Shown here: positions 1 through 49,845 of the stretch, piece after piece
Numbering within the stretch: the first letter of the stretch is position 1
Layout: every line of letters starts with the position of its first letter
Assembly: GCA_041649115.1 (NCBI GenBank)
Contig: JBAZNT010000011.1
Location: forward strand, 1 to 49,845
Source: Candidatus Omnitrophota bacterium
GTDB taxonomy: Bacteria > Omnitrophota > Gorgyraeia > Gygaellales > Profunditerraquicolaceae
DNA: 49,845 nt
Direction of reading: 5' to 3'
Program-made: the position numbers and the translations under genes
The notes under the pieces: generated by a model
Databases searched by the model: none
What the model was told of the DNA's origin: nothing
Seen by the model: the letters and a program-made list of their open reading frames with translations, nothing else

Positions 1-993
1 GAGGGGGCCCTGGGCGTAATCGCCGCAGTAGGGCTGGGCGAAGAGGACGGGGACATAACGCGCGATTATGAGGAGCGCTCGCGCCGGTCCTTTACCAATA
101 TTATCCGGCTTACCCGGCAGGCGACCAGCAAGCCCTTTGGCGTCAATATCATGTGCGCCCTTACCAACTATGACGACCTGGTGGATGCTGCGCAGGAGGA
201 ATCGGTAGACGTTATTATTTCCGGAGCCGGCCTGCCATTAAAGCTGCCTTCCCTGGTCAATAGCAGGGCTACTAAGTTGGTGCCGATTGTTTCTTCGGCG
301 CGCGCAGCTCATATTATCTGTAGCGTTTGGAAGAGGAGATACAATCGCCTCCCGGATGCCATGGTGGTGGAAGGGCCTTTGGCCGGAGGGCACCTTGGTT
401 ATAGCCGCCAGGAGCTTCTGGACCCGGAGCATATTTACCTGGACAATATCTTAAGAGAGGTTTTGTCGGTGGCGCGCGGGTTTGATAAGAACATGCCGGT
501 AATTGCCGCCGGGGGCATTTTTGACGGCGAGGATATTGCGCGGGTTATCCGTTTGGGCGCCAGCGCGGTGCAGATGGGCACGCGTTTTGTCTGCACCCAC
601 GAATGCGACGTCTCGCTCAAATACAAAGAAGCCTACATAGAGGCCAGGCAAGAGGATATCGTGATTATCCAGAGCCCGGTGGGGATGCCCGGCAGGGTTA
701 TCAGCAATGATTTTGTCAAAAAGATATTAGAGGGGGAGCGCGTTGATTTTGGATGCGCCTACAAGTGTTTATCCACCTGCAACCCCGAAAAAGTAAAATA
801 TTGCATTGCCAAGGCCCTGATCAATGCCTCCAGAGGAGATCTGGACAGAGGGTTTGCAATGTGCGGAAGCAACGCCTACCGCATTAAAAAAATCATTTCA
901 GTCAAACGGTTAATCGCCGAGTTGGTAGAAGGCGCGCGCGCTGCCTTAGAAAAATTAGCCGTAACCCAAGAGGGACAAACATCAAAAAAGTAA
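1..993 (+). CDS. Nitronate monooxygenase / FabK-like FMN-dependent oxidoreductase, 5'-truncated by the window edge
   Basis: Frame is open from base 1 (EGALGVIAAVG...KPFGVNIM). Motifs IISGAGLP, VVEGPLAGGHLG, PVIAAGGI, VQMGTRF and SPVGMPGR are typical of the NMO/FabK family. Confidence 0.85.
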   Translation, partial: EGALGVIAAVGLGEEDGDITRDYEERSRRSFTNIIRLTRQATSKPFGVNIMCALTNYDDLVDAAQEESVDVIISGAGLPLKLPSLVNSRATKLVPIVSSARAAHIICSVWKRRYNRLPDAMVVEGPLAGGHLGYSRQELLDPEHIYLDNILREVLSVARGFDKNMPVIAAGGIFDGEDIARVIRLGASAVQMGTRFVCTHECDVSLKYKEAYIEARQEDIVIIQSPVGMPGRVISNDFVKKILEGERVDFGCAYKCLSTCNPEKVKYCIAKALINASRGDLDRGFAMCGSNAYRIKKIISVKRLIAELVEGARAALEKLAVTQEGQTSKK

Positions 994-1130
994 AGACTTC
1001 AGGAAAAGGCAGGAAGTGTAAGTTTCCGCATTGCGGCCATACCTTAAGCATCTATAATCATGAGGCCTATTGCCATATTCATATGGGGGTTACGGATAAA
1101 ACGAGAAAGTCTAAGAAAGGAAAGCCCTGA
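981..1130 (+). CDS. Hidden 49-codon basic Zn-finger-like microprotein (C-x4-C-x12-C-x2-H) with an ATC codon at the start position
   Basis: Not in the ORF track. Reads (I/M)KKVKTSGKGRKCKFPHCGHTLSIYNHEAYCHIHMGVTDKTRKSKKGKP*. GAGGG lies 6 nt before ATC at 981, and the TGA at 1128-1130 overlaps the helicase ATG (TGATG). Confidence 0.7.
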   Translation: MKKVKTSGKGRKCKFPHCGHTLSIYNHEAYCHIHMGVTDKTRKSKKGKP

Positions 1131-2383
1131 TGGTGCCTCGAACAGGCGGAACGGACAATATCAATAGTGCGTCGAAGCAGCCGGAGTTCGGCTTTTACGG
1201 GCTGGGCATTGCCCCCAGGATCCTTGATACCCTGGCGCGCATAAAGTTTAGAACCCCCACGCCCATTCAGTTCAAGGCTATCCCCTTAGCAATCCAAGGC
1301 AAGGATATTATCGGGATCGCCCAGACCGGGACCGGCAAGACCCACGCCTTTGCCATCCCGATGGTGCAGCGGCTGGCACAGAAGAAGGGGGTGGGGTTGG
1401 TCCTGGCGCCCACCCGGGAGTTAGCGCTGCAGATTAATGAGTCTTTCCAGGAAATAGTCCGTCCCTTTGGAATGAAGACCGCCTGTCTCATCGGCGGCGC
1501 CCCGATGCAGTATCAGGTGCAGGCATTGCGTAAGAATCCCCAGGTGGTGATTGCTACCCCGGGCAGGCTGCTTGACCATATGGGGCAGTGGAATTTCTTG
1601 CCGGACGATGTATCAGTGCTGGTGCTGGATGAGGCAGACCGCATGCTGGACATGGGATTCGCTCCGCAGATAGATAAGATTTTGCGTTTCCTTCCCAGAG
1701 AGAGGCAGACCATGCTATTTTCGGCTACCATCCCCAAAGAGATTATGGAGATGGCAGCCAGGCAGATGAAACTTCCGGTATCGGTAGAAATTGCTCCCTC
1801 CGGCACTACCGCGGAGCGCGTCACGCAGGAACTGTTCATTGTAAAAAAAGAAGCCAAGCGTCAGCTTCTCAGCAAGTTGCTGGCGCAGTACCGGGGCGCA
1901 GTGCTTTTGTTTTCCCGCACGAAATATAACGCCAGAAAGATCACGCGCTGCATCCGCGATATGGGTTACAGCGCTGCGGAGATACACTCCGACCGCTCCC
2001 TGAGCCAGCGCCGGGAGGCGCTGGAGGGTTTTAAATCAGGGAAATATAAGGTGCTGGTGGCTACCGATATTGCCTCGCGGGGAATCGATGTCGCCGGTAT
2101 CGAACTGGTGGTTAATTATGACCTCCCTGAAGACGCCCAGAACTATGTGCACCGTATCGGGCGTACGGCAAGGGCGGGATCCTGCGGGCATGCAATTTCC
2201 TTCGCCACGCCTGAGCAGCGCGGAGATGTCAGGGATATCGAAAGGATTATCAGGTCTACGCTACCCTTAGCAAAACACCCCGAGATTGCCTCGGAAAGAT
2301 TTATTGATTCCGGGCGTGAATCCCCTCGAGTGAATCCAAGGCACCATCAAGGGCAAGAGCGGCATAGGTTTCGCCGCTATTGA
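1130..2383 (+). CDS. DEAD-box RNA helicase (RhlE-like)
   Basis: Q motif (TPTPIQ), AQTGTGKT, PTRELA, TPGR, DEAD, SAT and HRIGRTAR are all present, with a short basic C-tail. Confidence 0.95.
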   Translation: MVPRTGGTDNINSASKQPEFGFYGLGIAPRILDTLARIKFRTPTPIQFKAIPLAIQGKDIIGIAQTGTGKTHAFAIPMVQRLAQKKGVGLVLAPTRELALQINESFQEIVRPFGMKTACLIGGAPMQYQVQALRKNPQVVIATPGRLLDHMGQWNFLPDDVSVLVLDEADRMLDMGFAPQIDKILRFLPRERQTMLFSATIPKEIMEMAARQMKLPVSVEIAPSGTTAERVTQELFIVKKEAKRQLLSKLLAQYRGAVLLFSRTKYNARKITRCIRDMGYSAAEIHSDRSLSQRREALEGFKSGKYKVLVATDIASRGIDVAGIELVVNYDLPEDAQNYVHRIGRTARAGSCGHAISFATPEQRGDVRDIERIIRSTLPLAKHPEIASERFIDSGRESPRVNPRHHQGQERHRFRRY

Positions 2384-2536
2384 GCTTTGGCCAAGCCGGC
2401 CTACCTCCGCTGCAAAACCATCTTAATTTAGATTTTTTGTTCGGCAGGAGAAAATATATTCCGTAGCTTACCTTTCAAGGTCTCTTAGCCTTAAGCCGTT
2501 GAGGCAGGGATTGCGGGTAGAATTTCCTCTTTGAAT

Positions 2537-3235
2537 TTATTTGCTGCGGCAGCAGCGAAACGCATGCGAATCGCTCGCGGCACCGGCGTAGCCAACGGAA
2601 CCGCAGGAAGAGTAGCCCCGGACGAGCGCGAGGGTCGCCGGAGCGTAGGCGCTGCCGGAGTCCCAAGAATCGACCCATTCATAGTTTCCGGTCATACCGC
2701 TTGCCTTGTCGTAAACACAGGCATTATACCACTCCGAGGAAGTGCACAGGCGCGCATTGTATGGATCTGCGCAGTAATCGGAAGCCGCATACCAGGTCTT
2801 AGCAGAGTTTTCATTTGTCTGGATACAGTAGCCGTATCCGGTATCCGTGAAGCCATCAGGGCAAGAGCCTTCTGCTATCGTCTGCCATCCGTCAGTCGCG
2901 CCTTTATATACATACAACTGGCTGTCCGAATCATAATAAACCACCTCTCCTTCCACATTATCAGAATCCGGAAGAGAAGTCTGCGGCTTATAGATTACGC
3001 CCCTGGCGACGTACAATTGGCCGTTTGCCGAGGGTTGATCCGGGCTGTCCAATGTTCCGCTTCCGTCCGTATCCCCCACCGCCATCTTGTTGGTCTGCAG
3101 TTCATTATAAACGCCGTGAGGGGCCGGATAGTAAGTAGTAATGGTAAGGCTTTCTTCGGCCGCAAGAAAAGAACGGGGGGCAATGAGAAAGTTTAGAAAG
3201 AGAGGGAGTAGTAATGATATCTTTGGTTTAAACAA
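2537..3235 (-). CDS. Secreted protein with N-terminal ITTYYPAP module and C-terminal C-type lectin (CLec/FGE-like) domain; candidate DGR target
   Basis: AAGGAGG lies 6 nt before TTG at 3235 (the track start at 3241 abuts the SD). It has a signal peptide, then CPDGF...YCI...TWYAASDYC...ARLCTSSEW..AC...EWV...RG...FRCC. Confidence 0.7.
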   Translation of the reverse strand: MFKPKISLLLPLFLNFLIAPRSFLAAEESLTITTYYPAPHGVYNELQTNKMAVGDTDGSGTLDSPDQPSANGQLYVARGVIYKPQTSLPDSDNVEGEVVYYDSDSQLYVYKGATDGWQTIAEGSCPDGFTDTGYGYCIQTNENSAKTWYAASDYCADPYNARLCTSSEWYNACVYDKASGMTGNYEWVDSWDSGSAYAPATLALVRGYSSCGSVGYAGAASDSHAFRCCRSK

Positions 3236-3431
3236 TAGCAACCTCCTTGTTTTTTGGTTATATTAAGTATATAACAGAATTTCTTAAAAATAAAGAATCT
3301 TTGTTTTTTGTTGTCCCTGCCGCCAGGCCTTTCCTTGAAAGATTCAGATTGTGATAGCCATTTTTTTACCTTATAATAATACAGGATAAGGGTTTTTTAT
3401 CAGATTGCCCGATAAAAGAAAGGAGGACCAA

Positions 3432-3776
3432 ATGGCATATTTTCTGGTGAGATGGGGGATTAGCGCAGTGTCGATTTTTATCGTTGCGCACATCGTAAAA
3501 GGCATAGAGGTTGCCAATATCGCGACCGTGCTGGTCTTTGCGTTGGTGCTGGGGATCATCAATGCCTTCCTGAGGCCCTTGATCATCCTGATTACCCTGC
3601 CTATCAATATCCTCACCCTGGGGGTACTTACCTTTTTTATAAACGGCGCCCTTTTTTACCTGGCATCCAGGATTGTCAAAGGCTTTGTGATTACCGGTTT
3701 CTGGCCGGCATTCTGGGGATGCATACTTTTCAGTATCATCAGTTTCTTATTGAGCCTGATGGTGGTCTCTGCTTAA
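3432..3776 (+). CDS. YvlD-like (phage holin family 4) membrane protein
   Basis: AGGAGG SD before ATG 3432. Four hydrophobic segments with the NAFLRPL..LITLPINILTLG...FING signature. Confidence 0.85.
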   Translation: MAYFLVRWGISAVSIFIVAHIVKGIEVANIATVLVFALVLGIINAFLRPLIILITLPINILTLGVLTFFINGALFYLASRIVKGFVITGFWPAFWGCILFSIISFLLSLMVVSA

Positions 3777-3824
3777 GAAGAGACTGCAGGGGGATGCATC
3801 GTAGTAACGGCGGCGTGCCCACAA

Positions 3825-4673
3825 ATGGACTCTAACACCAGCGCAATAGTTAAGATCGCGGGGCTTTTGAAGGATTGCAGGAGCATCCTTTTTATCACCG
3901 GCGCAGGTATCTCCGCAGATTCCGGTTTGCCGACCTACCGCGGCGTCGGGGGCCTGTATAACGGCAAGGCAACGGAAGACGGCATACCCGTGGAAGCGGC
4001 CCTGGCAGGAGAGACCTTAAGGACGCATCCGGAGATAACCTGGAAATACCTCCTTCAGATAGAGGGGAACTGCCGCAAGGCCAGATTCAACCGCGGCCAT
4101 GAGGTGATTGCCGAGATGGAGAGGCATTTCCAGCGCGTATGGGTATTGACGCAGAATATTGACGGTTTCCATCGCGCTGCGGGATCCCGTAACGTCATCG
4201 ACATCCACGGTGATATGCATTCGCTGATGTGCCCCTCATGCGGCTGGCGGGATAGTCTGAAAGATTACGCAGGCCTGGATATCCCGCCGCGCTGTCCGCG
4301 GTGCCGGGAGATCGTAAGGCCGGAGGTCGTATTTTTCGGCGAGATGCTTCCCGAGGATAAGCTAAGTAGCTTGATGCGTCAGCTGCGCGAAGGCTTCGAC
4401 ATCTATTTTTCCATAGGCACCAGCAGCGTCTTTGCGTATATAAGCCAGCCGATAATTGCGGCAGCACACCTCGGCAGGCCGACAGTTGAGATTAACCCCG
4501 GCTCAAGCGATGTATCGGATATCGTAAGTATTAAATTATCGATGGGCGCGGCAGAGGCGCTGGATTTAATCTGGAAGGAATATAATAAGGAAGGTAGCCC
4601 CATAAAGGGGCAAAGGAGGAGGCAATGGAGAGCAAGGCCATCGGGGTTGCAAGCGCGATTCTCTGGGGCATAG
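3825..4673 (+). CDS. cobB: NAD-dependent protein deacylase (sirtuin, CobB-like)
   Basis: GAGISADSGLPTYRG, TQNIDGFH, HG, Zn ribbon CPSC/CPRC, RPEVVFFGE and IGTS motifs. About 30 extra C-terminal residues overlap the next ORF. Confidence 0.9.
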   Translation: MDSNTSAIVKIAGLLKDCRSILFITGAGISADSGLPTYRGVGGLYNGKATEDGIPVEAALAGETLRTHPEITWKYLLQIEGNCRKARFNRGHEVIAEMERHFQRVWVLTQNIDGFHRAAGSRNVIDIHGDMHSLMCPSCGWRDSLKDYAGLDIPPRCPRCREIVRPEVVFFGEMLPEDKLSSLMRQLREGFDIYFSIGTSSVFAYISQPIIAAAHLGRPTVEINPGSSDVSDIVSIKLSMGAAEALDLIWKEYNKEGSPIKGQRRRQWRARPSGLQARFSGA

Positions 4674-4813
4674 GCATACTGCTTCTTCTGGCTGCGGCTT
4701 TTGACGTCTTGCCTATTTCGGATAATGAGGCGATATTCCTGGCAATAGCATGTTTCATCATCATGGTGGTGGTTAAAAGGATAGGCAAGACAGGAAGCGG
4801 CTGCTGTAAATAA
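4625..4813 (+). CDS. Small two-TM membrane protein ending GSGCCK
   Basis: Strong SD (AAGGAGGAGG) before ATG 4625 and two hydrophobic helices in 62 aa. Confidence 0.7.
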   Translation: MESKAIGVASAILWGIGILLLLAAAFDVLPISDNEAIFLAIACFIIMVVVKRIGKTGSGCCK

Positions 4814-4855
4814 AGGTTACCAGCCGCGAGGTTTATTTACTTGTAGTAGTGTAGA

Positions 4856-4884
4856 TACGCAGGGAAGCGTAAGACGATGGCGTT
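4856..4884 (+). promoter_or_regulatory. Dual hexaloop hairpins (ANTAR-like antitermination motif) in the amtB leader
   Basis: TACGC-AGGGAA-GCGTA (loop A1/G4) is followed by GAC-GATGGC-GTT, which overlaps the 5' arm of the terminator at 4877. Confidence 0.45.
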
Positions 4885-4909
4885 CCTTTTATACGGAACG
4901 CCATTTTTT
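4877..4909 (+). terminator. Intrinsic terminator 1 upstream of amtB
   Basis: Perfect 10-bp stem ATGGCGTTCC/GGAACGCCAT followed by a T-tract. Confidence 0.8.
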
Positions 4910-4920
4910 ATTATAGGACG

Positions 4921-4970
4921 CAGGCGTCTTTTTGAAGCCGGCTGAAGGCTTTTAAGAGGCGCCTGTTTTT
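4921..4970 (+). terminator. Intrinsic terminator 2 upstream of amtB
   Basis: Long stem CAGGCGTCTT..GAAGCC / GGCTTT..AAGAGGCGCCTG followed by TTTTT. Confidence 0.75.
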
Positions 4971-5008
4971 ATTTATAAATAACATAGAAAGGAAGGAGAG
5001 AGACGCAT

Positions 5009-6367
5009 ATGCTTAAGACCATCGTTCTTTTAATAACAGCGTTTTTGGGGATAAGTTCCCTATGCTTTGCCCAGGATCCCGGCGGAGCCGCCACCCTGGC
5101 TGCCAATCCTCAGGCGCCGGTAGATTACGTCTGGGTCCTGATATGCGGGTTTCTGGTATTCTTCATGCAGGCGGGGTTTGCCATGGTTGAGGCAGGGTTC
5201 TGCCGCGCCAAGAACGCCACCAACCTGATGGCCAAAAACACCATTGATTTCGTGGTTGCTTCCTTGGTTTTTATGGCTTTCGGGTTCGCGTTTATGATGG
5301 GTGATGACCTCGGCGGCCTGATAGGGACTACGGGATGGTTTTTGCACGGCTCAAATTATGACGTGGGAAGGTACCTGGTGTTTTTCTGGCAGCTGGTATT
5401 CGCAGGCACAGCCGCTACCATTGTTTCCGGAGCGGTCGCAGAGCGCCTGAAGTTCAAGGCATATTTTCTTTATAGCCTCGCTGTTACGGCTATAATATAT
5501 CCTATCTACGGCCACTGGGTCTGGGGAGGCGGATGGCTTTCAAAACTGCCTTTTGGCTTGGGGCATATTGATTTTGCCGGCTCAGGGGTAGTCCATACCG
5601 TAGGAGGCATTGTCGGGTTGGCAGGGGCAATCGTCCTGGGGCCGCGTTTTTCGAAATTCTCCAGAGACGGCAAGCCCAAGGCCATTCCGGGGCACAGCAT
5701 TACCCTGGCCGCCTTAGGTACCTTTATCCTCTGGTTCGGGTGGTTTGGTTTTAATCCCGGCTCAACGTTTTCCGCCCACCAGCTAAGGATAGCGGTGATA
5801 GCGGTAAATACCAACCTTGCGGCTGCCGCAGGAGCAGCAACAGCGATACTTCTGGTTTTTGCCAAGACCAAGAAGTGGGACGTAGGCATGATGCTTAACG
5901 GCTGCCTGGCAGGGCTTGTTGTGATAACCGCTCCCTGCGCCTGGGTTGAGGCCTGGGCCGCGGTTGTTATCGGTACCGTAGCAGGCGCCCTGGTTGTTTT
6001 AGGAGTTTATTTCTGGGAGGCGCGCGGCATTGACGACCCGGTGGGCGCGGTAAGCGTACACGGCATAAACGGAGTCTGGGGCCTCTTGAGCGTCGGGATA
6101 TTTGCCGACGGCACCTACGGCCTGGGGACAACCGAAGGCCCGCTGGTGAGGGGCCTATTATACGGCGGAGGCTTCGGCCAGTTAATAGCGCAGGCCATCG
6201 GTGCGGCAGTGTGCGTCACCTGGGCATTTGCGCTTGGGTTTGCGGTGTTCAAACTGATGGATAAATATTTCGGAATCAGGGTTTCTCCGGATGAGGAGCT
6301 CAAAGGCCTGGATATACCGGAGCACGGGACGCCTGCTTATCCGAATTTTTACACCTACAACAATTAA
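5009..6367 (+). CDS. amtB: Ammonium transporter
   Basis: FFMQAGFAMVE, DFAGSGVVH, WFGWFGFNPGS and DDPVGAVSVHG motifs; both pore histidines are present. Confidence 0.97.
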   Translation: MLKTIVLLITAFLGISSLCFAQDPGGAATLAANPQAPVDYVWVLICGFLVFFMQAGFAMVEAGFCRAKNATNLMAKNTIDFVVASLVFMAFGFAFMMGDDLGGLIGTTGWFLHGSNYDVGRYLVFFWQLVFAGTAATIVSGAVAERLKFKAYFLYSLAVTAIIYPIYGHWVWGGGWLSKLPFGLGHIDFAGSGVVHTVGGIVGLAGAIVLGPRFSKFSRDGKPKAIPGHSITLAALGTFILWFGWFGFNPGSTFSAHQLRIAVIAVNTNLAAAAGAATAILLVFAKTKKWDVGMMLNGCLAGLVVITAPCAWVEAWAAVVIGTVAGALVVLGVYFWEARGIDDPVGAVSVHGINGVWGLLSVGIFADGTYGLGTTEGPLVRGLLYGGGFGQLIAQAIGAAVCVTWAFALGFAVFKLMDKYFGIRVSPDEELKGLDIPEHGTPAYPNFYTYNN

Positions 6368-6386
6368 GCACTCGTTTACACTTGAA

Positions 6387-6427
6387 GGCTTGGCGCTTGC
6401 GCGGCAGTGAAGCGTAAGCGCCGAGTC
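6387..6427 (+). other. 16-bp intercistronic hairpin between amtB and glnK
   Basis: GGCTTGGCGCTTGCGC pairs with GCGTAAGCGCCGAGTC (including G-U pairs), 9-nt loop, no T-tract. Confidence 0.7.
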
Positions 6428-6442
6428 AAAAGGAGGACATAC

Positions 6443-6781
6443 ATGAAAAAGATAGAAGCGGTATTAAGGGTAGAGAAACTGGAAGAGGTAAGCGATGCCC
6501 TGGAGAAATTCGGCTATCCCGGGATGATGATAACGCATATCGAGGGCCACGGCCGGCAGAAGGGTTTAACCGAGCAATTCCGCGGGAGGGAATATAAGGT
6601 GAGTTTTCTTCCCAAGATAAAGGTGGAGATTATCGTAAAGGACGCTGACGCGGATAAGGTCGTCAATTGCATTGCCGCTACCGCCAAAACCGGCGAGATA
6701 GGAGACGGAAAGATATTTGTTTATTCGGTTGAGGAGGTTATGCGGATACGCACTGGCGAGAAGGGTGAGGGCGCCGTTTAG
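6443..6781 (+). CDS. glnK: PII nitrogen regulatory protein
   Basis: AGGAGG SD before ATG 6443 gives the canonical 112 aa. GHGRQKG, T-loop Y51, LPK and TGEIGDGKIF are present. Confidence 0.95.
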   Translation: MKKIEAVLRVEKLEEVSDALEKFGYPGMMITHIEGHGRQKGLTEQFRGREYKVSFLPKIKVEIIVKDADADKVVNCIAATAKTGEIGDGKIFVYSVEEVMRIRTGEKGEGAV

Positions 6782-6809
6782 AGGAGGGTTATTTAGGTAC
6801 TAAGAGGCA

Positions 6810-6837
6810 TTGACAAACCCCCAATAGGTGATATACT
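6810..6837 (+). promoter_or_regulatory. Sigma70-type promoter
   Basis: TTGACA-16 nt-TATACT with an extended -10 TG. Confidence 0.7.
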
Positions 6838-6896
6838 ATACCTGAATTGAGATTCGTCCTGTGTTTGAAGGGGGAGAACCTGGACGCTAAAAAAGT

Positions 6897-6932
6897 AAAA
6901 CCTTCGCTTAACAGGGCGAGGGTTTTTTGTTT
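6897..6932 (+). terminator. Intrinsic terminator in the leader of the radical SAM gene
   Basis: AAAACCTTCGCTT-AACA-GGGCGAGGGTTTT followed by TTGTTT, between the promoter and the start codon. Confidence 0.75.
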
Positions 6933-6949
6933 ATAACCAGGCCGAGAAG

Positions 6950-8089
6950 ATGCCGTTTGCGATCAGGAAAATTCCAGATACCTCCGAAAGACTATCGATG
7001 CTTTCGCAGGACTCCCGTTATGACCTCGCCTGCGCCTGCGCGACCTCCAGGGACGAGCACCGCCGGCGCTCCAGGGATAATCAATGGATATACCCCGTTG
7101 TCCTGCCGAACGGAGGGACAACCTACCTGTTTAAGACCCTCCTTTCCAATGCCTGCGTCAATGATTGCGCATATTGCCCGTTAAGGGCGGAATCAGATAT
7201 CCGGCGCTGTTGGCTGGAGCCGGAGGAATTGGCGAGGACCTTCCTTTCTTATTACCGCGCCCGCCGCGTAAGCGGGCTTTTCTTAAGCAGCGCAGTCAGC
7301 GCAAACCCCGATTACACCATGGAGCGCATCAACCGCACTGCCCTGATCCTGCGCAGGATGCAGTTTAAGGGTTATATCCACCTTAAGATTATCCCGGGCT
7401 CCTCTGCCGCAGCCATCCGGCAGGGCCTTTCATTGGCAAGCGCGGTATCCCTTAATATTGAGACTGCCGGAGAAAACAACTTCAGGCGCCTAAGCACTAG
7501 CAAACATTATATCCGCGATATCATCGAGCCGATAGGGCTCATCAGCCGGCTTACCGCAAAGGGCTCTTGCCATGAAGGCGTCAAGCACACTACCCAGTTT
7601 GTGGTGGGCGCATCGGATGAAACAGACCGGGAGATCATCAGTTACTCCTGGAAATTATACCGGCAGCTGGGTTTGAACCGCGTCTATTTCAGCGCCTACC
7701 AGCGCGGCGCAGGCTCGCCGGATCTGCCGGGAGAGCGCTCCATTTTTTCCAACGATGAGCTATTGACGCGGGAGCACCGTCTTTATCAGACAGATTGGCT
7801 TATCAGGAAATACGGATTCAGGGCAGACGAGATCCCCTTGGGATCCGGAGGCAATCTTTCTCTTGAGGTGGACCCGAAAGAAGCCTGGGCAAGGATGCAT
7901 CCCGAATTTTTTCCGGTGGACCTCAATAAGGATGATAAACGCCGCATGTTGCGCGTGCCGGGATTGGGGCAGGTTGCGCTTGAGCGTATCCTGGAATTGC
8001 GCAGAGAGGGGAAGAAGATCCGCTCCCTTGAAGACCTGGGCAGAGATGGCAGGCTGTTTAGGAAGGCCAGGCCATACGTAACATTTTAG
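6950..8089 (+). CDS. Putative DNA modification/repair radical SAM protein with C-terminal helix-hairpin-helix
   Basis: YDLACAC, CVNDCAYC (CxxxCxxC), GLFLSS, YIHLKIIPG, REHRLYQ.DWL and the LRVPGLG HhH motif. Confidence 0.88.
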   Translation: MPFAIRKIPDTSERLSMLSQDSRYDLACACATSRDEHRRRSRDNQWIYPVVLPNGGTTYLFKTLLSNACVNDCAYCPLRAESDIRRCWLEPEELARTFLSYYRARRVSGLFLSSAVSANPDYTMERINRTALILRRMQFKGYIHLKIIPGSSAAAIRQGLSLASAVSLNIETAGENNFRRLSTSKHYIRDIIEPIGLISRLTAKGSCHEGVKHTTQFVVGASDETDREIISYSWKLYRQLGLNRVYFSAYQRGAGSPDLPGERSIFSNDELLTREHRLYQTDWLIRKYGFRADEIPLGSGGNLSLEVDPKEAWARMHPEFFPVDLNKDDKRRMLRVPGLGQVALERILELRREGKKIRSLEDLGRDGRLFRKARPYVTF

Positions 8090-8097
8090 AAGATAAG

Positions 8098-8526
8098 ATG
8101 AAGATAAAGATTTCCGCAAGGATGGCGTTGAGGATAACGATAACGGCGATATTGGCGATTTTGTTTATCTTCGCCAATTTCGTTACCGTCAGGCGCATGG
8201 GGTATTACGCTATTGAGGCAAATTTTTACGACGAGCTCTCCGTAGCGTATAATACCGGGGGCACGGATGGCCTTAAGAAGGAATTGGACAGGATTGCGCT
8301 AAGCGCCAAGATGAATCGCAAGCGGGCAATGGCAGAGGAGTTTAAGGTACGGCTCAAGGACCTTGGCGACCCCCGGGGGCTTATCCAGCGCTCTTTATCC
8401 GAGGATATGAAGAAGATAGCGTTGTTCAGGAACCTGCGCAGCGCGGCAATCGGGATACTGGCAATAATACTGATATTCAGGATTTCTGCCAGACTCAGGA
8501 TTTTAAGGAGCAGAAAAAAGGGCTAA
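8098..8526 (+). CDS. Hypothetical two-TM membrane protein
   Basis: Hydrophobic segments at both ends flank a charged soluble region; the ORF fills the gap between neighbouring genes. Confidence 0.65.
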   Translation: MKIKISARMALRITITAILAILFIFANFVTVRRMGYYAIEANFYDELSVAYNTGGTDGLKKELDRIALSAKMNRKRAMAEEFKVRLKDLGDPRGLIQRSLSEDMKKIALFRNLRSAAIGILAIILIFRISARLRILRSRKKG

Positions 8527-8544
8527 GAGGCATAAATTTTTTTC

Positions 8545-8572
8545 TTGACAAAATATGCAAAATGCATATAAT
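8545..8572 (+). promoter_or_regulatory. Sigma70-type promoter of the efflux operon
   Basis: TTGACA-16 nt-TATAAT. Confidence 0.8.
8553..8569. promoter_or_regulatory. Palindromic operator 1 (TATGC-N5-GCATA)
   Basis: ATATGCA-AAA-TGCATAT lies inside the promoter spacer and overlaps the -10. Confidence 0.7.
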
Positions 8573-8616
8573 TGTATTATAAAGTTATATAATTATATTT
8601 ATAATTAATACGATTA

Positions 8617-8631
8617 TATGCTTAATGCATA
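8617..8631. promoter_or_regulatory. Palindromic operator 2 (TATGC-N5-GCATA)
   Basis: TATGC-TTAAT-GCATA lies just before the GAGAGG SD and repeats the core of operator 1. Confidence 0.65.
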
Positions 8632-8643
8632 CGAGAGGACGGG

Positions 8644-10194
8644 ATGGCGATAGGGCTTTTAAGCAAGAACAAGCTCAAACTCCTTAAGTTTTTTTATGAC
8701 CATCCGGATAGGGAGTATTACATCCAGGAACTCGGCCGGCTCCTGGGGAAGAAGCCCGGCGTATTCCAGCGGGCATTGAATGACCTCCATGACAGGCGCC
8801 TGCTCCTGAGCGAATATAAGGCCAATGCCAGGTTTTTTAAAGTCAACACCCGCCACCCCATCTACAACGAATTAAAAAGTATCATATCCAAGTCTCTGAA
8901 GTCCTGCGTTGTCCTGTGCTTATTATGGCTGCCGCTTTTGCACGCCGAAGACCAGCCGTTTAGCCTTACCGCTGCCGTAAAAATCGCCTTCCAGAACAAT
9001 AAGGATATCCAGATGCAGGAGAGGGAGATTGAGGCGGCAAAGGCCGGTATCCTTGAGGCTACCAGCCGGTTTCTGCCCAAGATAAACCTTGAGGGCGGCT
9101 ATACCCGTAACGACAAGGTCTGGGCAGAGAACATATTTACCGGCTATAAGAACGACAACCAGCTGGCCCTGACCTTTACGGAGAACCTCTACAGCGGCGG
9201 CGCAAACATCTCAAGCTACAAGCAGGCGATGCTTACCCTGAGGGCGCAGGAGGAGACCTTGCGCGCCAAGAAGCTGGACGTGGAATTCGACGCCAAGCGG
9301 CTCTACTACGGCCTGCTCCTTGCCTACGAGACAGAGCGTATTGCCCGCGAGACACTGGAGCAGTCCAAGGCGCATTATTCGGATGTCAAGCACCGCTTCA
9401 GCCAGGGGACTTCATCGCGTTTTGACGTCTTGCAATCCGGGGTGCAGGTTTCTCTGCTCGTGCCTAACCTGGTAAAGGCGAGCAATGAGATAAGAATAAT
9501 CAAGGCGGACCTGAATAAGCTCCTGGGCCGCAATGTCGATACAGCGATTGAGACGCGCGAACTGCTTGGCTACAGCGCCATTGAGGTCAAGGAGCAGGAA
9601 TTTCTTAAGACCGCTTATCTTAATAAGCCGGAGATGATGCTCAAAACCCTGGGGGTAGATATCAATAAATGGTCCATCCAGATGGCCAAGTCCGGATACA
9701 GGCCGCAGCTGGACCTGAACGCAGCTTATAGCTACCGCTCCAATAACATCGGCAACCTTATTAATAAGGAACACGGTAACTGGAATGCCGGATTCAGCTT
9801 TAGCGTTCCGATATTTGAAGGGTTTTCCACCAAGGCCAAGGTAGAGGAGGCCAGGGCGCGCTATGCCGAGGCGCTGATAAGCAAGGATAACCTCTCCGAC
9901 CAGATTGCCGTGGATATACGCCGGGCCTGCCTGAATCTTAACGAAGCAGAGTCGATTATAAATTCCCAGAAGGACCACGTAGGAGAGGCGAGGGAGGCGT
10001 TGAAGATTGCCGAGGTCAGTTATGACAGCGGCGTTGCCAAGAACCTCGACGTCCTGGATGCGCAGGTCTCGCTCGGCCAGATTCAGCAGAACCTTGCTTC
10101 GGCAATTTACGACTACCTGATGGCCGAGGCCTATCTGGCAAGGAGTATGGGGGAGAGCGTCATTAAGGAGGAAAAAAATGAAAAAGAAGATTAG
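8644..10194 (+). CDS. Winged-helix DNA-binding domain fused to a signal peptide and a TolC-family outer-membrane efflux protein
   Basis: aa 1-84 are wHTH-like (HPDREYYIQELGRLL...FQRALNDL...NARFFKVN..HPIYNEL). aa 86-101 are signal-like (KSCVVLCLLWLPLLHA). The remainder shows two TolC repeats ending in YDYLMAEAYL. Single uninterrupted frame. Confidence 0.85.
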   Translation: MAIGLLSKNKLKLLKFFYDHPDREYYIQELGRLLGKKPGVFQRALNDLHDRRLLLSEYKANARFFKVNTRHPIYNELKSIISKSLKSCVVLCLLWLPLLHAEDQPFSLTAAVKIAFQNNKDIQMQEREIEAAKAGILEATSRFLPKINLEGGYTRNDKVWAENIFTGYKNDNQLALTFTENLYSGGANISSYKQAMLTLRAQEETLRAKKLDVEFDAKRLYYGLLLAYETERIARETLEQSKAHYSDVKHRFSQGTSSRFDVLQSGVQVSLLVPNLVKASNEIRIIKADLNKLLGRNVDTAIETRELLGYSAIEVKEQEFLKTAYLNKPEMMLKTLGVDINKWSIQMAKSGYRPQLDLNAAYSYRSNNIGNLINKEHGNWNAGFSFSVPIFEGFSTKAKVEEARARYAEALISKDNLSDQIAVDIRRACLNLNEAESIINSQKDHVGEAREALKIAEVSYDSGVAKNLDVLDAQVSLGQIQQNLASAIYDYLMAEAYLARSMGESVIKEEKNEKED

Positions 10195-11011
10195 GCTTAT
10201 TATTATAATTGCTGCGGTTTTTATCGCGGGTTTCTCCGCAGCATACATCATAGAAAAAGATAAATCCAGGCATGAAAAGTTCATCAAGGTCTCCGGTAAT
10301 ATCGAAGGCGACGACGTGCGCATCTCCTTCCGCGTCAACGGCCAGATATTGGAGCTCCTTAGCGATGAAGGAAAGGTAATCCGCAAGGGGGATATCGTGG
10401 CGCGCCTGAATACTGACGAGCTCAGCAAGGTCAAGGCGAATGCCGAGGCAGCCCTGAAAGCCGCAGAATACCAGTATGCCTTATCAAAGATAGATTACGA
10501 GAGGGCGGTGAGCCTGCTTAAGGTCGGCGCAATATCGGTGCAGGACCGCGATAATGCCAAGACTAAATTTGACGCTGACCTTGCCAATGTGGAGCAGTTA
10601 AAGGCTCAGCTGGAACTGGCGGATACCCGGCTGGGGTTTGCGGACCTGGCTTCCCCTTTAGACGGTTTCGTGCTGGTGAAGGGTTCCCTGGCAGGAGAGG
10701 TAGTCCAGCCGGGGACACCCGTATTTACTGCCGTAGACCTGCATAATGTCTGGGTTACCGCCTACATCAACGAGACTGACCTGGGGAGGGTGAAGCTTAA
10801 CCAGGAGGCCTACGTTACCACCGATACCTACGCCGGCAAGAAATACAAAGGAAGGGTTTCCTTTATCTCCAGCGAGGCTGAATTTACCCCCAAGTTTATC
10901 CAGACGCAGGAAGAGAGGGTTAAGCTCGTTTATCGCATAAAAGTGAGAGCGGATAACGAAAGCCTGGACCTGAAACCCGGAATGCCGGCAGACGCCTACA
11001 TCATCGAATAA
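10178..11011 (+). CDS. HlyD-family periplasmic adaptor (YbhG-like)
   Basis: N-terminal anchor, SGNIEG, lipoyl-like halves, and SEAEFTPK.IQT.EER.KLVYRIK. Confidence 0.9.
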   Translation: MKKKIRLIIIIAAVFIAGFSAAYIIEKDKSRHEKFIKVSGNIEGDDVRISFRVNGQILELLSDEGKVIRKGDIVARLNTDELSKVKANAEAALKAAEYQYALSKIDYERAVSLLKVGAISVQDRDNAKTKFDADLANVEQLKAQLELADTRLGFADLASPLDGFVLVKGSLAGEVVQPGTPVFTAVDLHNVWVTAYINETDLGRVKLNQEAYVTTDTYAGKKYKGRVSFISSEAEFTPKFIQTQEERVKLVYRIKVRADNESLDLKPGMPADAYIIE

Positions 11012-11014
11012 CCA

Positions 11015-11755
11015 ATGATTGCCATCAAGACCGAGGACCTTACCCGTAAATTCGGCAGTCTCACTGCGCTTGATAGCCTGAATCTCCAGGTTCAGGAGGG
11101 GGAGATCTTCGGACTGGTCGGCCCGGACGGCGCAGGAAAGACCACTACCATGCGACTTCTTACCGGGATACTCAATCCCAGCGCAGGGGAGGCCTGGGTT
11201 TACAATAAACATACCGTAAGAGAGGCGGAGCCGTTGAAGGAGCACATCGCCTATATGTCCCAGCGTTTCGGGCTTTATGAGGAGTTAAGCGTCCTGGAGA
11301 ATATCAACTTTTACGCTGATGTCTACGGGGTTGCCAAAGAGAAGCGCAACGAGACGATAGAGCGGCTGCTTGGTTTTTCCGGCCTCTTGCCTTTTAAGGA
11401 GCGTTTCGCCGGCAAGCTCTCCGGCGGGATGAAGCAGAAATTAGGCCTGGCCTGCGCACTTATCCATACCCCGCGCGTCCTTTTCCTGGATGAGCCTACC
11501 AACGGAGTAGACCCGGTTTCAAGAAGGGACTTCTGGAACATCCTCTATGACCTGCTTAAGGAGAAGGTCACCATTTTCTGTTCTACCTCTTATCTCGACG
11601 AAGCCGAGCGCTGCCGCAGGGTGGGCCTGATACACAAAGGAAAACTGCTGCGTTGCGATTTTCCGGACAGCATCAAAAAGGAATGTAATGTCAAGACCCT
11701 GGAGCAGGCATTTATCCAGATAATCAAAGATTATGAAAGAGAGCACTCCCAATAA
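11015..11755 (+). CDS. ABC transporter ATP-binding protein (efflux, first NBD)
   Basis: GPDGAGKTT, LSGGMKQ and LFLDEPT; SY replaces the H-loop His. Confidence 0.92.
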   Translation: MIAIKTEDLTRKFGSLTALDSLNLQVQEGEIFGLVGPDGAGKTTTMRLLTGILNPSAGEAWVYNKHTVREAEPLKEHIAYMSQRFGLYEELSVLENINFYADVYGVAKEKRNETIERLLGFSGLLPFKERFAGKLSGGMKQKLGLACALIHTPRVLFLDEPTNGVDPVSRRDFWNILYDLLKEKVTIFCSTSYLDEAERCRRVGLIHKGKLLRCDFPDSIKKECNVKTLEQAFIQIIKDYEREHSQ

Positions 11756-12698
11756 TATCGCGGTAAGCGTCCGGGAGCTGGAGAAGAGATTCGGGAATTT
11801 TACCGCCGTCAACCGCATCAGCTTTGAAGTGCGCCAGGGCGAGATTTTCGGGTTCCTCGGCCCCAACGGAGCGGGAAAATCCACTACCATCAGGATGCTC
11901 TGCGGGATTATACCTCCTACCTCCGGCAGCGGGCAGGTGGGGGGTTACGACATTATCAGAGAGCAGCATAACATCAAAGAGCACATCGGGTACATGTCCC
12001 AGAAGTTCTCGCTTTATGACGATTTGACGGTTGAGGAGAATATAAATTTTTACAGCGGCATATACAAGATCCCGGCCAAAGATAGAAAGGAACGTTTTGA
12101 GGCGGCCCTGCGCACCGCAGGGCTGGAGGGTATGGGCGGCAGGCTTACCTCTACGCTTTCCGGAGGGTGGAAGCAGCGCCTGGCGCTGGGATGTGCGCTG
12201 CTGCATAGGCCCAGGATAATATTTCTCGATGAGCCGACCTCGGGCGTTGACCCCATTACCCGCGCCAATTTCTGGGCGGTTATCAAACAGATGGCTGCCG
12301 AGGGCGTCACCGTATTCGTGACCACCCATTATATGGACGAGGCGGAAAATACCGACCGCATGGTTTTGATCTATCGCGGCACTATCATTGCCCATGGCAG
12401 CCCCGAGGAAATGAAACTCAATGTCATGAAACACGAGGTGCTGGAGATCGCGATATCCAATTCCCAGGACTGGCTGGAGAGGGTGGGCGGCATAGAGGGG
12501 GTTAAAGAGGCGGCGCTTTTCGGGGCGACCATCCATGCGGTAGTTTACGATAGCTCCAAGGCAATACCGGCGATAAAGGCATCCCTGGAGAAGGAAGATG
12601 CAGGGGATTTCAGCATCAACAAGATACTTCCTTCGCTGGAAGACGTATTCGTCTCTTCGATAGAGAGCTATGACCATGCCGAACCTAAAAAGAATTAA
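11733..12698 (+). CDS. ABC transporter ATP-binding protein (efflux, second NBD, C-terminal extension)
   Basis: GPNGAGKST, LSGGWKQ, FLDEPTSG, TTHY and C-terminal PSLEDVF. Confidence 0.92.
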   Translation: MKESTPNNIAVSVRELEKRFGNFTAVNRISFEVRQGEIFGFLGPNGAGKSTTIRMLCGIIPPTSGSGQVGGYDIIREQHNIKEHIGYMSQKFSLYDDLTVEENINFYSGIYKIPAKDRKERFEAALRTAGLEGMGGRLTSTLSGGWKQRLALGCALLHRPRIIFLDEPTSGVDPITRANFWAVIKQMAAEGVTVFVTTHYMDEAENTDRMVLIYRGTIIAHGSPEEMKLNVMKHEVLEIAISNSQDWLERVGGIEGVKEAALFGATIHAVVYDSSKAIPAIKASLEKEDAGDFSINKILPSLEDVFVSSIESYDHAEPKKN

Positions 12699-13809
12699 GG
12701 CAGTGGCCTGGAAGGAGTTTATCCAGATAAGGCGCGACCCGCGTTCGCTCTCGCTGGCCTTGGCAATTCCGATTTTCATGCTTTTGATTTTCGGTTACGG
12801 GCTTTCCCTGGACATCGATAAGGTGCGCACCATAGTCTGGAACCAGGACTCCTCGCAGTTCTCGCAGGACTTCCTCCTCAATTTCAAAAATTCCAAGTAT
12901 TTTAAAATAGTCGAATACACGGATAATTACCGGGATATCGAACGTAAGATTGACAAGGGCGACGTGCTGATGGCGCTCATTATCCCCAAGGACTTTTCCC
13001 GTTACATCAGGTCCGGAAAGACCGCTCCCCTGCAGTTGATAGTGGACGGCAGCGACGCAAACACCGCTACCATTGCCATGGGGTACGTGCGTTCGGTAGT
13101 TTCGCAGTACAACGTGAACCTGATGGCCAATACCTTTGCCAGGCACGGCCTTAACCCTCCCAAAACTATAGATGCGCGGCCGAGGGTCTGGTTTAATATG
13201 GGCCTGACCAGCACCTGGTTTATCACCCCCGGCGTTATCGCGATGATTATCATGATTATCTCGGCGCTCCTGACGTCCCTTACCGTTGCGCGGGAATGGG
13301 AGAGGGGAACGATGGAGCAGCTTATCTCTACCCCGGTAAAGGCGCCCGAGCTGATTATCGGAAAATTCATCCCTTATTTTACGATTGCCTTTTTTGACCT
13401 TACGGTCGGGGTGCTGATGGCGAGGCTTTTATTCGGAGTCCCTTTCAGGGGAAATTACCTGGTGCTCCTGGTTTTAAGCATTCTGTTTTTGACCGGCGCA
13501 TTATCGCAGGGGATATTGATTTCCATAGTCGCCAGGACCCAGCTTATGGCAAGCCAGCTGGCGGCATTGACCACGCTCCTGCCTACGGTACTCCTGTCGG
13601 GTTTTATCTATCCGATTTTTAACATGCCTAAGTTTATACAGGCAGTTACCTATCTTATTCCGGCGCGCTATTACATCGTGGTATTGAGGGAGTTATTTCT
13701 GAAAGGGGCGGGTATCTCCGACATGACGGATGAGGCGCTCTTTTTGTTTTTATTCGCTTCTATAATGCTGACACTGGCGATGAGAAGGTTCAAGAAGAAG
13801 GTGGCCTAA
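12676..13809 (+). CDS. ABC-2 type permease (YbhS-like)
   Basis: KEFIQIRRD, DGSDANTA, AREWERGTMEQL and LSGFIYPI. ATG 12676 is better spaced from the SD than 12670. Confidence 0.9.
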   Translation: MPNLKRIKAVAWKEFIQIRRDPRSLSLALAIPIFMLLIFGYGLSLDIDKVRTIVWNQDSSQFSQDFLLNFKNSKYFKIVEYTDNYRDIERKIDKGDVLMALIIPKDFSRYIRSGKTAPLQLIVDGSDANTATIAMGYVRSVVSQYNVNLMANTFARHGLNPPKTIDARPRVWFNMGLTSTWFITPGVIAMIIMIISALLTSLTVAREWERGTMEQLISTPVKAPELIIGKFIPYFTIAFFDLTVGVLMARLLFGVPFRGNYLVLLVLSILFLTGALSQGILISIVARTQLMASQLAALTTLLPTVLLSGFIYPIFNMPKFIQAVTYLIPARYYIVVLRELFLKGAGISDMTDEALFLFLFASIMLTLAMRRFKKKVA

Positions 13810-13811
13810 AG

Positions 13812-14939
13812 ATGTTTGAGAGGGTATTGGCAATACTCAGAAAGGAATTCAAGCAGATCTTCCGCGACCCCAGGATGAAAACCATCATCTTCATCACCCC
13901 GCTGATGCAGATACTTCTTTTCGGCTACGCCGCCAACAAAGACATCAACTATATCCCCACCGCCATTTATGACCGGGATAATACCAAGGAGAGCCGCCAA
14001 CTGTTGCGCGATTTTACCTACTCCAAGTATTTCATACCGAAGGATTATATTTATACCGACCAGCAACAGAATGATGTCCTTGACAAGGGGCGGGACAGTG
14101 TGGTCATCCGCATTGACCGGGGTTTTGGCCGCGACCTGAGGGCAGGTAAAGACGCAAACATCCAATTGGCATACGACGGCACAGATTCCAATACCGCTAT
14201 GGTGATTATGGGGTATGCCAATACCATTGTTGGAAATTACCAGTACGGGCTTTTGCGTAAGGAAATCGAAAAGAGAGGATGGTCGGATACCATGCCGAAT
14301 GTGGAGCTGAGAGACCGCGCCTGGTTTAACGGCAACCTCATCTCAAGGAATTATTACCTGCCGGGGGTAATCGCTACCATCATAACCATGATGTCGTTGT
14401 TATTGAGTTCCATGGCGATAGTGAAGGAGAAAGAGATCGGCACGATGGAGCAGCTGACCGTCAGCCCCTTAAGGCCGATTGAGCTTATTGTGGGCAAGCT
14501 GCTTCCCTTTGCATTAATCTCGCTTATACAGGTCGTTCTTATTACCGCGCTGGGGGTGTTGTGGTTCAGGATACCGTTAAGGGGAAACCTTATTTTGCTG
14601 TTATTCTCCACCTGCATATATCTTTTTACTACCCTGGGGATAGGGCTTTTCATTTCTACCATATCCGCAACGCAGCAGGAGGCGATGATGTCGGTCTTCC
14701 TTTTCTATATGCCGGCAATCCTGCTTTCGGGATTTGCCTACCCTATCGCCAACATGCCTGCGCCCATTCAGTATTTTACCTTTATCAATCCTCTGCGCTA
14801 TTTCCTGGTGGTTGTCAGGAGCATATTCCTTAAGGGCGTGGGGATTGACGTCCTCTGGAGCCAGCTTCTGCCGCTGTTAATCATCGGTTTATTCGTCGTT
14901 ATCCTGAGCACCCTGAAATTCCGCAAGAGCTTAGCGTAG
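13812..14939 (+). CDS. ABC-2 type permease (YbhR-like)
   Basis: KEFKQIFRD, DGTDSNTA, KEKEIGTMEQL and LSGFAYPIANMP. Confidence 0.9.
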   Translation: MFERVLAILRKEFKQIFRDPRMKTIIFITPLMQILLFGYAANKDINYIPTAIYDRDNTKESRQLLRDFTYSKYFIPKDYIYTDQQQNDVLDKGRDSVVIRIDRGFGRDLRAGKDANIQLAYDGTDSNTAMVIMGYANTIVGNYQYGLLRKEIEKRGWSDTMPNVELRDRAWFNGNLISRNYYLPGVIATIITMMSLLLSSMAIVKEKEIGTMEQLTVSPLRPIELIVGKLLPFALISLIQVVLITALGVLWFRIPLRGNLILLLFSTCIYLFTTLGIGLFISTISATQQEAMMSVFLFYMPAILLSGFAYPIANMPAPIQYFTFINPLRYFLVVVRSIFLKGVGIDVLWSQLLPLLIIGLFVVILSTLKFRKSLA

Positions 14940-15009
14940 GGCTGCTCATTTTTATTTTTCTTTCCTTTGTGGTATAATGATGCGGTATTGAGCCAGTCAT
15001 AAAGGCCGG

Positions 15010-16818
15010 ATGAAAATCCTTAAGATTACCATTATTTCCATTCTAATCCTGGTATTGCTGCTTTTTCTGGCAGCGGCTATCTTCCTGAAGGCTTTTGACA
15101 TTAACCGCTTCAAGCCGCAGATTATCAGCCAGGCCCAGATACTCTTAAACCGCAACGTAAATTTCCAAAGACTAAGCCTCGGGTTTTCCTTTACGCACGG
15201 CATCGGCCTTAAGGTCAAGGGTCTTGTCATCGCAGATGACCCTGCTTTTCAGAAGGGCGACTTTCTCTTCGTAGAAGAGATATCCGTAGGCGTTGACATA
15301 TTAGGTTATCTCCTGCGCAGAAAAATAGATGTATCCTCAATTGTCATTGATTCCCCGCGTGTTACTATCATCCGTAACAAAGACGGTTCAATTAATGCCG
15401 CTACCATCGGTCCTGCGCCGGCTGCCCAGGGGGCGTCAAAGAAGGAGCTCGCTGTTAAGCCGGCGGCCCAGGCAGTGCCTGCCGCCTTATTCGTTTCCGC
15501 TTTAAGGGTCAAGGACGCCAGGGTTACATATATTGACCGCTCTTTCGAGCCTGCCGTAAGCACGGAGATCAGCAGTTTGGATTTATCCGTAAAGAAGATT
15601 TCTTTCGCAGACAGTTTTCCGTTCCAGGCAGAGGCCGCGATATTTTCTTCAAAGCAAAACATCAGGATAGAAGGCAAGGTCAAGATAGACCTTCAGTCCG
15701 GACAGGCAAGCATCCTGGGGCTTAATGCTTCTACCGATCTCTCAATGCTTGAGCTTAATAAGATCTCCTCTTCGCTGCCGATGATAAACCCCGATCTTCT
15801 CCCGCTCCTTATCAAAGGCAGGGTCCGGGTTTCCATACCGTCGTTGACCATAGGTTCAAAGGGGTTATCCGGCCTTGAGGCTGCGGCGTACCTGACGGAC
15901 GGGTATATACAATTAAGGCAGGTTGCCTCTGCCGTCAGCGGGTTGTCGGCAGGCGTTAAGGTAAACGCGGGAGACGTCTTGCTGGATAAGGCATCCGCGT
16001 CTCTGGCAGGAGGGGTTATTAACATTTCGGGTAAAATCCGCGATTATGCGGGAGAGCAGGGTTTTGATTTTAAAGCTAGAGGCGAGAGCCTGAAACTACA
16101 GCAACTTATCAGGCAGGATAACTCCGCAATAAAGATAGAAGGCCTTTTGGGACTTAAGGTGGATTTGGAGGGAGAGGGTTTTTCCCGGGCCGCGTTAGAA
16201 TCCAATCTTTCAGGAAGCGGCAATATCGCACTCTCAAATGCAAAGCTAAAGAATATAAATATCCTGCGCACGGTGCTGGATAAAATTTCGATAATACCGG
16301 GGCTTGAAGAGAAGATAGAAGAGAGCCTTTCCGGGAGCTTCAAGGAAAAATTGACCCAGACTGATACCGAACTTTCCGATGCCGATATACCGTTTGTGAT
16401 TTCCGGAAACCGCGCTATTATAAAAGAAATAACCCTTGGCGCTGATGAATTCCTTTTTCGCGGGGAGGGGGAGGCAGGTTTTGACGGCTCTTTTTCATTG
16501 AAAGGGGCCTTTCTTATACCGCAGGAGCTTTCTGCCGCAATGGTTTCCGTGGTCCAGCAGCTGGAGTATCTTTTGAATGATGATAACCAGATCTATATCC
16601 CCATCGGGGTTTCCGGTAAGGCGCCGGCATTAAAAATCAGCGTGGACGCGGAGTATATCGCCAAGAAAATTCTGGCGCATCAGGCAAAGAGCCAGCTTTT
16701 CAGGGTCCTGGATAAGGCGATCGGCGGTGCTGGCGGAGAAGGGCAGGACGCAGGAGACGCCAAGGACTCTATCAAGGAAGCCGTAGGCAGTCTTCTGGAC
16801 AAGATTTTCGGGAATTGA
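15010..16818 (+). CDS. AsmA-family bridge-like lipid transport protein
   Basis: N-terminal anchor followed by FDINRFKPQI..Q, beta-rich repeats and a C-terminal IPIGVSG...P motif; directly upstream of the MCE operon. Confidence 0.75.
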   Translation: MKILKITIISILILVLLLFLAAAIFLKAFDINRFKPQIISQAQILLNRNVNFQRLSLGFSFTHGIGLKVKGLVIADDPAFQKGDFLFVEEISVGVDILGYLLRRKIDVSSIVIDSPRVTIIRNKDGSINAATIGPAPAAQGASKKELAVKPAAQAVPAALFVSALRVKDARVTYIDRSFEPAVSTEISSLDLSVKKISFADSFPFQAEAAIFSSKQNIRIEGKVKIDLQSGQASILGLNASTDLSMLELNKISSSLPMINPDLLPLLIKGRVRVSIPSLTIGSKGLSGLEAAAYLTDGYIQLRQVASAVSGLSAGVKVNAGDVLLDKASASLAGGVINISGKIRDYAGEQGFDFKARGESLKLQQLIRQDNSAIKIEGLLGLKVDLEGEGFSRAALESNLSGSGNIALSNAKLKNINILRTVLDKISIIPGLEEKIEESLSGSFKEKLTQTDTELSDADIPFVISGNRAIIKEITLGADEFLFRGEGEAGFDGSFSLKGAFLIPQELSAAMVSVVQQLEYLLNDDNQIYIPIGVSGKAPALKISVDAEYIAKKILAHQAKSQLFRVLDKAIGGAGGEGQDAGDAKDSIKEAVGSLLDKIFGN

Positions 16819-16856
16819 GAAAGTGATTTTACTGGGTTATCACGGAGGAATAAGAA

Positions 16857-17978
16857 TTGGAAAAACTCACGCTTGATTATTCCGTTCCTCAGACCCTGCG
16901 CCTTAAATTAAGCGGTGACTGGCGGATTTCCAGCGTCCTGCCTGAGCCGGGTAAAGTTACCTTTCAGTTTACGATCCGTAACGATATCAGGAAGCTTGGC
17001 ATTGATGTTTCCGGGATGACAGGATGGGACAGCGGGTTGGTTTCGTTTCTGAGCGAAGTTTTCAGGGAGTGCCGCCGGAGGAAAATAGAGGTTGTCCGGG
17101 AGGGGCTGCCTGCGGGGATAGAGCAACTTCTTGCGCTGGCAGATAAGCCGGATGAAAAGGTCAAGCCTCCGGAGGTAACGCGCGAACCGTTTTTCTCAAG
17201 GGTTGGGGAAAAGGCCGTGCGTATCGGCCGCAGTAGCCGCTCGCTGGCTAACTTTCTGGGAGAGATAGCTTATGCCTTTGGCCGTTTTTCGAGAGGCAAG
17301 GCATATTTTCGCTGGGGGGATTTTATCGGCATCCTGCGGAAGTGCGGGGTAGACGCCTTGGGGCTTGTTTCCCTGATAAGCGTGCTGGTAGGCGTGATCC
17401 TTGCTTTTGTCGGAGCGATACAGCTTGAATTGTTCGGGGCGCAGATTTTTATCGCCGATATCGTAGGCATTGCCATGGTGCGCGTGATGGGGGCGGTGAT
17501 GACCGGTGTCTTGATGTCGGGGCGCACGGGGGCGTCTTTTGCGGCAGAACTCGGGATTATGCAGACCAACGAAGAGATAGATGCCTTCAGGACCCTGGGG
17601 GTCAATCCGGTTGAATTCCTGGTAATGCCGCGGGTACTGGCCCTGGTCGTGATGATGCCGCTGTTGACCCTTTATGCCGATTTTATGGGTATATTGGGAG
17701 GATTTGTTATCAGCACCGGGGTCCTCGGTATTAATCCCGTGGAGTATATCAATCATACCCAGAACGCCGTTAGGCTCAGCAACCTCTGGGTGGGGCTGGT
17801 GCACAGCGTTGTCTTCGGCGCGATTATCGCGGTAGCAGGCTGCCTGCGCGGAATTAAATGCGAGAGGAGCGCGGCCGGTGTCGGAGAGGCGACCACCTCG
17901 GCGGTAGTCAGTGCCATCACAAGCATTGTGATAGCGACCGCTATTATAACTTTTATCTGTCAGGTAATAAAGGTGTAA
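16857..17978 (+). CDS. mlaE: MlaE-family permease with N-terminal STAS-like domain
   Basis: TTG start with GGAGG SD. GASFAAELGIMQTNEEIDA...G.NP.EFLVMPR and GVGEATTSAVV motifs. Confidence 0.9.
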   Translation: MEKLTLDYSVPQTLRLKLSGDWRISSVLPEPGKVTFQFTIRNDIRKLGIDVSGMTGWDSGLVSFLSEVFRECRRRKIEVVREGLPAGIEQLLALADKPDEKVKPPEVTREPFFSRVGEKAVRIGRSSRSLANFLGEIAYAFGRFSRGKAYFRWGDFIGILRKCGVDALGLVSLISVLVGVILAFVGAIQLELFGAQIFIADIVGIAMVRVMGAVMTGVLMSGRTGASFAAELGIMQTNEEIDAFRTLGVNPVEFLVMPRVLALVVMMPLLTLYADFMGILGGFVISTGVLGINPVEYINHTQNAVRLSNLWVGLVHSVVFGAIIAVAGCLRGIKCERSAAGVGEATTSAVVSAITSIVIATAIITFICQVIKV

Positions 17979-17994
17979 CCGGAAGGAGGCTGTA

Positions 17995-18756
17995 TTGCCT
18001 GCCGTTATCGAGGTGCGCAATCTCGGCTTGAGTTACGATGACTATGTCGTGATGCGCGGCCTTAACTTTAGCGTCCGGAAGGGCGACATATTTATAGTTA
18101 TGGGAGGCAGCGGATGCGGCAAGAGCACGCTCCTGAAGTCCCTGATCGGGCTTAAAGAACCTGCCAAAGGAGAGGTTTTATACGGCGGCAGGGATTTCTG
18201 GAAACAGGACGAAGCCGAGCAGCAAAAAATCATGCGTAGCTTCGGAGTGCTTTATCAGGGGGGAGCGCTTTGGAGTTCGTTGACCCTGGGGGAGAACGTG
18301 GCGCTGCCGCTGGAGCTCTATTCGAAATTGAACCCCGAACAGATAAGGGAGGTGGCGAGGCTTAAGCTCGCCCTGGTAGGTCTGGCAGGTTACGCTGATT
18401 TTTACCCTTCGGAGTTAAGCGGAGGGATGCGCAAACGCGCAGGCTTAGCGCGCGCAATCGCTCTTGACCCGGAAATCATCTTTTTCGACGAGCCTTCGGC
18501 CGGGCTTGACCCGCCGAGCGCCCGCATGCTCGATGATTTGATTATTCAGCTCAGGGATACCCTGGGAGCTACTATCGTGGTCGTTACCCATGAGCTCGCA
18601 AGCATCTTTGCGGTCGGTAATAACTCCGTATTTCTGGATTCAGAGGCCAAGACCATGGTTGCCGCAGGCAACCCCAGGGATTTATTGAATAATTCCAAGG
18701 ACCCCCGGGTCATAGAGTTTCTGACAAGGGGAGAGAGGCAGGGAGTCGCGCGATGA
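17995..18756 (+). CDS. mlaF: MlaF-family ABC ATPase
   Basis: GGSGCGKST, PSELSGGMRKRAGLARA, DEPSAGLDP and VVTHEL. Confidence 0.92.
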   Translation: MPAVIEVRNLGLSYDDYVVMRGLNFSVRKGDIFIVMGGSGCGKSTLLKSLIGLKEPAKGEVLYGGRDFWKQDEAEQQKIMRSFGVLYQGGALWSSLTLGENVALPLELYSKLNPEQIREVARLKLALVGLAGYADFYPSELSGGMRKRAGLARAIALDPEIIFFDEPSAGLDPPSARMLDDLIIQLRDTLGATIVVVTHELASIFAVGNNSVFLDSEAKTMVAAGNPRDLLNNSKDPRVIEFLTRGERQGVAR

Positions 18757-19451
18757 TGAAAAAAGTTGATAAGACGGCGATCGGGATGTTTGTGGTGGGG
18801 GCGGCAGCGTTATTGATAATAGCGATACTCGTTTTCGGCTCAGGAAATCTTTTTAAGAATACCGACAGGTACGTCCTTTTCTTTAACGATTCGGTCAAGG
18901 GGCTTTCGGTGGGGGCGCCGGTTATTTTTAAGGGCGTCAAGATAGGCAATGTCAGCGCCATCAGCCTCGTTTATGACCCCCAGACCAGGGCTGTCCTTAT
19001 ACCCGTGATTATCGACGTGGAGCTGGCGCGCGTAAAAGGATTCCCGGAAGAACTGGGTTATACGGATTACGCGCTTTTGATTAAGCAGGGCTTGAAGGGC
19101 AAGCTTGAGATACAGAATTTCATAACCGGGCAGCTGATGATTGCCTTTGATTTCTATCCGGATAAAGATGCGAAGACTTACGGTCTTATCAAGAAATACC
19201 CGGAACTTCCGGTGTTGCCCATATCCCCGGATATCTTCGAGGTCATGAACGAGATACCGGTCAAGGAGATTTCCGAGAATTTGAATGAAACGGTAGCAGG
19301 TATTAACAAATTGGTGAATTCGGAGGGATTCTACGGGTTAAGCAACGTAGTGCAGGAGGTGACGCAGGCAGCGCGTTCCATACGCCTTTTCGTCGAATAC
19401 CTTGAGATGCACCCCGAGGCGCTCTTAAAAGGCAAAGAGGTCTCTAAATAG
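18753..19451 (+). CDS. mlaD: MlaD/MCE-domain protein
   Basis: N-terminal TM, then SVKGLSVGAPV.FKGV.IG.V (MCE) and C-terminal YLE.HPEALL.GK. Confidence 0.88.
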   Translation: MMKKVDKTAIGMFVVGAAALLIIAILVFGSGNLFKNTDRYVLFFNDSVKGLSVGAPVIFKGVKIGNVSAISLVYDPQTRAVLIPVIIDVELARVKGFPEELGYTDYALLIKQGLKGKLEIQNFITGQLMIAFDFYPDKDAKTYGLIKKYPELPVLPISPDIFEVMNEIPVKEISENLNETVAGINKLVNSEGFYGLSNVVQEVTQAARSIRLFVEYLEMHPEALLKGKEVSK

Positions 19452-19468
19452 TTTAAAAGGAGAGCAAG

Positions 19469-20137
19469 ATGAAAAAAACCGCATTGTTATACGGTATGCT
19501 TACGGCAGCCCTGGTTTTCTCTTTGGCTTTAGAGGGATGCATATCCATACCGGACAGCCCTAACCCGCGATTTTATACTCTCAGCGCTACCGCCAGGGGG
19601 GATTCGGCGGAGAAGGCCGCTATCCCGCCCAGTGTAATTATCGGTACCGGCCCGGTTAAAATCCCGGAGTACTTAAACCGCCCCCAGATCATAACCCGGG
19701 ATAAGAAAAAACTGCTTACCTTTGCCGAGTTTGACCGTTGGGGAGAACAGCTTAACCTCGGCATTAACCGCCTGATTTACGAGAACCTTTCAGCGCTGCT
19801 TCCTGAAGCGACTATCGAAATCTTTCCCTGGAACCTGCTTATCCCGGTAAGGTATCAGGTGGTTGTGGATGTTGTCCGGATAGATAGCGAGCTCGATAAA
19901 GACCTGTTTTTTATAGCGCAGTGGTCGATCGTTGATTTGAAGGATAAAAAGATGGTCTTTACAAAGAGGGCCGAGCTGCGCCAGCCGATTCTGCCGCACA
20001 GTTATCCCGGTTTAATTGATGCCTTAAATTCGGCGGTGGCCTCCTTAAGTACGGATATCGCAGGGGAATTGGTATCTCTGGCAAAGCAAGGAGACAAGAA
20101 AAAGGAAAATCCCTCCGGGGAGGAGGCAGGTTCTTAG
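19469..20137 (+). CDS. PqiC-like ABC transport auxiliary lipoprotein
   Basis: Lipobox LEGC, RFYTLS, GPV.IPEYLNRPQI and RWGE.L. Confidence 0.85.
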   Translation: MKKTALLYGMLTAALVFSLALEGCISIPDSPNPRFYTLSATARGDSAEKAAIPPSVIIGTGPVKIPEYLNRPQIITRDKKKLLTFAEFDRWGEQLNLGINRLIYENLSALLPEATIEIFPWNLLIPVRYQVVVDVVRIDSELDKDLFFIAQWSIVDLKDKKMVFTKRAELRQPILPHSYPGLIDALNSAVASLSTDIAGELVSLAKQGDKKKENPSGEEAGS

Positions 20138-20149
20138 AGGGGGCAGCTT

Positions 20150-21844
20150 TTATAAAGAATCATCCAGCGATTTTATCCGGCTTTGAAATTCTATAATCTT
20201 TTTTGAGATTATTTTATTGAGCATCCTAAGCTCCAGGAATCCCTGGAGCTTGTTGTTTTTATCTACCACCGGAAGATATTCGAGATGATTACCGAAGAGT
20301 TCTTTTGCGACGGATAGGCTGGCATCGGCGCTAATGGTAGTTGTCGAAGGCTCCATCAGGTCAACGGCAACCACCAGATCGCTGAGTCCGGAGGTTGCAA
20401 AGGCATTCCTGATGTCGTCAACGCCTATTATCCCGCGCAGTAGCCCTTCCTTATTTACTACCGGATAGTAAAAATTGCTGCTTTCGCCGAAAATCTTCAG
20501 GATTTCCTCCAGCTTCATATTCTCATAAATCAGGGGGTATGCCGTATCCATCACCTCTGCGACCTTGAGCTTATGGATAAGGTCCTCTTCGGTGATATTG
20601 AGGCCGGTTTCCTTGGCCTTGACTACCGCCAGTTTGGTAAGCGGAGGACCGATGATCTGCACCACGAAGGTGGTTACCGTTATAACGATAATGATGGTAT
20701 TTCCTATCTGGTCCGGGAATGCCTGCGCAGCGACGATGGAGAGGCCTATTGCTACGCCTGCCTGGCTAAAGAGGCAGAGGGGGAGGTAATTCTGCACTGT
20801 TTTCGGCATCCCTGAGATACGCGCTCCCAGACTTGCGCCAATGCCCTTTCCGAAACTCCTGCCTACCAGATATACAAATGCCAGCAGGAGTATGGGCAGG
20901 GATATCTTGGTGATATCGAGCTTTGATCCTACCAGCACGAAAAAGAGGATGTAGATAGGGGGAGTAAAACTGTCGACTACCTCGAACATCTTGGCGCTTG
21001 CCTTGGGGGCGTAATTTACGCTTACCGCCCCCAATATCATGGCAGCCAGAAGCATATCCATGCCGAAAGCAGAGGCCAACCCGAGCGCAAGAAGGACGGT
21101 GCCTACTGAGAAGGCGAGTATTTTCTCCCGTTGGGGGTAACGCTTGAGTATTTTTATCAGCAGCCATCCTGAAAGCGAGCCTATCAATATGGAGCCGCCG
21201 ATTTCATATAATGGGTGCCTGAAGAGTTCGAATATGGTTCCTGAGGCGTGCCCGGTGAGGTTAAAAGCGATGCTCGATGCAAAAGCGAAGAGTAAGAGCG
21301 CCAGCCCGTCGTCCAGGGCAACGATGCTTAATACCGTCGTTGTCAGCGGGCCGCGCGTCCTGTATTCCCATAGGACATCGGTGGTGGCCGCGGGTGCGGT
21401 GGCGGAAGAGATGGCCCCGAGCAGCAGCCCGAGCGCGCATGCAAATTTGAAGTCCCCGAAGATAAAGAAAGCCAGGATGCTTACGAGTATGGAAACCAGG
21501 ATAAAGGCAGTTATCCCCTCAAAGAGCAGGACATTAATAAGCTTTGCCCCGTGTTTGATAAAAACCTCTTTTTTAAGCTCCCTGCCTATCATAAACCCGA
21601 TGAGCCCCAGCGCAAAATAATTGAGCGGCTGCAGCGCGGAGAGCACCTCGCGGTCGATAATCTTGAGGCCCGATACCCCGATGACAATGCCTATGGCGAT
21701 ATATCCCACTACCTGGGGGATTTGTAATTTTTGGAAGATGCGTCCGCCGATAGTCCCGCCAAAGAGGGCCAACCCCAAGAGAAAGAGGATGTTTATATGG
21801 AAAAATGAAAATTGTGTGAGGAGACGGCTGACAGATTCAAACAT
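20150..21844 (-). CDS. CPA2-family cation:proton antiporter with C-terminal tandem CBS domains
   Basis: About 12 TMs with ATAPAAT..V and ALDD motifs; C-terminal V.EVMD...YPVV...G and LPVVD...GFL CBS pair. Confidence 0.88.
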   Translation of the reverse strand: MFESVSRLLTQFSFFHINILFLLGLALFGGTIGGRIFQKLQIPQVVGYIAIGIVIGVSGLKIIDREVLSALQPLNYFALGLIGFMIGRELKKEVFIKHGAKLINVLLFEGITAFILVSILVSILAFFIFGDFKFACALGLLLGAISSATAPAATTDVLWEYRTRGPLTTTVLSIVALDDGLALLLFAFASSIAFNLTGHASGTIFELFRHPLYEIGGSILIGSLSGWLLIKILKRYPQREKILAFSVGTVLLALGLASAFGMDMLLAAMILGAVSVNYAPKASAKMFEVVDSFTPPIYILFFVLVGSKLDITKISLPILLLAFVYLVGRSFGKGIGASLGARISGMPKTVQNYLPLCLFSQAGVAIGLSIVAAQAFPDQIGNTIIIVITVTTFVVQIIGPPLTKLAVVKAKETGLNITEEDLIHKLKVAEVMDTAYPLIYENMKLEEILKIFGESSNFYYPVVNKEGLLRGIIGVDDIRNAFATSGLSDLVVAVDLMEPSTTTISADASLSVAKELFGNHLEYLPVVDKNNKLQGFLELRMLNKIISKKIIEFQSRIKSLDDSL

Positions 21845-21851
21845 GAATTTT

Positions 21852-21879
21852 ATTATATTATAAAAACCGCTCTTTTCAA
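21852..21879 (-). promoter_or_regulatory. Promoter implying a leaderless antiporter transcript
   Basis: On the minus strand TTGAAA-16 nt-TATAAT-7 nt-ATG, with no SD. Confidence 0.55.
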
Positions 21880-22048
21880 AAGAAAATAAAAAGGGATGGT
21901 TCTTAAGGTAAAGCTAAAGTGCCCCTTCAAAAGACGCTTTCCCTAACGATGAAAAGGGCATCTTTGAGACGTATTCCGTTTTGGAATATTACATAATTTA
22001 ATATATCATAATAGCGCTTATTCGGACAAAAGCAGGGTTTATAGCCGG

Positions 22049-22270
22049 ATGGATAAGACGATTTTTACCGACACCCACAAGCGCCTGGTAGGCAAGCTGG
22101 TGAAGGCGCGCCGCAATGCAAGATTAAGGCAGGTAGACGCCGCCAGGAAGCTCGGCCGCACCCAGTCTTATATTTCAAAGATAGAATCCGGCCAGCGCCG
22201 CATTGATACTGTCCAGCTGAAGGAATTCTCCCGCCTCTACAAGAAGAGGATTGATTTTTTCCTTGAATAA
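22049..22270 (+). CDS. XRE-family HTH protein
   Basis: LVKARRNARLRQVDAARKLGRTQSYISKIESGQRRID. Confidence 0.9.
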   Translation: MDKTIFTDTHKRLVGKLVKARRNARLRQVDAARKLGRTQSYISKIESGQRRIDTVQLKEFSRLYKKRIDFFLE

Positions 22271-22275
22271 CCTCT

Positions 22276-22974
22276 TTAGATAAGCCCCGCATCCGCAAAA
22301 CTGAAATAATCGTCATTACCGATAATCACGTGATCGAGCGCTTGGAGGCAGAGCATCTCTCCTGCCTTTATGAGCTCGCGGGTAAATTCCTTGTCTTCCG
22401 GGCTGGGCTGGGGGTTTCCTGAAGGGTGGTTGTGAACGCATATCAGGGAAGGGGCAAAACCCTGGAGCGCCTTGTGGTAAATTTCCCGTAAAATCGGCTT
22501 TACCTGGTTCACCGTGCCTTCCGTAACCTCGGCAATATCAATAATCCGCGCCCCGGAGTCCAGCAGTATTATCTTAAATACCTCTTTTTTCAGGTCGCGC
22601 ATCCTCGGCATCATGATTCCCGCCACATCTGCCGAAGATTCTATCCTGGGTCTGGAAGCCATCATTTCTTTTTCTTTAATCCGCCTGCCGATTTCTATCG
22701 CTGCTTTTATCTGGATAATCTTTGCATTGCCAAGGCCCAGACCGCGGAATTCATCCCAGGAAGCCGGGTCGGTATGGGAGAGGTTGCGGAATGTTTTGAA
22801 TTTATGGAGTATTTTTCTCGCCAGGTCTACGGCGCTAAGGCCTTTTGCGCCGCAGCGGATAATTATTGCCAGGAGTTCCGAATCAGTAAGGGTATGTTCA
22901 CCCTGCCGCAGGAGTTTTTCCCGCGGCCGGTCTTCCTTGGGCCAGTTTGTTATGCTGGTATGCAACTTTTTAAT
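22276..22974 (-). CDS. radC: RadC (HhH plus JAB domain), probable ATT start
   Basis: WP.EDRPREKLL, LTDSELLAII, KEVF...LD, HNHPSG and DHVIIG motifs. In-frame ATT at 22974 lies 5 nt after GGAGG, whereas the track TTG at 22965 is 14 nt away. Confidence 0.9.
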   Translation of the reverse strand: MKKLHTSITNWPKEDRPREKLLRQGEHTLTDSELLAIIIRCGAKGLSAVDLARKILHKFKTFRNLSHTDPASWDEFRGLGLGNAKIIQIKAAIEIGRRIKEKEMMASRPRIESSADVAGIMMPRMRDLKKEVFKIILLDSGARIIDIAEVTEGTVNQVKPILREIYHKALQGFAPSLICVHNHPSGNPQPSPEDKEFTRELIKAGEMLCLQALDHVIIGNDDYFSFADAGLI

Positions 22975-23125
22975 TTTTGCCTCCCAGGTAATAGACGATA
23001 TTGCCGGTAGTTTCTAACAGGGAAAGAGCAGACACCTTCCCGAACAGCCGGGAGAGCGTTACTGCTTCAGAGGCAAGATACTGTCCCGAACGGGGAGGAA
23101 AACGTCTTGTGCTTTGAAAAAAGGT

Positions 23126-23153
23126 TTAACATCGCTGGAAAGAGTGATATAAT
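23126..23153 (+). promoter_or_regulatory. Sigma70-type promoter of the lipoprotein pair
   Basis: TTAACA-16 nt-TATAAT with extended TG. Confidence 0.6.
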
Positions 23154-23181
23154 AAAAATTCCGGGAAAAGGAGGAAAGACT

Positions 23182-23577
23182 ATGAAAAATAGCTCCGCGT
23201 GGGTCTTTATATGGTTGGCGTTTTTCATTTTGAGCGTAAATCTGGGGTGTTCCCATATTGCGCCCAAGCAGCAGATGACGGTAGCCGGGACATCCGACAT
23301 AAACAAGGACGGCAGGCCCGACGTAACATATTACAAAGAGGGGGAATACATATCCAAGGTCGAAGCGGATACCAATTACGACGGCAGGCCCGACGTAACA
23401 GTGCGTACCAGAGGCGGGAAATTCGAGTCCGCGGAAGTGGATAAGGATTATAACGGCACGGTTGACGAGAGATTCGAAGACGTCAAAGAATTCAACAAGT
23501 GGCTCAACGAAAATCATCCCGATTTCAACGATAAATTGAACAAGCCCGACTGGCGGGTTAATCTGGCCAATTTTTGA
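23182..23577 (+). CDS. Lipoprotein with DxNxDG (Ca-binding-loop-like) repeats
   Basis: AGGAGG SD before ATG 23182, lipobox NLGC, and repeats DINKDGRPDV / DTNYDGRPDV / DKDYNGTVD. Confidence 0.75.
   Translation: MKNSSAWVFIWLAFFILSVNLGCSHIAPKQQMTVAGTSDINKDGRPDVTYYKEGEYISKVEADTNYDGRPDVTVRTRGGKFESAEVDKDYNGTVDERFEDVKEFNKWLNENHPDFNDKLNKPDWRVNLANF
23308..23400 (+). repeat. Exact 21-nt intragenic direct repeat, 72-nt period
   Basis: GACGGCAGGCCCGACGTAACA at 23308-23328 and 23380-23400. Confidence 0.95.
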
Positions 23578-23580
23578 GGC

Positions 23581-24288
23581 ATGGACGCACGGATGCATAA
23601 GATAAAAAGAATATTAGCGTTTTTCTTTCCGGTTTTCTTTTTATCGGGATGCGCGACCTACTATGCGGTTACGGTGAACGACTACCTGGATACCACCGAG
23701 ACACCCGAACCAATCCCCGCCGGTGCATCTTTTTATGTCCTTCCCAATGAAAACGAAAAGAACCCCATTCTTGATAATGAAATCAAATCCAAGATAGAAA
23801 AACTGCTTCTGGAGAGCGGATACAAGATATCCTCTTACGAGAAGGCAGAGCTTTACCTTAATTTTACCTATTCGGTAAGTTCCGGCAGGAGGGAAACGCA
23901 GATAAGGCCCGTATTTAACGTCGGAGAGACCGGTACGATACAGACCTATAAGTCAAGCGGCGAAAGCAGCACTTCAATAATAACCATGCCGGGTTATACC
24001 AGCTATGTGCCTTACAGGATTACGTTATTTACTTCCTCCCTTACCCTGGATGTCCTTGATGCTGCCAGTCTTAGGTCTAATAAACAAAAGAAGATAGTCT
24101 GGATAGGGGAGAATTCCAGTACCAGCCAGAATTCAGAGATAAGGGATACTATAAATTACCTTTTGGTCGCGGCGTTTGAAAATTTCGGAAAAAATACCGA
24201 AAGAAGCATTAAGGCAGAGATAAGCACGGGCGACCCCCGCATAAAACAAATAACCGGAGGTGCAGAAAAGAAGGCAGAAAGCCGATAA
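23581..24288 (+). CDS. Lipoprotein, DUF4136-like
   Basis: Lipobox LSGC and the pattern of DUF4136-like proteins (L...GY...A.LY....Y; LTLD..D; .VW.G). The start may be 23593. Confidence 0.6.
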   Translation: MDARMHKIKRILAFFFPVFFLSGCATYYAVTVNDYLDTTETPEPIPAGASFYVLPNENEKNPILDNEIKSKIEKLLLESGYKISSYEKAELYLNFTYSVSSGRRETQIRPVFNVGETGTIQTYKSSGESSTSIITMPGYTSYVPYRITLFTSSLTLDVLDAASLRSNKQKKIVWIGENSSTSQNSEIRDTINYLLVAAFENFGKNTERSIKAEISTGDPRIKQITGGAEKKAESR

Positions 24289-24349
24289 AAAGCGGGTGTG
24301 GCGGTGAGCATAAAAAATGGACGTATATTTGGCAGGAAAGGAGAAAGAA

Positions 24350-24793
24350 ATGGCTGACATAAAGAAAGAGCTCGTAAAAAAGTTAAATCAGGCGTTGGAA
24401 TTGGAGCACGCTGCCAGGATCCAGTATCTTGCACACGCAGAGCTGATCAAGGGTTTGGGGGGAGAGAAGATAATCGAGAGACTAAAAGAGCTTGCTGCCG
24501 ATGAGACCAGGCACCAGGAGCAGTTTCGTAATCTTATTGCGAGTTATCTCGGAGGAGAGCCGAGCATGGGCCTGGCCCAGACCCATAAAGCAACCGAAAC
24601 CAAAGGTATCCTTGAGGTCAATCTTGGCAACGAAAAAGATGCCATCGATTTTTACAAGGAGATTTACAAGCAGGTGATAGAGAACAAAGAGAGCCTTCAG
24701 TATGAGTTTGAGACCCTGGAGCACGAGATACGCCACGTGATTATTGATGAGCAGGAGCATGTAACGGAACTTTCGCTGCTTCTCGGAAAATAG
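24350..24793 (+). CDS. Ferritin-like diiron protein (bacterioferritin/rubrerythrin-like, no rubredoxin domain)
   Basis: AGGAG SD before ATG 24350; E..E..H ligand pattern LELE / DETRH / GNEKDA / DEQEH. Confidence 0.85.
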   Translation: MADIKKELVKKLNQALELEHAARIQYLAHAELIKGLGGEKIIERLKELAADETRHQEQFRNLIASYLGGEPSMGLAQTHKATETKGILEVNLGNEKDAIDFYKEIYKQVIENKESLQYEFETLEHEIRHVIIDEQEHVTELSLLLGK

Positions 24794-24815
24794 TCTTTGC
24801 GAAAAGGGGGTTATA

Positions 24816-25211
24816 ATGGCAGAACTCAAAGAATTGTTTCAAAGCGCCGATTGGAAGGCGGAGAAGCACGTTCCCGTAATCGAGGCCCCGGATAAGGTCA
24901 AGAAAGGGGAGTTTTTTAGGGTTGTCGCCGCAATCGGGAAGCAGATTGCGCACCCCAATAAGACCGAACACCACATCAGCTGGATAGAGGTATATTTCCT
25001 TCCCGAAGGGGAAAAATTCCCCTATCAGATAGGGAGGGTTGAATTTTTAGCTCACGGCGCCTCGGTACAGGGGCCGGATACCAGCTCGGTCTACACCCAC
25101 CATGAGGTAGCGTTGAGCTTTAAAACCGACAAGTCCGGCGTTATTTACGCCTCCAGCTACTGTAACATACACGGCCTATGGCAGAACAGCAAGGAATTGA
25201 AGGTAGAATAG
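24816..25211 (+). CDS. Superoxide reductase (single-iron, neelaredoxin type)
   Basis: EKHVP, HP, EHHISWI and CNIHGLW active-site motifs, with no N-terminal desulforedoxin domain. Confidence 0.93.
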   Translation: MAELKELFQSADWKAEKHVPVIEAPDKVKKGEFFRVVAAIGKQIAHPNKTEHHISWIEVYFLPEGEKFPYQIGRVEFLAHGASVQGPDTSSVYTHHEVALSFKTDKSGVIYASSYCNIHGLWQNSKELKVE

Positions 25212-25233
25212 GCGCGATAAAAAGAAGGATGGG

Positions 25234-25388
25234 ATGGCAAAATTAAAAAAAGGACAGAAACTGACCTGTTCCCCTGCGGCAGGCAGGTTATCGTTGATGC
25301 CTGCGGCATCTCGTCAAGGACTATTTGGTGTTGCGGCAAGCCGATGAAGCCGAAATCCAAATCAAAATCTTCTTCCCGCAAGAATTAA
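25234..25388 (+). pseudogene. Frameshifted small desulforedoxin-like metal-binding protein
   Basis: MAKLKKGQKLTC in frame 0 continues as PCGRQVIVDACGISSRTIWCCGKPMKPK...* in the -1 frame. Only 5 nt (TCCCC, 25270-25274) separate the two Cys codons. Confidence 0.75.
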
Positions 25389-25469
25389 TAATAGAGAATC
25401 TGTAGTCATAACCAGAGGTGGTTGTTACGCTGAGGTTAGGTTTATGTTTTTAAGCAGAGGAGTAACGCC

Positions 25470-25658
25470 GTGAAGGTTTCTGTTGATGCCGGTGCAGGCA
25501 TCGGATGCGGCTTATGCGCACGGGCATGCCCCGAGGTATTCAAGATGGAGGCCGATAGGAAAGTCAGCTATAAGGATTCTGTTACCGGCGTCTTGAAGAA
25601 TGCGGTAAAGGATGTTGCCCTGCAGCGCCCGCTTAACGCCATAGAGTTAGAGGAATAA
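25470..25658 (+). CDS. Degenerate single-cluster ferredoxin
   Basis: GTG start with AGGAG SD. MKVSVD...GIGCGLC...CPEVF...QRPLNAI, with expected ligand Cys10 replaced by Gly (GGC) and Cys53 by Arg (CGC). Confidence 0.7.
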   Translation: MKVSVDAGAGIGCGLCARACPEVFKMEADRKVSYKDSVTGVLKNAVKDVALQRPLNAIELEE

Positions 25659-25679
25659 GCCAAGATACGGTAATGAGAG

Positions 25680-26804
25680 ATGCGTAAGATCATCAGAAAA
25701 ACCTGGATTTATCCCGTCCTCGTCATTGCCTTGATAGGCATCTGCTATCAGGCCTGGCTAAACCACGCCGATTTTGAGAGGACCATGGTTGGCGAGGCCC
25801 AGGCGCAGCTTCTGATTATCGCAAAATCCGAAGCCCAGAGCATTGAAAAATACATCGGCAACATCAACCAGGAACTGGAGATACTCTCCTCGGAGTTTGC
25901 CGTTCATCAGATGCTCACCGGCAGATACGGCAGGGATGAATGGAAGAAATACCGGCAATACCTGGAAGGGTCTTATAAGGACGTTGAGGAACTTGTGGAT
26001 TCGCTCTATCTGGTTAACGCTAACGGCACGGTGGTGGACGTCGACCCCTTAAATGAAGAGGCGATAGGAAGGGATTTCTCGGGGGAGCCTGCGCTAAAAC
26101 GCGCGATGCAGGAGGGCCGTCCATACACCAGCAGTGTTTTTAGGCTGGCCTCCGGGGAACTGGCGATAGCCGACCTTTATCCAGTCATTGAGGAGGGCAA
26201 GGTTATCGGATTGCTGCGCGCCGATATTCTGGTAAGCAGGATAAATAATCTCCTCGGGCATCTTAACCAGGGGCAGGAACGCCGAGCCTTTATGATAGAT
26301 AACGAAAAGACCTTGCTTGGTTACCGCGAGAGCAGTTATTTAGGCAAGGGCGTCGGGGTTATCATTAATGATGCCCCGGCAGAGGAGACGCGGCGGCGCT
26401 CAGAGCGTATCATTGAAAGGATGCTCGCCGCAGAGGAAGGTACGGATATGCTTCTCCTTCCTGCCGGCGACAAGGCAGCCGGGGTCAAAAGGATATTGAT
26501 TGCCTTTGCCCCGGTCAATATCGGCTCGCACACCTGGTCAATCGCGCTGATGATGGATTACCGTTTGATCTCAGGGCCTATCAGCAGGAATGCGCTGGAC
26601 AACCTTGTTTTCAGCGGATTGATATTGCTGATTTTGGTCATACTGGGGGTGTCTTTATACAGGATCCGCAAGAAAGAGGACGAGTCTGCATTATCAGAGG
26701 CGGCGCTGAATATAATCAACAGGCAGCTGCACCTGGAGATAGACGAACGCAGAAAAATAGAGGAAGAATTACTTAAGTCCTTACGTCGCCGCAGGCCGAG
26801 TTAA
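25680..26804 (+). CDS. Membrane sensor with extracytoplasmic dCache-like domain and no output domain
   Basis: TM1, then YLVNANG.VV...DFS...A.QEGRPYTS, a second PAS-like subdomain, TM2 and a coiled coil EIDERRKIEEEL, followed by a stop. Confidence 0.75.
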   Translation: MRKIIRKTWIYPVLVIALIGICYQAWLNHADFERTMVGEAQAQLLIIAKSEAQSIEKYIGNINQELEILSSEFAVHQMLTGRYGRDEWKKYRQYLEGSYKDVEELVDSLYLVNANGTVVDVDPLNEEAIGRDFSGEPALKRAMQEGRPYTSSVFRLASGELAIADLYPVIEEGKVIGLLRADILVSRINNLLGHLNQGQERRAFMIDNEKTLLGYRESSYLGKGVGVIINDAPAEETRRRSERIIERMLAAEEGTDMLLLPAGDKAAGVKRILIAFAPVNIGSHTWSIALMMDYRLISGPISRNALDNLVFSGLILLILVILGVSLYRIRKKEDESALSEAALNIINRQLHLEIDERRKIEEELLKSLRRRRPS

Positions 26805-26820
26805 GAATGGGAGGGAATTT

Positions 26821-29298
26821 ATGAAAGCCCAGGATATCGGGAAGATGAGCGTAGAAGACGCCTTTGGTAGCCTTTCTTCCGGCAGTAAGGGTTTGTCTTC
26901 TGACGAGGCTGCCAGGAGACTCAGCCAATACGGCCATAACGAGATAGTCGAAAAGAAGGCCGACCCTTTTGTTAAATTCCTGAGGTATTTCTGGGGCCCT
27001 ATCCCCTGGATGATAGAGATCGCCGCTATCCTTTCCGGGGTTACCCGCCAGTGGCAGGATTTCTGGATTATCTTTGCGATGCTTCTGGTTAATTCCGTGG
27101 TAGGGTTCTGGCAGGAGCACAAGGCCGACAATGCCATTGAGTTATTAAAGAAGAGGCTGGCGCTTAAGGCGAGGGTGCTGCGTGACGGCTCGTGGTTAGA
27201 TATCCCCGCCAATGAGCTTGTGCCGGGAGACATAATACGCATACGCCTGGGGGATATCGTGCCTGCCGACATCAAGCTTACAGAGGGGCAGTACCTGTTG
27301 GTTGACCAGGCGGCGCTTACCGGAGAATCGCTGCCCGTAGAAAAACACGCCGGGGATATCGCTTATTCCAGTTCAATCGCGCGCCAGGGTGAAATGGACG
27401 CCCTGGTGGTTGCAACCGGCATGAATACCTATTTCGGCAAGACTACCAGGCTTGTTGCCGAGGCCAAAACGCACAGTCATTTCCAGAAGGCAGTGATAAA
27501 GATAGGAGATTACCTTATTGTCCTTGCAGTGGCATTGGTGAGCCTTATTTTTATCGTAGCGCTCTTCCGCCACGAACAGGTACTGAGCATACTCCAATTT
27601 GCATTGATCCTGATAGTCGCCTCCATACCCGTAGCCTTACCTGCGGTGTTGACGGTAACTATGGCGGTAGGGGCAGTGGCGCTTGCCCGCAAGGAAGCAA
27701 TCGTAAGCAAGCTGGTTGCCATTGAAGAAATGGCAGGGGTAGACGTGCTCTGTTGCGACAAGACCGGCACTATTACAAAAAATGAACTTAGCGTCAGGGA
27801 GGTCAGGCCATTCGGAGAATTTAATGAAAAGGATGTCGTCCTGGCAGGAGCCCTTGCATCGCGTCAGGAGGACGAGGACCCCATCGATAACACCATTATT
27901 GCCAGGGCAAATTCGGACAAACAGGTTCTTGTTTCTATCGGGGCATGCAAAGCGGTTGAATTCAGGCCCTTTGACCCGGTAGCAAAGCGCACTGAGGCGA
28001 GCATCGAGGACTCCGGCGGCAGGCGTTTTAAGGTAACCAAAGGAGCGCCGCAGGTAATCCTGTCGCTGGTAGCCGATAAGGAGGTTATCGCGGATAAGGT
28101 TGATAGTTGCGTAAATGAGTTTGCGCAAAAAGGATACCGCAGCCTCGGGGTGGCTAAAAGCGACGATAGCGGGAAATGGCAGTTCGCAGGGCTTGTTGCG
28201 CTTTATGACCCGCCGCGCGAGGATTCGGCCGAGACAATCAAGACGGCCGAGGGGATGGGCTTAGATGTCAAGATGGTCACCGGAGACCACGTTGCAGTTG
28301 CCAGGGAGATTGCCAGGGAGGTTAACCTCGGGACCAACATTATGCCCGCTTCTTCCTTTATGGATAAGTCCGATGCCCAGGCCCAACGCACGCTGGAGGA
28401 AGCCGACGGGTTCGCCCAGGTCTTCCCGGAGCACAAATACAGTATCGTAGAACATCTGCAGAAGATGGGGCATATCGTAGGCATGACCGGAGACGGTGTT
28501 AACGACGCGCCGGCGCTTAAAAAAGCCGACGCCGGCATTGCGGTTGCCGGAGCTACGGATGCGGCAAAGTCGGCAGCCGATATCGTACTCACCAGGCCGG
28601 GTTTATCGGTTATTATCGACGCCATTAAAGAGAGCCGCAAGATATTCAAGCGCATGAACAGTTATACTATCTACCGGATGGCGGAGACCATCAGGGTATT
28701 GTTATTTATGACGCTCTCCATACTTGTCTTTAATTTTTATCCGGTGACGGCGGTAATGATAGTGCTCCTGGCACTCTTAAACGATGTCCCCATCATGATG
28801 ATCGCATACGATAACACCAAGCTTTACCAGGACCCCGTAAGCTGGAATATGCGCAGGGTATTGAGCCTGGCGACCATGCTTGGCGTTATGGGGGTATTTG
28901 CGAGCTTCCTGTTGTTCTGGATAGGAGAACGCGTGATGTTCTTGGACCGCACTACCATCCAGACGCTCATATTCCTTAAGCTTACCGTTGCCGGGCATAT
29001 GACATTGTATTTGGCCAGGACAGGGGAGGAGCCCTTCTGGAGCCGCCCTTATCCTGCGGCAGTCCTTTTCTGGACAGCTGAAATAACCAAGGTTGTGGCT
29101 ACTCTTTTTGCGGTATACGGAGTATTTATGAAACCGATAGGGTGGGGGCTGGCGGGGTTTGTGTGGGGTTACGCCCTCGCATTTTTTGTTATAACCGATT
29201 TTGTAAAGATCAGGTTTGATAGGCTCCTGGACCACGTCGGCATAACTTTTGGCCGCGAGGCCCCAAGGGTTAGGGCTACAAGTGCAGGCAGGACTTAA
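26821..29298 (+). CDS. P-type H+-transporting ATPase (type IIIA)
   Basis: FWGPIPWMIE, DQAALTGES, SIPVALPAV, CDKTGT, KGAPQ, MVTGD, GMTGDGVNDAPAL and IFKRM.SY.IYR. Confidence 0.93.
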   Translation: MKAQDIGKMSVEDAFGSLSSGSKGLSSDEAARRLSQYGHNEIVEKKADPFVKFLRYFWGPIPWMIEIAAILSGVTRQWQDFWIIFAMLLVNSVVGFWQEHKADNAIELLKKRLALKARVLRDGSWLDIPANELVPGDIIRIRLGDIVPADIKLTEGQYLLVDQAALTGESLPVEKHAGDIAYSSSIARQGEMDALVVATGMNTYFGKTTRLVAEAKTHSHFQKAVIKIGDYLIVLAVALVSLIFIVALFRHEQVLSILQFALILIVASIPVALPAVLTVTMAVGAVALARKEAIVSKLVAIEEMAGVDVLCCDKTGTITKNELSVREVRPFGEFNEKDVVLAGALASRQEDEDPIDNTIIARANSDKQVLVSIGACKAVEFRPFDPVAKRTEASIEDSGGRRFKVTKGAPQVILSLVADKEVIADKVDSCVNEFAQKGYRSLGVAKSDDSGKWQFAGLVALYDPPREDSAETIKTAEGMGLDVKMVTGDHVAVAREIAREVNLGTNIMPASSFMDKSDAQAQRTLEEADGFAQVFPEHKYSIVEHLQKMGHIVGMTGDGVNDAPALKKADAGIAVAGATDAAKSAADIVLTRPGLSVIIDAIKESRKIFKRMNSYTIYRMAETIRVLLFMTLSILVFNFYPVTAVMIVLLALLNDVPIMMIAYDNTKLYQDPVSWNMRRVLSLATMLGVMGVFASFLLFWIGERVMFLDRTTIQTLIFLKLTVAGHMTLYLARTGEEPFWSRPYPAAVLFWTAEITKVVATLFAVYGVFMKPIGWGLAGFVWGYALAFFVITDFVKIRFDRLLDHVGITFGREAPRVRATSAGRT

Positions 29299-29312
29299 CC
29301 AGGAAGGATAGC

Positions 29313-30359
29313 ATGTCTCAGGCAAAGATAATTTCTACCATCGGCCCTGCAAGCGCCGGGAGGGTGATATTGGAGGAGATGGCGCTTGCCGGTATGGCTG
29401 TAGCGAGGCTGAATTTTTCGCACGGCGCGCTGGCAGGGCACCGGCTGCGGATAAATGCAATCAGAGGATTAAATAAAAAATACGGCCATAACATAAAGAT
29501 ATTGCAGGACCTTGAGGGCTACAGGATAAGGGTCGGCAGGCTTAAAGGAAGCAGGCCGGTTTTACTAAAGAAAGGCGAGGGCGTATTTTTAACCAACGCC
29601 AGGACAATGGGCAGTAAAGATATGGTTCCTTTTGACTACTGCGGGCCTTTGAAGGATATAAAGCGCGGCAGCTCTGTATATATAGACGACGGCAATATCA
29701 TGCTGCTAGTCAAAAAATCGACCAGGGAATATCTCCAGACCGAGGTAGTCATGCCGGGCCTGCTTAAGGAAAACAAGGGGGTTAATATCCCCGGGGCAGT
29801 CTTAAGCTTTCAGGGGCTTACCGACAAGGACAAGACGGACCTGGACTTCGGCATGGCAGGCGGGGTGGATTTTATAGCGCAGTCCTTTGTAAGGGGAAAA
29901 AACGACATATTGGAGCTCAAGGATTATATCAAGGCCAGCGCCTTCAGGCATAAAATAATAGCGAAGATCGAAAACCGCCAGGGTCTCGATAATATTGATG
30001 AGATTATTGAGGTTGCCGACGGGATTATCGTGGCGCGCGGAGACCTGGGGGTGTCGGTGCCCATATACGAAATCCCCGTACTGCAGAAGATTATTATTAA
30101 TAAGTGTAACCGCCGGGGTAAATTTGTGGTTACCGCGACCCAGATGCTGGAGAGCATGACCGAGCACCCGAGGCCTACGCGCGCGGAGGCAAGCGACGTA
30201 GCCAACGCGGTGCTCGATGGCTCAGATTACCTGATGTTATCTGCCGAGACGGCAGTAGGGAAGTACCCGGTAGAGTCGGTGCGGATGATGCGAGATATCA
30301 TCAGGTTTACGGGAGGTTTTTTAAAGAAAGGCAAAAGGGATTTTACGGGTTATCATTGA
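29313..30359 (+). CDS. pyk: Pyruvate kinase, short form lacking the C-terminal domain
   Basis: KIISTIGPAS, ARLNFSHG, DFIAQSFVR, IIAKIE, ARGDLG, TATQMLESM, PTRAE.SDVANA and MLSAETA.G.YP; 348 aa. Confidence 0.92.
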   Translation: MSQAKIISTIGPASAGRVILEEMALAGMAVARLNFSHGALAGHRLRINAIRGLNKKYGHNIKILQDLEGYRIRVGRLKGSRPVLLKKGEGVFLTNARTMGSKDMVPFDYCGPLKDIKRGSSVYIDDGNIMLLVKKSTREYLQTEVVMPGLLKENKGVNIPGAVLSFQGLTDKDKTDLDFGMAGGVDFIAQSFVRGKNDILELKDYIKASAFRHKIIAKIENRQGLDNIDEIIEVADGIIVARGDLGVSVPIYEIPVLQKIIINKCNRRGKFVVTATQMLESMTEHPRPTRAEASDVANAVLDGSDYLMLSAETAVGKYPVESVRMMRDIIRFTGGFLKKGKRDFTGYH

Positions 30360-30385
30360 CAACCATGCATAAAAAGGAGTAGGGG

Positions 30386-31021
30386 ATGGGATTGATATCA
30401 TTGCTATTCAGCAACCCGCAGCTGTTTATCGTATTGGCGGTGTTGCTTCTTTATTCCGTAATTGCACACGAGGTGGCCCATGGATGGGTGGCGCATCTTT
30501 TTGGGGACGACACCGCCAGGTACTACGGCCGCCTTACTCTTAATCCGCGTTCGCACCTCGACCCTATCGGGACGCTAATGCTTTTTTTGGTGGGGTTCGG
30601 CTGGGCAAGGCCCGTGCCGGTGGATTACTACAGGCTAAGGGGCAGCCGCCTGGCGCTGGTATGCGTTTCTCTGGCAGGGTGCGCCACGAACATCCTGATA
30701 GCCACAGTCGCCCTGTTCTTATTGCAGTTTCGCGCAATAAGTTCCAACTCCGGATTCTATACCGCCCTTTCAATCGTAGTGAGGATAAATATAATCCTGG
30801 GGGCATTTAACCTCATACCCATCCCGCCGCTTGACGGCTCCAGGATCCTGATGGCGTTTCTTCCTGAGGATGCCCAGCAGGGCCTTGCGAGGCTGGAGCC
30901 CTACGGGTTTTTTATCCTGATATTCCTGCTTTTTACGGGGCTGCTTAATCCCGTGATAATCTTTATGCAGAATATAATCTACGGTTTTATAGCGTTTTTG
31001 TTCCACCTGTTTTTTAGGTAA
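30386..31021 (+). CDS. Site-2 protease (M50) family metalloprotease
   Basis: HEVAH, GRLTLNP and [11 protein letters not shown] motifs. Confidence 0.92.
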
Positions 31022-31034
31022 TTCTTAAAAGACC

Positions 31035-31062
31035 TTGACAGCGGGTGATGCTGTAGTATAAA
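31035..31062 (+). promoter_or_regulatory. Probable promoter of the mscS-trehalose operon
   Basis: TTGACA-16 nt-TATAAA. Confidence 0.55.
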
Positions 31063-31120
31063 GAGATTATATGCCTTGCATGCGAGAAATTGAGAAAACC
31101 GTAACCAGGAGAGCTATAAG

Positions 31121-32176
31121 ATGAATTCATGGTTTAATTCACTGCCGGCTAATGCCAGGGACCTGTTTGTCCCCCTTGCGGTATTGGCAGCAACCTTAGT
31201 AATCGGTTATCTATTAAGGTGGGTATTTTTAAGCCGCCTTATGAAGTGGTCCAAAAACACCAAGACCAAGGTCGATGATATCGTTATCGGGGCCCTTAAA
31301 AAACCCTTTATGCTCCTGGTCCTGATATTAGGAGTGTATTTTAGCATGGATTCTTCGAGGTTGCCCCAGGACCTTAACCAGACCGTTGACAGGGTGCTTT
31401 TTGTGCTGGGGGTTTTGATAGTGACGGCGATCCTGGCAAATATCGCCGGCAATCTCATCAGGAGTTATTCGGCTAAACTGCAATCAACCATGCCCATTAC
31501 CTCGCTTACCCAGAACGTAGCGCGCCTTACCATATTTGCCGTCGGAATCCTAATCATTTTAAACAGCCTGGGGATTTCTATTGCGCCGATCCTGGCTACC
31601 CTGGGCGTCGGAGGCCTGGCGGTTGCCCTTGCGCTTCAGGACACCCTGTCCAATCTCTTCTCCGGATTTTACATCATTGCGTCCAAACAGATAAAGGTGG
31701 GGGATTATATAAAATTGGATTCCGGTGATGAGGGGTATGTCGTTGACATTAACTGGCGCAGCACGAAGATCAGGATGTTGCCCAATAACATCATCCTTGT
31801 CCCGAACGAGAAGCTGACCAAGGCCATCATTACGAATTATTACCTGCCGGATAAGGAGATGGCGCTTTTGGTTAATCTGGGTGTTCATTACGACAGCGAC
31901 CTGGAAAAAGTGGAGCGCGTTACCTGCGAGGTTGCCAAAGAGGTTTTAACCGAGGTTACCGGAGGCGCCCCGGAATTTGAGCCGTTCATACGTTACGGTT
32001 CTTTCGGGGATTTCAGCATCAACCTTACCGTGATATTGAGGGTGAAGGAGTTCGTGGACCAGTATCTGGTCAAGCACGAATTCATCAAGAGGCTGCACGA
32101 GCGCTATGCCAGGGAAGGCATAGTTATCCCTTATCCGATAAGGGCAGTAAACTATACGCAGGAGAAGGAGCAATGA
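31121..32176 (+). CDS. mscS: Small-conductance mechanosensitive channel
   Basis: GVGGLAVALALQDTLSNLFSG, I.VGDYI, INWRSTKI and IVIPYP motifs; extra N-terminal TMs. Confidence 0.92.
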   Translation: MNSWFNSLPANARDLFVPLAVLAATLVIGYLLRWVFLSRLMKWSKNTKTKVDDIVIGALKKPFMLLVLILGVYFSMDSSRLPQDLNQTVDRVLFVLGVLIVTAILANIAGNLIRSYSAKLQSTMPITSLTQNVARLTIFAVGILIILNSLGISIAPILATLGVGGLAVALALQDTLSNLFSGFYIIASKQIKVGDYIKLDSGDEGYVVDINWRSTKIRMLPNNIILVPNEKLTKAIITNYYLPDKEMALLVNLGVHYDSDLEKVERVTCEVAKEVLTEVTGGAPEFEPFIRYGSFGDFSINLTVILRVKEFVDQYLVKHEFIKRLHERYAREGIVIPYPIRAVNYTQEKEQ

Positions 32177-34407
32177 AAAGGATAATCCTTTTTATTCTGC
32201 CGATTCTTATTATCGTTACCGCAGGGCTTACCGTCTCCGGCATTATGCAGGTCCGTTTCACCGAGGACCGCCTGATGGACGATTTAAAGAGGAAGGCCAG
32301 GGCCGTAGACGAATCCCTGGAGCTATCAGCCAGGTACATCCTTCTAAACAACGATTTCAAGTCCGCCAACCGGCTAGTCGAGAAGTTCCAGAAAAGAGAG
32401 CGCCTGCAGGGATGCGCTATCTACAATAAGGACGGAGAGATTGCGGCGATAAGCGAGAAGTTCTCCGAATGGAAGAATAAAGACAGGCCTTACCTGCGGG
32501 ACATATTCAGCAGCAAGAAGCCGCGCGGTTCGCTTGAGAAATTCAGGAATTATACCGTCTATAGCTATATCACGCCCGTCTTGGACGAGCAGGATAATGT
32601 CCTTGGGCTGGTAGAGGTTATCTATGACACCTCCTATCTTTTTAATGCCCTTACCGACCTCTGGAAGAGGATAAGCATTACCCTGATTGCCCTGATATTA
32701 TTAATAACCGTTACCGCTTTTTTAATCCAGAGGCAGATTTTTATCCTGCCGATGCGCCGGCTTACGCAGTGGTTTATGCATTTCCAGCGCGGGGATATTG
32801 ATAAGCTGCGGCCTTTTGAAGAAAAAGGAGAATTCGGCAAGCTTATCAGCGAGGTAGAACAGGTAGCCCTGGGTCTTAGGGTTGCGCGCAAGGTGGTAAG
32901 CGAAGAGGCGCACGAGAAGTTTCAGAAAGAAGATTTCTGGACCGAGGAAAAATTAAGGAACCTTATCCGCGCTAAACTGGGAGAGAATTCATTCTTTGTG
33001 GTTTCAAACCGCGAGCCGTATATGCATATCATAGACGAGGCTACCGGTAAACCCAGGTGCGTGCGTCCCGCAAGCGGCGTGGTTACCGCAATCGACCCGA
33101 TATTGCGCGCCTGCGGCGGAACCTGGATTGCCCACGGCAGCGCCGAGGCAGACAGGAAATTCGTAAACTCCAAGAACAAACTCGGCGTACCCCCGAAGGA
33201 TAATCGCTACATATTAAAGAGGGTATGGCTTACGAAAGAGGAGGAGGACGGCTATTATTACGGGTTTTCCAACGAGGGCCTATGGCCGCTCTGCCACGTC
33301 ACGCATACCCGCCCGATATTCCGCGAATCGGACTGGCAGATGTACAAAGAGGTCAATCAGAAGTTCGCCGATAATGTCCTGGAGGAGCTTCCTGCCAATG
33401 CGCCATTTGTGTTTATACAGGATTACCACTTTACCCTTCTTGGGAAGATGATCAAGGACAAAAGGCCGGATGCCACCGTTGCCTTGTTCTGGCACATCCC
33501 CTGGCCTAACCCGGAGGTATTCGCGATATGCCCCTACCAGAGAGAGATACTGGAAGGCATGCTTGCCTGCGACATGATAGGTTTTCACGTGCAGTTTCAC
33601 TGCAACAACTTTCTCGATACCACCAACCGTTTGATTGAGTGCCGCGTTGATACCGAGAAGTTCAGCGTCGTAAGGAGCAATAAAGAGACGCTGGTAAGGG
33701 CATTCTCCATTAGCGTTGACGGTTACCTTTCCGCTGGCCTTTCCGCCGAAGAAAACAGCCGCCTCAACAAGATACGCGAGGAGTTCCAGCTGGAAGGCAA
33801 GATCGTGGCAGTGGGGGTGGACAGGATAGATTACACCAAGGGCATCATCGAGCGCATACTCGCCATCGACCGGTTCCTGGAGAAATACCCGGAATACCGC
33901 GAGAAATTCGTATTTATCCAGCTTGCAGCTCCCAGCCGCACCCATATAAAACGCTATCACGAATTAACCGGAGAGATTGACGAGCTGATAGAGAACAAGA
34001 ATTGGAAATACTCCAGCAGCGAATGGAAGCCTATAATATACCTGAAGAGGTATTTTTCCCCCGAGGAGATCAAGCCTTATTATATACTGGCGGATTTATG
34101 TATCGTTAGCTCCCTGCACGACGGGATGAACCTGGTGGCCAAGGAGTATGTTGCCTCCAAGACCGATTCAAGCGGGGCCCTTATCCTGAGCAGGTTTACC
34201 GGCGCAGCCAGGGAATTGACCGATGCGGTGTTGATAAATCCCTACGCCATCGAGGAATTCGCCGACGCCATAAAATTTACGATAGAATTGCCCCCGGATG
34301 AGAAAAAGAAACGCATGGAAAACATGCGCAACATCATTACGGAAAATAATATTTATAAATGGGCCGGCAGCATCATCACGGAGCTCGTTTCCCTGAAGAA
34401 AGGCTGA
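32173..34407 (+). CDS. otsA: Trehalose-6-phosphate synthase (GT20) fused to an N-terminal TM-periplasmic sensor-TM-HAMP module
   Basis: The GT20 domain starts at about aa 274 (SNREP, YYGFSN..LWPLCH, QDYH, FWHIPWP, VDRIDYTKG, DGMNLVAKEY). aa 1-240 contain TM1, a Cache-like domain, TM2 and a HAMP-like segment (PMRRL...GEFGKL). Confidence 0.9.
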   Translation: MKRIILFILPILIIVTAGLTVSGIMQVRFTEDRLMDDLKRKARAVDESLELSARYILLNNDFKSANRLVEKFQKRERLQGCAIYNKDGEIAAISEKFSEWKNKDRPYLRDIFSSKKPRGSLEKFRNYTVYSYITPVLDEQDNVLGLVEVIYDTSYLFNALTDLWKRISITLIALILLITVTAFLIQRQIFILPMRRLTQWFMHFQRGDIDKLRPFEEKGEFGKLISEVEQVALGLRVARKVVSEEAHEKFQKEDFWTEEKLRNLIRAKLGENSFFVVSNREPYMHIIDEATGKPRCVRPASGVVTAIDPILRACGGTWIAHGSAEADRKFVNSKNKLGVPPKDNRYILKRVWLTKEEEDGYYYGFSNEGLWPLCHVTHTRPIFRESDWQMYKEVNQKFADNVLEELPANAPFVFIQDYHFTLLGKMIKDKRPDATVALFWHIPWPNPEVFAICPYQREILEGMLACDMIGFHVQFHCNNFLDTTNRLIECRVDTEKFSVVRSNKETLVRAFSISVDGYLSAGLSAEENSRLNKIREEFQLEGKIVAVGVDRIDYTKGIIERILAIDRFLEKYPEYREKFVFIQLAAPSRTHIKRYHELTGEIDELIENKNWKYSSSEWKPIIYLKRYFSPEEIKPYYILADLCIVSSLHDGMNLVAKEYVASKTDSSGALILSRFTGAARELTDAVLINPYAIEEFADAIKFTIELPPDEKKKRMENMRNIITENNIYKWAGSIITELVSLKKG

Positions 34408-34432
34408 AACTTAAGGAATTTGTGCCGCAGAG

Positions 34433-35233
34433 ATGGAGTATCTTTTCGATAAGTGGGACGACGTACGCAAGGGAATAGCCGGCAAGCCGCTTTTTATTTT
34501 TCTGGATTTTGACGGCACCCTGGCTCCGATTGTCGAAAGGCCGGAGGCGGCATCCCTGCCTGCCGCAACAAAAGAGCTGCTTAGGAAGCTGTCGGCTGAA
34601 CCCAGGTTTAAGCTGGCGTTTATAAGCGGTAGGTCGCTGGCAGACGTCAAGGAAAAGGTAGGATTAAAGGACGTTATTTATTCCGGAAACCACGGCTTGG
34701 AGATCGAGGGGCCGAAGATTAAGTTTGAGCCTCTGGTTTCTGCCGGATACAAGACCCTGATACGCGGCATAAAAAGCGAATTGGCAAAGGGGATTGCCGC
34801 GATTAAAGGCGCGCTGCTGGAAGATAAGGGGTTATCATTGAGCCTGCATTACCGCCTGGTAGCGCCGCGGCAGCTCTTGGCCCTTAGGATGACTTTCCGG
34901 AATGCCATAGTCCCGCACCGCCTCAAAGGCAAGATAAAGGTTAATAAGGGTAAGAAGGTTTTTGAGGTCAGGCCGGCTATGGAGTGGGATAAAGGCAAGA
35001 TTGTCCTTTGGCTTCTGGCAAGGGAGTCTTTTGCGGCAGGAGAGAAAGAGATTGTCCCGGTTTACCTGGGGGACGACCTTACCGATGAGGATGTCTTTCG
35101 TGCCCTAAAAAATAAAGGGCTGACTGTCTTGGTGGGTAACGGCAGGCCGTCGGCAGCAGCCTATTACGTAAGGGACCACCGGCAGGTACAGAGGTTTTTA
35201 AAGATGCTTTTGGAGAGCCGTTTAGACAGATGA
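34433..35233 (+). CDS. otsB: Trehalose-6-phosphate phosphatase (HAD)
   Basis: FLDFDGTL, ISGR, GNHGLE, GKKVFEVRP...DKG and YLGDDLTDED motifs. Confidence 0.93.
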   Translation: MEYLFDKWDDVRKGIAGKPLFIFLDFDGTLAPIVERPEAASLPAATKELLRKLSAEPRFKLAFISGRSLADVKEKVGLKDVIYSGNHGLEIEGPKIKFEPLVSAGYKTLIRGIKSELAKGIAAIKGALLEDKGLSLSLHYRLVAPRQLLALRMTFRNAIVPHRLKGKIKVNKGKKVFEVRPAMEWDKGKIVLWLLARESFAAGEKEIVPVYLGDDLTDEDVFRALKNKGLTVLVGNGRPSAAAYYVRDHRQVQRFLKMLLESRLDR

Positions 35234-35898
35234 GGGAGCTGATAAAAGCCAAAGAGCCGTTTCGCTTTTATACCCGCCTGCACCTTTCGGAATTGACGGG
35301 GTTGAGGGCGACTACCCTTACCCAGCTTTTGGATATTCTCAAGAATGTCCCGGGCTCCTGTATCTATTACCATACCCATAGGTTCCTTCAGCAGCACCAG
35401 TATCTTTCTCCGGAGCCGCCGAATGATTTTGCCTATTGGGTGGCGGATGTCCTGGGTGAAGACGAGCTCGGGGAGAAGCTGGCCAGCATAGATACCATAC
35501 AGTATTCCACCATCCGCGCCCTAAGGGATGAAATCGCCGTAACCATCGAGGAGTACCTTAAGGATAACCCCTTGGCAAAATTGAAATTCTCCCATCCGGA
35601 GGATGAATTCCATTTTATAAAGTGCGTGAGCTTTATCCTGCCGACTAATTATGTTGTCTCCGACCTGGTTGAGTTTGCCGAGGTCCTCAAGAAGATAACC
35701 ATAGATTCCATCTATTTCCATATCTTTGAGGCGCGGCTGAGGCTGGAGAAAAAAACGAACGACTTCTCCAACTGGATAGATACTTCCCTCGGCGACCGGG
35801 AGCTGGCCGATAAGATATCCAGCCTTGACCCTTATACCCGTACCCTGGAAGATTTAAGAAAGACGATCATCGAGATTATAGAGGAGGATTTGGGTTGA
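35230..35898 (+). CDS. DUF5752-family protein (internally duplicated), TreT-associated
   Basis: Two similar halves (SCIYYH...NDFAYWV.D.LG; SIYFH...NDFSNWI..SLG), located directly before treT. Confidence 0.7.
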   Translation: MRELIKAKEPFRFYTRLHLSELTGLRATTLTQLLDILKNVPGSCIYYHTHRFLQQHQYLSPEPPNDFAYWVADVLGEDELGEKLASIDTIQYSTIRALRDEIAVTIEEYLKDNPLAKLKFSHPEDEFHFIKCVSFILPTNYVVSDLVEFAEVLKKITIDSIYFHIFEARLRLEKKTNDFSNWIDTSLGDRELADKISSLDPYTRTLEDLRKTIIEIIEEDLG

Positions 35899-35902
35899 CG
35901 CC

Positions 35903-37117
35903 ATGGTTACGATAGAAGAATATACCCCAATCGTAGGCCAATCCGTTATAGACGACTTGAAGCTTCTGGCAGAGAGGCTCAAGGGTAAAGTTATCCAGCA
36001 CATTAACTCTACTTCGGTTGGCGGAGGAGTTGCCGAGATATTAAACCGGATGGTGCCACTCTTACGCGAGCTGGGCGTTGATACCAGGTGGGACCTTATA
36101 AAAGGGGGCGGGCAGTTTTTTGAAGTAACCAAGAAAATCCATAATGCCCTGCACGGCAGGCAGGAGGCGCTGACGCCGCGGGATTTCGAGATATTTATGG
36201 AGACCAGTAATACTAACATTGAGGAGATCAACATCTCGGGAGACATAGTTTTTGTGCATGACCCGCAGCCGATAGCGCTCATAAAAAAGAAGTCCGGAAA
36301 TAAATGGATATGGCGTTGCCATATAGACGTATCAAACCCCTCCCAGAAAGCCTGGGTTTTCCTGAGGGAGTTTATCGCCGGTTACGACGCCGCCGTTTTT
36401 TCGGCCCCGGGATTCTCGCAGAGGCTCCTGCCTATAAGGCAATTCCTGATATCTCCGTCTATCGACCCTTTAAGCGATAAAAATAGGGAATTACCGCAGG
36501 AAGAGGTTGATTCGGTTTTAAAGAAATACAATATCCAGCGTAATAAGCCGATTGTTACGCAGATTTCGCGTTTTGACCGCCTCAAGGACCCGGTCGGGGT
36601 AATCGAGGCCTATCAGAAGGTAAAGAGGTATATCGATTGCCAGCTTGTCCTTGCCGGAGGCGCGGCAGACGACGACCCGGAGGGGATGAAGGTCTTGGAT
36701 GAGGTCAGGGAAAAAGCCAAGGGCGACCGCGATATACACATATTGCTTCTTCCCCAGAGCGACATCGAGGTCAATGCCCTGCAGCGAGCCTCCACCATTA
36801 TACTCCAGAAATCACTGAAAGAGGGGTTCGGCCTTACCGTCTCCGAAGCGCTCTGGAAGGCTAAGCCCGTAGTTGCCTCTAACGTAGGAGGGATACCGCT
36901 CCAGATAAAACATAAGTATTCGGGACTTCTTTGCCATTCGATAGACGGGGCCGCCTTTGCGCTTAAGCAGCTTCTGAATAGCCCGGAATACGCAAAAAAA
37001 CTGGGCGAAAACGGCAGGGAGCACGTCAGAAATAATTTCCTTCTTACCCGCCACCTAAGGGACTACCTGCTTTTATTCCTTGCTTTATACCACGAGCAGG
37101 ATATCGTTAATCTTTAG
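35903..37117 (+). CDS. treT: Trehalose synthase, GT4 glycosyltransferase
   Basis: NSTSVGGGVAEIL, HDPQP, WRCHID, RFDRLKDP and EGFGLTVSEALWK motifs. Confidence 0.88.
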   Translation: MVTIEEYTPIVGQSVIDDLKLLAERLKGKVIQHINSTSVGGGVAEILNRMVPLLRELGVDTRWDLIKGGGQFFEVTKKIHNALHGRQEALTPRDFEIFMETSNTNIEEINISGDIVFVHDPQPIALIKKKSGNKWIWRCHIDVSNPSQKAWVFLREFIAGYDAAVFSAPGFSQRLLPIRQFLISPSIDPLSDKNRELPQEEVDSVLKKYNIQRNKPIVTQISRFDRLKDPVGVIEAYQKVKRYIDCQLVLAGGAADDDPEGMKVLDEVREKAKGDRDIHILLLPQSDIEVNALQRASTIILQKSLKEGFGLTVSEALWKAKPVVASNVGGIPLQIKHKYSGLLCHSIDGAAFALKQLLNSPEYAKKLGENGREHVRNNFLLTRHLRDYLLLFLALYHEQDIVNL

Positions 37118-37127
37118 AAAGAGTTTT

Positions 37128-37268
37128 ATGCGGCTCTCCGGCATGATATTTATGCTTTTTTCCTGGGGTTTTATTATCGGGCTGGCGCTGTTATGTTTTA
37201 ACAGGATTTTTAGAAGCGGGCTTGGAGGAAAAGATTCGGAGAAGGCAACAGAGCGGCTCAGGAAATAG
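37128..37268 (+). CDS. Small single-TM membrane protein (46 aa)
   Basis: MRLSGMIFMLFSWGFIIGLALLCFNRIF...; one hydrophobic helix and a basic tail. ATG 37128 is preferred over the track start, which lies inside treT. Confidence 0.55.
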   Translation: MRLSGMIFMLFSWGFIIGLALLCFNRIFRSGLGGKDSEKATERLRK

Positions 37269-37310
37269 GCCTGTTTGGGGTGGTGGCGAGGGATTTTAGC
37301 ATAACCTAAA

Positions 37311-38528
37311 ATGAAGTTCTCTGCCGTAGCAAGCTTCCTTCTGGTGCCGGTGGCGGCATTATCCTTGAGGTGCGGGGTTTCTTATGCTGCCCTGCCCCCC
37401 TTGGAGGTTAGCGAAGAGGAAGCAGGAAAGATTGAAGCCGCCCCCGGGCAGGAGTGGCTAAAAAAGCTTGATAAGTCCCGCCAGGAATTTGCCGATAGAT
37501 ACGGCACTTACCTTGGTTTCCTCTTTCATTACGACCGCCAGTTTATCGTTTCCGCCAAGAACGACAGGGGCAAGAGCGGGGAGGTAGCTTATTGGAACCT
37601 TGAGCTTCTGCAGCGGCTCTGGCCGGGCGCATTCCTTAACGCCGAACTGGAGACGGACCGCGGTAAGGGCGTAGATAAATTTTTACCTACCTTCTCGGTT
37701 TTTAACACCAATTCCGGGGATAACGTGGATTTCTATGTTCCGCAGTTATACCTGGAGCAGAATTTCTGTTCAGAGAAGGGATTGGTGCTGGCAGGCAAGC
37801 TCGATACTTCGGATTGGTTTGACGGTAATGCCGTGGCAGAATCTGCCGATACGCAATTTTTGTCCTCCGCCCTCGTTAATAATGTTTCCATACCTTTTCC
37901 TTCCAAGGGGCTCGGCGCGGTATTGAAATTTCAGCCTTATGACTGGGCGTATCTGGAGACAGCCATAGCCACAGCCGAGGCATCCGCCACTAAAACCGGA
38001 TTAAGCGATGGGTTTGACGGCCAGTTTTTTATAACTGAACTCGGATTCTCGCCGGTTTTCGGGAAGCTTGAGGGTAATTACCGTTTTATCTTCCATCTCA
38101 CGCACGAGAGGCTTGACTATATCGATGAGTCGGCGACCAAGAATGATACCGCGGGTTTTGCCTTGAGCTTCGACCAGCAGGTAACCAGGCGCATTAGCTT
38201 ATTCGCGCGTTACGGGTTCCAGAATCCCAAGGTAAGGGATATCCAGTATTTCTGGTCATTCGGCGGACAGCTCAGAGAGCCTTTCGCAGGACGTAAATAC
38301 GATTGCCTTGGGGCGGCGGTAGCGCAGTCTATCACCGGCAAGGATTATCGCCTTTACAACGGAGCGGGTAGCGCATCTGCCGAGACGCTCTGGGAGGTTT
38401 ATTACAGCTATGATTTTAACCACCTTCTGGTTTTTACCCCCAATGTCCAGATTGTTCACAATCCTAATGCGGAGAGGGCCTTGAGTACCGAGATAGTGGC
38501 CGGGATAAGGGTCATCTGCGCTTTTTAA
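37311..38528 (+). CDS. OprB-family carbohydrate-selective porin
   Basis: Signal peptide, LYLEQ.F, GKLD..DWFD.N..A.....QFL.SAL, ET..EVYY and a C-terminal aromatic residue. Confidence 0.8.
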   Translation: MKFSAVASFLLVPVAALSLRCGVSYAALPPLEVSEEEAGKIEAAPGQEWLKKLDKSRQEFADRYGTYLGFLFHYDRQFIVSAKNDRGKSGEVAYWNLELLQRLWPGAFLNAELETDRGKGVDKFLPTFSVFNTNSGDNVDFYVPQLYLEQNFCSEKGLVLAGKLDTSDWFDGNAVAESADTQFLSSALVNNVSIPFPSKGLGAVLKFQPYDWAYLETAIATAEASATKTGLSDGFDGQFFITELGFSPVFGKLEGNYRFIFHLTHERLDYIDESATKNDTAGFALSFDQQVTRRISLFARYGFQNPKVRDIQYFWSFGGQLREPFAGRKYDCLGAAVAQSITGKDYRLYNGAGSASAETLWEVYYSYDFNHLLVFTPNVQIVHNPNAERALSTEIVAGIRVICAF

Positions 38529-38533
38529 AATTA

Positions 38534-38561
38534 TTGAAAAATATATTTTTTGTGTTAGAAT
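38534..38561 (+). promoter_or_regulatory. Promoter of the hydrogenase operon
   Basis: TTGAAA-16 nt-TAGAAT with extended TG. Confidence 0.65.
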
Positions 38562-38599
38562 AATTATCAAAGTTCAGGCGGGGATTTCAGTGCAGAAAT

Positions 38600-38637
38600 A
38601 GGCCCACCTTTTAACCGGGGTAGGGCTTTTATTTTTT
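38600..38637 (+). terminator. Leader terminator upstream of the hydrogenase operon
   Basis: AGGCCCACCTT-TTAACC-GGGGTAGGGCTT (one bulge) followed by TTATTTTTT. Confidence 0.7.
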
Positions 38638-38655
38638 ATGAATACGCTATAGCCT

Positions 38656-40077
38656 ATGCTGTTTGCCGTCTTTCTTCCGTTGGCCGGCTCATTTTTCCTG
38701 CCGCTGGCAGGCCGTATATCGGGACGCCTCAGGAACCTCATGGCGTTTACCGCGGCGGCGGCGCCTTTTATTTTTTCGCTGAGCTTAATCCCGCGGGTAA
38801 TGGCAGGAGAGACGGTCAGTTTCAGCATGTCCCTGCCGTTGGGGCTTAACCTCGTTTTTGCCGCCGATTGCCTGGCGGTATTTATGGCCGGCGTTTCGTC
38901 CTTTATAAGCGCGGTCATTATCCTGTATTCCTTCGCTTACATCAGCCACTACCAGAACCAGAACGAATATTACTTTATGGTAGTGCTGTTCCTCGGCGCG
39001 ATGATGGGGCTGGTGTTTTGCGCCAACCTTATATTCATTTATCTGTTCTGGGAGATTACCGCGATTACCAGCTGGAGGCTGATCGGATTTTTCCGGGAGC
39101 GCCAGCAGGTGCTGCGGGCCGATAAATCGTTTTTGGTCACGGTTTTTGGGGCGCTGGTGATGCTGATCGGTTTCATCATGGTTTACCAAGAGACCGGTTC
39201 ATTCGACCTCGCAGCTATTAAAGGAGGGGGCAGCATCTCGAACCTGGCGGTCCTCTTGATACTCTTCGGGATTTTCTCTAAATCCGCAACCCTGCCTTTT
39301 CAGACCTGGCTGCCTGATGCCGGCGTGGCCCCTTCTCCGGTAACCGCCCTTCTCCATGCGGCAGTGCTGGTTAAAATAGGCGTTTATGTATTCGCCAGGC
39401 TTTTTGTCGTTACTTTCCCCATAGCCCAGTTTTGGCATACGGCAGTGCCCTTTATCGCAGGCGCAAGCGCAGTAATCTCCGCGGGCGCGGCATTAGTGGA
39501 AACCGACATAAAACGGATAATCGCGTATTCCACCATCAGCCAGATTGCTTTTATCTTCCTGGGGTTCTCCGTCGCAAACAGTATAGGGATTGCCGGGGCG
39601 CTGCTTTACATTCTGATGCACGGCCTTGCTAAAGGAGGACTCTTTCTATGCGCCGGTATCGTAGAGCAGAATACCGGAGTAAGGGATATCAGGAAACTGG
39701 GGGGGCTGATACAGAGCATGCCGGTCACGGCGACGGCGTTTATTTTTTGCGCTTTTTCTATCATGGGCATACCTCCCTTCGGAGGGTTTTTCGGAAAATA
39801 TATGGTTATAGCAGGCGCCTTGGGAAGCGGCCATACTGCGGTTTCCGTCATATTCCTGATAGCGGCGGTGATGACGATACTCTATCTTTTCAGGTTGTTT
39901 AATAATGTTTTTATGGGGGAGCCGCAGGGCCCTGCGGCAAGAGAAGGTTCTTTGCTCATGGTTTTAAGCGTGGTAATACTGGCTGCCCTTTCGCTTTTGG
40001 CAGGCATATATATAGGCGTATTTAGCGGATTCCTGCGGATTGCAGTGCAACAGATGACAGGGGGAGTAGCGGGATGA
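38656..40077 (+). CDS. Antiporter-like membrane subunit 1 (MrpD/NuoL-M-N family) of the group 4 hydrogenase
   Basis: FWEITA, KSATLPFQTWLPDA..APSPV.ALLHA, KRIIAYSTISQ and GIPPFGGF.GK. Confidence 0.9.
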   Translation: MLFAVFLPLAGSFFLPLAGRISGRLRNLMAFTAAAAPFIFSLSLIPRVMAGETVSFSMSLPLGLNLVFAADCLAVFMAGVSSFISAVIILYSFAYISHYQNQNEYYFMVVLFLGAMMGLVFCANLIFIYLFWEITAITSWRLIGFFRERQQVLRADKSFLVTVFGALVMLIGFIMVYQETGSFDLAAIKGGGSISNLAVLLILFGIFSKSATLPFQTWLPDAGVAPSPVTALLHAAVLVKIGVYVFARLFVVTFPIAQFWHTAVPFIAGASAVISAGAALVETDIKRIIAYSTISQIAFIFLGFSVANSIGIAGALLYILMHGLAKGGLFLCAGIVEQNTGVRDIRKLGGLIQSMPVTATAFIFCAFSIMGIPPFGGFFGKYMVIAGALGSGHTAVSVIFLIAAVMTILYLFRLFNNVFMGEPQGPAAREGSLLMVLSVVILAALSLLAGIYIGVFSGFLRIAVQQMTGGVAG

Positions 40078-41906
40078 CGGATATATTGCTGTTACTGCCT
40101 TTGATAATACCCTTTGCGGCAGCGCCGCTGGTTATGCTCCTGCCGCGCTCTATACGGATGGCGAGGGAGGGGGTGGTTTTGGCCGTCTCGCTGCTTAATC
40201 TGCTGCTGGCCGCAGCATTTTTTAAAACCGAAGCCAGTATTTCTTTGCCTTGGATGGGGTTCGGTTTTGATTTTGCCTTGAGATTCTACCATTTCGGGAA
40301 TTTTATCGTCTTGGCCTCTGCGGTATTCATCTTATTGACGGCTTTATATTGCAGTGTTTTTCTTCATGGTAAGAATTATGCCAGGCAGTTTTATTTTTAT
40401 TTCTTGTTATCGGTAGGTTTGACCAACGGCGCGGTGCTGGCGGATAACCTCCTCTTGGTGCTTTTCTTCTGGGAGGCGATGCTGTTGCCGCTTTTCGGCA
40501 TGATTGCCATCGCAAGCAGGCAGGCATACAAGACCGCAACCAAGGCCTTTGTTATCGTAGGCGCAACCGACATTTGTTTTATGGCAGGGGTTATCCTGAG
40601 CGGTTCCCTGGCAGCCACCTTTACCATTTCCAAGATTAACCTGCCGTCCTCGGGCTTAGGCGCGCTGGCATTTTTGTTTTTAATGGTCGGCATCATATCC
40701 AAGGCAGGCGCCATGCCTTTTCATAGCTGGATACCGGACGCCGCCGTAGATGCCCCCTTGCCTTTTATGGCTTTCTTCCCGTCCTCCCTGGAGAAACTTT
40801 TGGGGATTTATCTTCTCGCCCGCATTTCGCTGGATATGTTCAAGATTAACGGCGACTCCTGGGTAAGCCTCCTGCTTATGGCCGTAGGGGCGCTTACTAT
40901 TCTGCTGGCAGTGGCAATGGCGCTGATACAGACGGATTACAAGAGGCTGCTTTCATATCACGCCATCAGCCAGGTAGGTTATATGATTTTGGGTATCGGC
41001 ACCCTTGTGCCGGCCGGTATTATCGGCGGGCTATTCCATATGCTTAACCATACGGTATACAAGAGCTGCCTTTTTTTCTCGGCCGGTTCGATAGAGAGGC
41101 AGGCCGGCACTACATCCCTGGAGAAGCTCGGGGGGTTGGCGAGGAAGATGCCGGTTACCTTCGCATGTTTTCTGGTGGCGGCGCTCTCCATATCCGGAGT
41201 CCCGCCTTTTAACGGGTTCTTTTCCAAAGAGCTGGTTTACGAAGGGGCCCTGCAGAGAGGTTGGTTTTTTTACCTGGCGGCATTACTGGGTTCGTTTCTG
41301 ACTGCCGTATCATTCTTAAAGCTCGGGCATGCCGCCTTCCTCGGCAGGGCCCAGGAGCGGAATAAGGCAGTGACAGAATCGCCTTTGCCCATGCTGACCC
41401 CCATGCTCGTGCTGGCCGCGGTTTGTATAATCTTCGGGGTTTTTAACTTTATCCCGCTCTCTTATTTCATTCATCCTGTTATCGGATTTCTCGGCCGCCA
41501 AACGCATAGCTTATCCTCCGGAATGCTTCTGGGCGGATTTACCGTGGCGGTATTGGCATTAGCCTTTCTCAGCCACGCCCTGGGGGTTAAGTCCGGCGGA
41601 AGCGCCTTAAAGGCCGCTGACCACATCCACTACGCCCCGCTTCTAAAAGGCATATACGATAAGGCAGAGAACGGGTATTTTGACCCTTACAACATCGGAT
41701 GGGCAGGGGCAAGGTTTTTATCTCTCATAAGCTGGCGCCTGGACCGCGCCGTGGATTGGTTTTATGATTCTTTTTGCGTCAGGACAGCATCCGGGATAAG
41801 CGCTATCATCAGGAGGGTGCACAGCGGTAATTATTCTGTTTATATCGGATGGTCGCTTGCGGCAAGCGCTGCGGTAATAACATTTTTGCTGAAAATCCAT
41901 GGATAG
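40074..41906 (+). CDS. Antiporter-like membrane subunit 2 (NuoL/HyfB-like, extended C-terminus)
   Basis: FFWE, KAGAMPFHSWIPDA, KRLLSYHAISQVGY, H.LNH..YK and GVPPFNGFFSK. Confidence 0.9.
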   Translation: MTDILLLLPLIIPFAAAPLVMLLPRSIRMAREGVVLAVSLLNLLLAAAFFKTEASISLPWMGFGFDFALRFYHFGNFIVLASAVFILLTALYCSVFLHGKNYARQFYFYFLLSVGLTNGAVLADNLLLVLFFWEAMLLPLFGMIAIASRQAYKTATKAFVIVGATDICFMAGVILSGSLAATFTISKINLPSSGLGALAFLFLMVGIISKAGAMPFHSWIPDAAVDAPLPFMAFFPSSLEKLLGIYLLARISLDMFKINGDSWVSLLLMAVGALTILLAVAMALIQTDYKRLLSYHAISQVGYMILGIGTLVPAGIIGGLFHMLNHTVYKSCLFFSAGSIERQAGTTSLEKLGGLARKMPVTFACFLVAALSISGVPPFNGFFSKELVYEGALQRGWFFYLAALLGSFLTAVSFLKLGHAAFLGRAQERNKAVTESPLPMLTPMLVLAAVCIIFGVFNFIPLSYFIHPVIGFLGRQTHSLSSGMLLGGFTVAVLALAFLSHALGVKSGGSALKAADHIHYAPLLKGIYDKAENGYFDPYNIGWAGARFLSLISWRLDRAVDWFYDSFCVRTASGISAIIRRVHSGNYSVYIGWSLAASAAVITFLLKIHG

Positions 41907-41930
41907 CAACCGAACAAAAAAGGGCATAAG

Positions 41931-43364
41931 ATGCCGTCGTTATTAATCCTGGTTCCGTTGGTCGGAATACTGGTTTTGAATTTCCTTTTCAAGCTTGTGG
42001 TCAGGAGGGCCGCATTCTGGTTTGTGCTGGTCCTTTTTGCGACCCAGGCCGTAATTACTTTTTTGCATGCTCCGTTTTTCTATGCCGGTAGTGCTGATCG
42101 GCTCAACCCTTTCTTCAAAGTAGTTTTTAACGTAGACGGCATAAGCTTTGTAGCGCTCCTGTGTATTGAGATAGTATGCCTGGCAAGCCTGGTGGTGGCC
42201 AGATACACCCTTCATGACCTTAACCAGCGTTTTAATTTCACAAACCTCCTTTTGATTTCTTCCATAGGCATGAACGGCATGGTCCTGACGAGCGATATCT
42301 TCTCGCTCTACGTGTTCCTGGAGGTAGCGGCAGTATCTTCTTTTATCATGATAGCCTTCCGCCGGGGCAAGAGATCCCTGGAGGGGGCATTTAAATACAT
42401 CATCCTTTCGGCTGTGGCAACGGTATTGATGCTGGCCGCCATTGCCCTTTTCCTGTTGGCCTGTAGCGACACCTCGTTTGCGGCAATACGCCACGGGATG
42501 GGGCAGTCGCCACACAGTAATATTATTTTGTTCGCTGTCGGGATGTTTGTCTCGGGGCTTTTTATTAAGGCGGGCCTGGTGCCCTTCCACGCCTGGCTGC
42601 CCGATGCCTATTCCGCGGCGCCCGATGCCGTATCGGTGCTGCTTGCCGGTATTGTCACCAAGGCCTGCGGGATCTATGCCTTGATAAGGCTGGTGGTTTC
42701 GGTGTTTGGTTTTAGTCCCGGCTTGAACCAGGTTATTTTACTTTTAGGCGCGGTATCGGTACTGGCAGGCGCCTTGGCTGCGCTGGGGCAGAATGATTTT
42801 AAGAGGATGCTTTCCTATTCCAGCATCAGCCAGATAGGCTATATTGCACTCGGCCTGGGAAGCGGCACGGCTTTAGGGGTAGCAGGGGCGGTATTTCATT
42901 TTTTTAACCACGCGATTTTTAAATCTTTGCTTTTCGTTAATTCCGCCGCGGTGGCAGAGGAGGCGCATACCACTGATATGGATAAGATGGGAGGGTTGTC
43001 TTCCCGCATGCCGGTAACGGGTTCAACCTCCGTGATAGGATTTCTTTCTGCGGCAGGCATCCCGCCGCTGGCAGGTTTCTGGAGCAAGCTGGTAATCATT
43101 ATCGCCCTCTGGAAGGCGGGAGATATCGCCTATGCGGTGATTGCGGTGCTGGCAAGCATCCTGACGTTGAGTTATTTATTGTCAATGCAGAGAAGGGTTT
43201 TCTTCGGGAGGCTAAGACAGGGTTTGGAAGATGCGAAAGAGGTTGGCGCGGGGTTTGCCTTAATTTCCGTTTTCTTGGCATTGATTATCATCGCCTGCGG
43301 GTTGTTATTCCCGCTGGTATTCAATGCCATATACGCCTCGGTAAAACAAATTCTAATACAATGA
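41931..43364 (+). CDS. Antiporter-like membrane subunit 3 (MrpD/MbhH-like)
   Basis: DIFSLYVFLE, KAGLVPFHAWLPDAY..AP, KRMLSYSSISQ.GY and GIPPLAGFWSK. Confidence 0.9.
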   Translation: MPSLLILVPLVGILVLNFLFKLVVRRAAFWFVLVLFATQAVITFLHAPFFYAGSADRLNPFFKVVFNVDGISFVALLCIEIVCLASLVVARYTLHDLNQRFNFTNLLLISSIGMNGMVLTSDIFSLYVFLEVAAVSSFIMIAFRRGKRSLEGAFKYIILSAVATVLMLAAIALFLLACSDTSFAAIRHGMGQSPHSNIILFAVGMFVSGLFIKAGLVPFHAWLPDAYSAAPDAVSVLLAGIVTKACGIYALIRLVVSVFGFSPGLNQVILLLGAVSVLAGALAALGQNDFKRMLSYSSISQIGYIALGLGSGTALGVAGAVFHFFNHAIFKSLLFVNSAAVAEEAHTTDMDKMGGLSSRMPVTGSTSVIGFLSAAGIPPLAGFWSKLVIIIALWKAGDIAYAVIAVLASILTLSYLLSMQRRVFFGRLRQGLEDAKEVGAGFALISVFLALIIIACGLLFPLVFNAIYASVKQILIQ

Positions 43365-43864
43365 CGAACCTGAACCTTATGCTGTTGGTATTGATGGTAG
43401 CGGCGGCAGTCTGGGCGGTAATGGCCAGGAGCCTTCTTAAGGCCGCAATCGGCCTGGCGATAGCCAGTATTATAATTACTATTTTTATGTTTGAATTCAA
43501 CTCGCCCCTGGCAGCGGTCTTTGAGCTTTCGGTCTGTAGCGGTCTCATTACGGTAATCTTCCTGAGCACCATCGGGCTTACCAGGCCATTGAGCCATAAG
43601 GAGCTGTTGGCGTTATCCAGGGACCGCGGAAGGCGCTACGGTTTTATGCCGTTATTGGTTATTGCCTGCGGCGCAATACTGGCATTTGTTTTCCTCAAGA
43701 TGCCGCTGGATCTGGAGGTGGCTAAAAATACCATTAGCGTAGGCGCGCGGGAGGTCCTTTGGAATTTCAGGCACCTGGATCTATTCGGACAGATTATGAT
43801 ATTGCTGGCAGGAGGATTCGGAGCAGTATTGCTATTCAGGGAGACCAACACAGATGAGTGGTAG
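43361..43864 (+). CDS. NuoJ/MrpA-C-terminal-like small membrane subunit
   Basis: A.A.FELSV..GL.TV and R..DLFGQ...L.G motifs; operon position. Confidence 0.7.
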   Translation: MTNLNLMLLVLMVAAAVWAVMARSLLKAAIGLAIASIIITIFMFEFNSPLAAVFELSVCSGLITVIFLSTIGLTRPLSHKELLALSRDRGRRYGFMPLLVIACGAILAFVFLKMPLDLEVAKNTISVGAREVLWNFRHLDLFGQIMILLAGGFGAVLLFRETNTDEW

Positions 43865-44174
43865 TATCGCGGAATTCTTCTGGGTTTTTACGGTTTTCAT
43901 CGCGATGCTCGCGTTTGCTGGATTCTACTGCATACTGGTAACCCGCAACCTTATCCGGGCGTTGATCGGCCTGGAGATCCTTAATAAGGCCGTAACCCTG
44001 CTTTTTATCGTAGTGGGCTATATTACCGGCCGCCAGGCATTGGTGCAGGCGCTGGTGATAACGACGATTGTTATAGAGGTGGTAATCATTGTAGTGGCGG
44101 GAGGGGTTATTATGAGCGTATACCGCAACGATGAATCGCTGGACGCAAGGAACCTCAGGAATCTGAAAGGTTAA
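43854..44174 (+). CDS. NuoK/MrpC-like membrane subunit
   Basis: G.Y......NLIRALIGLEI and QALVIT.IVI motifs; three TMs. Confidence 0.85.
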   Translation: MSGSIAEFFWVFTVFIAMLAFAGFYCILVTRNLIRALIGLEILNKAVTLLFIVVGYITGRQALVQALVITTIVIEVVIIVVAGGVIMSVYRNDESLDARNLRNLKG

Positions 44175-44177
44175 AAC

Positions 44178-44528
44178 ATGCCGCATCCGTTATTTTATCC
44201 TCCGGTAGCCTTTGTCATCATTATGGCTTTTATAATGTGTATCTCGGCCTTGCTTTCACGCCTGGCATTCAGGCCGGGGAAACAGCCGCAGGAGGGTTCC
44301 TCCAAGGCCTATGCCTGCGGCGAGGATATCCCGGAGCACCGGGTGCAGATTGACTACGGCCAGTTTTTCAGCTTTGCTTTTTTCTTTACCATCCTGCATG
44401 TGCTTACGCTTGTTATCGCAACGGTGCCTATCGAGACCACGGATTCGTTTTTTATTTCAGTAATCTATATTGCCGGGGCAATCACCGGATTGTTTGTTCT
44501 CTTCAGGAAGGACAGACTATGGGGTTAA
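44178..44528 (+). CDS. NuoA-like membrane subunit
   Basis: K.YACGE in the first loop and three TMs. Confidence 0.8.
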   Translation: MPHPLFYPPVAFVIIMAFIMCISALLSRLAFRPGKQPQEGSSKAYACGEDIPEHRVQIDYGQFFSFAFFFTILHVLTLVIATVPIETTDSFFISVIYIAGAITGLFVLFRKDRLWG

Positions 44529-44962
44529 TCAAGGGTATAGTGGATAAGGCGAGGCTTAAATCTCCCTGGATACTGCATTTTAATACCGGGGCCTGCAACG
44601 CCTGCGATATAGAGATTATCGCTGCCTTAACCCCCAGGTATGATCTGGAGCGTTTCGGAATCTTGCTAAAAGGGACCCCGCGGCATGCCGATATACTGGT
44701 GTGTTCAGGCCCGGTTACCCGTCAGACTGCCGATAGGCTAGCCCGCATCTACTCCCAGATGCCTGAGCCTAAGTTGGTGGTGGCGGTAGGCTCATGCGCC
44801 TGTTCCGGAGGGGTCTTTGAAGGGTGCTATAACGTAGAAGAGGGGATTAATTCGGTAATACCGGTGGCAGCTTATATCCCCGGTTGCCCTGCCAGCCCAA
44901 AGGCTATTATAGACGGGGTAGTAAAGCTCTTGGCGAGCCTTGAGGAGAAGGATAAAATATGA
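44519..44962 (+). CDS. [NiFe]-hydrogenase small subunit (NuoB-like)
   Basis: CNACDIE, RYDLERFG, PRHAD, GSCA and YIPGCP motifs. Confidence 0.92.
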   Translation: MGLIKGIVDKARLKSPWILHFNTGACNACDIEIIAALTPRYDLERFGILLKGTPRHADILVCSGPVTRQTADRLARIYSQMPEPKLVVAVGSCACSGGVFEGCYNVEEGINSVIPVAAYIPGCPASPKAIIDGVVKLLASLEEKDKI

Positions 44963-45438
44963 GCGAGGAAGAAAGAATACGGGAAGGGTTGTTAAAGCGT
45001 TTTTCTTCTCTGGAGGGCAAGATTCGCCTGCAGAGGGCAAAGAGGTTATTTGCGGACGTGCCCTGCGATGATTTTACGGCAGCGCTGGAATATGCCTCAA
45101 GGGAATTAAGATTCCAGATGCTTCTTACCATTACCGGACTTGATGAAGGAGAGAACCTGGGTTTTATCTATCATCTTGCGCGTGAAGACGGTATTACGTT
45201 GAATCTAAAGATAAGCGTTAAGAAGGACGGTCCCGGCATCAGGACGGTAACGCCGTATTTCCCCGGCGCAGAGATTTACGAAAGGGAATTGGTTGATTTG
45301 CTCGGCGCCCGGATTGAGGGCTTAAAGGAGGGCAGGCGTTATCCGCTGCCGGATGACTGGCCCGAAGGCCAATACCCCCTGCGCAAAGACTGGAACACAA
45401 AGGCCCTTAAGGATAAGGAGGCCAATAAAAATGCATGA
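44959..45438 (+). CDS. NuoC-like hydrogenase subunit
   Basis: ITGLD, YERE..DL.G....G and PLRKD motifs. Confidence 0.88.
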   Translation: MSEEERIREGLLKRFSSLEGKIRLQRAKRLFADVPCDDFTAALEYASRELRFQMLLTITGLDEGENLGFIYHLAREDGITLNLKISVKKDGPGIRTVTPYFPGAEIYERELVDLLGARIEGLKEGRRYPLPDDWPEGQYPLRKDWNTKALKDKEANKNA

Positions 45439-46642
45439 TATCAGGATTCCCGTCGGTCCGCAGCACCCTGCCTTAAAAGAACCGGAGAGTTTCAGGCTGG
45501 CTTTAAGCGGGGAGAAAATCATGGAGGCGAGCGTCCGTCTCGGTTATAACCACCGCGGAATTGAAAAGGCCTGCGAGGAACGTACCTATATCCAGGACCT
45601 CTATCTTATCGAGCGTATCTGCGGCATATGCTCTCATGCCCATTCCACCTGTTTTCTGCAGGCAGTGGAGGAGATTGCGGGGCTGGAGATACCCCGCAGG
45701 GCAGCGTATATACGCACTGTTATCGCAGAGTTAGAGAGGATCCACAGCCATCTTTTGTGGCTGGGGGTTGCGGGGCACGAGGTAGGATTTGATACGCTTC
45801 TGATGTATAGCTGGAAGGACCGCGAGATTGTGCTGGACCTTCTGGCGCAGATGACAGGAAACCGCGTGAATTACGGAATAAATACTATCGGAGGGGTAAG
45901 GCGCGACATCACTGCCGCGCTTGCCAAGGAGGTTATCAAAGGTATCGATACCCTGGAGAAAAGGACCGGGTATTATATTGAGGTAGCCAGGCAAGAGCCT
46001 ACCTTGATTAACCGGCTTTCAGGGGTAGGCGTTCTATCCCGCCAGGATGTCCTGAGCCTCGGGGCAGTCGGACCGACAGCCAGGGCTTCGGGTGTGGTGC
46101 GGGATGTCAGAAAAGATGACCCCTATGCTGCCTACGGAGAGCTGGATTTCGACGTCATTACGGATAAGCACAACGATGTCTACGGACGCACCCTGGTGCG
46201 CCTGAAAGAGCTGCTTGAGTCTTACAAGATTATCCGTCAGGCTTTGGATGATATGCCGCAGGGGCAGTTGGCGGTAAAGGCCCCGCGTAAGATCCCCGCC
46301 GGAGAGGCACTTAGCCGCTATGAAGCGCCTCGCGGAGAGGATGTCCATTACGTGAAGTCTAACGGCACGGATAAGCCCGAGAGGGTCAAGGTCAGGGCGC
46401 CGACCCTTGCCAACATCCAGACCGTAGCGTTGATGCTGGAGGATAGGTATCTGGCCGATATGCCGATTGTGGTTGCGGCCATTGACCCCTGCTTTTCCTG
46501 CACCGACAGATTGATTTCCCTGAAACAGGAGCATCGGAGGCGCAGGGTTACGAGATGGGAAGAACTTCGTGTTTACGGAATAGAATGGTATCGCAGGAGA
46601 GGGGTGGATTTTTCGCGGCTCAACGGTAATTTTAAACTCTAA
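45431..46642 (+). CDS. Group 4 [NiFe]-hydrogenase large subunit with C-terminal extension
   Basis: Start ATG 45431 (MHDIRIPVGPQHP), overlapping the upstream stop. L1 motif ERICGICSHAH, L2 motif DPCFSCTDR, then a 43-aa tail. Confidence 0.95.
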   Translation: MHDIRIPVGPQHPALKEPESFRLALSGEKIMEASVRLGYNHRGIEKACEERTYIQDLYLIERICGICSHAHSTCFLQAVEEIAGLEIPRRAAYIRTVIAELERIHSHLLWLGVAGHEVGFDTLLMYSWKDREIVLDLLAQMTGNRVNYGINTIGGVRRDITAALAKEVIKGIDTLEKRTGYYIEVARQEPTLINRLSGVGVLSRQDVLSLGAVGPTARASGVVRDVRKDDPYAAYGELDFDVITDKHNDVYGRTLVRLKELLESYKIIRQALDDMPQGQLAVKAPRKIPAGEALSRYEAPRGEDVHYVKSNGTDKPERVKVRAPTLANIQTVALMLEDRYLADMPIVVAAIDPCFSCTDRLISLKQEHRRRRVTRWEELRVYGIEWYRRRGVDFSRLNGNFKL

Positions 46643-46650
46643 GGCGAGAA

Positions 46651-47592
46651 ATGTTGAAGGCTTTGTTTAGTATTTTGGTATTCCCGGGGGTTATGTTTTT
46701 AGCGGTCTTCGGTTTTATCGCCGAATTCTACGACAGGAAGCTCTATGCCCGCCTGCAGAACCGCGTAGGGCCCCCGTGGTTTCAGCCGTGGGCGGATTTT
46801 ATTAAGCTCGTTGGGAAGGAGAGCCTTATCCCTGAGGAGGCCAATCCCGGGGTATTTAAATTTATGCCGGTTCTGGCTCTTACTTCTGTCGCAAGCGCCT
46901 TCCTGTATATCCCGCTCTGGAGGCAAGAGGCGCTGTTTTCCTTTAACGGAGACATAATAGTCGTGGTTTACCTCCTGACTATTCCTACGCTCACCCTTTT
47001 TCTCGGCGGCTGGTATTCGCGCTCCATATATTCTACCCTGGGCGCGATGCGTTCCCTGACACAGTTATTTGCCTACGAAATACCCCTATTGGCCAGCATC
47101 CTGGCTGCGGCGCTTCTGGCAAATACCTGGTCGTTAGGCGAGATCACGGTGTTTTACAGCCGCCACCCCTGGCTATGGTTGATTAACCTGCCCGGATTTA
47201 TCATTGCGATAATTACCCTTTTGGGAAAACTCCAGAAGGTGCCTTTTGATATCCCGGAGGCCGAAACCGAGATTGTTGCCGGCACCCTCACTGAATACAG
47301 CGGAAAGTTCCTGGGGTTGTTCCGGCTGATGACGGACGCGGAGATGGTGGTTTGCGCTGCGTTACTCTCGGCGGTATTCCTGCCTTTCGGATTAAACCTG
47401 ACAGCGCCCGCGGGGTTTGTCCTTTTTTTGCTTAAGATATTTGCAATCATAAGCGTGCTGTCGCTGTTGCGCACCGTATTCGCCCGCATGAGGCTTGACC
47501 AGATGATTAATTTCTGCTGGAAATTCCTGGCCCCCTGCGCCATGGCGCAGGTCCTCGTGGACCTGATAGTCAAGGGGGTGATAGCCAGATGA
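46651..47592 (+). CDS. NuoH-like membrane subunit
   Basis: RK..ARLQNRVGPP.FQP.AD..KL and PFDIPEAETEIVAG..TEYSG motifs. Confidence 0.92.
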   Translation: MLKALFSILVFPGVMFLAVFGFIAEFYDRKLYARLQNRVGPPWFQPWADFIKLVGKESLIPEEANPGVFKFMPVLALTSVASAFLYIPLWRQEALFSFNGDIIVVVYLLTIPTLTLFLGGWYSRSIYSTLGAMRSLTQLFAYEIPLLASILAAALLANTWSLGEITVFYSRHPWLWLINLPGFIIAIITLLGKLQKVPFDIPEAETEIVAGTLTEYSGKFLGLFRLMTDAEMVVCAALLSAVFLPFGLNLTAPAGFVLFLLKIFAIISVLSLLRTVFARMRLDQMINFCWKFLAPCAMAQVLVDLIVKGVIAR

Positions 47593-47978
47593 ATTTCGCA
47601 AGGCCCGGCAAGATGATCAGGCAGGTTTTGAGTTCCGTTATGAAAAAACCCGCTACTACCCGCTACCCGTTCGTGAAATCCAGGACACCCGAAGGCGTAA
47701 GAGGAGAGATTGTGTTTCATCCCGGCAGATGCATCGGCTGCCGCATGTGCATGAGGGATTGCCCTGCAGGAGCGATAACCATCAGGGATACCGGAAACAA
47801 AAAATTCGAAGCAGAGATAGATTTGGGAAAATGCCTTTTCTGCGGCCAGTGCGTGGATTCCTGCATCAAAAAGGCCCTTGAGGTAACCGGGGGGTTTGAG
47901 CTGGCCCAGCTCGATAAGGCAAAATTAAAGGTTATTTTTAATGCCGAGCCTCAAGAAAGACCTTCTCAGGAGACTTGA
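47589..47978 (+). CDS. NuoI-like 2[4Fe-4S] subunit
   Basis: CIGCRMCMRDCP and CLFCGQCVDSC motifs. Confidence 0.92.
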   Translation: MNFARPGKMIRQVLSSVMKKPATTRYPFVKSRTPEGVRGEIVFHPGRCIGCRMCMRDCPAGAITIRDTGNKKFEAEIDLGKCLFCGQCVDSCIKKALEVTGGFELAQLDKAKLKVIFNAEPQERPSQET

Positions 47979-48444
47979 AGGCGCCCGAAGGATTGCCGTT
48001 GTCGGCGTAGGCTCAGAGCTGAGGTCAGACGACGCAGCAGGCGCATTCGCGGCTGAGAAGATTAAATCTGGCTGCCGCAGGCAGAAGAGCCGGATGGTAA
48101 GACTGAGGGTCTTCTTCGGATTTACCGCTCCCGAGAACCTTACGGGCGAAATAAAGAAATTCCTCCCTTCGCATATTATCATTATAGACGCGGCAGAATT
48201 GGGCAAGAGGCCCGGTTCAGTCGGGATACTTAATGATAGTGAAATCGCGGGACTAACGTTTTCTACTCACCGTATGCCGCTCGTTGTCCTGGCGGATTAT
48301 CTGAAGAGGTCTTTTGACTGTCAGGTAATCATTATCGGGATCCAACCTAAATCCGTTTCCTTCGGAGGCGGCCTCTCAGCGCCGGTCAGAAAATCCATTT
48401 CAGGACTTGCAGCCTTGATCTGCGAGACTATAAAAAAGGTTTAA
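47941..48444 (+). CDS. hycI: Hydrogenase maturation endopeptidase (HycI-like)
   Basis: GVGSELRSDDAAG, TAPEN, IIIDAA, STH.MP and IGIQP motifs. Confidence 0.9.
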   Translation: MPSLKKDLLRRLEGARRIAVVGVGSELRSDDAAGAFAAEKIKSGCRRQKSRMVRLRVFFGFTAPENLTGEIKKFLPSHIIIIDAAELGKRPGSVGILNDSEIAGLTFSTHRMPLVVLADYLKRSFDCQVIIIGIQPKSVSFGGGLSAPVRKSISGLAALICETIKKV

Positions 48445-48508
48445 AATTTATGCTACCGGTGTTAAAATAGAGGCGGTTATAGAGAGGACGAGAAAAAGGA
48501 GGTGGCAG

Positions 48509-48787
48509 ATGTCGAAATACCTGATGCTCGGGAAGTATTCGGCTGAGGCGGTTAAGGCGATCAAGGCAGACCGCACCAAAAAGGTAGCGGAGATTATTGA
48601 GAAGGAAGGCGGCAAGGTCGTCGGCATGTATGCCCTCATCGGCCCGTACGATTTAGCTTTTATCGTGGATATGCCGACCAGCGCTTCCGTGATGAAAGCG
48701 GCAATCGAAATTACTAAATTTACGGGGATAGGGTTTTTTAGCTCTCCGGCAATAAGCGTGGAAGAGTTCGACAAGATCGCCAGTTAA
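48509..48787 (+). CDS. GYD-domain protein
   Basis: AAGGAGG SD; GGKV...YAL.GPYD...IVD.P motif; 92 aa. Confidence 0.85.
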   Translation: MSKYLMLGKYSAEAVKAIKADRTKKVAEIIEKEGGKVVGMYALIGPYDLAFIVDMPTSASVMKAAIEITKFTGIGFFSSPAISVEEFDKIAS

Positions 48788-48794
48788 CCAAAGA

Positions 48795-48878
48795 AGAAAC
48801 AGTTTCCAACCTAAAGCAGAAACACTTTCCAAGCTGATCGGGAAAACGTTTCCAGATTGCGACGGAAAGCGTTTCTAG
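48795..48878. repeat. Four 15-bp quasi-palindromic repeats at an exact 23-bp period (invariant GAAA-N3-TTTC)
   Basis: AGAAACAGTTTCCAA (48795), AGAAACACTTTCCAA (48818), GGAAAACGTTTCCAG (48841) and GGAAAGCGTTTCTAG (48864), separated by unrelated 8-bp spacers. Confidence 0.9.
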
Positions 48879-48894
48879 AACAGAAGAGGTAGGA

Positions 48895-49644
48895 ATGGAA
48901 GGCGCCAGGGTCTTGAGGAATTCCCAGATTATTATCCTGGGGGTTTGCATCGCCGTAGCTACGATTGTATCCAGCGTTATATTGTCGCAGGGGTTCTTAA
49001 AGGTAATGAAGTTCAGCCGGGAGGCGATAACCGTTACCGGCTCTGCCAACAGGGATATCAGGAGCGACTATATTGTATGGAAGTGCTCCTTTTCCAGGAC
49101 GGAGGCGGAGCTGGAGACTGCCTATCGCAAATTAAACCGTGACCTTACCCGCGTAAAGCAATATCTCGCCTCCCAGGGGGTAGATGAAAAAGAGGAGGCC
49201 GTTTCGCAGGTATCCATAGCTACTATCTATAAAAAGAACGAGAGAGGAAGCGATACCAATGAGATAATGGGGTATCGTCTGAGCCAGGCGGTGGAAATAC
49301 GCTCAAGCGATGTTGATAAGATTACCGTGATTTCGCGGCAGTCCAGCGAGCTTATCAATGAAGGTATCGAGTTTGCATCGGGAGCGCCCGAGTATTTCTA
49401 TACCAAGCTCGATGACCTCAAGATAGAGATGCTTGCCAGCGCCAGCGAGAATGCCAAGCAGCGCGCTGAGAACATGGTCAAGGCCACCGGTAACAGGATC
49501 GGCCTGATGCGTTCGGCAAGGATGGGGGTATTTCAGATTACCCCCCGCAACTCCACCGAGGTTTCAGATTGGGGGATAAGCGATACCTCATCGCTGGAGA
49601 AGAAGGTTACGGCAGTGGTTAGCGCAAGCTTCGCCATAGAATAG
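48895..49644 (+). CDS. SIMPL (DUF541) domain protein
   Basis: N-terminal TM, ITVTGSA...I.SD, LK.EML..A..NA..RA and G.FQIT...K.V.AVV...F motifs. Confidence 0.88.
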   Translation: MEGARVLRNSQIIILGVCIAVATIVSSVILSQGFLKVMKFSREAITVTGSANRDIRSDYIVWKCSFSRTEAELETAYRKLNRDLTRVKQYLASQGVDEKEEAVSQVSIATIYKKNERGSDTNEIMGYRLSQAVEIRSSDVDKITVISRQSSELINEGIEFASGAPEYFYTKLDDLKIEMLASASENAKQRAENMVKATGNRIGLMRSARMGVFQITPRNSTEVSDWGISDTSSLEKKVTAVVSASFAIE

Positions 49645-49683
49645 AAAGACCTAATCGGCAGAAACTATAAGCAAAGATTTTGC

Positions 49684-49712
49684 TTGACAAATTATAAAAA
49701 TTAGATTATAAT
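49684..49712 (+). promoter_or_regulatory. Consensus sigma70 promoter
   Basis: TTGACA-17 nt-TATAAT, a perfect match. Confidence 0.85.
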
Positions 49713-49747
49713 CTCTTCTGTAGTAAATAAGAGATTAGAATACTTGG

Positions 49748-49785
49748 GCCGCAAGGCTAGAGGATCTAGCTTAGCGGCTTTTTTT
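49748..49785 (+). terminator. Leader terminator downstream of the consensus promoter
   Basis: GCCGCAAGGCTAGA-GGA-TCTAGCTTAGCGGC (one mismatch) followed by T7. Confidence 0.8.
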
Positions 49786-49834
49786 GTTTCTGTCATTATT
49801 TACTATAATTCTAGAAGAAAGGAGGTTGTAAATA

Positions 49835-49845
49835 ATGGCAAGAGG
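49835..49845 (+). CDS. Start of an unidentified gene cut by the window edge
   Basis: AAAGGAGG SD then ATG GCA AGA at 49835. Confidence 0.6.

Follow-up and report, generated by a model that had tools for sequence, protein, structure and literature searches.

The classical near-cognate start codon of bacteria is that of infC, which begins with AUU, AUC or AUA, and the pcnB gene of Escherichia coli starts with AUU. To our knowledge, a conserved AUU or AUC start is a great rarity among bacterial genes other than infC. According to PMC5499595, IF3 autoregulation acts on the AUU or AUC start of infC, and the output of AUA, AUU and AUC starts in one system was about 5-7.5% of that of AUG. A second described arrangement is that of yrbN and deaD in E. 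coli, where a small ORF of 26 codons with an ATG start lies immediately 5' of the gene of a cold-shock DEAD-box helicase, overlaps it by 8 nt and shares its transcript. Zinc-knuckle cofactors of an RNA helicase are known from the yeast TRAMP complex, in which Air1 and Air2 work with Mtr4. Among small fingers with a treble-clef-like layout, the A20 type has the spacing Cx2-4Cx11Cx2C and single TAZ-type units have Cx4Cx8Hx3C.

In this work we analysed a stretch of 49,845 nt from a Candidatus Omnitrophota bacterium (GCA_041649115.1, JBAZNT010000011.1:1-49845; hereafter the window, meaning the whole stretch), in which an ORF that begins with ATC and encodes a small Cys3His protein (hereafter the finger) directly precedes a DEAD-box helicase gene. 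The finger gene resembles infC in that many genera have retained an AUH start, preceded by a strong and in many cases extended Shine-Dalgarno (SD) sequence (GGAGGTG). The infC gene of the same genome, which reads AAGGAGGTG-gttgcg-ATA AAA AAG, with the SD GGAGGTG and a 6-nt spacer, shares this SD, the 6-nt spacer and the ATA AAA AAG layout. It differs from infC in that its product is unrelated to IF3 and about 38% of its orthologues start with ATG or GTG; since the finger is unrelated to IF3, any IF3 effect on it would be regulation by IF3, not autoregulation. With yrbN-deaD it shares the position of a small ORF immediately 5' of, and overlapping, a DEAD-box helicase gene on one transcript, but YrbN has one Cys and no finger, and its function is not known. 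Homology to YrbN was tried and rejected (hhalign probability 0.8%). The ligand spacing is similar to that of A20 and TAZ fingers, as is the modelled knuckle hairpin followed by a helix that supplies the last two ligands, whereas all matches to these families are sub-significant and the invariant LS-YN-H motif is peculiar to the finger family. The likeness to Air1 and Air2 is one of idea, namely a small basic zinc-binding protein that gives RNA binding or bridging to a helicase core; these proteins are, however, eukaryotic, carry CCHC knuckles and show no homology to the finger, whose physical partnership with the helicase is putative. The components (near-cognate start, coupled operon and small zinc finger) are thus known in kind, but the protein family itself is undescribed, and our literature search found no published account of this finger, of its LSIYN motif or of such a zinc-finger/DEAD-box operon.

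Organization of the locus

The genome comprises 1.32 Mb in 22 contigs, of which the window is contig C11. The features of the locus, in window coordinates, are as follows.

1..993, + strand: NMO/FabK-like FMN oxidoreductase gene, 3' part (Pfam NMO, E 3.4e-50)
970..974, + strand: Shine-Dalgarno-like GAGGG, 6 nt before ATC (read from the sequence; purine block in all orthologues)
981..983, + strand: near-cognate start codon ATC (AUC), placed by the aligned codons of 105 loci and the onset of the coding signature
981..1130, + strand: zinc-finger microprotein gene, 49 codons, TGA stop included in the span (ORF, homology and codon signature)
984..990, + strand: A_AAA_AAG heptamer, in phase with the NMO frame
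1017..1082, + strand: zinc-finger core with putative ligands Cys13, Cys18, Cys31 and His34 (invariant columns and AlphaFold2 model)
1128..1132, + strand: UGAUG, in which the finger stop and the helicase start share one base (overlap in 54/84 linked loci)
1130..2383, + strand: DEAD-box RNA helicase gene, 417 aa (Pfam DEAD, E 1.1e-50; Helicase_C, E 6.5e-29)

The ORF reads ATC(981) AAA AAA GTA ... CCC TGA(1128-1130) and its translation in frame 3 from the ATC at 981 is IKKVKTSGKGRKCKFPHCGHTLSIYNHEAYCHIHMGVTDKTRKSKKGKP, so that the 49-aa product is (M/I)KKVKTSGKGRKCKFPHCGHTLSIYNHEAYCHIHMGVTDKTRKSKKGKP. An earlier, sequence-only reading of this DNA had described 49 codons with the pattern C13-x4-C18-x12-C31-x2-H34 and Lys/Arg-rich ends, a GAGGG 6 nt upstream and a TGA that overlaps the helicase ATG, and each of these is read directly in the window: the ORF in frame 3 at 981-1130 with both ends of the peptide rich in Lys and Arg, the SD-like GAGGG at 970-974, and the last A of the TGA (1128-1130) as the first base of the helicase ATG (1130-1132). 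The putative ligands, spaced C-x4-C-x12-C-x2-H, are encoded at 1017-1019 (Cys13), 1032-1034 (Cys18), 1071-1073 (Cys31) and 1080-1082 (His34), and an invariant LS-YN motif sits between them. Frame 3 is open from position 888, and its first ATG, GTG or TTG does not come before residue 65 of the open frame.

The NMO gene is truncated at its 5' end by the contig start and is read in frame 1; the FabK model of the NCBIfam search scored below cutoff on it. The same reading had supposed that this gene lost its stop and that one base change lay behind both this loss and the lost start of the finger ORF. The NMO frame, however, ends normally at its own TAA (991-993): its stop is in place, a base change need not be invoked, and nothing is left for a common cause to explain on the stop side. 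The 3' end of NMO overlaps codons 1-4 of the finger gene in a different frame. NMO lies upstream of the finger in a minority of loci, from a handful of genera, and the chain that begins at NMO is therefore a local arrangement and no family feature; of the proposed chaining of the microprotein between NMO and the helicase, the helicase side holds (84/105 loci) and the NMO side does not. Since no promoter-like site was found between NMO and the finger gene in the window sequence, NMO, finger and helicase are probably carried on one transcript in this organism.

The overlap with NMO also allows a reading in which the finger is a C-terminal extension of NMO, made by a dnaX-type -1 frameshift at the A_AAA_AAG heptamer (984-990). 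The heptamer is in NMO phase, with GAGGG 9 nt upstream and the NMO stop directly after it, and the same phase occurs in L008, L032 and L038. Yet in most loci there is no upstream NMO and the start is preceded by stops or a long spacer, and in L023 an in-frame TAG closes the NMO frame 9 nt short of the ATC. Moreover, no stimulatory structure lies downstream (fold z = -0.19), none of the 150 best protein hits, all of them of 209 aa or less, is an NMO-finger fusion, and the heptamer is accounted for by the conserved Lys-Lys codons, of which we judge it, from the sequence, to be a by-product. Frameshifting is for us an extremely unlikely origin of the finger. The fold z-score of -0.19 also gives no sign of a structured leader, and no known RNA element of Rfam was matched in 17 loci.

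A conserved family missed by annotation

The conserved homologues that the sequence-only reading had called for were found: of 61 related genomes searched in six frames, 39 encode the peptide (E 1e-11 to 1e-29), with hits spread over the family and the order, and the four Cys/His residues are invariant. When one genome per species of prokaryote was scanned with a pattern, 283 stretches were confirmed, nearly all from Candidatus Omnitrophota; the record titles of a few name Planctomycetales, Sedimentisphaerales or Margulisiibacteriota, and at least two of these records come from genomes that are classified in the same family as the window. In a sample drawn evenly from the phylum, 33 of 151 genomes contained the finger and, among the matches listed, every genome belonged to the window's class. 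A profile search of 1.84 billion representative proteins returned 465 clusters at E<=1e-3, the best 150 of which are all short (<=209 aa), and a word-indexed search of 5.8 billion proteins returned only 8 annotated homologues, as 'hypothetical', against the 283 genomic copies. The family is missed by standard gene callers; the gene is short, and most members lack an ATG, GTG or TTG start. As judged from these searches, it is a nameless family that is widespread in one class of Omnitrophota. The gene is single-copy in the window genome, and one other genome carries two copies about 2 kb apart.

Residues were compared in an alignment of 40 orthologues, and codon and start statistics were taken from 105 unique loci. 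Nine residues are invariant (R11, C13, C18, L22, S23, Y25, N26, C31 and H34), and a further set is conserved in at least 90% of the orthologues (K3, S7, K9, G10, I24, H27, E28, Y30 and H32); the invariance of the Cys/His pattern bears out the earlier description of a small Cys3His zinc-finger protein. Over codons 2-36 the entropy of the three codon positions was 0.40, 0.39 and 1.14 bits, and in the 12 codons upstream of the start it was flat (1.82, 1.83 and 1.81 bits), and an in-frame stop interrupts these 12 codons in 55 of 103 loci. Neither this signature nor the matches in related genomes can be put down to chance. The nine invariant residues and a third-position variation about three times that of the first and second positions indicate that selection acts on the protein, and the jump in entropy together with the upstream stops indicates that this selection begins exactly at the codon aligned with 981-983.

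These data also bear on a reading in which the ORF would be a regulatory uORF, a leader through which translation of the helicase is set, and its peptide would have no function of its own. The layout is like that of E. coli yrbN-deaD, and a weak start and an overlapping stop/start are typical of regulatory upstream ORFs. Nine invariant residues, including all four putative metal ligands, and a threefold third-position variation are at odds with a functionless peptide, as are the copies that persist away from helicases and the occurrence of the finger as a domain in larger proteins, and we regard a mere leader as very unlikely. On comparative grounds, the interpretation of 981-1130 as a genuine gene overlooked by annotation, with a near-cognate start and probable translational coupling to the helicase, is well supported.

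The AUC start codon

The aligned first codon of the 105 unique loci is ATC in 37, ATT in 28, ATG in 39 (five of which sit one or two codons upstream of the aligned position) and GTG in 1, and no other codon occurs. ATC or ATT, together written ATY, is therefore the start in 65/105 loci, and 44 of these 65 have no in-frame ATG, GTG or TTG between the preceding stop and the ATY. The earlier reading had proposed to check whether the homologues start with ATG and sit next to DEAD-box helicases; the second is the case in 84/105 loci, and the first in 39/105. It had left three explanations for the ATC codon, namely initiation at ATC, a recent G983C change and a base-calling error, and the first is the one that stands: ATC or ATT is found in 65/105 orthologues, among them an independent assembly of the same genus that also has ATC, which refutes both the lesion and the error. 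A single G-to-C change does convert ATG to ATC, and the gene would then be dead here; against this, the finger peptide of the same-genus assembly is 96% identical, 36 other loci have ATC and 28 have ATT, and the ORF of the window is intact with all invariant residues present. An inactivated or misread start can hardly be credited. As far as the comparison of loci can tell, the finger gene initiates at AUC, and AUC/AUU is the commonest start of the family and no lesion.

ATY starts were found both beside an overlapping upstream gene and after gene-free spacers of 120-225 nt. The latter make ATY use independent of an upstream cistron and rule out that an ATY start needs an overlapping upstream gene. 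A general use of ATY starts in the genome was likewise rejected, since across the window genome long ORFs are preceded by an SD with ATT, ATC or ATA no more often than by an SD with other codons, and the near-cognate trait is hence gene-specific. On the helicase tree of the linked loci, ATT and ATC swap repeatedly (29 changes over four codon states) and ATY and canonical starts interchange at least 12 times, only 2 of these changes being forced by well-supported branches; the aligned start never turns into a non-start codon.

An SD-like purine block is present at the equivalent place in all orthologues. ATY starts have a strong, often extended SD (e.g., GGAGGTG) 5-7 nt upstream, with a median anti-SD duplex energy of -10.7 kcal/mol vs. 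-6.05 kcal/mol for ATG/GTG starts (Mann-Whitney p = 1e-9, a contrast inflated by relatedness); the background median, from the first ATGs of the long ORFs of the genome, is -4.2 kcal/mol. The GAGGG of the window itself, at -6.3 kcal/mol, is among the weaker ones. The roughly 38% of orthologues that switched to ATG or GTG mostly have weak SDs. A test of SD strength against start type on independent pairs had only 2 well-supported pairs, and is underpowered and shows nothing.

Predicted fold and domain context

No Pfam, NCBIfam or PHROGs family was found for the finger. Pfam zf-TAZ was matched below threshold by 26 of 40 members (best E 0.002; best score 15.4 bits vs. a cutoff of 25), zf-A20 reached E 0.03 in 2 of 40 members, short of its gathering threshold, and CxC6 gave a best E of 5.6e-4, below cutoff. 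A sequence search of the PDB returned nothing significant, the best hit being a 27-residue CBP TAZ1 peptide (1liq, E 0.046). The AlphaFold2 model built from the 40-sequence alignment is of moderate confidence (mean pLDDT 66, with residues 11-40 at 70-84) and places C13 and C18 on a short hairpin that is followed by a helix starting at C31/H34. The model thus suggests a treble-clef-like layout of knuckle hairpin and helix. Foldseek gave no significant structural match, with chains of A20 ZF7 as the best (E about 3, TM 0.45-0.65). The conserved Cys/His residues suggest that the protein may bind zinc through C13, C18, C31 and H34, and its basic tails make it a candidate for nucleic-acid binding.

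In distant members of the family the finger is fused to HTH, wHTH or DnaD_N-like domains or to EndoVII/HNH-like zinc modules, which indicates that the finger travels with nucleic-acid-binding domains. Judged by their domain types, the HTH and wHTH fusions would fit DNA binding as well as RNA binding. Homology to ribosomal protein bL36 was considered on account of the MKVKxS...C N-terminus and the x12 spacing, and was rejected at an hhalign probability of 0.4%; the canonical rpmJ sits elsewhere in the window genome.

Linkage to the DEAD-box helicase

The helicase consists of a RhlE/CshA-like core and a short basic tail; its best NCBIfam models are CshA, RhlE and DbpA, each below the equivalog cutoff. 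It is the only DEAD-box helicase found in the window genome. An orthologous helicase (65-80% identical) lies directly downstream of the finger in 84 of the 105 unique loci, and stop and start overlap in 54 of these 84, as ATGA in 39 and as TRATG (TAATG/TGATG) in 15; in 21 further linked loci the helicase starts 2-15 nt past the finger stop. The SD at the helicase start is no stronger than the genome background (median -3.9 vs. -4.2 kcal/mol), a level compatible with delivery of ribosomes by termination-reinitiation. ATY starts are found in 60 of 83 helicase-linked copies vs. 5 of 22 unlinked ones (Fisher p = 4e-5, uncorrected for phylogeny). The finger is absent from 17 relatives; the helicase orthologue is missing from 12 of these as well, and the other 5 carry only the helicase. 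As shown by this comparison of genomes, finger and helicase form a conserved pair in which the finger is the first cistron.

The link is not obligatory, as 5 relatives have the helicase without the finger and 21/105 copies (about 20%) lie elsewhere. Several of these unlinked copies follow a B12-binding radical-SAM gene, and one precedes a UvrD-type helicase.

The same observations have to be weighed for another function, that of a small transcription regulator which binds DNA and might, for instance, control its own operon, rather than of an RNA-directed partner of the helicase; the adjacency of finger and helicase would then reflect co-regulation only. The fusions of distant members to HTH, wHTH, DnaD_N-like or EndoVII/HNH-like modules speak for such a regulator, as do the fifth of the copies that are not beside a helicase and the 5 genomes that keep the helicase without the finger. 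On the other hand, the tight stop/start overlap in 54/84 linked loci and the joint loss of both genes from 12 of the 17 genomes suggest that finger and helicase function as a stoichiometric pair. A DNA-binding regulator is a real alternative, although we consider it unlikely. The finger product is probably a nucleic-acid-binding partner of the helicase.

A model for the finger cistron

Taken together, our findings favour a finger gene of Cys3His type that starts at AUC, is weakly initiated and probably IF3-sensitive, stands as the first cistron coupled to the helicase and encodes a likely nucleic-acid-binding partner, an interpretation that we hold to be likely as a whole. The initiator tRNA would presumably insert fMet at the AUC, so that the product would begin with MKKVK. 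By analogy with infC, initiation at AUY would be weak and discriminated against by IF3. In that case IF3 and the status of the ribosomes would fix a low set point for finger synthesis, and termination-reinitiation would pass the same set point on to the sole DEAD-box helicase. In the window, ribosomes that terminate at the NMO stop, 10 nt downstream of the AUC, may also reach the AUC by reinitiation. The zinc knuckle and helix, placed between Lys/Arg-rich tails, would most likely bind nucleic acid and join the minimal helicase as a physical partner, in an accessory or targeting role.

A more specific form of this model makes the finger cistron an IF3-sensing gate that relays, through the stop/start overlap, to the sole DEAD-box helicase, with the finger as its RNA-binding subunit. 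On this view a shortage of IF3 relative to ribosomes would raise translation of the finger, as it does that of infC. The sensitivity of the finger cistron to IF3 is suggested by the analogy to infC, and we put the gate forward tentatively, as a possibility that we think is rather doubtful. If it is true, the finger cistron would be a second conserved member of an IF3 translational regulon, and in this uncultured, streamlined lineage the fidelity of initiation would be tied to the remodelling of RNA or the assembly of ribosomes.

The finger and its pairing with the helicase matter at several levels. They add a well-supported new protein family that standard gene callers miss. In this family a near-cognate start has been kept in dozens of genera, with AUU and AUC exchanged for one another and AUG taking over chiefly at loci with a weak SD, and this persistence and flipping provide a natural series for the trade-off between start codon and SD strength. 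For the biology of these organisms, the pairing suggests that expression of the sole DEAD-box helicase of these reduced genomes runs through a zinc-finger microprotein, with which the helicase possibly also cooperates.

Genomic contexts of the finger other than the DEAD-box helicase

A second recurrent context of the zinc-finger microprotein is the neighbourhood of a gene of roughly 430 aa encoding a B12-binding radical-SAM protein. In five finger loci that lack the helicase (L022, L028, L039, L041 and L049), this gene lies upstream and its stop codon is separated from the finger start by 1-4 nt, while at L006 it is found downstream of the finger and not upstream. Most of the finger copies adjoining this gene start with ATG.

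The genome G021 carries two finger paralogues, L008 and L030, about 2 kb apart (contig C6, 42619-44889). The first has an ATT start, overlaps the end of an NMO gene and is followed by an Arg/Ser/Pro-rich ORF of 146-165 aa, for which no Pfam match was found; the second has an ATG start and is followed by a polysaccharide deacetylase gene. At another locus, L105, the finger (716-865) lies a short way 5' of a UvrD/PcrA-type (SF1) helicase (949-2892) in place of the DEAD-box helicase.

The helicase gene adjoining the finger at L010 (1638-2628) gives a split match: one piece covers residues 5-199 and the other residues 270-407, and their coordinates overlap. This suggests that the gene carries a frameshift or deletion. 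Two records, L046 (CAYOMI010000130.1, "uncultured Planctomycetales") and L068 (DATJPP010000070.1, "Candidatus Margulisiibacteriota"), are probably mislabelled in the public database, since the genome set places their genomes, G005 and G004, in the window's own Omnitrophota family.

Candidate near-cognate starts in the window's genome

Two other genes were considered:

22276-23013 of the window, minus strand: RadC/JAB-like ORF with the motif HNHPSG
about 43762-44300 of contig C9 of the same genome (G000), outside the window, minus strand: infC

The RadC/JAB-like ORF has no ATG 5' of its conserved N-terminal ERPREKLL motif. A candidate start is the ATT at 22974-22972, with GGGAGG 5 nt before it, and another is a TTG three codons further on; this ORF may be a further case of near-cognate initiation. 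The start codon of infC is probably AUA, since the gene lacks a plausible ATG and its start region runs AAGGAGGTG-gttgcg-ATA AAA AAG TTC, the sole in-frame GTG falling within the Shine-Dalgarno site.

The finger as a domain of larger proteins

Distantly related proteins of 110-210 aa (P0091, P0097, P0132, P0110, P0138 and P0153) contain this C-x4-C...LS-YN...C-x2-H finger as one of their domains, beside HTH, wHTH or DnaD_N modules or else EndoVII/HNH/Lar-like zinc modules. These architectures suggest that there is a broader, undescribed finger domain and that it is located partly in mobile elements.

Follow-up and report, generated by a model that had tools for sequence, protein, structure and literature searches.

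The gene at 2537-3235 of the window (the whole stretch of DNA analysed here, 49,845 nt) ends in a segment with the composition and codon register of the variable region (VR) of a diversity-generating retroelement (DGR). At a probability of about 0.55, we favour the reading that this tail is a relic DGR variable region and that its current variation comes from recombinational module exchange. A CPR-type DGR (bAvd plus reverse transcriptase, RT) would once have copied the last ~110 nt from a template rich in AAY, whether in an ancestor or in the tip module's donor. Such copying would account for the scarcity of adenines, the lack of any A-ending codon and the encoding of the ligand-binding loops in NNY codons. 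The retroelement would since have gone from the genome, and its absence would make the tail an orphan that evolves by ordinary mutation. The present variation would arise as homologous recombination swaps whole lectin-plus-tail modules between strains, with borders at the conserved CPDGFTDTG on the 5′ side and at FRCCRSK-stop on the 3′ side.

Organization of the gene and its product

The features of the locus are collected in Table 1. The open-reading-frame listing runs the frame of the gene on to TTG 3241. The 232-aa product is identical to P0001 in the public protein collections, and no Pfam or NCBIfam model scored above its cut-off for it. The FGE-sulfatase model (PF03781) remained below the gathering cut-off (12 bits vs 23.3, E = 0.17) and covered residues 149-194 only. 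The product is arranged as a signal peptide, an N-terminal module with a beta-rich linker, and a cysteine-rich C-terminal domain of 110 aa. No cassette is present upstream of the gene or downstream of the tail, where the convergent helicase lies, and the flanks hold nothing mobile or phage-related nearby.

Table 1. Coordinates of the gene, its segments and its neighbours in the window.
Feature	Position	Strand	Basis or remarks
Whole gene	2537..3235	(-)	232 aa + stop; start TTG 3235, GGAGG 6 nt before
Signal peptide, conserved N-terminal module (ESLTITTYYPAPHGVYNELQTNKMAVGDT...) and beta-rich linker	2867..3235	(-)	ordinary codon usage
C-type-lectin-fold domain, constant scaffold (CPDGFTDTGYGYCIQ...SEWYNAC...EWVD)	2669..2866	(-)	pLDDT, Foldseek
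Region with homology to the TR/VR repeat found in DGR-linked relatives (EWVDSW ... AFRCC)	2549..2680	(-)	composition, template alignment; diversified-looking portion 2561-2662
Invariant 3′ end TTTCGCTGCTGCCGCAGCAAATAA (FRCCRSK*)	2537..2560	(-)	allele comparison
DEAD-box helicase, convergent neighbour	1130..2383	(+)	same synteny in L038
Small membrane protein, divergent neighbour	3405..3776	(+)	L038 orthologue matches Phage_holin_4_2

The N-terminal module is Omnitrophota-specific and recurs in 31 of 41 related genomes, often as many paralogues. One paralogue in the source genome (contig C13, ~30000-31000, minus strand) has the same signal peptide and TITTYYPSPYG module, after which come fibre repeats of the GIGT type, an endosialidase chaperone domain (Peptidase_S74, E = 3.5e-19) and, as its tail, a coiled coil. 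This paralogue suggests that the module heads a surface-fibre family. The signal peptide, the eight cysteines of the domain and the fibre-type paralogue on C13 together point to a surface location. The product is thus probably a secreted, surface-attached small fibre or adhesin with a disulphide-rich C-type-lectin-fold tip, and this tip may bind a ligand.

Fold and family of the C-terminal domain

The C-type-lectin fold that the preliminary description had assigned to the C-terminal domain is supported by structure prediction. An AlphaFold2 model built on 20 homologues gave pLDDT values of 80-92 over the domain. Foldseek matched it at probability 1.00 to C-type lectin-like domains (rhodocytin, langerin, LOX-1) and to FGE/EgtB/SenA, with TM values of 0.5-0.63 by target and weak E-values (2e-3 at best). 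The top viral structural match was a phage DUF1566 protein (TM 0.63, rmsd 2.3 A). A profile search against PDB sequences returned EgtB only (E = 0.24).

A phmmer search over 1.84 billion representatives yielded 382 clusters at E<=1e-3, in which the domain is nearly always C-terminal. The domain matches P0004 at E = 5e-41 and P0006 at E = 4e-36, and an alignment of 13 family members contains 23 invariant columns. Protein identity of the scaffold to true DGR targets is 73-78%. In the source genome the domain profile finds a single copy. Several distant homologues likewise end in CCRSK. Among the phmmer matches, P0033 looks spurious, as a 2012-aa S/T-rich sequence with many short cysteine-containing repeats, which we take to be a fungal CBM1-repeat protein.

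Nucleotide composition of the tail

The counts first given for the tail were reproduced exactly. Over the 114 nt of the coding strand from 2662 to 2549 there are 9 adenines (with C=44, G=36 and T=25); 31 of the 38 codons end in C or T, 7 in G and none in A. The GC content is 0.70 in the tail vs 0.49 in the rest of the gene and 0.50 in the genome. Adenines per 38-codon window number 20-33 elsewhere along the gene and go down to 9 solely at its end. Across the 1.32-Mb genome, 114-nt windows with <=9 adenines on one strand make up 2.6e-4 of all windows and fall at 25 loci. By eye, most of the other 24 loci resemble T-rich stretches or the antisense of coding regions; a lectin-like tail is encoded at none of them.

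The null model kept the peptide and drew its codons by simulation from the codon usage of the genome. The simulated tails carried 15.0 +/- 2.4 adenines vs the 9 observed (P(A<=9) = 0.006) and 4.6 NNA codons vs none observed (P(0) = 0.006). By the same simulation, the scaffold of the lectin domain and the N-terminal half of the gene were ordinary. The amino-acid composition (G/A/S/Y/C) accounts for about two thirds of the adenine depletion, bringing the expected number from 30 to 15. Thus, the depletion at the nucleotide level is real but moderate.

Register of the tail with DGR templates

Seven homologues lie directly upstream of cassettes composed of a template repeat (TR), bAvd and RT (L007, L008, L032, L042, L047, L049 and L057); the L032 cassette belongs to a Saccharibacteria MAG. 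The likeness to DGR targets of the CLec fold, noted earlier from the protein end alone, is thereby substantiated, since the domain family includes true targets with TR-bAvd-RT in cis. Six of the cassettes were measured; the repeat pair of L008 was seen and stands outside the six. The TRs of the six are 105-115 nt long with 27-32 adenines, TR and VR differ by 11-16 A-to-N vs 0-2 non-A changes, and the VRs retain 13-20 adenines.

The closest template is that of L057, whose domain is 78% identical to that of the window. It reads EWVDSW-NNNNN-ALVRG-D-VSCTSV-NNNN-AA-NN-S-N-AFRCC, and the window tail reads EWVDSW-DSGSA(YAPATL)-ALVRG-Y-SSCGSV-GYAG-AA-SD-S-H-AFRCC. In codon-for-codon alignment to the L007 and L057 templates, the window has NNY at every template AAC or AAT, and 7 of the 9 remaining adenines of the tail fall in codons opposite these template codons. 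The DGR-like variable region put forward in the preliminary description is therefore upheld: the tail is in register with the templates of true DGR targets. The L057 template was also considered as the template of the window tail itself and was rejected on 20 non-A mismatches, mostly synonymous changes in scaffold codons.

A complete DGR occurs in the same order in L024 (G025:C38), with VR at ~237-330, TR at ~965-1060 and RT at 1082-2275. Its target ends in ...GFSVRCVKD (DUF1566-type), a bAvd-like ORF is present, and VR and TR show 15 A-site mismatches and 1 non-A mismatch. The L024 template does not match the window tail, and the lectin class differs. In L040, a family member that has no recognisable template repeat is followed downstream, on the other strand, by a weak RT-like match (2086-2355, minus strand; 34% over 98 aa, E = 5e-6).

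Homologues without a retroelement

The tails of homologues in species-representative genomes that carry the domain and give no PF00078 match (L030, L033 and L031, the last of these an Omnitrophota record with the title chromosome) were compared with the window tail and with DGR-linked tails (Table 2). Ordinary tails are found in L031 and L033, so the signature is no general property of the domain. The preliminary description had allowed that non-DGR homologues might share the same composition, and these two genomes speak against it. Judged from these sequence comparisons, the A-poor signature appears to mark DGR-written tails and to fade in RT-less genomes. The window tail is more depleted in adenines than the tails of the active relatives (9 vs 13-20), which counts against the relic reading; as the tail has not relaxed to genomic codon usage, fairly recent writing would be implied.

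Table 2. A-ending codons and adenines in tails of the domain family.
Tail	Codons ending in A	Adenines
L031 (RT-less)	8/38	21
L033 (RT-less, two copies)	10/38 and 13/38	35 each
L030 (RT-less)	3/38	18
DGR-linked tails	1-2/38	13-21
Window	0/38	9
Sister allele, L027	4/38	26
L029 (64% orthologue)	1/38	12

The L029 gene (831-1532) is a 64%-identical orthologue in an AT-richer genome, and its tail is equally VR-like (GC 0.63 vs 0.41). The L029 contig stops 162 nt past the stop codon, and a cis cassette would lie beyond view there.

It is unlikely that the tail was never a DGR target and represents ordinary ligand-binding loops of a native Omnitrophota lectin-like domain, rich in G/A/S/Y/C and shaped by chance or codon selection. 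The fall in expected adenines brought about by amino-acid composition alone is in keeping with such an origin, as is a codon-level P of only ~0.006. The same N-terminal module and lectin tail, the latter of ordinary composition, are also found together in the RT-less Omnitrophota L035-L037, and in P0028 and P0032; the tail of L035, which has no RT, is moderately GC-rich (A=18, GC 0.60). Against this origin stand the closeness of the scaffold to that of true DGR targets, the register of the tail with their templates, with NNY at all AAY positions, and the 0 A-ending codons vs the 8-13 of 38 in L031 and L033. A further argument comes from the alleles described below, between which a sharp patch of 46% identity lies between an 80% identical scaffold and a 100% identical 3′ end, the pattern of DGR homing.

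Search for RT, Avd and a template

The source assembly is a MAG of 22 contigs and 1.32 Mb, 89.7% complete. The lack of RT, Avd and template repeat in the window, as first reported, is correct and extends to the whole assembly. The MAG gave no PF00078 match at E<=1. With the L007 proteins as tblastn queries, it gave only matches of E>1 for RT and nothing below E = 0.6 for Avd. A blastn-short search of the MAG with the L007 template found nothing, and a BLAST-type search with 2520-2720 returned only chance matches of 14-17 nt. In an adenine-tolerant sliding scan of the MAG the best 60-nt windows had 10-13 non-A mismatches, which is noise. An A-rich, T-poor segment that surfaced twice (C5:59795-59961) was rejected as a template, with 11-13 non-A mismatches per 60 nt. 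The genome-wide look for an A-specific copy that the preliminary description had proposed thus found none, as far as an 89.7%-complete MAG can be tested. At this completeness the absence of RT is not proven.

The search was extended with an 81-nt adenine-tolerant pattern in which each position is its own base or A. With <=3 mismatches allowed, the sole match across 234 genomes of the order (233 others and the source genome) was the tail itself. The adenine-tolerant method recovers the templates of L007, L032, L042, L047, L049, L057 and L024. The exact 81-nt pattern had no match in JGI metagenome contigs or IMG/VR, and neither a 45-nt version nor an allele-B pattern had one in IMG/VR. The metagenome scan required an exact match over 81 nt, and 4 of 6 control DGRs carry 1-2 non-A mismatches; it could therefore miss a real template, and its negative result is weaker than those within genomes. 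RTs are rare in the order, being found in 4 of 41 genomes, including the real DGR of L024/G025, and two genomes of the same genus have no RT.

These results bear on the proposal, made in the preliminary description, that the tail is a remote (trans) DGR target. Applied to the present day, the proposal would place a cassette in the unassembled ~10% of the genome, or else on a plasmid or phage left out of the bin, with occasional rewriting of the tail. We consider such current service doubtful. The source assembly lacks RT, Avd and TR, the two same-genus genomes lack RT, no TR is found in them or anywhere in the order, and no template appears in JGI metagenome contigs or IMG/VR. The DGRs of the family are of the CPR type, and CPR DGRs mostly have a single adjacent target (PMC5758913). 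What can be said for a trans cassette is that the signature of the tail is fresh and extreme, that a true DGR exists in the same order (L024/G025), and that the MAG is incomplete. Of 372 DGRs, 10 have documented remote targets at >100 kb from the RT, and remote targets are known for non-phage DGRs (PMC5758913). The incompleteness of the MAG (89.7%, 22 contigs) likewise counts against the relic reading. DGR cassettes are often carried on mobile DNA or on DNA that bins poorly.

Comparison of strains reveals two module alleles

Syntenic orthologues were available from three other samples (L038, L027/L028 and L039). The lectin-plus-tail module exists as two alleles, A (window and L038) and B (L027 and L039), each with no more than two sequences in the public protein collection (Table 3). 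The flanks of the window and L038 are 85-91% identical. Scaffold plus tail of L027 and L039 agree at 300/300 positions. Between the alleles, dS is 0.94 in the scaffold vs 0.04-0.14 in the N-terminal part.

Table 3. Nucleotide identity within and between the module alleles.
Segment	Allele A (window vs L038)	Allele B (L027 vs L039)	Between alleles
Upstream	85%	90.5%	81-96%
N-terminal part	92%	93%	90-96%
Scaffold	197/198	198/198	80% (dS 0.94)
Tail	103/107 + frame-shifting 1-nt deletion in L038	102/102	46%
Last 24 nt	22/24	24/24	window vs allele B 24/24; L038 22/24

Within the allele pairs, no ongoing diversification at template-adenine sites was seen despite flank divergence of 7-15%, and a short-fragment search for variant tails found none. 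Tail differences between the window and L038 amount to 6 in 131 positions and one indel, vs 1 of 198 in the scaffold. This mild local excess could reflect population heterogeneity. The differences are scattered single changes, including third codon positions, and the other adenine sites are not re-randomised. The control pair L057 and L058 is 95.5% identical upstream, and in each of its tails 14 template adenines are changed. P0004, P0024 and P0025, which cluster together, likewise differ mainly in the tail. From these sequences it appears that an active DGR of the family rewrites its tail when flanks have diverged to a comparable or larger extent, and that the tail of the window lineage has not been rewritten.

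The same comparison weighs further against a trans cassette in current use. Tails that are identical or nearly so at 7-15% flank divergence, unlike those of L057 and L058, are not what such a cassette would leave, and the scattered window/L038 changes do not follow the adenine sites. Nor do alleles A and B come from one template, as their third codon positions disagree in 11 of 25 aligned codons. One shared template was rejected, since these differences would need stop-generating NNA codons in it. A long template spanning the whole lectin domain, as an explanation of the blocks of 99.5-100% identity, was also rejected; many scaffold adenines are unchanged between strains. In favour of a trans cassette stand the mild excess of differences between the window and L038 tails and the 3′ end, which is perfectly conserved between the window and allele B and holds a small hairpin where the IMH would lie.

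The hairpin (2540-2560) falls in the F-R-C-C-R-S-K codons, spans 21 nt (TTT-C-GCTGC / loop TGCC / GCAGC-AAA) and is identical in both alleles. It appears in the predicted DNA folds of the window and L027; the whole fold is no better than that of shuffled sequences, with a z-score that is not significant. The segment 2537-2560 is the place where an IMH-like element would lie, and the hairpin is a putative signal.

The preferred reading, a relic tail varied by module exchange, draws on the incongruence of the locus. The flanks of the window are closest to L027/L039 and its lectin module to L038, which shows that recombination has exchanged modules. In both allele pairs the 5′ module junction lies at the start of the lectin domain. 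Taken together, the sequences indicate that an old dimorphic tip module has changed hands by recombination.

The L038 deletion shortens G4 to G3 in CGGGGC at ~1980-2000 of a contig from SRR9855028 (window ~2615-2620) and shifts the frame of the tail. The L038 product, P0022, has 240 aa and an out-of-frame C-terminus. Either a pseudogene or an assembly error is at hand. The persistence of the deletion speaks against active homing, which would be expected to overwrite it.

It is quite unlikely that an off-chromosome DGR, in a minority donor strain or on a plasmid or phage that escaped binning, still writes tails whose modules then spread among RT-less Omnitrophota strains by homologous recombination at the conserved borders; if true, a few hypermutating cells would provide the whole population with receptor alleles.

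Relation to known DGR systems

The CPR-type targets (L057/P0004, L007/P0005, L008/P0006, L032, L042, L047 and L049) are the nearest known counterparts of the window protein. They have the same ~105-aa C-terminal lectin-fold domain, at 73-78% identity in the closest members, and share with it the frame EWVDSW...ALVRG...SC.SV...AFRCC. In both, the variable positions fall at the template AAC/AAT codons and the VR sits at the extreme C-terminus. In the CPR-type loci TR, bAvd and RT follow within 300-450 nt downstream, whereas in the window a convergent helicase follows and the genome is without all three. The N-termini of the CPR-type targets are pilin- or fibre-like, and that of the window protein is the Omnitrophota TITTYYP module. 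Their tails vary among close strains; the window tail is static.

TvpA of Treponema denticola is likewise a cellular (non-phage) protein, secreted or surface-located, with a lectin-fold C-terminal VR, and targets of the T. denticola DGR can be far from the RT (PMC4891356; PMC5758913). In Treponema, one genome holds both the RT and a template that fits all targets (PMC4891356; PMC5758913), unlike the genome of the window. TvpA is of the FGE-sulfatase-type CLec1 class (PMC4891356; PMC5758913), and the FGE-sulfatase match of the window protein is below threshold (E = 0.17).

The Legionella LdtA or DUF1566 type (CLec2) is that of the best viral structural match of the window protein and of the target in L024, the sole DGR found in the same order. 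Its sequence class is other than that of the window protein. In Bordetella phage BPP-1, the tail-fibre protein Mtd has its cassette in cis, and homing is proven. Mtd and the window protein both present a C-type-lectin fold at a fibre tip with C-terminal loops coded by NNY, derived from template AAC in Mtd, and both have a constant GC-rich 3′ end with a hairpin close by. No sequence similarity to the window protein was detected for Mtd.

No paper in the library searched joins DGRs and Omnitrophota. RT-anchored surveys cannot, by their own statement, detect targets away from the RT (PMC8144416). Since DGR surveys start from the RT, variable regions that have lost their retroelement or become separated from it go unseen. 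The locus would be a clean example of such an orphan variable region; it also shows the fusion of a CPR-type DGR target domain with an Omnitrophota surface module that is lineage-specific. Together with its relatives it would offer an internal scale for the fading of the signature, from active DGR-linked tails through a fresh-looking orphan and a partly relaxed sister allele to the fully relaxed tails of RT-less genomes. The tip would now be varied through module exchange and not through mutagenic retrohoming. If a retroelement were present elsewhere in the community, the case would be the more interesting one of remote or population-level DGR use. Omnitrophota are thought to depend on other cells, and the lectin tip is a candidate determinant of contact or adhesion.

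The TITTYYP module to which the tip is joined is expanded in related Omnitrophota (G006, G013, G034 and others), with up to 15 matches per genome. The copies are often in tandem (for example in G013:C26 and G013:C2) and carry differing C-terminal parts.

Follow-up and report, generated by a model that had tools for sequence, protein, structure and literature searches.

The RNA motif of ANTAR proteins consists of two hairpins with hexaloops that carry A at position 1 and G at position 4 (A1/G4), the second of which overlaps a terminator (PMC3369931, PMC3369936). Computational predictions from several phyla place targets of this kind in front of amt, P-II, glnA and GOGAT genes (PMC3369931, PMC3369936). 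The phyla named in the predictions of Ramesh 2012 are Firmicutes, Proteobacteria, Actinobacteria and Bacteroidetes; Omnitrophota is not among them. Desulfotomaculum acetoxidans, for example, has 13 predicted hits in six transcription units. Among the closest described systems is GnfK/GnfR of Geobacter sulfurreducens, in which an ANTAR protein works on leaders with Rho-independent terminators before nifH, glnK and amtB under nitrogen limitation (Ueki & Lovley 2010, PMC2995071). GnfR binds CAGGCAANGGCGCC in the nifH leaders, and the same sequence occurs in the glnK and amtB leaders (PMC2995071). The EutV/EutW system acts on the eutP, eutG, eutS and eutA leaders of Enterococcus faecalis, which have dual A1/G4 hexaloops, with recruitment at the first hairpin (P1) and the second hairpin overlapping the 5' arm of the terminator (Ramesh 2012, PMC3369931; Walshe 2022, PMC8934654). 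The EutV-RNA structure has a dimer on a single hexaloop, the G4 of which is flipped out onto a tyrosine; the authors proposed that the dimer is first recruited by P1 and from there passes to the antitermination hairpin (PMC8934654). NasR at nasF in Klebsiella and AmiR at amiE in Pseudomonas are one-component or partner-controlled ANTAR proteins that bind a hexaloop hairpin upstream of a leader terminator in a nitrogen-source operon.

Omnitrophota are uncultured, mostly ultra-small bacteria. A literature search found no publication on ANTAR proteins in this phylum and nothing published on its gene regulation. The window analyzed here is the whole 49,845-nucleotide stretch that forms contig C11 of a 1.3-Mb, 90%-complete Omnitrophota metagenome-assembled genome (MAG). 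Positions 4816-5008 are best explained as the promoter and 5' leader of an amtB-glnK operon. ANTAR control of amtB and glnK leaders is already known from Geobacter GnfR and from the predictions of Ramesh 2012; a well-conserved example in Omnitrophota is new. Four aspects appear to go beyond the textbook case, namely the P1-P2-P3 layout, the tolerance for either purine at loop position 1, a GAF sensor and a putative feed-forward wiring of sigma factor and antiterminator. The features of the window are as follows.

4816-4845, forward strand: promoter-like motif GTTACCAG-N12-TTTACTTGTA
4856-4871, forward strand: P1, recruitment hairpin UACGC-AGGGAA-GCGUA, 5-bp stem, hexaloop with A1 and G4, -4.9 kcal/mol
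4873-4884, forward strand: P2, antitermination hairpin 1, GAC-GAUGGC-GUU, 3 bp (one of them G-U) and a 6-nt loop, -1.1 kcal/mol
4876-4909, forward strand: T1, intrinsic terminator 1, 11-bp stem, 8-nt loop, U6, -18.4 kcal/mol
4915-4930, forward strand: P3, antitermination hairpin 2, AGGAC-GCAGGC-GUCUU, 5-bp stem, -4.8 kcal/mol
4921-4971, forward strand: T2, intrinsic terminator 2, long two-part hairpin (4921-4966) followed by U5 (4967-4971), -30.5 kcal/mol
4990-4999, forward strand: ribosome-binding site of amtB, AGGAAGGAGA, read directly from the sequence, 10 nt 5' of the ATG at 5009
5009-6367, forward strand: amtB, ammonium transporter, 452 aa (Pfam PF00909, E 1e-130)
6407-6781, forward strand: glnK, P-II signal protein (Pfam PF00543, E 5.5e-30)

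The order from the stop codon of the preceding small ORF (4813) to the start of amtB (5009) is the promoter-like motif, P1, the single nucleotide A4872, P2, T1, P3, T2 and the ribosome-binding site, and the gap of only 37 nt between T2 and the ATG contains the ribosome-binding site. Upstream is an operon of a Sir2-family gene and a small membrane protein gene (3825-4813), on the same strand as amtB, that ends 60 nt 5' of T1. The small gene (4625-4813) is a 62-aa hydrophobic ORF that shares 49 nt with the 3' end of the Sir2-family gene; it is kept in a relative of the same genus and has no family match.

A sequence-only reading of this DNA had described two strong terminators back to back before amtB, the first of them preceded by the hairpin TACGC-AGGGAA-GCGTA, and all three structures were recovered. 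The T1 stem-loop (4876-4905) is GAUGGCGUUCC-UUUUAUAC-GGAACGCCAUU, with the U6 run at 4904-4909, and T1 was also found by a terminator scan. Both T1 and T2 have the form of intrinsic terminators, i.e., a G+C-rich hairpin and then a U run. The same reading had placed a mini-hairpin with a 3-bp stem over the 5' arm of each terminator; both mini-hairpins are present, but the second one has a 5-bp stem. They are weak alternatives that consume the 5' arms of the terminators. The loop and 3' half of P2 are the 5' arm of T1, and the 3' half of P3 is the 5' arm of T2; hence P2 (4873-4884) and the T1 stem-loop (4876-4905) overlap and are mutually exclusive, as are P3 (4915-4930) and the T2 hairpin (4921-4966). 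The complete leader folds with z = -7.8 against shuffled sequences, and together with the energies of P1, T1 and T2 this value indicates that the default fold is P1 plus both terminators.

The loops of the three short hairpins are AGGGAA (P1), GAUGGC (P2) and GCAGGC (P3), so that G4 is present in all three, and position 1 is A in P1 and G in P2 and P3. The G in both antitermination loops had been noticed before, and it means that the window does not have A1 in both loops of the pair. Free P2 and P3 RNAs prefer an extra G1-C6 pair that leaves a tetraloop (for P2, a form with 4 bp and a tetraloop), and the hexaloop forms of P2 and P3 should therefore be regarded as a model of the bound state. 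The linker between P1 and P2, which the sequence-only reading had called very short, is indeed 1 nt (A4872) and is outside the published ranges (5-12 nt in the eut leaders and 2-25 nt in a curation rule). A separate partner hairpin for P3 is lacking. The hairpin inside T2 was considered as the partner hexaloop and rejected, since it shows no conservation of G4 and takes a different form in the genus of the window. In most genera this inner hairpin is ATCC-A(5-6 nt)-GGAU (alignment A2); in the genus of the window it is instead GAAGCC-GGCUGAA-GGCUUU (4934-4952). When the leader was scanned against Rfam at a permissive E-value, only chance matches of the microRNA type were returned, none of them near a gathering score.

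The amtB promoter is not placed downstream of 4970 by these data, a point that matters to the earlier reading; a motif that would serve as promoter lies at 4816-4845 and occurs throughout the family. Exactly three copies of GTTACCAG-N12-TTTACTTGTA without mismatch exist in this genome, and every one of them precedes a nitrogen operon. The two outside the window are the following.

Contig C6, 37472-37501: motif copy 2, before a small HTH gene-amt-glnK operon
Contig C6, 39487-39516: motif copy 3, before the glnA-GATase-HTH-gltB genes

When up to two mismatches are allowed, 71 of 101 family genomes have the motif, at 1-6 copies each, and a reversed control pattern is almost absent. A 178-aa protein encoded at C6:36932-37468 has a full-length match to the ECF sigma-70 superfamily (TIGR02937, 50.5 bits; cut-off 42.9), and its gene ends immediately 5' of one of the motif copies. 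Genomes with the sigma gene number 61 of 101, and all 61 have the motif, versus 10 of the 40 that lack the gene (61/0/10/30; Fisher p 2e-17). The usual boxes of ECF promoters are GGAAC and CGTC, and those of the 4816-4845 motif are unlike them. We conclude that the motif is probably a nitrogen-regulon promoter read by a dedicated ECF-type sigma factor, an assignment that we infer from the conservation of the motif and its co-occurrence with the sigma gene. If the motif is taken as the promoter, the amtB transcript would start upstream of P1, as an attenuation model requires. The DNA-binding domain of sigma-54 (PF04552) was not found in a profile search of the 90%-complete genome, and nitrogen control of the NtrC/sigma-54 type is therefore probably absent. 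The sigma-54 activator domain (PF00158) was dropped as an indicator; it gave only weak AAA+ matches, which also appeared in all of the control genomes and so were uninformative.

The motif was then the handle by which leaders were collected, giving 152 distinct loci from the same Omnitrophota family. The first recognizable gene 3' of the motif is glnA at 26 loci, a Fis-type HTH gene at 18, amt at 18 and a P-II gene at 11; at most of the remaining loci the first gene has no match to the small reference set used. In the genome of the window the Fis-type HTH gene precedes gltB.

The short hairpins were counted in these 152 leaders with patterns anchored on the closing pairs only. P1 (CAC-N6-GUG) was found in 102 leaders, with G4 in all 102 and position 1 being A in 75 and G in 26. 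P2 (AC-N6-GUUC) was found in 105, where G4 is present in 102 of 105 loops and position 1 is A in 87, G in 16 and another nucleotide in 2. The P3 pattern (AC-N6-GUCU) is present in 50 leaders; 48 of 51 loops have G4, and at position 1 G predominates (G 32, A 16, 3 others). The same three patterns occurred 3, 18 and 6 times, respectively, and without a G4 bias, in a control of 88 kb of adjacent, mostly coding DNA. The hairpin pattern is thus far beyond chance. Position 1 appears to need only a purine, and G1 is best read as a tolerated variant that reflects relaxed specificity. A variant recognition code, which the sequence-only reading had put forward for the G1 loops, draws little from these counts, since a purine stands at position 1 in all hairpin types and P2 of the same-genus relative has A1. 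A single ANTAR protein would face both A1 and G1 loops, which again suggests a tolerated purine and not a separate code. The published curation of ANTAR-target RNAs accepts one point deviation per loop (PMC8164766).

In that same-genus relative, whose AmtB is 95% identical, the whole leader is present; its P2 loop is AACGGC (A1, G4), and T1 differs from that of the window by a compensated change from U-A to C-G. More distant relatives were compared in an alignment (A1) of 33 amt-class units. In it, 93% of the T1 cells are paired and compensatory changes occur at 4 pairs, and pairing falls to 38-57% in slid-register controls. P1 has a 4-bp stem with compensatory changes between AU and GC. P2 has two invariant pairs (AC/GU) and a third pair in 21 of 33 units, without a two-sided change. 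For T2, RNAalifold on 38 relatives gave a 10-bp basal stem with compensatory changes at 5 pairs, and P3 is 91% paired yet invariant. Covariation in relatives had been suggested earlier as a check on the hairpins. All elements are kept and compensatory changes support P1, T1 and T2, but P2 and P3 lack two-sided changes; both are nearly invariant, and for them pairing is inseparable from plain conservation of the sequence. Pairing of loop positions 1 and 6 was rejected as a constraint, as it holds in only 26 of 38 P3 hairpins. The AC before P2 and the AAGAC before P3 are invariant or nearly so and lie outside the terminator stems. Because the AC is invariant though it is not part of the T1 stem, either P2 or a protein contact is needed as an explanation.

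The modules are combined in several ways. With patterns that require G4, 64 of the 152 leaders have P1 and P2, 26 have P1, P2 and P3, as in the window, and 11 have P1 and P3. The layout with three hairpins and two terminators is found, in all 26 cases, before P-II, amt or unclassified genes. In one genome (G013) such a leader precedes a hydrophobic N-terminal ORF that lies ahead of amtB, rather than amtB itself. The P3/T2 module precedes P-II or amt genes in all but two of the classified cases and otherwise unclassified genes; a single case is before a glnA gene, and none is in the Fis-HTH class. In 11 leaders P3/T2 directly follows P1 and replaces P2/T1, which indicates a second kind of antitermination module rather than a separate device. 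From the P1 loop to the P2 loop there are 15-22 nt in leaders of the amt/P-II class, with a mode of 17-18 nt in the amt class, and leaders of the glnA/HTH class have a wider gap of about 27-45 nt. The window, at 15 nt, is together with its same-genus relative the shortest of 100 family units.

Two further observations concern these leaders. The long P1-P2 spacer of glnA-class leaders (C6:39543-39600 in this genome; in relatives, for example, L015 at 3150, L035 and L128) has a second conserved TAGGCA box, and in the glnA and Fis-HTH classes this spacer box repeats the 5' flank of P1. In several genera a hairpin unit, GCAGAAAGCAACACACC-(variable hairpin)-GGGUGU, is present in 1-3 tandem copies between the ANTAR terminator and an amt or unclassified first gene (L004 and L013, both on the reverse strand, the latter with a unit at 3226; L017, L059 and L125). 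This GCAGAAAGCAACACACC unit has no Rfam family match and is missing from the window.

The genome of the window has similar modules in five sister leaders, those of a second amt-glnK operon (HTH-amt-glnK), the glnA...gltB genes, pyrG, a glutamate-synthase-like gene and a nadE-ECF sigma operon. A covariance model built from alignment A1 and run on the genome scored the window at 56.8 bits and the second amt leader at 59.6 bits, and it also found the glnA leader. The latter bears out an expectation of the sequence-only reading, i.e., that the motif would recur upstream of glnA or gltB, as it does at C6:39487-39640. The three leaders with a sigma-70-like promoter are as follows.

Contig C6, 48433-48504: leader of pyrG (CTP synthase, a glutamine amidotransferase), P2 loop AACGGC, found by the covariance model
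Contig C6, 33165-33226: leader of a gene for a 530-aa protein with a glutamate-synthase domain, loop AAAGGC, found by the covariance model
Contig C6, about 35060-35210 (L032 2061-2210): leader of the nadE-ECF sigma operon, found by eye

The nadE-sigma leader, which the covariance model from A1 missed, has P1 AUAC-AGUGAG-GUAU, P2 AGAC-GAUGAA-GUCU over a terminator and then a second, T2-like terminator. The presence of this module suggests that the sigma factor itself is gated by the same antiterminator, which would be a feed-forward wiring. A genome-wide search for AC-RNNGNN-GU followed by a hairpin and a U run was set aside as unspecific (50 matches versus 46 in the reversed genome). Only seven of its matches are credible, and they are in leaders of nitrogen genes; one match between tRNA genes on contig C13 was discarded. 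A 58-aa Cro/C1-like HTH ORF (C6:37600-37776) separates the second amt gene from its leader, and in a genome of another family (G037; L029) a similar ORF takes the equivalent position.

An ANTAR gene, which the sequence-only reading needed, exists in this genome. Exactly one ANTAR domain was detected (PF03861, 64.6 bits), in a 241-aa GAF-ANTAR protein whose gene, on contig C4, is directly 3' of a type I glutamine synthetase gene, glnA. The ANTAR part of the protein matches Rv1626, EutV and NasR, and its GAF domain scores best against PtsP (EI-Ntr) and GAF domains of the NifA type. Within the family, 93 of 101 sampled genomes have an ANTAR protein, often encoded on the same contig as the leaders. 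The close relatives of the protein are from Candidatus Omnitrophota or from mislabeled 'Planctomycetales' MAGs. Presumably the GAF domain couples RNA binding to nitrogen status; glutamine or 2-oxoglutarate as its ligand is a guess by analogy with the GAF domains of PtsP and NifA, which sense these compounds.

This locus can now be compared with the systems described above. The bound GnfR site can be written GGC-AANGGC-GCC, and it has the same terminator-overlapping ANNGGC hexaloop as the Omnitrophota leaders. However, GnfR is a response regulator of the REC-ANTAR type that is phosphorylated and controlled by sigma-54/GnfLM, whereas the Omnitrophota protein is a one-component GAF-ANTAR, PF04552 is undetected in its genome, the promoter motif is probably of the ECF type and two terminators lie in series. 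The eut leaders share the dual hexaloops, but their linkers are 5-12 nt, and shortening one of them to 3 nt abolished induction, as compared with 1 nt here (15 nt from loop to loop), a length outside the range that worked for eutP. Each eut terminator also has its own P1, whereas here one P1 stands before two antitermination hairpins, and the eut system uses a REC sensor for ethanolamine use where this one has a GAF sensor and ammonium uptake. The predicted targets of Ramesh 2012 resemble the present ones in motif class, in gene functions and in having several elements per transcription unit. NasR and AmiR differ in having a NIT domain and an AmiC partner, respectively, in acting at a single terminator and in responding to nitrate and amide signals.

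The explanation that we consider probable, and hold with good confidence, is that the leader works by ANTAR-mediated antitermination at two serial terminators, served by the GAF-ANTAR protein and a putative ECF-type promoter. The double-gated control of ammonium uptake put forward in the sequence-only reading is thus supported by the anatomy of the leader, its conservation and the ANTAR gene, with binding and antitermination as predicted steps. T1 and T2 could be nothing more than ordinary fail-safe terminators of the Sir2-small membrane protein operon that insulate amtB, with the hexaloops being a coincidence. The genes of that operon share the strand of amtB and end 60 nt before T1, so their read-through would stop here. 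However, a conserved promoter-like motif lies between their stop codon and T1, about 100 leaders with many different genes upstream have the same modules after the motif, and the AC, the AAGAC and the whole of P1 are conserved outside the terminator stems. Such a role alone is very improbable.

Given that the leader is a real attenuator, its reader might be something other than an ANTAR protein, for example a small molecule in a riboswitch, another RNA-binding protein or one of the small HTH proteins of the regulon. The ANTAR gene is on another contig, the link between protein and RNA is indirect and two motif-bearing relatives have no detectable ANTAR gene, both being incomplete MAGs. Yet an invariant G4 with a purine at position 1 in short hairpins is the ANTAR signature, the ANNGGC loop type equals the bound GnfR site (PMC2995071), and the high frequency of ANTAR genes in the family, often on the leader contig, points the same way; the leader also has no conserved core of the size of a ligand pocket and no Rfam match. 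We regard a different reader as unlikely. A further possibility is that AAGACGC..GCGTCTT (and ACNNNGGCGT) is the DNA operator of a dimeric repressor and not an RNA hairpin at all, since the commonest version of P3, GACGCAGGCGTC, is an almost perfect DNA palindrome and HTH proteins are encoded in the regulon. This reading of P3 was rejected because the symmetry is lost in variants: loop positions 1/6, 2/5 and 3/4 are complementary in 29, 24 and 3 of 48 P3 hairpins and in 25, 18 and 5 of 110 P2 hairpins. G4 is invariant without a symmetric partner, and the sites are always on the sense strand and overlap a terminator arm. An operator at these sites would be hard to credit.

Returning to ANTAR-mediated antitermination, the leader might work in the following manner. 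Transcription would start just 3' of the motif at 4816-4845, probably through the dedicated ECF-type sigma factor. By default, T1 and T2 would form in series as the RNA emerges, and with two such stable terminators little transcript would reach amtB. When the GAF-ANTAR protein is active, it would bind the hexaloop of P1 first and then stabilize the weak P2, which would sequester the 5' arm of T1; further on, it would stabilize P3 and sequester the 5' arm of T2. With both arms sequestered, RNA polymerase would read through both stops, so that the predicted direction of the response is more amtB-glnK transcript when the protein is active. A single recruitment at P1 would then supply the protein to both hairpins further down, which would account for the lack of a separate partner for P3.

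More tentatively, one can imagine how nitrogen control in the whole family might be organized without NtrBC/sigma-54, GlnR/TnrA or NtcA. The GAF-ANTAR protein may sense glutamine or 2-oxoglutarate directly and gate both the sigma operon and every operon that the sigma factor reads, i.e., a coherent feed-forward loop, with a P1-P2-P3 relay at amtB-glnK. We consider this scheme possible but somewhat doubtful as a whole.

In conclusion, this leader and its five sister leaders offer a testable picture of how ammonium uptake and assimilation may be controlled in Omnitrophota, with a GAF-ANTAR protein acting on terminators over a dedicated sigma factor. The family alignment amounts to about 250 natural hairpins, with a purine at position 1, an invariant position 4 and one upstream hairpin before two antitermination hairpins. 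The last of these features bears on a puzzle of the ANTAR field, the need for two hairpins although a dimer binds only one of them. If true, the P1-P2-P3 relay would support the 'hand-off' model of ANTAR dimers that occupy one hexaloop at a time.

Follow-up and report, generated by a model that had tools for sequence, protein, structure and literature searches.

The window considered here, one strand of 49,845 nucleotides from Candidatus Omnitrophota bacterium (GCA_041649115.1 JBAZNT010000011.1:1-49845), contains an open reading frame of 516 aa (8644-10194, plus strand) whose product begins with a winged helix-turn-helix (wHTH) domain, continues through a signal-peptide-like segment and ends in a TolC channel part. 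The genes that follow, between 10178 and 14939, share one strand, are tightly packed or overlapping, and encode the remaining parts of an efflux system (Table 1). Ahead of the fusion lies a promoter, TTGACA-16-TATAAT, that matches the consensus at 12/12 positions in a promoter scan and has a 16-nt spacer; its predicted transcription start is at about 8579, and a Shine-Dalgarno-like sequence precedes the ATG at 8644. Over promoter and leader alike extends an array of inverted repeats, and it is the relationship of that array to the wHTH domain encoded directly after it that is the concern of this study.

Table 1. Features of the wHTH-TolC locus, with positions counted from the first nucleotide of the window
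Feature	Position	Strand	Basis or remark
-35 hexamer TTGACA	8545-8550	+	Part of the 12/12 consensus match
Putative operator unit 1, strong, core 15-mer TATGCAAAATGCATA	8554-8568	.	PWM 27.8 bits, the genome's top score
-10 hexamer TATAAT	8567-8572	+	Overlaps last 2 nt of unit 1
Putative operator unit 2, degenerate, TATTATAAAGTTATA	8575-8589	.	21-bp register; PWM 10.4 bits
Putative operator unit 3, degenerate, TATTTATAATTAATA	8596-8610	.	21-bp register; PWM 15.8 bits
Putative operator unit 4, strong, TATGCTTAATGCATA	8617-8631	.	PWM 27.0 bits; directly 5' of Shine-Dalgarno
Shine-Dalgarno-like GAGAGGA	8633-8639	+	Read from sequence; 4 nt 5' of ATG
Winged helix-turn-helix domain, proposed repressor	8644-8898 (codons 1-85)	+	AF2, Foldseek, PADLOC
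Sec-type signal-peptide-like segment, KSLK then SCVVLCLLWLPLLHA	8887-8946 (codons 82-101)	+	Read from sequence; cleavage predicted
TolC/OEP outer-membrane channel part	8947-10194	+	Pfam OEP PF02321, E = 5.5e-65
HlyD-type adaptor	10178-11011	+	HlyD_D23 and HlyD_3 matches
Two ABC ATPases	11015-11755, 11733-12698	+	Walker A and signature motifs in translations
Two ABC-2 permeases	12670-13809, 13812-14939	+	Read in translations

The repeat, as defined from the upstream regions of relatives, consists of the 15-mer TAT(G)(C)-N5-(G)(C)ATA and a 6-bp AT-rich spacer. When the relatives' register is applied to the window, four units are found, starting at 8554, 8575, 8596 and 8617 with a strict 21-bp period; every one of them reads TAT-N9-ATA, neighbours are separated by 6-bp spacers, and the consensus of the array is TATGC-AAAAt-GCATA. 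A preliminary description of this DNA had seen two copies of a palindrome with a further, AT-only palindrome midway between them. As to the copies it was right: ATATGCA-AAA-TGCATAT, read directly in the sequence at 8553-8569, is the perfect 17-bp palindrome to which unit 1 extends, and unit 1 itself occupies the promoter spacer and reaches 2 nt into the -10 hexamer, while the second copy (8617-8631) is just 5' of the Shine-Dalgarno sequence, ending 1 nt 5' of GAGAGGA, and the distance between the two is 63 bp from centre to centre. The count, on the other hand, is really four, and the AT-only palindrome ATATAATTATAT, though present at 8587-8598, does not stand as a separate element. It is the junction of units 2 and 3, composed of the 3' end of the former, the spacer TAATTA and the 5' end of the latter, and is a by-product of the repeat with no element of its own.

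Units 2-4 fall in the predicted transcribed leader. The inner two, units 2 and 3, carry 4 mismatches each, having kept the TAT/ATA ends and lost the inner GC/GC; in shuffles of the inter-site DNA, a linker that is very AT-rich (GC 0.22-0.25), both inner registers receive their TAT and ATA with a P of 0.0005. Being weak, with these 4 mismatches apiece, the inner units of this genome may stay unoccupied. In a near relative (locus L002) unit 1 is kept with one change and unit 4 is identical, and there the 12 nt 3' of unit 4 have diverged while units 1 and 4 were kept.

Half-site centres along the array alternate at 10 and 11 bp, which places all of them on one helix face. The same near-even spacing makes the spacer-centred reading, GCATA-N6-TATGC, palindromic too. 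Which of the two registers would a dimer occupy? We prefer the N5-centred one as the putative dimer unit, both because arrays start with TATGC and finish with GCATA and because lone units exist, in five of the nucleotidyltransferase loci considered below and as an orphan on another contig of this genome. The A-rich centre of the unit is oriented, not symmetric.

How rare is the motif? Exact TATGC-N5-GCATA is present twice in the window versus 0.07 expected, and three times in the whole 1.32-Mb, 22-contig genome, with two of the three being in this array. A genome-wide PWM scan gave 27.8 and 27.0 bits for the outer units and 27.4 bits for the orphan, TATTCAATTTGAATA at contig C3:79190, with the next best site at 16.6 bits. 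As to a wider regulon, the scan of the genome gave that one further strong site only, with no adjacent gene. For the 117-bp AT-rich intergenic region only, dinucleotide shuffles give P = 0.0076 for the same half-site appearing twice as a 5-N5-5 palindrome. The sequence evidence for operators from the single locus is suggestive, not decisive. Chance in AT-rich DNA, for which the local shuffles alone leave a P of about 0.008-0.02, is excluded by the genome-wide and cross-species data.

The wHTH domain, the candidate reader of these sites, is named only by PADLOC and by fold search. None of the Pfam HTH models scored over threshold (MarR_2 reached 13.3 bits against a cut-off of 27), NCBIfam returned only PhoB at E = 0.072, which is not significant, and a PDB sequence-profile search returned only 3r0a at E = 0.016, which is not significant either. 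The AF2 model of residues 1-87, made with an alignment of 34 homologues, has a pLDDT of 88.6 and the element order H-b-H-H-b-b-H, and the structures nearest to it in Foldseek are 3r0a, AntR, ZitR, MepR, MexR, HlyU and SmtB (E = 1e-4 to 1e-3, TM 0.65-0.75). These neighbours are ArsR/SmtB and MarR repressors, several of which regulate efflux pumps. The recognition helix comprises residues 38-50 (the KKPGVFQRALNDL region) and the two-stranded wing residues 54-67. The PADLOC model PDC-M05A (PDLC04368) matches residues 5-84 with E = 2.1e-17, over model positions 10-89 of 201.

Conservation is greater in the wHTH than in the channel to which it is joined. Compared with the window protein, homologues average 68.7% identity over the wHTH versus 60.2% over the TolC part, the wHTH is the more conserved of the two in 107/116 homologues, and among the residues of recognition helix and wing there is hardly any variation across homologues. 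In this genome no second member of the wHTH family was found, nor an MNT (nucleotidyltransferase) gene of the kind described below, and a tblastn search of it for an M05B/HEPN-like sequence gave nothing better than E = 9.6. The three other TolC paralogues of the genome are without wHTH and without the motif.

The wHTH, residues 1-85, is directly followed by some 15 uncharged aa (SCVVLCLLWLPLLHA), with cleavage predicted after A101 and EDQ next. Family members have basic residues and then an uncharged core, 16 aa long at the median, which mostly ends in a small residue with acidic ones after it. On what is known of TolC architecture, a working TolC would have to shed everything before about residue 102. 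The wHTH is made as part of a protein whose C-terminal portion must exit the cytoplasm, and perhaps too little of it, free or membrane-bound, would reach the DNA. An internal start that would provide a separate TolC precursor was considered and set aside as not conserved, since the position just N-terminal to the hydrophobic core varies: some homologues have M, L, I or V there, others A, T, S or W, and the window protein has S.

A search with residues 1-100 yielded 162 proteins at E <= 1e-3; among the matches listed a TolC/OEP Pfam domain is present in 120/120, and those matches to the N-terminal region whose source is named are from Omnitrophota. When an alignment of the domain was used to scan species-representative genomes, 80 loci came up, which by ORF length comprise about 50 TolC fusions, 26 of about 190-210 aa and three stand-alone genes of 86-89 aa. 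Co-occurrence of the motif with homologous fusions had been set beforehand as the test on which the operator claim could fail. Among the 49 fusions with enough upstream DNA, sites with at most 2 mismatches were scored within 130 bp of the start, and the motif is there: 44/49 have at least one site and 42/49 at least two. The five exceptional fusions, which belong to one clade of proteins of 555-556 aa that includes the Velamenicoccus archaeovorus locus (L020), have 14-bp N4 units with a 20-bp period instead.

Adjacent strong sites are 21 bp apart in 47/47 cases. Fusion arrays consist of three units in 28 loci, four in nine, five in two and two in three, and in relatives the positions of units 2 and 3 hold good, full-strength sites. 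The first unit lies 9-10 nt after a TTGACA-like hexamer in 68/79 loci (exactly TTGACA in 52 of those 68), the -10 position is occupied by TATAAT in 40 loci, TACAAT in 16 and TATGAT in seven, and the last unit ends a median 13.5 nt short of the start codon in TolC fusions and 14 nt in MNT loci. Over the roughly 410 kb of fetched loci, 129 of the 150 sites with at most 1 mismatch are within 200 bp 5' of a wHTH start. The motif is among the most constant features of the homologous fusions.

What are the shorter relatives? Those of about 190-210 aa consist of the wHTH and a Pol-beta-type nucleotidyltransferase, with the relatives of 192 aa carrying Polbeta and NTP_transf_2 domains, and the next gene after the wHTH-MNT gene encodes a HEPN protein, the two usually overlapping by 29 nt. 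The former match PADLOC PDC-M05A with E = 1.3e-51 and their HEPN partners match M05B. Their sources are Omnitrophota and assemblies labelled Deltaproteobacteria, Nitrospiraceae, Aminicenantes, Firestonebacteria, Stahlbacteria and others. PDC-M05 has been described as a nucleotidyltransferase and HEPN toxin-antitoxin-like pair whose antiviral role is unconfirmed (PMC12988326), and Makarova et al. in 2009 described MNT-HEPN modules as seemingly without a DNA-binding component (PMC2701414). Our literature search for the wHTH-TolC fusion, its operators or operators of PDC-M05 found no description of them. TATGC-type units precede every one of the 24 wHTH-MNT genes scored, and 19 of these genes have at least two; with respect to TTGACA, the -10 and the start codon the units are placed as in the fusions. 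Arrays of MNT loci have 1-2 units, and in five loci the unit is alone.

The window locus and PDC-M05 have in common a homologous wHTH (52-60% identity), the TTGACA promoter, the 21-bp spacing of TATGC-N5-GCATA units and how far these lie from the start codon. Unlike PDC-M05 the window gene has an OEP/TolC part in place of the nucleotidyltransferase domain, HlyD comes next and the genome has no HEPN gene, the cassette would drive an efflux operon, and arrays of TolC fusions have 3-5 units versus the 1-2 of PDC-M05. The stand-alone wHTH genes have at least one site in 3/3 cases. Two of them (L022 and L035) encode a wHTH of 88-89 aa, have TATGC-type candidate operators, and are directly 5' of a tolC gene that is separate, with a start and a signal peptide of its own, an arrangement that is a plausible intermediate on the way from a free repressor to the fusion. 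In these comparisons the motif tracks the wHTH domain, not TolC, its association being exclusive to the wHTH family.

More distant paralogues permit a further comparison. Twenty were fetched from Omnitrophota genomes, and the 17 that could be placed, at 32-44% identity, share one layout without exception, in which palindromes come after TTGACA and extend as far as the start codon. TATGC-type sites are present in 3/3 paralogues with a ..PGVF.. recognition helix versus 0/14 with other helices (Fisher P = 0.0015), and the two groups are much alike in their identity to the query, 39-44% versus 32-41%. With the helix xPGN(V/I)(R/Q)RE the half-sites are GAGTA/TACTC (4 loci), with SVGT(I/L)HREL they are TTCTC/GAGAA (3 loci), with IPVSxxRKEL they are GTAAT or GTAAC/ATTAC (2 loci), and with DPGN(L/V)S(K/R)EL they are TACATC/GATGTA (4-5 loci). 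Such a change of palindrome with helix is what would be expected if the domain reads the palindromes, and would otherwise be hard to explain.

The palindromes are very probably the cognate operators of the fused wHTH, with the domain repressing its own efflux-pump operon. The preliminary description had taken them for operators of the fused wHTH and the N-terminus of the fusion for a functional autoregulator, and that proposal is strengthened by the recurrence of the motif at fusions, MNT genes and stand-alone genes and by its co-variation with the helix. We envisage a sigma-70-type consensus promoter (region 8545-8643) that carries four inverted-repeat operators spaced by 21 bp, or two helical turns, with the wHTH encoded by the first 85 codons binding the units as dimers that line up next to one another along a single DNA face. 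A dimer on unit 1, which falls between the -35 and the -10, would exclude RNA polymerase; exclusion is preferred since perfect hexamers need no activator. Units 2-4, in the leader, may serve for cooperative stabilization of the complex or as an elongation block or roadblock. The outcome would be that the TolC-HlyD-ABC-2 efflux operon is under negative autoregulation, and we hold it to be probable, with considerable though not full confidence, that the four-unit array, the consensus promoter and side-by-side binding by the wHTH, leading to negative autoregulation, are the right explanation.

As to how this came about, promoter, operators and wHTH appear to have been inherited as one cassette, a two-unit version of which would drive the wHTH-nucleotidyltransferase/HEPN (PDC-M05) modules. 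In Omnitrophota the cassette would have been put 5' of tolC as a separate small gene and later fused in frame to the signal peptide, with growth of the array to 3-5 units upon the move to tolC. After cleavage the wHTH may be left as a signal-peptide-bearing stub in the inner membrane, or be released.

That the in-phase spacing of the outer copies permits looping had also been proposed. In phase they are, 63 being 3 x 21 bp, but the gap contains two more units in register, which makes looping the poorer reading. On this alternative only the outer sites, 8554-8568 and 8617-8631, would be occupied, their dimers touching across a 63-bp loop with the inner DNA as mere linker. The state of the inner units, without GC core and at 10.4 and 15.8 versus about 27 bits, speaks for it, and so do the six helical turns that 63 bp represent and the marked AT-richness of the linker. 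However, it leaves without a reason the exact 21-bp register of the inner TAT and ATA, improbable by shuffling as noted above, and the good inner sites of relatives, whose strong neighbours are without exception 21 bp apart. A protein-free 63-bp DNA loop carries a high energy cost. Arrays of 2, 3, 4 or 5 contiguous units offer no fixed loop length, and side-by-side binding fits such a variable count better than a loop of fixed length does; the in-register units in the gap, full-strength in relatives, likewise lead us to prefer contiguous binding to a two-site loop, which we regard as unlikely. A different kind of doubt is whether the domain still binds DNA at all, the cassette having come from a PDC-M05-type module and the wHTH being now just an extension of the TolC precursor. 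Its fusion to an exported protein and the decay of the inner units in this genome could be so viewed, but a relic would not be expected to be conserved above TolC in the great majority of homologues with a nearly invariant helix and wing, nor to have its operators kept across about 50 species-level fusion loci while the flanks diverge, and enlargement of arrays from 2 to 3-5 units after the move to tolC is unlike decay. We consider a relic quite improbable.

Might some other, trans-encoded regulator bind the sites, or might the wHTH be an activator rather than a repressor? Some regulators, those of the MerR type, bind promoter spacers and activate, and unit 1 is located in a spacer. Yet here hexamers that are perfect and a 16-nt spacer need no activator, and a protein on the spacer and -10 would block polymerase. 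Another regulator would have to accompany the wHTH through three gene architectures, several phyla and unrelated neighbours, and to have its palindrome change whenever the recognition helix of the wHTH changes, and in this genome there is no wHTH paralogue to play that part; we find another regulator or an activator very improbable indeed. Control of translation or stability by leader hairpins formed from the palindromes has in its favor that transcription is predicted to cover units 2-4 and that unit 4 abuts the Shine-Dalgarno sequence. Against it, unit 1 has the same sequence though it is 5' of the predicted transcription start, and the half-site letters are conserved as sequence, as expected of a protein-binding site. 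The leader fold, at -10.3 kcal/mol, is no better than that of shuffles (z = -0.25) and Rfam gives no match at E <= 1; on these two counts an RNA-level element was rejected, and we accord it next to no probability.

Within negative autoregulation by side-by-side binding, the position of the repressor at the front of an exported protein invites a further thought, which we offer tentatively and would not ourselves bet on: that feedback is coupled to export, with the supply of repressor tied one-to-one to export of the channel and the stub being what reads the array. Each Sec-inserted precursor, on being cut after A101, would leave one wHTH-signal-peptide stub. The stub would either stay at the inner membrane or enter the cytoplasm after proteolysis of the signal peptide, and would bind the four phased units beside the gene of its own synthesis. 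Growth of the array from 2 to 3-5 units might then be compensation for loss of the MNT dimerization domain or for membrane tethering.

By function the domain would be a local winged-helix autorepressor of an efflux operon, like MexR and MepR, and by descent, as far as sequence relationships tell, domain and operators belong to the wHTH-MNT (PDC-M05A) family. The MarR/ArsR efflux repressors have palindromic operators, often two, that overlap the promoter of the operon controlled. The winged-helix fold is common to the window domain and such local repressors of the MarR/ArsR type as MexR of mexAB-oprM, MepR of mepA, AntR, SmtB and HlyU, and, as with MexR and MepR, the target would be an efflux system, here with a TolC-type channel. 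Unlike those repressors, the domain is only 85 aa with no ligand-binding or extended dimerization region, is below the Pfam MarR or HTH_20 thresholds, and is the N-terminus of a channel precursor, not a separate protein; unlike theirs, the operators of its family form a 21-bp periodic array of 3-5 units.

Several other well-known systems share a feature or two with this one. ToxR, CadC and TcpP have OmpR/PhoB-type winged helices and periplasmic sensor domains and are mostly activators. Should the stub or precursor stay in the membrane, its topology would be the same as theirs, a cytoplasmic wHTH, one hydrophobic segment and a periplasmic part. In contrast to ToxR and CadC, the fold here is ArsR/MarR-like, the periplasmic part is a TolC channel that needs to be cut free, and the hydrophobic segment resembles a cleavable signal peptide. 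With the loop pairs of lac, gal and ara there is in common the presence of two phased, separated operators (63 bp being three periods of the array), whereas in the window the intervening DNA has further units at 8575 and 8596. The met boxes of MetJ and the operators of type II antitoxins, to which their repressors bind cooperatively along one side of the DNA, are short palindromes in fixed helical phase whose number varies by promoter, so that repeated palindromic units at fixed phase over a promoter are common to them and to the window. MetJ and many antitoxins have the ribbon-helix-helix fold; the window domain has another, and no co-repressor or toxin partner is evident for it.

A palindromic operator for a local repressor is by itself ordinary. 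What is gained here is that an odd gene model, with a transcription-factor domain before the export signal of a channel, becomes a regulatory system that has a definite DNA target and can be tested, and that the support for retention of DNA binding by the wHTH stems from DNA motifs, not from the protein. It would appear that an efflux operon came under the control of a promoter-operator-repressor cassette recruited entire from PDC-M05, a toxin-antitoxin or candidate defence family that is very common, and this in the Omnitrophota, a phylum nearly without cultured members. The family is also a natural set of paired recognition helices and half-sites, of at least five classes, and such pairs could yield a recognition code for winged helices or a source of orthogonal repressor-operator pairs.

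The operator units, which are TATGC-N5-GCATA palindromes, have an orientation despite their symmetry because the N5 centre is A-rich on the coding strand, with A at 71-76% at the three central positions in the operator PWM (the matrix used to score units genome-wide) built over all loci. The two strong units of the window share this feature. Such a centre may reflect an intrinsic bend or minor-groove reading by the wing, or may merely follow from leader composition.

Six relatives carry additional TATGC-type units 650-1200 bp upstream of the wHTH-TolC fusion gene. These sit at the 3' end of a gene, conserved and divergently transcribed, that encodes a secreted protein of ~152 aa without family assignment; TATGC-type sites at both of its ends could bracket this gene, which is absent from the window. 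On contig C3 of the source genome there is an orphan perfect palindrome whose PWM score is at the level of the window's two strong units. A TATAAT comes after the palindrome, which stands immediately 3' of a 407-aa ORF and ahead of ~450 bp without an ORF. At this site tblastn detects no wHTH, MNT (nucleotidyltransferase) or HEPN remnant. The palindrome may be a promoter left over from a lost module, or it may be a second target of the repressor.

Sites, ORFs and altered fusions (L-numbers, homologous wHTH loci of other genomes)
Feature	Location	Remarks
21-bp unit pair	L045:2192-2227; L064:2042-2077; L077:2322-2357; L078:1774-1809	four relatives
Single strong unit	L038:2284; L073:1802	two relatives
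Orphan perfect palindrome TATTCAATTTGAATA	C3:79190-79204	outside window; operator PWM 27.4 bits
N5 centres of strong units	window 8559-8563 and 8622-8626	A-rich on coding strand
Upstream ORF	window 8098-8526	142 aa, hydrophobic ends; no family match in Pfam or NCBIfam
Split state	L022:1735-2001 and 2170-3387	stand-alone wHTH gene, then separate tolC
Split state	L035:2992-3261 and 3380-4615	stand-alone wHTH gene, then separate tolC
Split state (interrupted ORF)	L009:2995-3255	stop within signal-peptide region; TolC resumes in another frame
Long fusion ORF	L018:990-3251	753 aa

In L022 and L035 the stand-alone wHTH is of 88-89 aa and the separate tolC has its own start and signal peptide. A frameshift or else an assembly error accounts for the interruption in L009, and in L018 TolC appears to continue into the next gene, through loss of the stop or a sequencing error. 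Upstream flanks differ among genomes, and the 142-aa ORF is not kept beside the fusion elsewhere. Where the same wHTH is instead fused to a nucleotidyltransferase (L029-L080), the nucleotidyltransferase gene usually shares its final 29 nt with the HEPN partner; several of these loci (L029, L042, L047, L072) show only a shorter ORF downstream, which may indicate that the partner is truncated or starts at a codon other than ATG.

One clade (L020, L024, L026, L027, L033, L044), with fusions of 555-556 aa and a weaker -35, has 14-bp units of the TATGC-N4-GTATA type at a 20-bp period. Its member L020 is located on the complete chromosome of Velamenicoccus archaeovorus LiM, the named strain in which the wHTH-TolC system could be examined experimentally.
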